A DNA stretch of 45,170 nt, taken from NCBI GenBank assembly GCA_049999805.1, contig JBNGIO010005952.1:1-45170 (forward strand). Reading direction: 5' to 3'. Under the pieces are notes generated by a model. The model was given only the letters and a program-made list of their open reading frames with translations, was not told the origin of the DNA and did not search any database. Both the position numbers and the translations under genes were made by a program. Positions 1-45,170 of the stretch are shown one piece after another. Position 1 is the first letter of the stretch, and every line of letters starts with the position of its first letter. This DNA is from Folioceros fuciformis. Lineage: Eukaryota.

Positions 1-495
1 ACACTCACGTTCACGACTGGTGCCGGCGGCGCCCACGGTGTCCGAGCCCGCTGTGAACTAAGAGGAAAGGGTTGGAAGAGGAAGATAGCCTCATATTGTC
101 AAGACAATAGGTCGGTAAGAAGACCATAAACCATCTGATTCTCTAGTAGACCACAAGTCAGACAAACGAGACATCCATAAGCACTAAGATACCTAAGCCC
201 ATTCACGGCAAACATGGGGCTGAACTCAATCTCTTCAGCTAGAAGATTCTCTTATTTGGATAGTAAACACTTAGAATGTGCAATTTGAAAATGAGATCTC
301 CTCAATGAACACAATTGAAACCCAAAGCGAGGTTAATAAAGCTGAAGGGGGTTTTGGGTTGAATAATGGTTAAAAAAGATGAGATCACAACCCTTCTTGA
401 ACCTCTTTTGACCTTGAGTTCCTATCACATATTAATCTGGGAAATATGCAAAGAAGAAGACTGCAAACCCATTAGCACCGTTTATCATTTTGGTC

Positions 496-601
496 CAAAA
501 TTTAATGCAATTGGAATCACCCATCCACAAAAAGCCTTAAAATCTACAAAAATTTAATGCAATTGGAATCACCCATCCACAAAAAGCCTTAAAATCTACA
601 A
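496..601. repeat. ~52-bp tandem duplication (2 copies)
   Basis: CAAAATTTAATGCAATTGGAATCACCCATCCACAAAAAGCCTTAAAATCTA is repeated head to tail; the copies differ only in A-run length. Confidence 0.9.
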
Positions 602-1330
602 GAAGATGGCCGAGGTGCCCTGCCAGCTATCACCCTATTACCCATTTGATGGGTGCTAGCCGGAGTCCTCCCCTTCATCACACTCTCCGTAGGCACCCCG
701 ACTTACTTTCTTTTCAAGGAAAAGACTAAAAAATAACATTTTATCTTGAAAACTAAAGTTATTAATTATGGTATAGTGAAGTGGNNNNNNNNNNNNNNNN
801 NNNNNNNNNNNNNNNNNNNNNNNNNNNNNNNNNNNNNNNNNNNNNNNNNNNNNNNNNNNNNNNNNNNNNNNNNNNNNNNNNNNNGTGAAGTGGTAGTTAA
901 ACTTTGTCTACCTTGGTGATATTTCAAGTTTGACATTCAGAAAAACTTTGATTCAACTTGAATGTAATTTTAATTATTTTTTGATATTAGTATCTAAAAT
1001 TATAGAAGGTATAATATTAATGATTACAAATAATGGAAGATTGAAAATGGCAAACAAAATTGTCAACACAACCCCACTAGGAACCTTATTTTTGAACATC
1101 ATAATCAATCCTCCATTTGGGTGGTAGACAGTTGCACAAGTAGGCCTCGAAAGGATGAAAATTTTTTTATTCCCTTATTTTAGAGTCCCATGTATGGAGC
1201 CATGGACAGGACTCCTTAAGTTTTATTAAGGCTTGTATACACGCTTATCACTATCACGAGAATGAATTTCTCCATCTTTCTTTCGATGACACATTTTTAT
1301 TTCTCTACAAAGAGTTCTGACGAATGTGGT

Positions 1331-1625
1331 TTACAGGTCAATTACTAATACAGATTTGGCAATATAGTTGCTAGGGTTCCATGTAAGCTCATCCTAGGGA
1401 TTACAGGTCAATTACTAGTACATGTTTGGAAATATAGTAGCTAGGGTAAGCTCATCTAGGGACTGTATGGTGCTGGTATTCGTAGGGTTGTCCCTCTTGG
1501 CTCTACAAAGAGAACTGGCGATCTTGGTTTACATGTCAATTACTAGTATATGTTTGGCGGTATTGTAGCTAGGGTTCCAAGTAAGCCCATCCTAGGGACT
1601 GGATGGTGCTGGTATTCGCAGGGTC
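1331..1625. repeat. Imperfect ~70-100-bp direct repeats (3 copies)
   Basis: TTACAGGTCAATTACTA..TAGCTAGGG..GTAAGCTCATCCTAGGGA recurs at ~1331, ~1401 and ~1529. Confidence 0.8.
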
Positions 1626-1929
1626 CTCCCGCGTAATCTTTCAGCGCTCTCAGGGTCTCTTTTCCTTCTTGTCACGTCTTGTTTAAGTTAGATGGATCTC
1701 CATCTCTGTTAAATAAAATATATAAAGTTACATGAAACTGATTTCTAAACACAAAAATTGATTCTTGAGATTAGGGCTAAGAAACCCAGTCCAACCGGAT
1801 CATAATGGACTTCTTTTCCTTCTCCCTCCGGGCTACATTCCGCCGCTTCCCTCCTCAACCATTTCAATTCCGGAGGAGGAGAAGGCACCCTTGGTCCTAT
1901 GAACTCATTGCCCCCGGCTTGCAGTTTGA

Positions 1930-2628
1930 AGGCTCTTCGCATCCCTCCAGGAGCTTCGTGCTTGAAGGCTCTTTGCATCCCTCCAGCAGCTTCCTGCTCA
2001 AGGCCCTCAGCATCCCTCCAGGTTCCTGCTTGAAGGCCTCCAGGAGCTTCCTGCTTGACGGCTCTTAGCATCCCTCCAGTAGCTTCCTACTTAAAGGCCC
2101 TTAGCATCCCTCCAGGAGCTTCCTGCTTGACGGCTCTTAGTATCCCTCCAGCAGCTTCCTACTTAAAGGCCCTTAGCATCCATCCAGGAGCTTCCTGCTT
2201 GACGGCTCTTAGCATCCCTCCAGGAGCTTCCTACTTAAAGGCCCTGAGCATCTCTCCAGGAGCTTCCTGCTTGACGTCTCTTAGCATCCCTCCAGGAGCT
2301 TCCTACTTAAAGGCCCTTAGCATCCCTCCAGGAGCTTCCTACTTAGAGGCCCTTAGCATCCCTCCAGGAGCTTCCTGCTTGAAGGCTCTTAGCATCCCTC
2401 CAGGAGCTTCCTGCTTGAAGGCTCTTAGCATCCCTCCAGGAGCTCCCTGCTTGAAGGCTCTTAGCATCCCTCCAGGAGCTCCCTGCTTGAAGGCTCTTAG
2501 CATCCCTCCAGGAGCTCCCTGCTCGAAGGCTCTTAGCATCCCTCCAGGAGCTCCCTGCTCGAAGGGTCTTAGCATCCCTCCAGGAGCTTCCTGCTTGAAG
2601 GCTCTTAGCATCCCTCCAGGAGCTTCTG
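1930..2628. repeat. 36-bp minisatellite, ~19 copies
   Basis: Consensus GCTCTTAGCATCCCTCCAGGAGCTTCCTGCTTGAAG. It reads ALSIPPGASCLK on + and EAPGGMLRAFKQ on -. Two variants alternate (72-bp higher order) over ~2055-2350. Confidence 0.97.
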
Positions 2629-3013
2629 GCCAAGGAATTGAATCACGCTTTTCCATCTGAAACGTTGTAGAGGCGCTCATCCTTCAGCATAGTTAACTCA
2701 AGGGTTGCGACAATTAAAAATTAATGAAAAAAATGAGATTAAAAACTGGCCTTCACCAACTCAAAATGCGGTGATTCTGTCCTTCTGGGGTTAAGCCCAC
2801 ATCCTTTCTCATGATGCAGAAAAAAAAGGTTTAGAGAGCTACACGTGCAAGCCGTGGAGTATCTATGGCCATGTGCATGGTCTAACGCACCACCTCTATA
2901 TACAGCTGGCCTGCTCCATTTTATTGGGTCATTGGGTTATTGGGAGGCGCACTGTGAAGGAGAGTGGCTAGCAGCCAAGCTGGGAGCTGGATCATAAGCA
3001 AAGGATAAGCACT

Positions 3014-3182
3014 AATCAGAGCTATACCATATGCAAGAATTCCAGCCACTGTTACTTCAAACGTGGAATCATTGTACCTTGTGACAGGTGATAAATGGGA
3101 GCGAATCAGAGCTATACCAAGTGCAAGAATTCCAGCTAGTGCTGATCGTTGTATGTACCTTGTGACAGGTTCTAAATGGGAG
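3014..3182. repeat. ~85-bp imperfect duplication downstream of the beta-helix gene
   Basis: AATCAGAGCTATACCA..TGCAAGAATTCCAGC...TGTACCTTGTGACAGGT..TAAATGGGAG occurs at ~3014 and ~3104. Confidence 0.8.
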
Positions 3183-3198
3183 GCTGAGTGTCAGAGGA

Positions 3199-5196
3199 TC
3201 AGGTGAGGAGAAATGGAGGAACAGCAGAACCAGGAGGCACGTTGAAGTTGGCCATGTAGGTGGAGGAGCTCACGGACTTGATGCCGACTTGGGACTTAGG
3301 ACACGACTTGAAGTTCGGATACTTGAGATAAATGGGTGACAGCTTGTTATCCACTCCATAGTCCTGCTGACCGGGGTTATTGAACAGTGCTTGAAGTGAA
3401 GACACGGTTAGCCAGTCCATGTTGTTCAGGGATCCGGAGGTCACTGACGTTACCCCCGTACAGCTCAAGTAGGTCGGCGTATTTCTGGTGATTGGGTCCA
3501 CGTTCACTATTGAGACTTGGTTGCCTGCCAGAATGAAGGGTGAAAGCAGAAATTAGGGTTTCCGGCTGATCAAATCATCGTTTTATTCCTGTATGTTATG
3601 CAGTCCTGAAGAAAAAAGTTCTGAGCGGAGGAGAAGGTGGATCCGGAAGAGTAGGTTACCTGTGGGAAGGCCGCTGCACCTTCCCGTGAGGGAGGCTGAT
3701 ATGCTGCCCTCAGGATTGCAGGGCTGGCCGTTGAATGAAGTGAGGTCGCAGAAATCGTTCAGCCAAGGATAGTCCTGCGAATAATGAAGCCATCAAGAAA
3801 CCTCATCAGCTCGGTGCAACACATAAATCCGAAGCCATCAAATTCTGTACGCGATTGCTAGTGTCTCACCCTCTGCCAGTCTGGAGAGTCGTAGTAAGCT
3901 AGCCTGGTGGCGTCCCAGTAGGCGCCGGCAGTCTGGTTACAGTTGTTGATGAAGTAATTCTGACAGCTGATCCAACCAGACATTCGAGCGCCGATGGTGA
4001 CGAAGCTTGAGACGGCGTTGGAGTGGCCTGTGTTGAGCTTCAATCCGGATGGCAGTCCGATGCACACCATACCGTCAACAGTAAGGCCGCTGGAAGCATA
4101 GTCCAGGTACAGGCACTGTTTCCCGCCCACCGCGTAGTTGCAGGAGATGTAGTTGCCGGGATTCACCCAGTGAGTGCCGAAGTAAATGGCACTAGAGTCG
4201 GACTGCGGTGTGAAGTCCGGCGTGACGATGAAGTAGTTGTCCACGAATATGCTGAGCATGCAGTCGCCCACATTGACCACTCCCGCCCCGCACTGGATGC
4301 CTGTGAAGTTTTGATTCCTGAAGTAATTGTTGCGCACCGTGACTCCCACGGCCCCCCGAGCCAGCATCAACCCAGTCTGCGAGCCCGTGAAGTTGCAGTT
4401 GGATATGACGATTTCGGATTTGGTCCTGCTGGGCCCGTCTCCAGACAGAGAGACCTGGACCATGCCCTTCTCGCCCGTGGACGACGTGATTTGCAACGAG
4501 TCAAGAGTGGTCTGGGGGGATTCGCGGATGTCAATTCTGCCCTTTATGACCGCCTGCACCACCTGGATGCCCCACGATTCGTGGATGAACACGGCCGGGC
4601 AATGCATGCGCGTGTTCATGTCATTGGGCAGCAACACAGGGCAGGCAGGAGGGTTCATGCCTGGGGTGGGTGGAATCTCTATCCCCACGTTCTGCACCAG
4701 CACGTTGTTGGCGCCGCGGATCTGGAATGTGGGGAACTTGTTATTCGAAGCTCTGATCTTCCGCTTCGTGTTCTTCAAGGAAGTGAAGATGGTGCAGGAA
4801 TACTTGCCGTCGAAGATGAGACTGGAGGTGAGGGGAATGTCCTGGAGCAGCACGATGTTGACGGTCTGGTTGGGACTGTACTCGAGACGGGTAGCGATCT
4901 GAGCAACATTGGAGACCTGCAAGGTGATAATGAAGGAGCTGCAAGGCCCGCCGGCTGCAAGCACCAATGCTGCCACTGCACATGTCACAAACATTCCGCA
5001 CACCACTATCATCAGCACCCAGGGACGTATGTCCACCCGATCATGCCCCTAAACAGCTCTGAGTCAAGGCCAGCACCGCTGCGGGGCACGGGAGGCTGGA
5101 GCAGCATGTACCTGGCTTCGGCAGGAGAGCTACAAGCGTCAGGCCTAGGACGATGATAATGCCACTCGTCACACGCTCAACAATTGGGCTCGCCAT
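3199..5196 (-). CDS. Secreted right-handed parallel beta-helix (pectin-lyase-fold) protein, GH141-like; 4 exons, ~536 aa
   Basis: Exons 5196-5112, 4954-3870, 3774-3660 and 3524-3199 join in frame over GT-AG introns (1611 nt). N-terminal signal peptide MASPIVERVTSGIIIVLGLTLVALLP. PbH1-like strands (IVISNCNF, VTVRNNYF, SIFVDNYF). Motif DSSAIYFGTHWVNPGNYISCNY..LYLDYASSGLTVDG..YDSPDWQRDYPWL. Confidence 0.8.
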
Positions 5197-6625
5197 CTCA
5201 AGGTCGGGGAGTGAGGCACCGGGTTGTGTTGTTTGAGATAAGGCCGGGACAACGTGGATTCTTATGCATACAACGCCTCGTGGGGAGGCATCTTCCGCTT
5301 TCCGAGTGAACTCAATGGAATGTGGAGCGAGGACAGGTTCATAATGACCGACAAAAGTCACGCTCTAATTTGTACATCAAAAGGCGGGAGCCATGGACGG
5401 CCGTTGCACGTAAATCCAATGCCATGCGGGGTACGGAGGGAGTGTACGGTGCTGTGTGAATCATCACGAATATCCACCATGCATGAGGTTGCAAGTAGCA
5501 GCTTGAGGTCTGATATCGATGTGCTCGAGACAAAAGTGCGATAGCATCAGGCAAGGCCGAACCCTGGAGCGAAAGGCAGAAGCCAGGCCGAGTAGCACCT
5601 TTTCCCAATTTGTTTCTTCAAGGAAACCTAAGGAAACCTCCAACGAAGTTCCTGACCAATTAAGTTTCGACAAAGTGGGTGCAGAATTGACTCGGTCTGC
5701 TCCACTTCTAGAATGCAGTGCGCGGCCGCCGCCCGACTTTCTTGAGTTGCCCGTTCATTGCAGTCTGAGGTCGGATGCAGTTCATTTGATACCCTCTCCA
5801 GCTAACGAGGCCTCGGAAGTCGAAAACACTGCTGCCGCCGTTGTAAGTGCATGTATGCGGATTAGAACTCTCACTCTATAGCATAGCCTTCCATTCCACT
5901 GTGGGATCGATTAGACATGAGTGAAGACGATGGAAGGTCACACGAAGTTGATTTGTAAGAGCTAAGCGTGCGGATCTTTTGAAAGACGGAGGAGAACAAA
6001 GGAAATGATACGAAACGAATCGACTGCCGAGGCGATTGCGGATTGCATCCACCAAGCTCAGGCTCTGCTTTGTCGAAGGCACAAGGTGCCTTGGGTGCTC
6101 GATGCCTCCAACCCCTGCTCTTCTTAGCCGAAAACGCAGGCCTCTATGGCTCCAGTGGGCGCCTGCCCAACAGTTTTCGGAACCAGCTCAGTTCCTTGCA
6201 TGTGGTTGGGGCTGGCTGCAGCTGTTCGATTCGTGTGCCTGTTGTGTGCATTTTGCAGCGGGTGGGCCTCGCACCTCCTTGGCGGTGACGAATCCCCGTG
6301 GACAGCATCAGCGAACCGGCGCTCAGAATCTAGTGTCCAGCCAGCCAGGCAGTCAACCCGGTTCTGGGCGCCCATCTCGCGGTTTCTCCCACCCTTGATC
6401 TGCAACAGCAGCCAGTCGCACGCCATACTCAACGCCGCGGAGAGGCCGTACGGTGACAGTCTCGGCGGATACTTTCCCAGCCATCCAGGTGCGGGCCGAG
6501 GGCTCTCGTCTCAGCAACATGCTCGTCCTGAACGCGGGGTTCGCGTTTGCCTCTCTCGCTTCCCGCACTTTAGCTGCCTGTGCGGTCCGGCTGCCGTGCA
6601 CATCCACTCCAAGTGGGTCGTGCAG

Positions 6626-8248
6626 CTATTGCAGGTCGATGTCAAGGGCGAGAATCGACCGAAACAGGTCGAATTCCGCAGCGCATTCCGGGTTCTGCCA
6701 TCCCGGGAATTTTGTTCCTTGATACTGGAAGCCATGGCTGCTCGAAAGCTCGTAGATGCCCGCGATTGTGGAGGGTTTACGGAGGGTAAGGACAGACGAT
6801 TCTTGCGAGGGGCCTGCGCCACCTGCGGAGTAAATGGTGCCCGAACTCTCTCTTCCGTCAAGGCCTGGCCTTGCGTACTCCCCACTCTTGCCCCTGGGCT
6901 AGGCTGCAAGTACTGTACACGTTTCTGGTCTCCATCCTCTTCGACTGCGATTGTTGTCCGCCAAGCTCTCAAGTGAGCAGTTTGTCCCGGCATTTTGTGC
7001 GTCACTTGTGATTCTGCTTCCAAATGATAAGTTACCAGGAGAACGGGCTCGAAACAGCTTGAGGGTTGCGTCTGGTTGACTTGCTAACCATAGGTCATGG
7101 AGCACAACCCAGCGCCCAACGCGAGAAGGAAGCACAGACATAGCCTACGAATGCCGGGACGCCACCGAACGGACTCACGACAACCTTTACCAACTGATAC
7201 CCTTATGGACCCCGCTTTCCGTGTCACTACAGGCCTTAGTAACGTCCGAAACGAAGTAAATCAGGAAGCTCGGGTGTGGGATCAAAATTAGGTGTATGGG
7301 AAGGGGAATTTGACGAGCTCGTGCCTAGAACCACCACCCTGCTCAAGGCAGATGCAGAGTCAATAACTCCTCCCTTCCCAGTGGAACCATACCGCTCTGC
7401 CGGTGGAAAAACAGGCATGTAGAAATAGAATGAGCGGGGGCCTACTATTTAGAGGAGCAGTCGTAGCCGACATAGTGAAGGACATCCAAACAAGGGGGTG
7501 GGTGACGTCAGAGTATAAATGAAAAACAAGAGGGCCTCCTTCAAGTAGTACAGCTGGTAGCTCATTCAGAAGCAAAGCTCCAGAGCAAATGGACCGTGAA
7601 TCTCTGTATCGCTACCACCATGAACCCGAGAAAAAGACTGAAAACACAATGGAACAGTGAGAATAGAATCTCACCAGACAATCCAACCCCGACCTACTGG
7701 ATAAAGGTTGAAGCTTAGCTCACTGGACAAATCCTCTGATGGTGAGACATCAAAATGAATTGAGAGTTCCAATTGAGGACAGGCGCAGTGCTGCATAAGA
7801 CTGCGACTGATAAGGAAACAAGCTGAAAAGTCCGTGAAACCACATCTGCAGTGTACGCATCCTCAGAAGACACAACGCATCAAGTTTCACGAGCTGGTGA
7901 GAGACAACAAACGGGCGTGACTTACCGCCGGGGAGAGATGTTGCCACCGCTGGGCTTCCTGCAAGAGTAGGTGCATCCAGAGCATCATCCGACACTTCTC
8001 ATCTTGAAACAAACCCAGAACACAAGCACAGCATACATGTGAAGTTGCAAAGAAAAACCAGCCACTTCAATCACAAAACATTAAATGCAATTGTACAACG
8101 CATCCTGAAAATTGTTCGCAAGAGTAAAAAAAAACATACTATTACTCCCTCACACGCCGCGAGCTGCTCCACAGCTACTACTGGCGAGAAGGTCCTGAAT
8201 TCGTCTTTTACCTCAGTTAGGTACTACTGGAACTCATCTCTGCAAAGC
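6626..8248 (-). pseudogene. Possible decayed spliced gene of unknown family
   Basis: Several AG..GT-bounded segments join in phase (LCRDEFQ*YLTEVKDEFRTFSPVVAVEQLAA-YEKCRMMLWMHLLLQEAQRWQHLSPA..., and AMSVLPSRVGRWVVLHDLWLASQPDATLKLFRARSP-GGAGPSQ...FDLFRSILALDIDLQ*). They contain in-frame stops, and no domain was recognised. Confidence 0.3.
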
Positions 8249-9205
8249 CTGCTGTTGATTGTCGGAGAGAACACAATGAGGCTACAGGACTAATAGGCTG
8301 ACGGGAAACAGCGGTGTCTGCGTGAAAAACCTTCACCCCGTTGTTAGCACTCAAAATGAAACAGGACCAGCCTCCAGAAACGGCATCTTCAACTGCTCGA
8401 CGAGACTGTGGAGACTTTTGGGGGGCATGCAACGACATGAAGCATAGACATCAAAACAAGCATCCTGTGCCTGCGGATAAACACGGACATCTGTGATCCG
8501 ATTGGAAGACACCGTCGTAGTGAAGCCGGACGGCCTGCAACTACTCGGGGGGCTCTGGGGATCTGGAAACACATGACAGCAAAAGCACCCACAACAAACA
8601 TATTGTGCCTTCCATTGACTAGCGTATATCCCTACTAACAAAGGCAGGTCAGTTCTTCCCACAGAAACAGTTAATGCACCTGGTGCCTAGCTAGTCTCAT
8701 CGGAATCGGAAGGTCAAAAGCAGCTTTGCACAGACGAGGTCCCAGTAGCACACAACAGAAGCTGTAGCCATCGCTCCTTGGAGTCAGATAGCCAGATCGT
8801 TAAAGCGAAGCATGCCTTGGGCTCATATCGTCCCTCAACTCTACGACACTTTCAGGTCTGGACGCGCCAGCAGAGGGATACGACCAGACCACCCTTGGAG
8901 CTGAAAGTTGAAGACCTAGCCACCCTTTAAGACTGAAGGAAGAGATAGGGCAAGACCTAGGCACCTTGCAGGACTGAAAGTTGTTCAGGAAATATCGTCT
9001 CCAAACTAGAACGCTGAAAGTGACAATTCAACAGAGAGACAAATGCTTCTAATTGCTGGGTTTCAGTTTTAGCTCTGACATAGAGGTTGGGAACTTGGGA
9101 TGCCAGACCTCTGCCACCGGATCGGAACGCGTGCAGCGTCATCGTCAGCTTCTACTGCGAAGTGGGGGAGAGCTGCTGAGTGAACCGCAAGGAGCTGTGA
9201 CGGAA

Positions 9206-10814
9206 ATGATCGCTCTGCCAAGAGCTGTAGCGGGTGTTTGCAAGTGTTATGGTCGGAGCTTGAGGAAGGACGTTCCTTCGGGTACTGTGGTCAGGGCCAA
9301 CCTAGTCCGATGCGCTGGTGAGACGAGTGCTCCTGGGGATGTCAGGACCCGCGGCAGGCCTGGTGCCCGGGAGCGGCGAGCGCTGAAACTCCAGCAGGAG
9401 AAGAGAAGGAGGGAGGACGAGGAGAAGTACCCTGCTTGGGCCTCGTAAGTCATTTTGTTTCAGGTTTGCCAACGCTGAGTGCCTATGCAGGTCTGAAAGA
9501 TGCTTCGATGCATGAAACAAGTACACGGGTTAAGCTCCCGGTTGTCTCATTTCCGTTTTCATCTCAATAAACTAGCAGGGTTCTGGAAAATGCCTGCAAC
9601 GATGACGAGGAGCTGCGGGAAATTGTCGGGGACAGCATTGGTAACCCTGATGAAATGAGGAGAAGGGTAGAGTTCTCGCACCCCTAGGGTTGAGGGTTTA
9701 AGAGCTTGCTAGACATGCGGAATTTGTAGTGTGCTAAACTGGTTCAACTGGTATGCAGGTGGAAGAGAGGGTGCGAAGAAAGGGTAAGGACATCTTGGAG
9801 TCCAAAACAGGTTCTGCTGTCCCTATGGAGGTTAATTTCCGTGAGTAAGGACGGCCCCTGTCTCGCCTCTTTCCATCTCTCCATGGACTGGGGCCTCAAG
9901 CCTGGTTCGGTTTGTCGTTGCAGCTTCAACCCTCTTGATTCCTACATCTGGCTTGAATTATATTCCGCTCCGACGGAGAAGAGCGTTGACATCATTGGAA
10001 GTGTGAGTACCTTGCGTTTAGGGCCGGAAGGTTAGCGGGGTTACTCATCAAGCGGCCTGGATACGAATGAGGCTTATTTTTCTTTTTTGAACGGCTGACT
10101 CTCCTTGCGATCTGGTGCAGGTTTTCCGGTCGTGGTACTTACTCGGGCGTTTGGGGTCTTTCAACTCCATGAACACTCAGGTCATATCTTGAGCTGAGCC
10201 GTTGGTTCAGTCGAGTCTGTAGCCTACAGTTTGGCATTGTCTTTACAGCACCTGTTGCTTACGCCACTACGGTTGTGTGGACAATTTGAAAAGGATTCAA
10301 TGACGTTGGTCCGGTGTGCAATGCAGCTCACAAAACTGCCTATCGACCAAGGGCTTAGTTATAGTGTTGATGCTGCCAAAGAGGCTCTTCCTGCTGCCTT
10401 CCACAACATAGGGGACCTGGAGTTCCAAGATAACTTGGTTCGAATCTGGTACTTGCTGTCACTGTACCGGAAAGAGGTCAAGGCTTCCGAAGCAGGCACC
10501 AAATTTTATTTCTTCTTGACGATTGAACTCGCATTACAGGGTTGACATGGGAACATCTGACCCATTATCGATGGACGTCCTCATCACTGGACTGTCAGCC
10601 GTGAGCTCTGAGTGAGTTTTTTTGAAGTTTCTGTGGTTGTGTCCTCTTTTTTCAAAATGCTATTGGAAGCTGCACTACAGCAACTGACCAATTTTGTTGG
10701 GTTGTCTGCAGCTATGTAGGTATCAAGCAGCTCGTTTTTGGTGGCAAACGCTTTGGGGACTGGGAGGAGAATATGACGTCTGAAGAAGATGGCTACAGAT
10801 GCTTCAAGATTTAG
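9206..10814 (+). CDS. DUF3531 family protein, probably plastid-targeted (cyanobacterial origin)
   Basis: Spliced translation: MIALPRAVAG...EKYPAWAS-VLENACNDDEELREIVGDSIGNPDEMRRR-VEERVRRKGKDILESKTGSAVPMEVNFR-DFNPLDSYIWLELYSAP..-VFRSWYLLGRLGSFNSMNTQ-..FHNIGDLEFQDNLVRIW-VDMGTSDPLSMDVLITGL..-YVGIKQLVFGG...CFKI*. These match DUF3531 motifs, and the N-terminus is transit-peptide-like. Confidence 0.9.
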
Positions 10815-11325
10815 ACGCTCTGAGGATCTCATTTTCACGAAACGTTGCTGTTGCTGGTTCCTGGTGTCACTGTGTGGACAATCACGTTAATGTCCCACAT
10901 TGAACTGTGAAACAATTGGTGACGGGCACAACAAAAGCTGCTGCGTTGAAATAGATGAGGGCCGCTGGAGAGGTACATGACACTCCAGCGAGAAACCTGT
11001 CAATTTGACCGATGTACTGTATTGCAATCTCCCTTCTTAAACGGAACGTGCTGGAGGTCGGCATCGACTCCTCATATTTTGATGGTCAAACAGGATGGGC
11101 TAACTTCTCTAGGTTGCCGAAGTTGCACAAGTTTTCACTCGTCTAAGTTCGGCCGTGGGTGTGGATGTGAAAGTGAATGCAGACTACAACCAAATGAGAA
11201 ATAGCCAGTTGCGGTTTCGACTTGCTGCCTGGACGCGGCAAAGACTGCAGATTTCCTCAGTCTTGCAAGCGTGAAGTTTGCGAGTTCGAACAAGGGGCCG
11301 TGACCTGGGAGGTCACTGTTGAGGA

Positions 11326-13133
11326 ATGGCTGTGCAATGTTGGGTGACGGGATGCGTGGTCTTGTTTTTAGTCGTCCAGCTGACAGTGCAGACTAAGTTG
11401 ATGCGACCCGATCTCGGAGCTAAGGACATTTTCACCACAGACGTCTGGAGCTCACCAGGTGCAGCAAGCAGATCTTCCATGGACAAGGGCTCACGAGCTG
11501 AAGGCGACACAGGGTTCGAGTCTCTTCATTTCCAGGCAGCTGGTGTGGGCCACTACCCCTTTGTTCTTCTCAGTGCTTACAGGTCAGTTCGCAGTCAGTC
11601 GGTTGTTTGAAGGGGCCTGGCGTTAGGGTTGGATTCCATTCTCTGATATCAGCTTCCGCGCAGGGAAAATCCAACTACATTCCATGCTATCGGGCTTTCC
11701 TCACGGCTCGTTCGTGATCACGACAAGCTTGTCTTAGGCTGCGAATGGCATCCAGGAAACGGGACAGCACCAGACAGCAATAGGTCGGCACTGCTAGCCG
11801 ATGGAGAGCCACATTATGGCAACACCGAGCCCATGAAGATGCCCTACGTAGAGGTGGTGCTGACATGTGAGTTTTCGCAGGAAGTTGGACTTGATGGGCT
11901 TGGAGGACGTCTTTATGTCACAGTGCAGTCCACGAAACATGTTGATGTAGGCTTGCCTATCTCGACTCTGTCTCTCTTGTATCAGTGACGGAGCAGTTTC
12001 AAATCTCTCCTCAACCGTTTGACGGCGGGTGCCTACTGTGCAGGTAGCGCCCATTGTGGCACTGCAAGAGACTGCGAGCTATGACTTCCAAGCTAATATA
12101 GACAATCCACGTCCTTACAAATATGCCTTCTGTGGTCCTCCCATTTCCGGTAACATACGTCTTCAAGTGATCAAGGAGTGGCTGATCTACCATGTCTACA
12201 TATATGAAGCCCCCAAGGTTCACTTCTTCTTCTACAACGCGGGAGGGCTGACAGGAGAAGGGAGGGACCTTCTGGAGCCGTTTGTCAAGGCTGGCTTGTT
12301 GACAGTCTTGGACGTTTCAGAGCACTCTATGTACCCAGCCTGGTGGACTTCCCAGGTAATCCCTCTGGTAATGTAGCGCTGCAAGTGTAGCATTCTGTCC
12401 TCTGCACCTTGCCTGATGGAAGCATGTCTGCACGGTTGGTAGATTGTGTTCATCAACGACTGCCTGCACAGGACTAGATACCTGACAGATTGGACACTCT
12501 TCCACGACTTTGACGAGTTCATATACATACCGCCCCCCAACAAGTTTTCAGACCTGCTGCAAACTAATGCCAGGGCGCACGTCCTAACTTTTGGAAGCTG
12601 GCCAGTCAACATATCAGTTTGCAGACCACCAGAGACACCAAGGGTGTGGGCCGTTGAGAGAATGCTGAGGAGAGGCCAGCGTCCACATTGCAGGTGACAG
12701 ACTCATCACCGCCACCACTAGCAATCATCTCTCCAAGGTCTGCTCCATGCCTGAGATTGTCATAACCGCAAATCCTCGTCTGTGCAGAACGAAGCATAAA
12801 CCCTACATGTGTCCTGGTGCTGCTGGCCGTCGTAAATACGCCTTGAATCCAAGGAAGGAGGTGTGGGCAGCAGTTCACAAGACGTTAGGGAAGTCATCTC
12901 AGCATGTAGTACACTTCAACGCTTCTGTGATCAGGGTGGAGCACTTCCAAGGGTTACTATCCCAGAGCCGCGAAGTGTGTACAATTAGCAGAAGCCCCAC
13001 AACCACGGAAGCAGTTAATGGAGATGATGATGGCTGGGTAGAGCTAGACCCCCCCATCATTCCATGCATCCGGCAAGCAAGACGGTATGTAGCTGAGCTG
13101 GGAATTCCTGAGCTAAGTGATGAGATGATCTAA
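11326..13133 (+). CDS. Glycosyltransferase family 92 (DUF23; GALS-like), copy 1; 5 exons, ~482 aa
   Basis: Exons 11326-11582, 11664-11946, 12044-12355, 12443-12693, 12788-13133 (1449 nt, in frame). N-terminal TM anchor. GT92 motifs SAYR..TFHAIGLSS, YKYAFCG..EWLIYH..HFFFYNAGG, INDCLHR..W..FHDFDEFI, GRRKY. Confidence 0.88.
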
Positions 13134-13503
13134 CCTATTGGCACGACAACAGAAATCGCCTTACAGGGATCGTGAATCCCTGCAGGGTATCGCTCGTTTA
13201 CCGTTCGCTTACGTCTGCAACATAGTTGTCGTCATCGTGTCAGTCCAAAATCCTAACCGTCCGTATTTAATGGAATATACGACCCACTTCCACATAAACA
13301 ATGTTCTTGTTCTTACGCATGAGAGCCGCTTTTCGCCTCGGTCATGGCGGTCGTCTAGTACGGATGATGACTGAGCTCGCAGTGGCTCCTGCATGAGCTC
13401 GCCGGCAGCTGCCAAGCCAATTTGGACAGTAGGTTGTGTGAATTCGTCAAGCTGACGATGATCAAACGCTGTACTGGAGTTTGCCAATCCGAGCGCTGAG
13501 GGG

Positions 13504-15370
13504 ATGGCCAAGGTTGCACCTGCGCTGTGGAGCTTGATTATATTCGTGGCAGTTCTGCTGGCCATACGTGCGTCCTTGTGGGCTGCTGGAGCGGGAGAGG
13601 TGACAGGCTTGTCGGGCAGTGACTTCTGGAAGTCTGTTACAGGCGTGAATCTGAGTTCGGCCAGGTTAGCTGGTACTGGAAATGTGCGCAGCGCTCCGGC
13701 GGTGTCATCCAATTACAGTGTTGTAGTGCCGCAGCTGAGCAGCACTGTGGATCCAAACACGCTCCTCGTCCACCCAATCGGGCAGGCGCTTTACCCCTTT
13801 GTTCTTGTCAGTGCTTCCAGGTATCAATCGCTCTTCCTTGTTGTAATTTGTGCCTTCTCCTGCAATCTCGTTGACTCACTTGCATTTCCCCACTTGCAGA
13901 GCGTCTACTACAACCTTCCACATCCTCGGTCTCAGCTCAAGAGCGATACAGATCGCGCCGGACAAAGCCGTGTACGAATGCGTATGGCATCCCGGAAATG
14001 GCAGCCACCCACAGCCCTTGATGACGTCCGGTGCAAGATCAAGCTACGGCAACACTGCGTTCGTCAAAATTGCATACAGCATGCTCATCCTGACTTGCGA
14101 ATTTGGTGCGGATGTCGGTGTTGATGGCCTCGGCGGCTCTCTGTACTTGAGCATCACAACGGGGAAGCTTGTTGGAGAGTATGTAAGGCACCTTGGAGAG
14201 TATTACCCTTGCCTGTTCTGGATTCCAACTATGCAGATATCTTTGGCGCTAAGCCGTACGCTAACGACGTGTTTTGGCTGCCGCAGATTCCTCCAGTGCT
14301 GCTTCTGCAAGAGAACACGGGCCACAACGTTAGTGCAGTCATGGAGAAGCCGCCTCCATACAAGTATGCCTTTTGCGGTGCTGCCATATCTGGTCATGTG
14401 CAAGTCGAGGTGATCAAACAATGGCTCATCTACCATCTCTATGTTTTCGAGGGACGCAAGGCTCATTTCTTCTTCTACGACATCGGAGGTCTGGGAAAGG
14501 AAGGAAGAAAGGTGCTGGATCCATTCGTGAAAGCCGGATTTGTCACCGTTTTGTTTGTTGCGGATCAAACGAGGTTTCCGTCGTGGTACCGCGGCCAGGT
14601 ACTACCTCCCTTCCCGTGCAAGCTGAGACGAATTCGCGCCTACACTTGGCTTTCACGCGGGCTCGTAACTGTCCTCGTGTTCACTCTCGTGCCGCGCTTG
14701 TAGGTTTTGCTGATCAACGAATGCCTCCATCGAACTCGGTTTCTCGCAGAGTGGACCGTCTTCCAAGACTTCGACGAGTTCTTGTACGCTGAGCCTCCAC
14801 ACACACTAGGGCAGTTGATCGACGCCAATGCTAACGCCTCGGTGCTGACGTTCGGAAGCTGGCCGATCTCCATGTCCGACTGCCGGGCTCAGGAGACGGA
14901 GAACGAGTGGCCGATACAGCGGATGCTTTGGCGACGGCCCCATCCTGAATGCGGGTCGGTTATTCTGCTCACCTGTTAGTCTTCCTGTTGAACCGTCGCA
15001 GTTGCGACAGTGACGACACGATTATGCTGATGTTTCATGTTCTCTATTTCGCTGCAGGAAAGCGTCGAATGCACGTTCTCCATATCTATGCCTTGCGGCC
15101 GGCGGTCGTCGAAAGTACATGGTGAGACCACGAAGCGAGTTCTACGCCTCCATTCATCAAACCCTGGGCTCGTCCTGGAAGAACGCAGTTCACTTCAACG
15201 CCTCTATAATCAGACTGGAGCACTTCCGGGGATTGCTTGTCAGAAAGACCTGCACAGCGGAGAGGAACAAGTCCACATATTTCCATCCTTCCTGGATACA
15301 GCGAGAATCCAACATTGCTGAAGTCATCAAACGAGCACAGGAGTACGTGTCTCACCTACTCACTCCTTAG
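13504..15370 (+). CDS. Glycosyltransferase family 92 (DUF23; GALS-like), copy 2; 5 exons, ~491 aa
   Basis: Exons 13504-13820, 13900-14182, 14287-14598, 14704-14954, 15058-15370 (1476 nt). Same motifs (YKYAFCG, QWLIYH, INECLHR, FQDFDEFL, GRRKY). Internal exon lengths are identical to copy 1. Confidence 0.88.
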
Positions 15371-16272
15371 ACCATCTCAGATGACATGGATGGCCGGTGA
15401 AATTTCGTTAGTAGGAAACCAGGGAGACAAATCCCTTGTGCGCATCATTCAATTGCCGTTTTGATCTAGAATTTGACTAGATAGATGGCCTCGAAAGGGC
15501 CCGAAGCAGAGGAGACATACCAGCTCGACGTCCCTGAAGGATCTTAGAATAAGGGACCCTATAGGAGGAGGCACCCTATCCTAATAGACATCAGATTGGC
15601 AGTCCACACGAATCTCAGGATAGCGGAGACTCACCAACTGGAGGGCCGCCAAGGGACCTTCGACGGACTGGACAAAACGCACGAACTCATCCCAAGACTG
15701 AGTTCGTACTGCTAATGCTAAGTGAACGATTTCGTATGAATTCAAGGGTTAAGAAGTCATTCCAAACGATCGTTTTTGGGGAACGCTTAATCTGCTAGTG
15801 TGTCGAGACGTCATTAGGAACATCTTTATATGCTTGGTGCCCAAACGTTTTCTTCAAGTCGCGTACCCAGATGAAAACGGTTCGCTTGTCATTGTTTGCC
15901 ACAGTCACCAATCAGCACGGGCCACGCTAGCAAAACTGAGGTCTCAGCCACTCGCCGGGTCACACGTGGCTGAGACCAGGTCTATGCGGGTTCGAACTTC
16001 CGACCATGCGGAATCCATGGTGGTCGGCAACTGCGAGAGGACCGAGATGGAAGGCGTGTAACGCAGGAGCGTAGTCGCGACTCCGGGTGAAAGGAATGAG
16101 CACTGGCACTTCGAGGAGCTGAAGGGCGGAATCGCAGCTGCTTGTCGGTGGAATTCGTTGGGATTGAGCAGCGATGGATCGCTGGCGCGGAGCTCTGCGA
16201 TGAGCCGCCAAGAGCACATGCAGGCTGAGGCTGATCTTGGCAGAGGAGGGAGATCAGAGCTCGCTGCCTGAG

Positions 16273-18012
16273 ATGGAGGGAGTATGGCGAGTTTTGCTGC
16301 TGTCGTTTTGCGTTGCCGGGATCTGGGGCGCTTATGTCACTCAGGGCGTGCTTCAGGAGACCTTGTGAGCGGGCTCTGGGTCGAGTCTGGCGTGGTCGTG
16401 GCTAGGGTTCAGGGGGGCAATTTTGAGCTGGCTTCGGATGGAGGCAATTTTGATCGATCTTGTGCTGGCTGTGCTTTGGCAGGTCAACAAAGCGATTTGG
16501 ACCCGACGGGCGACGGTTTGAGCACCTTCCATTCCTGAATTTCGCTCAAACGGTTGTCTGCTTCGCCTGGTCGTTTCTGAGTAAGATTGTGTTGTAGATC
16601 ATTCTCTTGGTGTGTTTGTGTACGCCTTGAACAGGACATGGTGACGGAAACACTGCGGGATTGTTGTATTGGCTAGCTTCGTCCTCGTCATGGGTGTCGT
16701 GGGGTTGTGTGCATGTTGAGTGCAGTGCTTTCTATCTGGTCGTCTTCGTCTCCATCTCAAGCTCCCATATGGGCGTACTGGAGTCCGAGCATTACGAACT
16801 CCATTGGACCGTCGTGTGGAATTCAGGCTTTAAAATACATCAGCTTCCCTGCACAGGTTGGAACAAGGTTTTGAACTTTGAGCCACTAAACGTAAATGAT
16901 GTTGGCGGAGTAGTGGTTGGTCAGGAGTTAGCTTCTGACTAGAGCTTTCGTGGTCCTCGTAATTCTCAGGTCCTGGCTAAGTCCTCGAAGATGATTCCAG
17001 GTATTCGTTGCAAGGGTTCAAAATTGTTTTCTGAATTTTGAATTCTCATGCCTGATGACTCTTTGACCACTTGTGTTTGTGTAGTTTTTGCTGATGGTAT
17101 TGTTGTGTGTTTTCAGTCATGTTGATGGGGGCTGTGGTGTATGGAGTGCGTTACACCATCCCTGAATATGTGTGCTCCGTCCTTGTCGCCGGCGGTGTTT
17201 CAATGTTTGCCCTCTTTAAGGTTAGTTCTGAAACGGAGGTCGTTTCTAGGTCAATATCGCTATGCGAACCTGATGAGTGCTTTCTTCGACATGCTTACAT
17301 CAACGTAGTTCCTTTGCAGAGCTCCTCTAAGGCAGTCGAGAAGCTGGCTAGCCCGAACATGCCTTTGGGGTACACCCTTTGTTTCATAAATCTTGGAATG
17401 GATGGCTTCACGAATGCCACACAAGACGCCATAACGCAAAGGTACTACACGGTTGGTTTGTCATTCTGGTTCCCGAATTACTTGATCCTTACATCTTCGT
17501 TTTGCGCCTGACTGTGTATCGCGAAAGCCAGCAGTTACAGGGTGTGCTTTCTTTGTGCCCGCAGGTATCCAAAGACGAGTGCCTGGCAGATCATGTTGGG
17601 GATGAATTTCTGGGGGGCCTTGTACATGGGATTGTATCTCTTTGCCTGGAAAGGCGGAGGTGGATTTGCTGCAGTGGACTTCTGTCGTCAACACCCAGAA
17701 GCGGCTTGGGATATTTTAGTCTTCTGCCTGTGTGGAGCTGTCGGGCAGAACTTCATTTTCCTCACCATCAAGCACTTTGGCTCCTTGGCTAACACGACTA
17801 TCACCACCACCCGCAAATTTGTGAGCATCCTTGTTTCTGCAGTCTGGAGGGGCAATCCACTGAGCTCACAGCAGTGGACTGGTGTGCTGATGGTGTTCAC
17901 TGGATTGAGCTACCAACTCTACCTCAAGTGGAGGCGTAAGAAGAGAATCACCTCGAAGCAGAAAACTGCCCCGAAGGCCGAGGAAGTGAGCACGAAGTCC
18001 AAGGCAACTTAG
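16273..18012 (+). CDS. UTR3: UDP-galactose/UDP-glucose transporter, UTr1/UTr3 (SLC35B1, UAA family)
   Basis: Spliced translation MEGVWRVLLLSFCVAGIWGAYVTQGVLQETL-STKRFGPDGRRFEHLPFLNFAQ..ALKYISFPAQ-VLAKSSKMIP-VMLMG..DGFTNATQD..FCLCGAVGQNFIFLTIKHFGSLANTTITTTRKFVSI. C-terminal KxKxx (KSKAT*) ER-retrieval signal. Confidence 0.93.
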
Positions 18013-18278
18013 TAGTCTAGCAGAATTGTAGGGATTGGGTAGACAATTTTGAAGCCATCATTCATTCCCACCGCCATGGTGGGTCCTAGTGCTCACTGGT
18101 GAAATCCACCGAAGCACAAAAACCTGGCTCGTCTGTCCCGATCGTTTCCACCGCTTACAAATGATTATCGACAAAGAACGGTTTGAAACTTCAGAGACGC
18201 ATGACGGGTGTGTGGCACGCAAGCGAGAATGTGGTAGCTTCTAGCAATACCAGATGTAGTGAAAAAAACTACCGCTAT

Positions 18279-19259
18279 TCATGCGTCTGTCCGGACCCCA
18301 TTACTGCCCACAGCATGCAAGGATGCGCCTTTGCTGGAGGCGAAATCGGCCCTGCAAGTGGAGCAGACCTGCTGGGACTTACAGAAGATGGAAAGGCACA
18401 CCGAGCAGACATAGCCCGTGTCTATGATCTTCTTGTGGCAAAAACAAGAGGCCCTAAAATCCACCCCGGCCGACGAGGGCAGCAGCAGAAACTGCCGAGA
18501 CCCCAGATCGGTGGTGAAGAGCATCATGAGATACTGCACCAGCCCCTCGCACTGCAGGGACTTGAGGTAAACCCCACCCGTGATGTGAGCCGCCTGCTGC
18601 AGAAACGCCGAGTGCTGGCTCCCCACTATGCACGCATCTACGGGCACGTCGTAGCGCTGGGCAGAGAAGATGGCGTTCATGACAGCCACGTACTGCTGAG
18701 GCGCGTCCGAGGAGCTCTGCACGCACAGAATTCTGGGCTGCAGCTGCGGAGAGGACCCCGACCCGTTGGCCCTCTTGCGGATGTAGCACAAAGCCATGGA
18801 CAGAGCTCCCGACAGGAGCGTCCCCCGGTTGCCCTCCTCCCCCTGCCGACTCCAGGCCGCCTCCTCCTCGCCTACGAACTCCTCCAGCCGATGCAGCACC
18901 GGCGCGCTCTGCGGCTGCTGCCCCTGCGCATTGCTGGAGCTCACCCCCGTCAGCCTAACGCTCCCGGCCGCGCAACCCACGCGCGCGGAAGAATCGAACA
19001 GAATTTTCCACGTGCTGGAGCCCGTGGCTACCAGCACCACCTCGTTCAGATGGTGCAGAAGCAGAATGGAGTTCACGAACACCAACACATCCTGGAGAAC
19101 GCGATGGAACGGCGGAGCAGATGCCGCCCAGGCCACCGTTGCTCCGCCACTAGACGCAGCCGGCATGCCCCAGACGTGAGGATTGGTCTCCAAAATGACA
19201 ACCACCCGGCTCGCATTGTCTGCTGAGTGCCGCGCTGCTGTTCCTGTCAGACCTCCCAT
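18279..19259 (-). CDS. TFB4: General transcription/DNA repair factor IIH subunit TFB4 (p34, GTF2H3), single exon
   Basis: Uninterrupted ORF with the vWA-like Tfb4 core (VVILETNP, LLSGALSMALCYI, QYVAVMNAIFSAQ, FLQQAAHITGGVY) and C-terminal Zn finger VDFRASCFCH..GYVCSVCLSIFC..CSTC. First in-frame ATG is at 19259. Confidence 0.95.
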   Translation of the reverse strand: MGGLTGTAARHSADNASRVVVILETNPHVWGMPAASSGGATVAWAASAPPFHRVLQDVLVFVNSILLLHHLNEVVLVATGSSTWKILFDSSARVGCAAGSVRLTGVSSSNAQGQQPQSAPVLHRLEEFVGEEEAAWSRQGEEGNRGTLLSGALSMALCYIRKRANGSGSSPQLQPRILCVQSSSDAPQQYVAVMNAIFSAQRYDVPVDACIVGSQHSAFLQQAAHITGGVYLKSLQCEGLVQYLMMLFTTDLGSRQFLLLPSSAGVDFRASCFCHKKIIDTGYVCSVCLSIFCKSQQVCSTCRADFASSKGASLHAVGSNGVRTDA

Positions 19260-21725
19260 TTCGTCCACGCACCGGCTCGGAAGCAGCTCGCCTGCTCACA
19301 AGATTCTCGCCCCGCTCCTCTCCATAGTTCGAGAAGATCGGCGGGGCTCGCTCGTCCGCTTTCGAAATCGACTTCTCCTCTTCCAAAATTGTGGTGTTCG
19401 AATTTTGTGCTCGGGTTTATCCGAATTTAGGCATAATTTTGTACGTATAGACCTATCGATCCCCAGCCCTGAAGGAGGGTCCGTTGTGGAATTACCTTCC
19501 ATTGGGATTCCATTTCATACACGAATTCATATAATGATCATATATTCTATTGATATTATTTCTTTAAAATAATAAGAGATGCCATCTACTCAGAAATAGA
19601 AAGAAAAACTCGAAGAGAGCCAAAGGTGAAAAGAGTACTAGCAACAAACTAAGATCACTCCCATAACTACTTACCACTCACTTTGATATCATGATGTGAA
19701 ATAACAAAGGGCTTACTCAACACCCATGCTAATGAAGCTTGCCAAACCCACACTTGTTGTTGTCCTATATACCGCATGGGCAAGGACTTTTGAAGGCTCA
19801 TTAAGGAGTGTACAAAGGTGTATAAGGTTTTTTTTGCAAAGAAAGGAATTAAGATAAACTCAACCCTAGGCTGTTTTAGGAATACAATGGCAATAGCATG
19901 AATCCGCATAAGCGGTCACACCTCAAGCAGTTACTTAGATTGGGGGATGAGTAAACTTGTCACCCCAACCTCTAGCTATACTTGACTACTTGTGAAGGAT
20001 CTGATGACTAGGAACTTCTTGCTGAGGTGTGTGTTGGAGTGATTTTTTGTTTTTTTTGCCAAGTTTGGTGTGAAATCGAATTAGGTTGTGAGTAGGCCGA
20101 GGTATTTATACTTAAGATTTCCTTAGCCTATGAGTTTTTAGTTTTGGGCTTGGTCTGACCAATAACTGGTCCTTAGACCAAAGGGGCTGATTGTTCCTTG
20201 GCCTTTGAACAATTCGCAAAAGCCTAATATAAGGGGGGAACCCCATAGACATAGAGTCATTTTGTGATTAAGGTCGAACTGGGAGTAGGGTGTCATCATC
20301 TGTGTGTGGACTTAGTATAAGAAGGGATGTCGTGTTAGGGCAATGTTGAGATGAGTCGAGTCCTAAGCTTGGCCAGCACCCACTTGAAGCTTAGGGTTCC
20401 GTCTTGCACATTCAGCATTTGTACCTGTATCCTAGTGTTATTTCCCACTACTCTGCATGTCACAAATTGCAGCACAATCTACTGCAAGTGAGGGCAATCC
20501 ATGTCCAGAAAAATGAAGATTTTGATTCGAAGAGATTGCAGCAAAGACTTGCAACAATCTGGGTTTGAAAGGAGCTGTGTGACACACACAGCTTGGTGAG
20601 TCAGTAAGTTACGCCATGAACTGCAACATTGGAATCAAAGGCACTGAAAACGTTCTTCATCCTAGCTCCCAATTCCAGAGAACCCAAAAATAGGGTTTGA
20701 TATGCCTTCCCCAAGTTATAGTGCTACGCGGCGCAACTTCAACAACTACCGACTTCTGCCCAGGCTACCCCTTTTGCCTAGCACCAGCCATCTTCATGAT
20801 CCAGCATCCAGCTGAGTTGGCTTCACGCTCTTGCATCAGCGCTGCTCCTTCCATGATGCCTTGCTACTGTACTCTAAGTTCTGTTGTTTTCCTGCGTTGG
20901 CTAGCAGGGTTACACCAACAACAAGTTAGGAAATACCCAACATGTGTTCCGACTCAACTTGCCTATAAACATCTAGCTATTTCTAAGCTAGTTTGCAAAA
21001 TATCTAGCTAAGCTAGGTTCATTTATCCTAGCATTGGTTTACTTGAGACATATATTTGCTATTCTATTCTAAACAACATCAGATGAGGGTTTCTTACCTA
21101 ATCAGCGATCACCTTCATGACAGGGGGGTAGTCGAAGCCCGACGACGGTCATGGAATGAGGAAAGCGGTCGCAGAAGGAGCAACCAGTAGTGGGGGCCGG
21201 TAGTGGTCGTGGAAATAGGAACAACTTCCGGAAGATGGAAACCCTAAGAGGAAGTCCAAGTATTCGGAGGGCACTTTCGAAGTCGAGTGCAACCACGATT
21301 AAAGCAATGTCGGGGAGCGGACTGTGGGTGGGGGCACCAAACCCAGCCCGCAGGCGTGTAAGCTGGGCTGTGGGCGTCGCCTGCCGCGCTAGGCGCGTAT
21401 GGCCACGAGGGCACTGTCGGGGCATTGGGCGTGGATGCCGCGGCACCGGACTGCGGCCAGGCCACAGGACGCCGCCGGATGCGGGCGTTGCAGATGCCGG
21501 GCACCAGATTGCGGGTGCCGGAGCGCCAACGCCGCGAGCGAGGGAGCGGGCGCCGAATCGATCTCGGCCTAGAGGCATCAGGATCTCAATCGGATGACGA
21601 GACACTGGTCGGTCTACAAATTGTGGATAGCTGATTCGGAACAAGGTGTGAGGGTAACTATAAACATCTACATTACATTCCGACAGTTTCTAACTAGCCT
21701 TTAGTTTGATTTGCATCAATTTTGA

Positions 21726-24700
21726 ATGATGACGTCCTTAGAAAACGTCATGTTCAATATCGAGAAGTTAGATGGTACTAACTTCCCGTTCTGGAAAGAA
21801 CAAATGTATAATGTTCTAGTGCAGAAGAAGCAGATCAAGCCCATAAAGTTGCTAGGAGTGAAACCTATTAGCATGACTTAGGATGAGTGGTAGGATCTAG
21901 ATGAGCTTGCTAGATCTACGATCATGCTAACATTGTCGAAGTCGGTCTACTTCAATGTGAAAGACAAGACCACAAGTTTCGAGCTATGCCAGAAGTTGTG
22001 TGACTTGTATGAGAAGCAAAATGCAGCTTCCCAGGTGTACTGGTTGAAACAGCTGGTGGACTTGAAGATGAAGGAAGTGACGAGGATGTCCGATCATCTA
22101 AATGAGTTCAATATCATTTTCAGCCAGCTCTCATCTGAAGGTATCTCGTTCCCAGATTCCGTGAGAGCTATGTTTATGTTGGTCACATTACCAGAGAGTT
22201 GGGACACCTTTCGTACAGCTCTGAGTAATTTCGCTCCTGCCAGTGGTCTCACCATTGTAAATGTAGAAGGTAGCCTGTTAACAGAAGAGGTGAACAGGAA
22301 GAATATGGAACCTTCGAAAGGTTCCAATGCCCTCATGGTGAGAGGAAGGTCCACTTCAAAGGGGAAGTACAAGGAGCGAAGCCATTACCATTGTCACAAA
22401 AAGGGTCACATCAGAAGGGACTGTGAGAAGTTCAAGAAGGACAAAGGAAAGGAGAAGACGTAGAACGACAACAAGGCAAGTTTGAGTATCAAGTCTGACG
22501 AGGTGAATTCTATTGATGATGGAGATGTTCTTACCTCTTCTTCCTTAGATTTTGCACAATTGACAACCGTGGATAGTCACTTATTCTCTAATCGGATAAT
22601 TGACTTTGGAGCATCTTTCCATGTTACTCCGCATAGGAGTGGTTTAGCACCTATGCTGCTACTAGGAAAGGATGTGTTCGGCTTGGAAATAACTACGCAT
22701 GCGAGATTGCAGGCGTTGGTGATGTGTAGCTAAGGTTTGACAACGGATCTTCATTCATACTGAAGGATGTTAGGCATGTTCCGAAGTTGACAAAAAGCAT
22801 GATTAGTGCAGGGCAGTTGGATGATGCTGGCTACCACTGTTGGTTTGGGGATAATTCTTGGAAGATCTCCAAAGGTTCTCTTGTGTTAGCTCGTGGATCG
22901 AAGTGTGGCACTTTGTACTCACTTCAAGTAACCACTGTCAAGGATCATGTGATTTGTGTAACGGAACAGTCTAGTGTTTCCTTGTGGCATAGTCGGTTAG
23001 GACATATGTCTCAAAAAGGAATGAAGATCTTATCTTGTTCTGGTTACGTCCCTGCCTTTGACTTCTCCGTATGTGAGCACTGTTTGTATGGGAAACAGAC
23101 GAAGTCACTGCATGGAGCAAGAGGTAAACACAAAAGTAAACCTCTTGAGTTGGTTCACAATGACGCTTGTGGACCTATGCCCACTATATCATTAGGCGGT
23201 GCATCCCATTTTGTCACTTTCAATGCAAGGTGTGGGTTTATCCTTTGAGGAAAAAGGATGATGTTCTAACAGTGTTTCAGAAATTCATCACCCTTGTGGA
23301 GAATCAGCCTGGCCTTCGACTAAAGTGTCTAAGAATAGACAATGGTGGAGAGTACGTATCGAAGGCTTTCCAGTCATTCTGTGATTCCAAGGGAATTAAG
23401 AGAGAATTGACTCCCCTGTATACTCCTCCCCAGAATGGTGTGGCTGAATGGATGAATAGGACCATCCAGGAGAGGATGCGTAGTTTGTTGTCAAACTTTG
23501 GATTGCCTAACGGATTTTGGGCAGAAGCAGTGGCTACTGCAGTGCATCTTATTAACAAATCTCCTAATAAGGCTGTGGATGAGCAGGTTCCAGAGGAGCT
23601 GTGGTCTGGAAAAAAGCCGTCTTACAAGCATCTACGAGTGTTTGGTTACGAGGCATACTACCATAACCCGAAGGAGTTTCAGGACAAGTTGGCTCCCAAG
23701 TCAAGAAAATGTATTTTTCTTGGCTATGGTGAATCTAGTGAGATGGGATACCGTTTATGGGATCCAGAATCCAAGAAGGTTCTTCGTAGCAATGAAGTGT
23801 TCTTCAATGAGACCAAGATGCACAAGAAGCCTACTCCAACAGTAGAGGTGCGATGGGTGGTCTTCCAAGAAGATGGACTTGACAGTCAGGGGCAGGTTGA
23901 ACATCGTGATATGTAGGAACCCGCTCCTCCACTTGTAGAAGTAGAGAGAGTGCAACCAACTCTGGTCGAGGCGCCTGTGCTTCGTAGGTCAGGAAGGATT
24001 TCACGTCCTCTTGATAAGTATGTTGCATCTCTTGATTATGTCATGCTAACGGATTGTGGGGAGCCCTCTTGTTATCAAGAGGCCATGTTAGTGATTGACA
24101 AGAACAAGTGGGAGAAGGCAATGCAATCGTCGATGGATTTGCTCCATAAGAGCCAAACTTGGGAGTTGGTTCGGTTGCCTAGGGGTAAGAAGGCATTGCC
24201 ATGCAAATGGGTGTATAAGATGAAGGTCATACCCCATTATGGCAAACCCAAGTACAAGGCACGATTGGTTGCTAAGGGTTTTAAGCAACAGCAAGGTATT
24301 GACTTTGATGAGATTTTCTCACCAGTTGTCAAAATGACCACTTTGCGATGTGTTCGTGCTTTGGTTGCGAGGAATGACATGGAACTTATTGAGATGGATG
24401 TGAAGTCGGCACTTCTGCATGGTGATCTCCAGGAAGAGGTATACATGCAGCAACCAGAGGGTTTCATTAAGAAGGGCAGAGAGAATTTGGTGTGCAGGTT
24501 AAAGAAGAGTCTTTATGGTTTGAAACAGCCACCCAGAGAGTGGTATTACAAGTTCCACTCATTTATGCTTTCTCAAGGCTACAAACGTAGTGATGAGGAT
24601 CATTGCCTCTATACGACGCAAGCTAAGGATGGAAGCTTGCTCATTTTGGTCCTCTATGTGGATGATATGCTAATTGTTGGGAATAGCAATGATGAGATTT

Positions 24701-25613
24701 CAGCGTTGGAGTCAAAGTTGAATGCTCGCTTTGACATGATAGACTTGGGAGAGGCCAGCCATATTCTTGGTATGCATATTCGTCGAGACAGACATAAGCA
24801 TTTGCTTTACTTGTCTGAGACTGAATGCATTAACAAGGTGCTTCAACGTTTCAATATGGAGAAGGGGAAGGTATTGAGTACTCCGTTGCCTCCATACGTG
24901 AAACTTTCGAGCAAGGATTGCCCAAGCTCTGTGGATGACAAAGCTGAAATGGAAAAGTTTCCATACTCATCAGCTGTAGGGAGTTTGATGTATGCAATGA
25001 TTGCTACACGTCCTAACAATGCTATTGCAGTGGGAGTGGTTAGCAAGTTTATGTCAAACCCTAGCAAGAAGCATTGGGAGGCAGTGAAAGCAGTTATGAG
25101 GTACTTGAATGGTACAAAAGCTTTGTGCAAATGTTTTGGTAGTGAAGATGCATCTGTCGTGGGATATACGGATGCTGATTATGCAGGGGATATGGACAAA
25201 AGGAGGTCCATATGAGGTTATGTCTTCATGTGCACTGGAGAGGCAGTCTCATGGCGATCTCGTTTGCAATCGTGCATAACGCTATCTACAACAAAGGCCG
25301 AGTATGTTGTAACGACTACAGCTTGCAAGGAAGTCATGTGGCTTGCTCGTTTAGTGGGAGAATTGGGAATCAACATTGAGCTGCCAGTGTTGGATTGTGA
25401 TAGCCAGATTGCTATCCAATTGGCGAAGAATCTAGTGTTTCATGCAAAGACCAAACATGTGGAAGTGAAGTATCACTTCATTCGAGAGGTGTTGGAAGAC
25501 AAGAGGGTGCAGCTTGTCAAAGTTTACACCAGTCAGAACCCTGCAAATATTCTTATCAAGGGCTCTCTACAGACCAATTCGCACAAGCTCGGACACTCAT
25601 GGGCATGAGGTAG
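21726..25613 (+). pseudogene. Copia gag-pol polyprotein, broken by stops and frameshifts
   Basis: ORF pieces 21924-22463, 22482-22733, 22787-23248, 23167-23916, 23950-25215 and 25228-25608 fall in the order GAG-PR-INT-RT-RH. Confidence 0.93.
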
Positions 25614-25655
25614 ACCACTCTTCTATGAAGGTAAATTGGTCTTTAAGTGCGAGGT

Positions 25656-25944
25656 TGTAGGGTTATTAAAGCCCAATGTGCTTAAACTAATGTGTTTAGT
25701 CCAAGATTAGTGTCTAGTTAAGTATCATTTGTTCAGATTAACTTAAGCTAATTTGTAGGAAGCTTCTTGCATAGCTTCCTATGCACTTCTTCTGAAGCTT
25801 CCTTGGGAGCTCTTCTAGAAGGTATAAATACCCCCTTAAGCTCCCTTACAATAGGGACACTGAGAGTGTGAGACCTCTCTTTCTCCGCTCCTCCTTGCTT
25901 CCTCCTCTCCTCCTTTACCATGTGGCTCCTCTACCGATCCTTCA
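25656..25944 (+). repeat. 3' LTR of the copia element (289 bp, TG...CA)
   Basis: Starts TGTAGGG just after a purine tract (AAGTGCGAGGT), contains TATAAATA, ends CCTTCA, and is followed by CCTAC (candidate TSD). Confidence 0.93.
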
Positions 25945-28900
25945 CCTACTGGTTCTTCATGGCATGCACTTCCTCCCGTGCCCTATGTGATTCTTCCTGT
26001 ACTTGAGCTCTTACTTCATCCAGGGCCTGTTGGGCTTCCTCCAGCTGTTTTCGCCTTGCCTCTGCTTTAGCCAACTTGGCCTGCGCCTCCTCATCTCACT
26101 GTCCCTGCATGCTCAGCCAAGTGAGTGCCAGTGCGGCCTAATCCAGCATGTCCGCCTGTGCTCGGACCATGGCGACTGTCAAGCCCGTTAAATCCACCTG
26201 CTGAGGGGTTCTACCGGTAACCACCCCCCTGTCCAATATCTCCTTCCCCAGCAAAGTGCACACTCTAGCTAGCTCTTCCGTTTGTAGATTTGCCGCTAGA
26301 GGGGTGCCCTTAAAGACTTCTTTGCATCCAGGGAAGAGTTCCACTGCCGGGTTTCAGCCCTAATTTCTCCAAAACACCTACAGCCACATCAGCGGGCCTT
26401 TCCTCCGCCGTCAGTGCCTCTTCATTGGGTTCCGCGGATGGGGTGGCTGGTTGCTTGGTCTCCGTTTTCCTGGCCGTCTCTTGTAGCGCCAGGTTTGCTT
26501 TAGACCTGGTGACGTGCGCACCTGCCTTCTTCCTCTTCGCAGGAGTTTTCTTGCTTCCTCTCGCCTTCTGTTTCCTGCTAATGGGGACCTCCTCTTCAGA
26601 GCTACTTGTCGCTCCAGATTCCCAGCTGCCGGACTCTGCCTCTTCCTTGGGCTCATCTGGCTTCCACTTGATCTCCCTAACAGGCTTCCACATATGCAAG
26701 GAAGCCACAATGTCCAACTATGGCAAATAGTTAACATGTGAATACAAATGAATAAGCAAAGGAGAAATTAAGGATCAGAATACGGCGAGAATACGCACCT
26801 TGTTGAGGAAGAGGATATTGGATAGAGGGATGGCTACTGGTGGGACTCCTCGACAAGTGGATTTAACGGAGCTTGACAATGGCCATGGTCTGAGCACAGG
26901 CGAACATGCTGGATCAGGCCGCATTGGCGCTCACTTGGTTGAGTATGCAAGGACAACGAGATGAGGAGGCGTAGGCCAAGCTGGCTGAAGCGGAGGCAAG
27001 GCAGGAATAGCTAGAGGAAGCCCAACAGGCCCTGGACGCAGTGAAAGCTTAGGTACAGGAAGAATTACGCAGGGCCCGGGAAGAAGTGCAGGACATGAAG
27101 AATCAGTAGGAACTGAAGAATCAGTAGGAACTGCTCCTGACCCAAGTCAAGGAAGTACATGAAGCAAATCAGGAAATGCAGCAGGAGTTGCTGTGGGCAT
27201 AGGAGCAAGAGGCAATTGCTGTGGAGAAGGTCCAGAAGCTCGCGGACCGTTACAAACGGGAATGGGATGAGCCCCGAAGCCGGGTCAAGGGGAAAGGGAA
27301 AGTCAAACGCAGCAACAGGTCCACGACCGAGGTAGCGGAAGGCGCTACCGGTAGGGGAGAAACGACGCCAGTAGAGGGAAGCCCTACCATAGTCGAGGAA
27401 GCAGTGACAGTCGTGGACCCAGCAACCAGGGTTGTTGGGACTCCTACCCGCGCCAAGAGGACTGGACTGGAGAAGGGTGCAGGTAGGACGACATGAGGCA
27501 CTCTTGCACCTTTGGGGGACAGGGAGCAGACAACCAAGGGTAGCCCACGGGAGGAGGGGGTAAGCACCTCATTTGCAGTAGGAGAAAAAATTGTATTAAA
27601 GCACATGGATGAGGAGTCTTATATTCCTGGCCTCTATGTAAATGGAGATCATGTACTTGATCTTATTATCCATGTGCGTGTGGGAATAGGAGGGACCAAG
27701 GCCTACCGTCTGCAAGTGAGGACCCGCAATGGGTGCTTCTCCTATTGTTTCCGGGTGTGGGGGTTAACCCCCTGTTATTTGGAGGCAGTCTTGGAGGAGC
27801 TCACAAAGGAAGAGGCACAGGCCTGGGTGGAGCAAAAACCAGTGATGGTCCTTAGTAACAGGCGATCAGTGGGGAGAGAAAGGACTCCCAGGCAGACCCC
27901 ACCCATGCCTAGCTAGGAGAGGTCAGACAGTGGTGGAAGTGAAGTGGAGGTCTTATGGGAGGACTTTCCTGACCAGTAGAGAGGGAGGAGAGCTTGGGGG
28001 TTTGGCGGCCGAGGAAGGAGGACCCTAAGGATGGATAGGAGGAGAGCGCGGCGCTGAAATAGGTCATAAGTTATTGCATCTTAAAATAGAACTTAGATAA
28101 GATTTCATGAAGATGCTATCTTGGACCTGATGCCGCCCGCAATTAAGGGCACTTTGCAATTGACCATTTTTAACTTTTAGACCCGACTTTATGGTAGGCT
28201 GTGGCTCCCGCTCTAAAAAAATTTGTATAGAGAAACCTGTTAGTGCCTCTCTAAGCAGCCAATGTTGAGGACACTTCCCGGTTGAGATCCCCAGGGGCCA
28301 GGGTGGGTAGCGTGTGCGAGAAGCTCCTAGGACGAGTTGCAAGCATTGCTCCATGGCTGGTGATGAGGGGGACGAATCCGCAGAACCTACTCGTACAGGA
28401 TGTTTCTCCTCCCTAATTTCCCGAGTTACCTATCGTGTGCGAAATTCGTGTGAGTGTGCATGTAAGACCACTTCCCGGTTGAGATCTCCGTTTGCCAAGG
28501 TGGGTAGCGTGAGCAAGAAGCTTCTAGGGGTGGGTGAGAGCGTTGCTTCGCGGCTGGTGGTGAGGAGGACGAATCTGCAGAACTTGCGGGCATGGGAGGT
28601 TTCTCCTCCCTTATTCCCAGAACTAACTGCCGTGTTCCAACTTTTGATTGTGAAAGCGTGTGTGCGAAGACGAAGGGTGAAGGAGAGAGTGAAGAAGGTG
28701 TGTATGGTCAAGTGAGTTGAGAAGAGAAGATGAGACAAAGAGGAGGAGGGAAGTGAGGCCAATCACTAAACAAAACGCGAGGTGTGAGGCTGGAGACTGA
28801 AATGGAAACGATGAACTAACTGAACTTATTGGAAGTTGAACGAGATTGCTGCAAGATCGGGGATGTTACTGGAGAGTGGAGAGGATTTCTGGGAAATTTT

Positions 28901-30471
28901 TGGAGAAGGTTTCTAAGCGTTTGTGTGAGGTTACTGGAGATTGTTGGAGATCGAAGGAGGTAGGGGTGGATTACTAAGAGATTGTTGGGGATTTGTGGAC
29001 AGTATTAGAGGACTGGAGGCCTCGAGAGCCGGCTTGTGGGGGCGAGAGTGCATCGGAGTTTTGCATGTGGGGAGAAACTTGTGTGTGTGTGAGGGAGTGT
29101 GGCTGATCCGCGGGGTCCTATCCTCCGAGGATCGGCGTTTGCATGTGTTGGAAGCATCTAATAAGGCCAGATCGGCGAGTCTGGATGCTCCGAGGTAGGA
29201 GCCCACGGCGGAACTCTGCGGCGATGTATGCGCCAGGAAAGTATTAGTTAGGGTTCATGGTGGTTCCCACCACGATCGTGGGAACCACTACCGTGCGCGG
29301 AAACAGCGATCGCGGTCGTAGAGTAGGGATTGCGATAGCTGGGCTAACAAGGAATAGTAGTAGTTGAGTTGGTAAGTAGTAGGAGTGGTAGTGGATGAGT
29401 CTTGACTTAAGTAAGATTCAGTAATAGCGTTAGCCCATGTTACTTAACACAAATCATTCCCTTGGCAACAAATCATATGACTACAACGACATAGAGGGTG
29501 AATATGGACCTCACGATGTCCCCGGACACAACATTTCACTCCACAGCTACCGGTCGCTCCAGATTCCTAGCTGCTGGACTCCGGCTCTACCTCTCCCTTG
29601 GGCTCATCTGGCTTCCATTTAATCTCCCTAATTGGCCACCACATGCGCAAGGAAGCTACAATGTCCAGCTCAGGCAAACAATTAACATGTGAGTAAAGAT
29701 GGACAAGGAAGGGAGAAATTAAAGATGGTCAAGGGTTGGGGAGGTCAAATTCTGCCTCTCCTCACTCAGTGTGTCGGAGATAATTTTTCCCCAATTGATC
29801 ATGCTCCCTTGATCACCTCATACAAAAACATCAATATGGTTAGATTGATAATCCTGCTTCTTGTGCTGTAGGAAGCAGAGGAGCCATTTGGCTAGGCCCA
29901 TGAATTGAGTAGACGCCATCTCGCGCGTTAGCCAGGCGTTGGGCAACCGTCTTATGCCCATCTTAAACAACACTATTGCTGCTGCCACCGTTCTCTGCTT
30001 TGGAAGGGATTCGATTACGATCCCTCCAGCTTTCTCCTCGCTACACCCATACACCACCTTCACCAAGTTAAGGTTCCAATCCTACAGCCTGTCCCTAATT
30101 CCTCCTATCGGTGCCTTGGCCCGTAGTTGCTGCACACACTCTTGTACCAGGCCTAGGTTCGCGTAGTTCCAGCGTTTTGCCATGAACTTGAGGCCCAACT
30201 TCTCTACCAAATCTCTTGTCCGGACCCTCTAGTGGTCCATGTTGGGCTAGAGAGCAATCTCGACCTGCACCATTGGTCGGGATTCCTGCAAGAATCAATC
30301 ACCGTTAGCCCAACCGTCGCTTCCGCCAGCCGTCGCCGCTCCAGGGTTTGCTTGCGCACCGCTACCACCGCCTAACCTAATCCTCATAGCCTCGCATTTC
30401 CTCAAGCCTATCAGGAGATGGCCGCTGTCGCCACGCCTGCTACCTCCTCTCTGGTCACCACGCTCACCCCA
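25945..30471. mobile_element. Fragments of a second, multi-copy degenerate element (coiled-coil/accessory-ORF-bearing, probably Ty3/gypsy-related) in both orientations
   Basis: 25945-26262 (-) is an imperfect inverted copy of ~26790-27110 (+). 26602-26773 matches 29547-29724. ~28030-28350 matches ~31470-31780. No RT or integrase motifs were seen. Confidence 0.55.
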
Positions 30472-31137
30472 TGGGTTGGCGCCCGCGCCTACGCTTGGCG
30501 CGACTAGATGGGGCAACCGAGGCCTGGTGCGCCGCGCCTGGCGCCCCCGCGGGCTTGGACGCCCCAAGGCTTGGTGGCGCTAGCCTACGCCCCCCTGGCG
30601 CCCCCGGCGCCTCGCAGGCTGAAGGCACCCTGCGGCTAGGGCACCCGCCTGGCTTCTGCAGCCCCCTGAGGGCGTCTAGCTCCCGGCGCTCCGCGGCTTG
30701 CGATGTCCTAGGCACCCGCGCTTCGCACTCCCGGTGCCCCATGCTCCCGGAGATGCCGCATATGGCCGTAGTTCACTGTGATGCCTCCCTCACAGCCACC
30801 TTGCGCACCTTGTCCACAACACCCAGGGACATCACCATCTTGCTCCACACCTAGCTCTGATACCAGTTGAAGGGTCGGTAGAGAAGCCACATGGTACAGG
30901 AGGAGAGGAGAAAGAGAGGTCTCACACTCTCAGTGTCCTTATTGCAAGGGAGCTCAAGGGGGTATTTATACCCTCTAGAAGAACTCCTAAGGAAGCTTCA
31001 GAAGAAGTGCATAGGAAGCTGCGCAAGAAGCTTCCTACAGATTAGCTTAAGCTAATCTAAACAAATGATACTTAACTAGACACTAATCTTGGACTAAATA
31101 CATTAGTCTAAGCACATTGGGCTTTAATAACCCTACA
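30472..31137 (-). mobile_element. 5' LTR (30868-31137), PBS and GC-rich 5' UTR of the same copia family, in reverse orientation
   Basis: 270-bp LTR about 94% identical (hand alignment) to 25656-25944, preceded on the minus strand by CCTAC and followed by the PBS. Confidence 0.92.
30854..30865 (-). promoter_or_regulatory. Primer-binding site complementary to the 3' end of tRNA-iMet
   Basis: TGGTATCAGAGC on the minus strand, 2 nt downstream of the LTR's terminal CA. Confidence 0.93.
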
Positions 31138-32547
31138 GTAGGAACTGCTCCTAACCCAAGTCAAGGAAGTACATGAAGTAAATCAGGAAATGCAGCAGGA
31201 ATTGTTATGGACACAGGAGTAGGAGGTAGCTGCTGTAGNNNNNNNNNNNNNNNNNNNNNNNNNNNNNNNNNNNNNNNNNNNNNNNNNNNNNNNNNNNNNN
31301 NNNNNNNNNNNNNNNNNNNNNNNNNNNNNNNNNNNNNNACTAGATTGCTGAAAGACCGGAGACGTTTGCTAAAAGATTGCTCAAGATTGCTCAAGATTGG
31401 GAAGGATTTTTCGGAGATTTCTAGACATTTGTGGGAGGATGCTGAAGATTGTTCGTGAGCCAAAAGAATGGATAGGAGGAGGGCACGGTGCTAAGGTAGG
31501 CCAGGAGTTATTGCATCTTAAAAATAGAATTTAGATACCATTTGACTAGATGCTATCTTGGACATGATGCCACAAGTAATTAAGAGCACCTTTCAAGTTG
31601 ACTGTTTTTAGACAGACACTTTATGGCGGGGTGTGGGTGTGACACACACTCTACAAACTTTTGTATTAAGAGGCCTATTGGTGCCTCTTTAATTAGACAA
31701 CTTCCTGGTTGAGATCCCCACGGTGCCTAAGTGGGTAGTGTATGGGAGAAGCTCTTAAAGGTGGTCGAGAGCGTTGGTGGTCAAGAGCGTTGCTCTACGG
31801 TGGAATGTTAGTTGATGTGGTGGCAACACATATGAATAGCTTTGCAAAGGGTTTTAACTGATATTATCTTTAAAACACAAGGTTAGTCTCTAGTGTCCCT
31901 ATCATGGTCTATCTCCCTCTTTAGGGGTACATAGATTTTTCATCATATTTTTAAAAATATATATGAAACTTCTTTAGTACAACGACAAATAAAGGGGGGA
32001 AGAAGACCAATTGCAGCTAGCCTTTTTATTATTTCATCTCGACATTATGGGAGCACTAACTAGTTTTTAAGTTCGACAAATGATATTCGAGGGTAGTCCC
32101 TATGGCCTTCGGCCCTCAGCGGTTGTTCCTCGGATTTTCTACAAGTTTTTTTAATAATATAGATCAACCCTTATGCTTCGTAGTTTGTTGTTCGCATTTA
32201 CGTCGTAGGTCACAACCACGAAGACACGGAGGAGTACGACAGCTGCGAAGATGAGCTGTGGAACAAGCTCTTCACCACAGAAGACAGCAACGCCAGCAGC
32301 AGCTTCGTGTATGCTCAGGCATGGGGCCATCTCGCCGGCTTGGAAGCTCCTCGCTCCTACGGTTTTTGGTTAGGGCAGATCGTGAATTCACTTTGAGACT
32401 GGTCAAGGCGGCAAGTCTGTCTGTCCGTAGCACTGTGTTTGTGCCCCGTTTTTTGGCCCCGTTTTCGATGAGACTGTGCTCATCAGCCGGGTGCTTGGAC
32501 TGGATTGAGTTTGTCTGGAGGAGCTGAGAAGAACTCTGATTCCTTAG

Positions 32548-35500
32548 ATGGGTCCTGCTGGGCTGCGGAAGGGCGAGGATCCGTTGATCAGCATCGAATC
32601 CAGTCTAATGGCGCTCGAAAATTTGGTAGGTGGAGCAGGGCCTTCCGGCAATAAAGTTATCCTTAAGGCCATCTTGAATGTGCGTAGGGAGAAGGATAAA
32701 CTCGTCGCCGTGCAGAAGAAGAGATGCAGCTCGTCGGGGACAGCAGAATTGACCCAAAGTATCGCAATGGCCTTGGAAGGTTTGCGGAAAACCATCCGTG
32801 ATGTGGACTCCAAGATACGAAAGTGTGTTCAAGATCCTACTAGGGTTTCGGAGGACATACCGATTAGAACTGGTTTCAACGATGTACCTGCAAACGAGTT
32901 GCTTTTACAATACGTCAGGGCCTTGAAGACATGCAGGCGTAAGGCTAAGAGAGACAAGGCATTTGACATCCAGCTGAGGAGTTTGGACAAGAATCTCCCT
33001 CCAAATTACGTGCAACTTAGCAAGTTACACGATAAGGTCTTGCAGTATTTGAGGGATAAGAGCAGCAAAAGTGTGATCATTACCGGCATGTTTGGCATGG
33101 GAAAATCAGCTCTTGCTTTGGACCTGGCTTCCACTCTTAGAGAGGGTAAGCAGTGCAGTCTGGACTGGTTAGATTCTAGGGTTCTGAGTGTATGAGCGCG
33201 GTGAATTACTTTGCTCGGCCTAGATAACTTCTCTTTTGATTCAGTCAGATCTGAATTCTTTTGATGCAGCGAGGTGTGACAAGAACTTGTATGGTTTCTT
33301 GGTGTGTGTTTCTTACGGCGGAAGTGCAGGTTTTGACTACCCTGGTGGTGTGCACTTCAGTACCTTTGGTGAAACTTACGGCGCTACTTGTTCCCAGACG
33401 GCCCTTGATGACAAGATTTGTGTTGAACTCGAACGAATTGAGAGGTTTGTGAACGTGAACAAGATGAGACGTACTTGGGATCAAAGCATGTCCTCTCAGT
33501 CCAGGAAAGAGAAGATAAGGGTGGCTCTTGGCACTATGCTGTCAGACCTCCGTTGTTTGATTGTCTTGGATGATGTATGGCATCCACGGATATGGGAGAA
33601 CTTTTGGTTTGAAGGACACCCCGGAAATCTGCTTATCACAACAAGGTCAACTGGTGGAGCGTATAAAAACGATATGGTGGTCGAGATCCTCCCAGAACAC
33701 TACATGGATGTTGAGAGGCTGGATGAGAAAATATTGTTACGAAGCGCAGGCCGGAAATCCGGTGTCCCTTCGAATTTTAAGGTAATTTGGGTCTGAGCCT
33801 CTGGTATACCTGGAAGTCAGGTTGAATGCTATGTGTTGATCTGTTTTGGCATGGTTCTCCCTTTCATCCTTGAGTGTGCTCGTTTTCTTTTGCAGGTCCC
33901 AGCTGAAATGATTCTGGCCAAATGTCATGGCTGCCCATCAGCAATAACTATGATGGGTAATGCTGTACGTGATAAGACTCAGCCTGCGGAATGGCAAAAG
34001 GCTGCTGATGAGTTCGCCTTGCATGCAGAGCAGAGTCATCCCCTGGACGGCTATTCAAGTACTTTGTTTCAAGGGGTTCAATCTAGTATTGTTGCCTGTT
34101 CCGGTAATGAGCAGTCTTTTAGGGCATTCGATGTGTTCAGAGGGACAGCAATTCCAAAAAACCTTTTGAAGCTGGCTTGGACATTCCGCATGGACACTTC
34201 AGATGAGGCCACCTTTGATAAGGACTTCAGGGCATTTGTAGGAATTCACATTCTGGAGCGGACAAAAGTGAGTCAAATTCGGTTCATGTTGATCGTTAGA
34301 CGTAAGTGGGAAGTTGTGTTACATGGTAATGAAATTTCCTTGGGATCAAATTCCGCTTCATGCAGGATCAGGATTGCTATCGAGTGCATCCCATTATCAG
34401 AGATTACTTGTTACAGCGTTTTTGCAGTCAGTACAGTTTTCAGTCTCAAGAACAATACCCTTCTCCGCTGGCTTCTCCTAGTAGCAACAGAAGCCGCCTG
34501 TTATGTGCTTTCCTCCTCACCTATGGGCACGCTGCAGTTCTCTCGTGGTGTACAGAATTACTGTCTGACGGTCCTGAATGTGATACATACAGAAATATCT
34601 TTTCTCAGACCATGGAAAGTGAAATTCCTCAAGTGAGAGTCCTAACGAGTAAGATAAGCAGTGAACTGACGGATAAGGAGCTTTTGACTTTAAAGAAGCA
34701 AGTTCTTGCTGCCACTTTACGCTCCTGGGGTTTGGCTAAGGTGATACAAACTCAGGAGCGCAATGGTCTGGGGGACCTTGAGGAGGCCAATAGGTTGCAA
34801 CCTGAACATCCTACAACGCTCAGGTAAGGTGCACTGTGCTTTTATGTTTTCCTCCTGCACTAGTGTAGCTACAAGATAAGTAAGCCATGCTGTTCCTTGT
34901 TCCCAGAAATTTAGGAGTTGCTTATTTGACACTCGGACAGTACCAACTTGCTGTGGATAATTTGAGGGAAGCAAAAAGGCTAAATCCTGATGACTCACTC
35001 ACCTTAAGGTCGGAGACGTTCTATCTTCAGCTAGCCTGCTCCGGATATGTGGAGATCAGAACAGTTTGTGAGAAGTTCTGCGTTCCTATGTTTGCAGCTT
35101 CTTGTACACTGCCATGGGCATATCAGGCTGGGAGAGGGCCAAACTTGAGCTGCCGGATGATTCACCATCTCAAAAAAGCATACTTTTGAGGTAAATCTTT
35201 GGTGCAACTGTGTAGTGAGAGAACGTACCGTATCTCTGGGTGGGGGCAACATGAAGGCTCTTGCTCAATTTCCTGGAAATCTCCCCCTCGTACCAATGCT
35301 CACATTGTTGTCCTGTCCTGTAGCTCACGAGCTTTACTGAGGTGGAAGCTGGGCATGGTTAAGTGTGCACTGAAAGATTTAGAGTTTGTACTGAAAGATT
35401 CAGAAAGCTGTCCAAATCAGAATCCCTTTATCCTGAGGTGGTATTCTGAAGTGCATTATGGTTTCCCACTGCAACTCGAGCTCTGAAACAAACTTTTCCT

Positions 35501-36412
35501 CACTCTGATTATACTGTAATCCACAGCCTGCTGGGAGCTGTGAAGATGGAAGGCGGGGATCTTGATGGCGCCAAAGCGGATTTGCAAAAGGCTCTTACGT
35601 CTTTGCATGGGGAAGATGTTTCCTTCACGCTTTGGTAGGCAAGCATGACGCTGTGATTGTCAAGTTGCTTGAGCGGATGCCATGGTAATCACTGATTGAC
35701 TCTCCTACCTGTCACACTGGTGCAGTTATTTGGGTCTGACGAGCCTGTACGCAGAGGACTTCAGAGGCGCTAAAGAGTATCTTGACCGAGCCGTAAGTGC
35801 ACAGCCTCAATGCCCGTTCGTTCTCAGGTATGCTAGCGAACTGTACTTCAAAATGAAGCATAGCACAATTGAGAGAAGCTATTGACGACCATTACCTTCC
35901 AGCACAAACGTGACGCTGTCCGAGGCCAATACCTTACCTGCCAGGAAATAACTCCGTGCCTGACCACAGCCGTGTGTTGCCTACAGTGTCCGAGGGGAGG
36001 TGAATCGGATGTTGAAAGACTATGAGGCTGCGGGCAGAGACTTACAGAAAGCCAAAGCACTACAGTCGTCGCCAGACGCATTCACTAACCAGTGTGTTAA
36101 GCCTCTTCCTGGCACCTTGAAGTATCATTTTGTTCAGGTTGCTGCAATTGGCTGAATCCTGAGCCCATGCATGTGATACAAAGCTCCTGTTGTCGTTTGT
36201 TTTCGAAGGTGCCTGATGAACTTGAGATGGATGGAAGGCAAGTTCGAAATGGCGATAAAGGTACAACTCTACTCGTAGAGTCCGCTCGATTCACATTCGG
36301 AAGGAAGCTCAACAGGTCTCCGACTCATGTTCATACTCCTGTTGTGCAGCTGGTGCGCTTGTTACCGGTCGAGCCAAGTCAGGCCCTGGAATGTGTGGAG
36401 GGACCAAGATGA
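32548..36412 (+). CDS. NB-ARC-TPR (NLR-like STAND) protein with helical N-terminal domain; 12 exons, ~872 aa
   Basis: Exons 32548-33145, 33330-33781, 33896-34267, 34366-34823, 34907-35008, 35098-35190, 35324-35437, 35527-35634, 35726-35827, 35987-36091, 36209-36260, 36350-36412 (2619 nt, open). P-loop ITGMFGMGKSALA, Walker B CLIVLDDVW, RNBS-B LLITTR, GLPL-like CHGCPSAI, MHD-like YRVHPIIRDY. TPRs such as NLGVAYLTLGQYQLAVDNLREAKRLNPD. The start codon and last two exons are less certain. Confidence 0.85.
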
Positions 36413-37890
36413 CGGCGAGCCAAGGAGGTCTCTGTGATGAGTAGGTGGTTTGCGGGCTTGGCGATCACGTTTACCATCTCCAATGTGTCTGGTCACGGGG
36501 ATTCCAGCAGACGCGGAGACCTGTGTCCGACTGAAGCAAAGATTTTGCGGCGCGAAGACTCTAGGTTGCAGCGTGACGAGGATGGCGCCAGCGGCCTACG
36601 TATGTATGTTTGGATGTGTGTGCGCGTGAGCAAGTACAAATTGGAGAGTAATAAAGGGGTTGCTTGCGTGGTGTGGCCCAAAGAGCAAGGTGGAAAAGGC
36701 CAACCCGGAGCCCGTCCGAGCCAGTGCATGAAGTTTCCATGAGCCATGTCCGTATCACTTGGGCAGGGGTCGGCCCGACTCCCGGTGCCTGTGGACAAAG
36801 CACGTCGGAAGGTAGCTGGCCGGCAACCGGGTCAGCCGGTTCCGCTGGTCTCGACGGTCGCTCCTTGAACGGCACGCGGCACACAGCCTGCTTGCAGTTG
36901 CGGCTGCGATGCTATCGCCGCTGCTGCTGCTGGCGTTGCTTGCCTGCCAGGCCGATGCCGCCTTCCCGGGCCGCCCTCGCTCCAGCCCTCTTCCTCTCTC
37001 TTCCAATCTTTTCCTTGGCATCCCGACATGAGCCACGGATCCGCCGAAACTCACCACCCTCGACATTGCCTTCTTAGAACGCGCTCTCCTGTCTGAATTT
37101 CCGCATGCTACTTTTGCTATCGGGCAAGACAATGTCGTGCTAGCCTTCTGTTCCCACAGCTCGCGCATTTCGCTGGGCAGGACACTGGAATTCCGCTTTC
37201 CTCTGACCACTGGCCTCTCACTTCACGGCGCTCGTCTCCTCTGTTTGGCGCTTCTGCTTCTTCGCACCGGTGGGATCCGATGCCTTTGTGCGCGTTCTAC
37301 GGATTTGCGACCTCGTGCTGTTCCTCCTGTTCCGCTTCTTCTTCCTCCCGATCGACGGCCGCGGGTTTGCGAAGCATTTAGGATTGGGGGCCAAGTTCAG
37401 TGTGCAGCTGCGGAAGGCGGCAGCTTTGGTGATGGGGAGCGGGTACAGGTGTCTTTGTCTCGGTCTTGGTTGTGGACAGCAGGATTCGTGAGTTGGGGCC
37501 CCTGCATTTTTGTGGGCGTTTGAAGAGATTTGAGAATATTGAGGCTCTGGCTTTGGGGCCCATGGTGGTGGGGAGAACCACATGTAGCACCTTAGCTCTC
37601 ATCAGCGGATGTTGCATGCGGCAAGAGAGATTGTGGACTGTGTCGTGCGTCAGCCACTGCTCAAGTGTCGGGGTCGCTCAGGCATTGAGCGTAGGAGGCA
37701 GGGAGTGTAGGTTGCTGCTGCTGGAGGAACGCGAGGCCGGTGGTAGTGAATGTCCAGGTTTTGGATTGCACACCTGTGACGCTGGGCAAAAATCACGCAC
37801 CGCGATAGCCATAAAGCTGTGTCACTGGATATCGATTCAAGCTGGAACGGGGCCGAGTCTGGCACCCTAGAGGTGAGGGTCCACTGCGAG

Positions 37891-40663
37891 ATGGGCTCAC
37901 CCTGGGGTGCATCCAACAGTGGAGAGCCTCCCCCCACCAGCATCATGGCTGGGGGGAGGGACATGGCTCAAGTTATCCTCAGCCCCAGGGTGTCAGGCAC
38001 GAAGAGTCCCGGAAATCGCTATCGCTCTCTCTCCTTCAAGCGGATACATCCCTCTGATGTGTTTACCCCTTTCAGAGACGACATGCCTGAAGTTGATGAA
38101 TCGGGGCTAGCTGGGTATGCTCCTGAGGGCAAGAAGATACATGCCGTGGACCGAGCACGCTTCTACGTGTTGCTGGAGTTTGTGTTTCGTTGCTATGGGC
38201 GATTAATGTCGTTGCTCAGCTGTAAATCTAGATGGAGGCGCGCACTGTTTGTACTTTTGGGGTTACTCAGTCTCGCGCTCCTCGTTGTAAAAATATTCAC
38301 GGTGATGGGATTGTCAGAGGATTTTCATGATCCAGCGGGTTTTAAGGTGAGTTCGTGGCTCCTCCCTTGCCTCTTCATGATTTACCTGTGAGCAGCATGC
38401 AAAACTTTGGTGCCTTCAAAGTGTAGCAAGTTTTCCTCTCATGCTTTGTAAATGTGTGGTTCTTAGTGTAATTGTGTGGGTTTTCTTTGGGAGGAAAACC
38501 AGACTGTGGTATTCGATGGTGTTCTGGAGTTAATGTGCACTCTGTTCGCCGCGGATTTGCAGACATGGCGAATGTCTGAGGAGGCCCTTAAAGCTGTACA
38601 TCCAACAAGGGATCTAAGTACTGTGGATAGCAGCGAGGCAGAGGTATGTTGTTGTGGTGAATGGAATAATGGTAGTGCCTATCAGGACGTATATTCAGCT
38701 CCAGGCTACCTTGTTAATTGTTGCCCTTGGAATATGTCTCTCAGATTTCACTATTGGAAGAAAAACTATGGGTGAAACCTGAAAGTGATGGATATGAGCA
38801 ATGCATCGAGCGTTCTCGGAATTACAAAAGTAATCTTGCACTTGTATGTTGCATGTAGCAGCGTCGTAGTAGACGATGAACTCATGACGAACTCCTGCTT
38901 GAGATCGAGGGTATTCTTGTCTTGAACCGACAGCTTCATGCTTGAACTTGTGCCACAGGGGGGGGGGGGGGTACTAATGGATATATATTGGTCAAGGCTA
39001 ATGGCGGGTTGAATCAGATGCGCACAGGGGTAAGGTTCATTCCATACTTGCCTGGTTATGGTCTTGGACTTTTTTTCTTTGGTAATGATTGGATTCGCTG
39101 CTTGCATCTGACATCTGCTTGTTGAACAGATTTGTGACATGGTTGCCGTGGCGAGAATTATGAATGCCACCCTGGTTATACCTTATCTAGATCACAGCTC
39201 TTTTTGGAACGACCTAAGGTTTGGGATGCTCGCTTATACTTCAACGACTACCTTTCAAGTGTAGCAAAAAGCGCTTTCACTCCTTCCTAACACATTTGGT
39301 TGCTATCCGTTGCAGTGAGTTCAAGGACATTTTTGATGTGAGATACTTCATAGATAGACTCAAAGAGGATGTGAGGATTGTGCAGTCTTTACCACCATCT
39401 CTGGCTGACATTACCCCATATACAAAAACTCCCGTCTCCTGGTCCAAGGTCAGACAAAACTATTGACGAACTAGAGTTTGACAAAACTCTCTCCACATGT
39501 TTCGATAGATGCAAAAGTTGAGATTTTTTCTCTAATAGGTCTTATTTTGTTGGCAGCATACTTACTATAAAGAGGAGCTACTGCCTCTGTTGAAGAAGCA
39601 GAAGGTCTTGTACTTCACTCATGCTGATTCAAGGCTCGCAAATCATGACATACCTGAATCTGTCCAACGTCTGAGATGTCGCACAAATTATCGTGCGTTG
39701 AAATATACTGAGCCTATTGAGAAACTCAGTCAAGTGATGCTTGAAAGGTTACGCTCTCAAGGCCCCTTTATCGCTCTTCATTTAAGGTAAGATCTAACGT
39801 CGGGTGCATACCAGTTGTAGGATGATGGACAACAAGCCCGTCTGAAACTCAAACTGAATGGCCTGTGGGTTGTTGCAGGTACGAAAAGGACATGCTTGCT
39901 TTCACAGGCTGTTCCCATGGCCTTTCTGAGATGGAGGCAGAAGAACTGCGAGAAATGCGTTATAATGTGAAGCACTGGAAGGAGAAAGAAATAGATGGTG
40001 AGTTGAGACGCAGGGAAGGTGGTTGTCCCCTGACTCCTCGTGAAACAGCTATGCTGTTGAAGGCCTTGGGTTACCCAAGCGACACAACCATCTATATTGT
40101 AGCTGGTGAGATATATGGCAATGGCAGCATGGCTTCACTGCAAACAGAGTTCCCTAATGTGTATACACATGACATGCTTGCAACTGAGGAGGAGTTATCA
40201 CCAATCAAACGGTATCAAAACAGGCTTGCAGCAGTGGACTACACGCTGGCTTTAGAGAGTGACGTTTTTGTCTACACATACGATGGGAACATGGCGAAAG
40301 CTGTGCAAGGTCATCGACGATTTGAAGGCCATCGGAAAACCATCAATCCTGACAGGTACGAGTTTCCATCTTTGACCTCCTTTGTGTTTCTTTTTTCTCC
40401 TTAGTCATCTGACTCTGGTTGTTGTGCTGTGCAGGCAAAGTTTGGTGACGTTGATCGATGACTTAGACTCCGGCAAGTTCGAATGGGAGACGTTTGCCCG
40501 GGACGTGAGGGAAATCCATGAGCCTAGGATGGGTGCACCTCACGAAAGGATAGCTGGTGAGTTCGCCAAATCCGAGGAGAACTTTTATGCTAATCCCTTC
40601 CCCGGTTGCATATGTGAAAGGAAAGTCAGGACGGATGCTACGAGGAGACTACTAAAAGGGTGA
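37891..40663 (+). CDS. Plant O-fucosyltransferase-family protein (GT106/DUF246; OFUT19/FRB1-like)
   Basis: Spliced motifs [130 protein letters not shown]. There is a TM anchor near 38240-38310. The start ATG is uncertain. Confidence 0.92.
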
Positions 40664-41276
40664 CCAAGTGTAGGCCAAATTTTCATCGCGTATTCATCAA
40701 TGTACCGAAAAATCTTGTATGCAATCAGGGATGGTTGCGAGTGTAAAGGTGGGAGGGGATTTTAGGTGCAGACTGCAGTCGTCATAGTTCGTACTCACCT
40801 GTGGGGCCCCGAAACCTCGTTTGCGATGTTGAGAAGACCTACTGGCGACTGGGTATTGGAGTTTGGACAACACCTCAGGTAATTGGCCGTAGCTGGATTA
40901 CGGGGTCAAGGAGCAGCTGGAGGTCGTTAGATGGCCCTAGCCACCACCAATGTCATCTTATTTGGAAGTTTCGGGCAGCGACTAGTATTGAAGCGCTCAA
41001 ATCGTGCATGCCCACAGAGGACTCCCAACTAACACTAAAGCTTCCTTCCGTCAATACAACGACAGTCTACTATCACGAAGTAAAAGCGCTACTATTCCTA
41101 AGAATTGGTGCGACCTCTACATTCAAGAAATTAGGAGTCTTGCTCCCAAAACCTTTGTATCCTCACCGGTTGTCGGTTGTAAGCCCGAAGCTCAAAAGCA
41201 ATATGCCTCTCTTTTGGTACTACGGACCATCAGGGTAACCTTTTGAAGAAAAGTCTTTCGGAACAGAGTTTTATCT

Positions 41277-41376
41277 GAGTGGATAGTTTAGATAATGTAA
41301 CATATATGTAAGTTCAATATTGGGAGGAGTAGATAGTTTAGATAATGTAACATATATGTAAGTTCAATATTGGGAG
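41277..41376. repeat. 50-bp tandem duplication
   Basis: GAGT(G/A)GATAGTTTAGATAATGTAACATATATGTAAGTTCAATATTGGGAG x2. Confidence 0.92.
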
Positions 41377-41577
41377 CCGGTTGAATCGCCTTAGATTAAA
41401 TATAAAAAGGACTAAATATATTATCACATGCATGATACAAAGTATAACATGAAGCCATTTTTTATTATTGAAAAAGAGATGGAAAGTGTTATTTTCTATT
41501 ATTGAAAAAGGGTGGAAAGTCCACCTACTCCAAACATAGCAAAAAACAACCAAAGATAGACCAAAGGGATAATAGTC

Positions 41578-41801
41578 CATCATTCTCAAAAACCGTACTA
41601 GCCCCTTCGGACATCATTCTCAAAAATCGTTCTAGCCTCTTCCAACATCATTCTCAAAAACCGTATTAGCCCCCTTCAAACATCATTCTCAAATACCGTA
41701 TTAGCCCCTTCAAACATCATTCTCAAATACACCGTATTAGCCCCTTCAAACATCATTCTCAAATACCGTACTAGCCCCTTCGAACATCATTCTCAAAAAC
41801 C
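41578..41801. repeat. 34-36-bp minisatellite, ~6.5 copies
   Basis: CATCATTCTCAAA(A/T)ACCGTA(C/T)TAGCCCCTTC..A starts at 41578, 41612, 41646, 41681, 41715, 41751 and 41785. Confidence 0.93.
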
Positions 41802-42276
41802 TTTCATTGCTCGCAAAATATCATGATGTTGTGAAATAGCAAAGGGCCTACCTATTACTAACATGCCAATCCACTTGTGCCGATTAATACTAGTTATGGA
41901 TGATATACATGGGTAAGAGAAGTAAGAAGTATATAATTATTAATCAATTAAAACAAATAAAAAATCTCATCTACCCCTAAGACGAGGAGGAACAACTTGA
42001 AGAGGGCCATAGAAAAAGGACTAGCCCCTATAATAATAGTCTTCTCGAAAAAAATTACCAAAATTTTCTAAAAATTCCAAAATTGTTCACTCATGTATTC
42101 AATCCGTGTTTCAAGGCAAATTAGGCAAAAAGTGTATGCAAGAGTCCAAGACGTGAACATGCGTGCACAAAAATATGTAATTACATAATGACAAGTTTAT
42201 GTATGTACAAGTAAATACATACTAAGATGTTTGACTACCATCGAAGTGTGTGAATGGGTAGCTTGTCCTTGGGGGG

Positions 42277-42519
42277 TGCTATGAGAGCCTAGCTTCGCAT
42301 CAAGTGTGTAATTGAGGGCTTTGCAACTTTGACATCGGCCAAATAGGTTGTGTTATGAGATCCTAGCTTGGCATCAAGTGTGCAATTGAGGGCTTTGCAA
42401 CTTTGACATCACCTAAGTGGCAAGTGCTATGAGAGCTTTGGTTGGCATCAAGTGTGCAAACTGCTATGAGAGCTTCGTTTGGTATCAAGTGTGCAAACTG
42501 CTATGAGAGCTTATCAAGT
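42277..42519. repeat. Degenerate 74/37-bp tandem repeats
   Basis: The core TGCTATGAGAGC..GCATCAAGTGTG occurs 5 times; the first two copies extend with TTGAGGGCTTTGCAACTTTGACATC. Confidence 0.8.
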
Positions 42520-43834
42520 TTGAATTCACATTCATTCTTTTGATCAGGAAATTACTAAATCTTAGGGTTATGGGGTTAACCCCAAAACCCTGGGATTCCT
42601 CATATAGTGGCCATACCCACTCTCGTTGTAGGCTTCCTTCGTCCGTCCCCATGAGCAAATGTGCTATCCTCAGTGCCCATTACTGAATACTATTAGTAGT
42701 AAGAAATATGGAACAAATAGAACAGGGTAACAATTTCCTCAAAATGAAAGACCCTAGTCCCTTAAAAGAATTTGCACAACAAGGCTCTGTGAGCCGGGTC
42801 TGGAAACGTCATACTGAAAACTTGTTTGCCACTCAGAAATCCACACCGACATCAGAAAGCTAGGTCTATAAGATGGGCAAGCCCATCTTATAGCCCCTAG
42901 CATGCTGTCTATTCTAGGCTAGGTACCGAGGTGTGGATGGCTTTGTTAAAGCAGAAAAAACAAAAAAGGAGGTTCTGTTAGTCTAACATTTGGCTAGGAG
43001 GAAATTGCTCAGTTCTCTACTTGATGCTCACATCCCAATTTCATCATCCTTCGCTGATTCAGCCATCTTTCTAGTGTCTTTTGGAGCGTCATATAGAATG
43101 TGAGATAGAGTCGTCAAGGTGGGATCATTTATTCCCTTAGAAATTGCTCGAGATTTGTTGATTGGGTCTACATTGTTTCGTAGATGAAGATGCTCTGCCC
43201 TTTGGGCCTTCAAGATACTTGGGGTCTCAGTTGGCATGGACTGGATGGTCTTATCCACCTCCAAATGTTGACCTTCCTCTCGTGTAGGACAACCTATATC
43301 GCCTATAGGTTTGCTCTTTGACTACAAAGCAACACCCTTCACAATTTTCTTTATGCCCTTATCTCCTCTATGGGGGTATTGTCCTTCTTGAGTTATTGAC
43401 CCACAAGATCTGTAGGAGGCTCTTCTTCTCCTTTTGTGGGTCCACTAATTGCAAGTACCTCCTAGGTAGGTAGGTTTGCCAAATCAGACAAAGTCTCTAC
43501 AACTTCTTGAGCCTATTCTTCCTCCTTATTCTATGGCACTTCCTTCCATTCAGAATCACTAGCATCCATATCACTATCCTCCTTCCACTCTATCAGTTAA
43601 TCTTATCACTATTGCCAACCCATTTGGTTTTGGAGGTCCTTGTCATCTTAATCAAGACCACCTTGCTACCAAGAATCCAGTACTTAAAAAATCAAAGACC
43701 AAGGAATCCCGCTTCCTTCAAGAATCTCAAAGGTCTAAAACCTTGACAATTCCGCTTCTCCTTGTCCTTTGAAAAGCCGAATCTTAGTATCCAAAAAGCT
43801 CAAAAACCTTGCAAGGTGGTTGTTGCAAGTAGGC

Positions 43835-44599
43835 TTGTTGTGCTATGCCATTAAATATCACACTTATGCATGGTTCATTAGTTAATAAGAAATCACACCA
43901 CACCACATTACACACACATTGAGCATTGCTTGATGATACTATAGCTTTATAAGTGAAGCATTTGCCTCCTTCAGACACTACAAAATCTTCACCACCTTCA
44001 TCCACACTTCTTAGAGATGTAACTTGGCTTCTCAAATCCACAACCAAATCACGTGGTCTTGCAAACTACGCACATCTTAATATGATTTCCAAGTAGAGAA
44101 TGCAATCCAAAATGATACACTCAAGAGAGTGCTCTTTCAAGAGAAAGCCTATTCCAGATAATACAAGCTTATAGTTGCAGCGAACACTAGTAAGCTAGTC
44201 TTTCTAGAGAATACAAGCTTATAGTTGCAGCGAACACTGGTAAGCTAGTCTTTCTAGAGAATACAAGCTTATAGTTGCAACGAACATTGTTGGGCTAGTA
44301 TTTTATGCCTACTATTTGAGGCTTGCTACAACCATGTCTACACATCTAGTTATTTTGTGTTGTGCAGCTAAACATCACACTTATGCATGGTTCATCAGTT
44401 AACAATACTCATACCACGCCACATTACACACAAATTAAACACTGCATGATGGTGCTGTAAGCTTGTAAGAGTGAAGTGTTTGCTTCCTTTAGAAACCACA
44501 AAATCTCCTCCACCTACATCCACACTTCTTAGAGCTATAACTTGGCTTCTCAAATCCTCGATTGGGTCACATGATCTTGCATACTGAGCACACGCACAT
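43835..44599. repeat. ~240-bp imperfect direct repeat (43835-44075 / 44355-44599) flanking a 50-bp tandem array (44160-44290)
   Basis: Shared ATCACACTTATGCATGGTTCA...CCACATTACACACA...ATCCACACTTCTTAGAG...TAACTTGGCTTCTCAAATCC. The inner unit AATACAAGCTTATAGTTGCAGCGAACACT.GTAAGCTAGTCTTTCTAGAG occurs ~2.6 times. Confidence 0.85.
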
Positions 44600-45012
44600 T
44601 GAAGGATCACTAGGGGAGCCACATGATGAAGGAGGAGGGGAGCCACATGATAAACGAGGAGAGGAGAAAGAGAGGTCTCACACTCTCACAATGTCTCAAC
44701 TACAAGGGAGCTCAAGGGGGTATTTATACCCTTTAGAAGAGCTCCCAAGGAAGCTTCAGAAGAATTGCATAGGAAGCTGTGCAAGAAGCTTCCTACAAAT
44801 TAGCTTAAGCTAATCTAAACAAATAATACTTAACTAGACACTAATCTTGGACTAAACACATTAGTCTAAGCACATTGGGCTTTAATAACCCTGCAACCTC
44901 CCACTTAAAGGCCAATTTACCTTCATAGAAGAGTGGTCTACCTCATGCCCATGAGTGTCCGAGCTTGTGCGAATTGGTCCGTAGAGAGCCCCTTGATAAG
45001 AATATCTGCAGG
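44600..45012 (-). mobile_element. Third copy of the copia LTR (3' LTR 44600-44895) with PPT and RNase H terminus, truncated at 45012
   Basis: Reverse-complement match to 25541-25944, including PPT AAGTGGGAGGT. Similarity stops abruptly at 45012. Confidence 0.92.
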
Positions 45013-45170
45013 TGTGGAGGCAAAACCCCGGGCACTGATTGCCAATGGGTTCCACCTCTAGTGGCCACACTTATCCCACTGTCGTTGAGACATTGGGTTT
45101 CGTTCCCACGAAGGAGCGATGGGGTTCCTTGCTGCTGTGGATGGAGGGTCGGACTTGATCGACTCGATGA

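Follow-up and report, generated by a model that had tools for sequence, protein, structure and literature searches.

An expressed NB-ARC-TPR gene of Folioceros fuciformis with a one-repeat-per-exon layout probably left by old exon duplications

Introduction

Land-plant intracellular immune receptors sense almost always through leucine-rich repeats (LRRs). A contig of Folioceros fuciformis (assembly GCA_049999805.1, JBNGIO010005952.1; 45,170 nucleotides, analysed in full and here called the window) carries a gene in which the NB-ARC ATPase is followed by tetratricopeptide repeats (TPRs), most of them encoded one per exon. This raises the question of whether the repeat exons are a diversifying cassette system, shuffled, duplicated or alternatively spliced today, as an earlier note on this DNA proposed, or whether their layout records older events. 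The precedent that the note had invoked is as described: in the brown alga Ectocarpus, the passages on NB-ARC-TPR genes in Zambounis et al. 2012 (PMC3341825) report each TPR on one exon and signs of shuffling.

Results

Gene model and transcript

The gene model was compared with contigs of a public run (X1), the only one of runs X1, X2 and X3 with contigs on this gene, whose RNA nature is shown by its spliced joints and whose condition is unrecorded. Overall, 11 GT..AG joints were found in the X1 contigs, corresponding to 11 of the 11 introns, and the contigs placed on the gene differed from it by one base. The features are listed below.

32205-32547, plus strand: 5' leader; its extent is the reach of the RNA contig (X1 contig unspliced over 32205-33144)
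32548-36412, plus strand: whole gene; 12 exons, 872 aa; NB-ARC-TPR, NLR-like
32548-33145, plus strand: exon 1; 598 nt, ending in phase 1; X1 joint 33145>33330
33330-33781, plus strand: exon 2; 452 nt; NB-ARC core
33896-34267, plus strand: exon 3; 372 nt; ARC part; joints in X1
34366-34823, plus strand: exon 4; 458 nt, ending in phase 2; MHD-like VHP, helical linker and first TPR-like unit
34907-35008, plus strand: exon 5; 102 nt, phase 2-2; best-kept TPR unit; joints in X1
35098-35190, plus strand: exon 6; 93 nt, phase 2-2; degenerate short unit; X1 joints 35006>35096 and 35188>35322
35324-35437, plus strand: exon 7; 114 nt, phase 2-2; TPR-like unit; joints in X1
35527-35634, plus strand: exon 8; 108 nt, phase 2-2; TPR unit; joints in X1
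35726-35827, plus strand: exon 9; 102 nt, phase 2-2; TPR unit; joints in X1
35987-36091, plus strand: exon 10; 105 nt, phase 2-2; TPR unit; joints in X1
36209-36260, plus strand: exon 11; 52 nt, phase 2 to 0; first half of the last TPR-like unit; X1 joints 36091>36209 and 36260>36350
36350-36693, plus strand: exon 12; last 20 codons, stop TGA at 36410-36412, and 3' UTR

We confirmed the coordinates, lengths, GT-AG borders and phase-2 flanks of the six TPR exons (5-10) exactly as they had been claimed, and both borders of all six are among the X1 joints. This includes the 93-nt exon 6, which had been taken for a degenerate repeat; it gave no Pfam match when scored alone, yet it is spliced into the X1 RNA. 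A 977-nt X1 contig starts at the start of exon 4, and the pieces listed for it include exon 4 and exon 7. As 977 nt equals the sum of exon 4 and exons 5-9, this contig must cross exons 4-9 in order. X1 also contains unspliced contigs across introns 3 and 9. The proposal that the array is diversified by splicing gained no support from these data, which show only the 11 constitutive joints, in contigs that can hide or drop rare isoforms.

At the 5' end, the leader contains a 40-codon upstream open reading frame (ATG at 32251, stop at 32371-32373), and an in-frame TAG (32545-32547) immediately precedes the start codon. This TAG, together with RNA that is unspliced for 343 nt upstream of the ATG, leaves no space for a further coding exon on that side. 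An in-frame AG at 33269 was considered as the acceptor of exon 2 and ruled out, as the RNA uses 33329, which makes the protein 20 codons shorter. At the 3' end, an AATAAA lies at 36650-36655 and the RNA contig ends at 36693. Scans of the window for Rfam families and tRNAs gave no match. An O-FucT exon adjoins the gene and shows likeness to Streptophyta clusters at 0.95. This likeness, the plant NLRs that come closest to exon 2 among solved chains and the plant Rx_N-NB-ARC-LRR matches (see below) make a streptophyte origin of the DNA plausible.

NB-ARC ATPase and N-terminal region

The description of the product as an NLR-like protein with NB-ARC and TPRs was borne out by Pfam matches, motifs and the profile of the repeat units (see below). 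Pfam scoring was performed exon by exon and not on the whole spliced protein; in this setting, exon 2 alone matched NB-ARC (PF00931) with E 1.2e-5 and 25.2 bits, passing the cut-off of 23.5, while exon 3 alone stayed just under the cut-off (E 1.1e-4, 22.0 bits, profile positions 184-225) and the end of exon 1 matched P-loop NTPase families. The Walker A P-loop GMFGMGKS (aa 180-187) fits GxxxxGK[ST], Walker B is present as LIVLDDVW (33557-33580, aa 276-283; exon 2) and the RNBS-B (TTR) motif as LLITTR (aa 300-305; exon 2). Judged from sequence, these three motifs are intact. A GLPL-like motif, GCPSA, follows in exon 3 (aa 362-366). The MHD position reads VHP (aa 481-483, 34384-34392; exon 4), with the His kept and the Asp replaced by Pro, and the relative fragment P0010 (see below) likewise has VHP there. 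When exon 2 was compared with solved chains, the top eight of ten were plant CC/RPW8-type NLRs (Sr35/CNL9, At5g04720, NRC2, MLA13), followed by Apaf-1 and ZAR1 (RPP13-like 4), all of them weak matches (E 0.005-0.67).

The N-terminal region (aa 1-155) gave no Pfam match. The AF2 model of exon 1 was all helical at low confidence (pLDDT 46.7), and the Atlas leads for this exon (SesA, MLKL-N/NB-ARC and RPW8) scored 0.80-0.81, all below the level of 0.9 that counts. Pfam listed no TIR family for exon 1, even with E allowed to reach 1, and a search for near relatives with exon 1 gave no match. An N-terminal TIR domain thus appears to be absent, the N-terminus being predicted as helical only.

TPR array

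No exon matched an LRR family in Pfam, and the C-terminus is made of TPRs. As far as it can be classified from its sequence, the gene is not a canonical NB-ARC-LRR gene but one with TPRs in place of the LRRs. Exon 5 passed the cut-off for TPR_1 (E 8.1e-8, 32.2 bits; cut-off 27.8). The other matches were lower: exon 9 to TPR_2 (E 0.0053, profile positions 6-33) and exon 10 to TPR_2 (E 0.055, positions 7-31) remained under the cut-off, as did the weak TPR_2/TPR_1 matches of exon 8 (positions 7-29), while exon 7 showed only a weak TPR_9 match. A profile built from seven of the units recovered consensus TPR proteins with E 9.5e-40. The earlier reading of one TPR unit per exon, split at one register, holds for exons 5-10, but the array itself is longer, with about eight units of 31-38 aa, six of which lie on an exon of their own. 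One further TPR-like unit ends exon 4 at the common register, and the last has a phase-0 intron in its middle, so that it begins in exon 11 and continues in exon 12. The greater length of exon 7 comes from an in-frame 21-nt tandem duplication at 35362-35404 (Tandem Repeats Finder: period 21, 2.0 copies, 86% matches).

Phase, register and age of the exon layout

Exons 5-10 are each preceded by AG and followed by GT, with a single open frame at offset 1, which means that the introns flanking each of them are in phase 2. In the assembled transcript model, this gives an unbroken row of seven phase-2 introns, from the one that follows exon 4 to the one that follows exon 10. Assuming a chance of approximately 0.25 for an intron to be phase 2, such a row has p ~6e-5. 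The introns also cut the units at TPR position 5/6: in four of the six exons (5, 8, 9 and 10), residue 1-2 of the exon falls at profile position 6-7 of the TPR_1/TPR_2 matches. This common register makes a chance origin of the phase pattern even less likely, and we attribute the pattern to descent by duplication. With all six exons symmetric (2-2), gain or loss of any one keeps the frame by simple arithmetic, as had been pointed out for any subset of them.

The further reading that these exons are now being skipped, duplicated or swapped found no support in the sequence. Pairs of units show 15-40% identity as protein and 45-55% as DNA, and the six exons have five different lengths (102, 93, 114, 108, 102 and 105 nt). 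No exon-plus-intron period was detected in the DNA by Tandem Repeats Finder. An HMM of the eight units, run against all six-frame pieces of at least 15 aa in the window, scored only the exons themselves; introns, opposite strand and the rest of the window yielded no relic TPR exon (next best match, E 0.34), and no paralogue lies within these 45 kb.

Relatives in sequence databases

Searches of very large protein collections returned eight matches at E <= 0.001, four of which read as fragments of the family of this gene; the few database matches include plant Rx_N-NB-ARC-LRR proteins. Fragment P0002 is 38% identical to exon 2 and P0010, from another assembly, 43% identical to exon 4, with identities of relatives over these two exons ranging from 35 to 43%. 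P0002 and P0010 both end where exon 2 and exon 4, respectively, end, and the contig behind each measures 13,888 bases and is presumably one and the same; the relative keeps the exon limits of the Folioceros gene. The AF2 model of exon 4 with P0010 had a pLDDT of 47.1. A homologue search with exon 2 for longer proteins gave no match. A metagenome scan with the NB-ARC alignment yielded 38 loci (25-59% identity over the best segment), and a tblastn search of the metagenome loci with the family fragments and the spliced model returned distant contiguous NB-ARC matches only and no close kin.

Discussion

Comparison with known systems

Similar to the Ectocarpus genes, the Folioceros gene joins an NB-ARC to TPRs at the C-terminus and gives each repeat a frame-neutral exon of its own, here for six of about eight units. 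The two differ in how alike the repeats are. The repetitive Ectocarpus loci are described, in the sections of PMC3341825 devoted to them, as having exons that all measure 126 nt (42 aa), inactivated TPR exons in introns, and clustered paralogues with fast turnover. In contrast, the Folioceros exons span 93-114 nt, belong to the 34-aa TPR class and are highly diverged, without relics or a local paralogue, and near-identical exons within the gene, as in Ectocarpus, are not seen at 15-40% protein identity. The simplest account of the likeness is convergence or a property common to repeat genes, the NB-ARCs of the two having been compared by description only. A search of one literature library for descriptions of a TPR-per-exon layout returned nothing relevant; the supplements of PMC3341825 (exon tables) and of PMC11218826 with its preprint (NLRtracker, algae and bryophytes) may list such genes.

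Among plants, the one recognised TPR class, and in land plants the only established one of NLR-like build, is that of the TNPs (TIR-NB-ARC-TPR), defined by an N-terminal TIR in the account that Johanndrees et al. 2023 (PMC9806590) give of the class. The Folioceros protein shares with them the P-loop, Walker B and TTR of the NB-ARC, followed by TPRs instead of LRRs, but it has no TIR and a predicted helical N-terminus, and is set apart from the TNPs on the basis of their description. The solved NB-ARCs nearest to exon 2 belong to plant CC-type NLRs (Sr35, NRC2, MLA13, ZAR1) and to Apaf-1, which share a helical N-terminal region, predicted here, and the same switch mechanism would be expected; the sensor, however, is a TPR array in the Folioceros protein, compared to LRRs in plant NLRs and WD40 in Apaf-1. 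The order of NB-ARC followed by TPRs is also found in bacterial and fungal STAND proteins. We take AfsR and Avs-type proteins to be examples of this group. The metagenome NB-ARC loci match at 25-32% identity over stretches that are contiguous and free of introns, whereas the Folioceros gene is intron-rich and its NB-ARC matches plant NLRs best. Receptors of streptophyte algae (Chara, Chlorokybus, Klebsormidium) combine TIR or CC/RPW8-like four-helix bundles with non-LRR repeats, according to the part of a review that covers them (PMC10952240, citing Gao 2018, Andolfo 2019 and Chia 2022), and the Folioceros gene would fit this rather loose group of NLR-like proteins with alternative C-terminal repeats.

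Interpretation and alternative explanations

We favour, with a probability of roughly 0.7, the reading that the 12 exons form an expressed gene encoding an 872-aa NB-ARC-class STAND (signal-transduction ATPase) protein, an NLR-like switch without a TIR, and that their layout goes back to old duplications. The protein would consist of three parts: a helical N-terminus of approximately 155 aa that belongs to no recognisable family, the NB-ARC ATPase and the C-terminal TPR array. Old tandem duplications of an exon-plus-intron unit would have given rise to the one-repeat-per-exon layout, and the copies, all spliced in, would since have diverged almost to randomness.

An alternative explanation is that the TPR exons are actively diversified by shuffling, duplication or alternative splicing. 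The 2-2 symmetry and single register would let any subset of exons keep both the frame and the repeat periodicity, and the length of a repeat exon has changed at least once, through the 21-nt duplication in exon 7. There are also real precedents, both in Ectocarpus (PMC3341825, in the passages cited above) and in brown-algal LRR exons, which are 72 bp long, in phase 2 and alternatively spliced as described in the portion of PMC11378527 that deals with them. Nevertheless, we consider active diversification very unlikely in this gene, because shuffling loci in Ectocarpus have exons that are all 126 nt long while the units here differ in sequence and mostly in length, and because relic or inactivated exons, which accompany the Ectocarpus loci, are absent from the introns and their surroundings. 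The lack of a DNA-level tandem period and of a paralogue in 45 kb, the purely constitutive joints of X1 and the small number of relatives in very large protein collections (eight at E <= 0.001, four of them in the family) point in the same direction. An even bolder proposal is that the gene represents a lineage-restricted streptophyte family of helical-NB-ARC-TPR receptors outside the TNPs, with 2-2 TPR exons that vary between paralogues or alleles or are skipped under biotic stress. We regard this as a long shot; if true, such a family would parallel, by convergence and in the green lineage, the exon-cassette receptors of brown algae.

It could also be that this STAND protein is no pathogen sensor and instead serves housekeeping or signalling as a regulator or scaffold, its TPRs binding an endogenous partner and its exon layout being functionless. 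This would suit a gene that is apparently low-copy, with no paralogue in the window and few relatives, and whose constitutively spliced transcript turned up in a run for which no condition is recorded; moreover, TNPs showed no clear immune phenotype in most tests, according to the phenotype results in PMC9806590 and PMC12856790 that bear on them. We nonetheless judge such a role to be unlikely, since the protein shares its NB-ARC motifs with plant cell-death NLRs and Apaf-1, which are also its closest solved relatives, and since the family looks fast-evolving: relatives are just 35-43% identical in exons 2 and 4, and the search with the N-terminal domain brought up none. Fast evolution would be more typical of defence genes.

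Proposed function and significance

For the old-duplication, NLR-like reading, we infer the function of the NB-ARC-TPR protein from family resemblance alone. By analogy with related switches, the TPR array would keep the ATPase off and bind a ligand, ligand binding would permit nucleotide exchange and oligomerisation, and oligomerisation would gather the N-terminal helical domains into a signal, probably for defence or cell death. The frame-neutral layout would let repeats come and go in the course of evolution and bears no sign of present use; a new way of generating immune diversity is not shown on present evidence. The finding may rather serve in two other respects. An expressed NB-ARC-TPR gene without a TIR and with very few relatives would add a data point on the combinations in which the NB-ARC switch, a sensor and a signalling head occur, and its clean one-repeat-per-exon layout would offer a simple, testable case of how a repeat sensor grows by exon duplication.

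Gene model and transcript evidence

The interval 34823-36091 is contained in a plus-strand NB-ARC-TPR gene of 12 exons that extends from an ATG at 32548 to a TGA at 36410-36412 and whose spliced product comprises 872 aa, using the intron 1 acceptor at 33329 indicated by RNA. Each of exons 4 to 10 is followed by a phase-2 intron, an unbroken run of seven, and the other four introns have phases 1, 0, 0 and 0. The six repeat exons have AG/GT borders and one open frame each at offset 1:

34907-35008, plus strand, exon 5, 102 nt
35098-35190, plus strand, exon 6, 93 nt
35324-35437, plus strand, exon 7, 114 nt
35527-35634, plus strand, exon 8, 108 nt
35726-35827, plus strand, exon 9, 102 nt
35987-36091, plus strand, exon 10, 105 nt

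Splicing was assessed with X1, one public sequencing run whose RNA label is a guess and in which 0.66 of the words sampled from 32500-36500 were present. Over 32100-36900, the X1 contigs contained a GT..AG joint for each of the 11 introns and none elsewhere, and they show the gene to be transcribed and spliced as modelled. All 12 borders of exons 5-10 were confirmed, those of the degenerate 93-nt exon included. A 977-nt contig starts at the start of exon 4, and the two pieces listed for it lie on exons 4 and 7; as its length equals that of exon 4 plus exons 5-9, it must run through exons 5-9 in order. The positions, lengths and phase-2 GT-AG introns proposed for the six exons in the earlier note were thus borne out by the sequence and the X1 joints, as was the 93-nt exon that it had called a degenerate repeat.

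An alternative in-frame AG acceptor for intron 1 (33269/33270), 60 nt upstream of the RNA-used site, was rejected as it is absent from the X1 joints; its use would insert 20 codons between the P-loop and the remainder of the NB-ARC. Immediately 5' of the ATG at 32548 there is a TAG in frame, and an X1 contig crosses the leader without splicing. This transcribed leader carries a 40-codon upstream ORF (32251-32373, plus strand). As the RNA contig begins at 32205, immediately after an AG, there may be another non-coding exon further upstream. The window has two 100-N scaffold gaps (785-884 and 31239-31338), the second some 1.2 kb 5' of the gene. Unspliced X1 contigs were found alongside the spliced forms over intron 3 (34239-34395) and intron 9 (35798-36013); DNA carry-over, pre-mRNA or intron retention could account for them. 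Continued into intron 9, the exon 9 frame reaches a stop 18 codons on. The sole difference listed between the contigs and the window, at 32554 (C in the window versus T in the RNA contig; codon 3, first base), suggests that X1 derives from the same species, but from another individual or allele.

Domain architecture of the product

Exons 2 and 3 matched Pfam NB-ARC (E 1.2e-5, exceeding the cut-off, and E 1.1e-4, respectively), and the end of exon 1 matched P-loop NTPase families. The motifs GMFGMGKS, LIVLDDVW, LLITTR, GCPSA and VHP occur in the spliced product with the expected spacing. The motifs that an ATPase requires to bind and hydrolyse nucleotide are present. Among solved chains, those nearest to exon 2 were plant CC/RPW8-type NLRs (Sr35/CNL9, At5g04720, NRC2, MLA13), then Apaf-1 and ZAR1, with matches that were all weak (E from 0.005).

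In Pfam, exon 5 was a clear TPR (TPR_1, E 8.1e-8); matches were weak for exons 8, 9 and 10 and marginal for exon 7, and exon 6 had none. The extra length and poor match of exon 7 are explained by a 21-nt in-frame tandem duplication (35362-35404, plus strand; 2 copies, 86% matches in Tandem Repeats Finder), as a result of which a 7-aa segment of the second helix occurs twice. A profile built from seven units, the one ending exon 4 and those of exons 5-10, matched designed consensus TPR proteins with E 9.5e-40. The array comprises about eight units: the first closes exon 4, each of the next six has an exon to itself, and the last is split across exons 11 and 12. In every Pfam TPR match, profile position 6-7 fell on exon residue 1-2; the introns thus cut the repeat at one place, in agreement with the single register claimed previously.

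The N-terminal region of about 155 residues had no Pfam family match and no TIR match, and was predicted to be all helical by a single-sequence model at low confidence (pLDDT 46.7). The Atlas neighbours of exon 1 were SesA, MLKL-N/NB-ARC and RPW8, all with scores under the level that counts.

Relatives and lineage

A HMMER search with exon 2 against 1.84 billion representative proteins returned eight matches at E <= 0.001. Half of them (the database proteins P0002, P0004, P0005 and P0007) are short unnamed fragments that we regard as genuine members of the family, three others are NB-ARC proteins of plant type, among them P0006 (Rx_N-NB-ARC-WH-LRR), and one is an additional NB-ARC fragment (P0008). 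Exon 4 retrieved one additional fragment (P0010, 43% identity), whose contig equals that of P0002 in length. The ends of P0002, P0004, P0005, P0007 and P0010 coincide with exon ends of the gene, which suggests that these relatives have the same intron positions. No relatives of exon 1 were found in the protein database search, and the NB-ARC loci found in a metagenome scan were all distant and intron-free; the family is thinly represented in databases.

Other features of the window were as follows:

21894-22463, plus strand, gag of a Ty1/copia-type retroelement (21894-25215, upstream of the gene)
22730-23248, plus strand, GAG-pre-integrase of the same element
23164-23916, plus strand, integrase core of the same element
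23917-25215, plus strand, RVT_2 reverse transcriptase of the same element
28272-28643, 175-nt unit in two direct copies, 76% identical, spacing 197 nt
39826-40404, plus strand, open stretch with a match to the C-terminal half of the GDP-fucose protein O-fucosyltransferase (O-FucT) family (PF10250, E 4.1e-40)

The retroelement copy looks degenerate, since its pieces lie in different frames with a stop between integrase and reverse transcriptase; no direct repeat of at least 80 nt, as a candidate LTR, was found in 19000-29000. The nearest Atlas clusters of the O-FucT exon are all Streptophyta (0.95). These clusters, the Ty1/copia-type element and the plant-NLR-like NB-ARC are leads that suggest a streptophyte origin.

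Age of the exon array and probable function

The earlier note had proposed an immune receptor diversified by exon shuffling or splicing, as in Ectocarpus; its architecture, frame arithmetic and lineage stood, but the diversification mechanism did not. The absence of exon-skipping joints in X1 is weak evidence, as contigs cannot reveal rare isoforms. The six exon units have five different lengths and share 15-40% protein and 45-55% DNA identity, which is close to random, and Tandem Repeats Finder detected no exon-plus-intron tandem period. An HMM of the units, run against all six-frame pieces of the window, scored the gene's exons alone, revealing no relic TPR exons within the introns, in the vicinity or on the opposite strand, and tblastn found no paralogue of the protein in the 45,170-nt window. 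Active exon-level diversification is very unlikely, and the evidence points to a fossil rather than an active generator. The simplest account is ancient growth of the array through tandem copying of an exon together with the adjoining intron, which would fix phase and register, the array having since been kept as a constitutive unit.

At the repetitive Ectocarpus loci (PMC3341825), by contrast, the repeat exons all measure 126 nt, the introns contain inactivated TPR exons, and genes are gained and lost rapidly. Three hallmarks of those loci were looked for here and not found: repeat exons of one length, relic exons in the introns, and near-identical exons within the gene or in paralogues in the window. 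The protein is also not a canonical plant NLR, as it has no LRR, nor a TNP (the TIR-NB-ARC-TPR class of plants), as it has no TIR; PMC9806590 calls TNP the sole class of plant TPR proteins with an NLR-like architecture and reports that no TNP orthologues were found in two charophytes. The gene appears to fit the NLR-like receptors with alternative C-terminal repeats loosely described from streptophyte algae, as judged from the description in a review (PMC10952240). No printed description of a one-TPR-per-exon layout in green-lineage NB-ARC genes was found in the literature searched.

A non-immune role of the protein is unlikely. By analogy, it would work like an NLR or STAND switch, and we give this account, together with a constitutive, fossil exon layout, a probability of about 0.7. 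As in the NB-ARC/STAND family, the TPR array would hold the ATPase closed and bind a ligand, binding would lead to nucleotide exchange and oligomerisation, and the N-terminal helical domains would then cluster to give an output, most likely defence or cell death.
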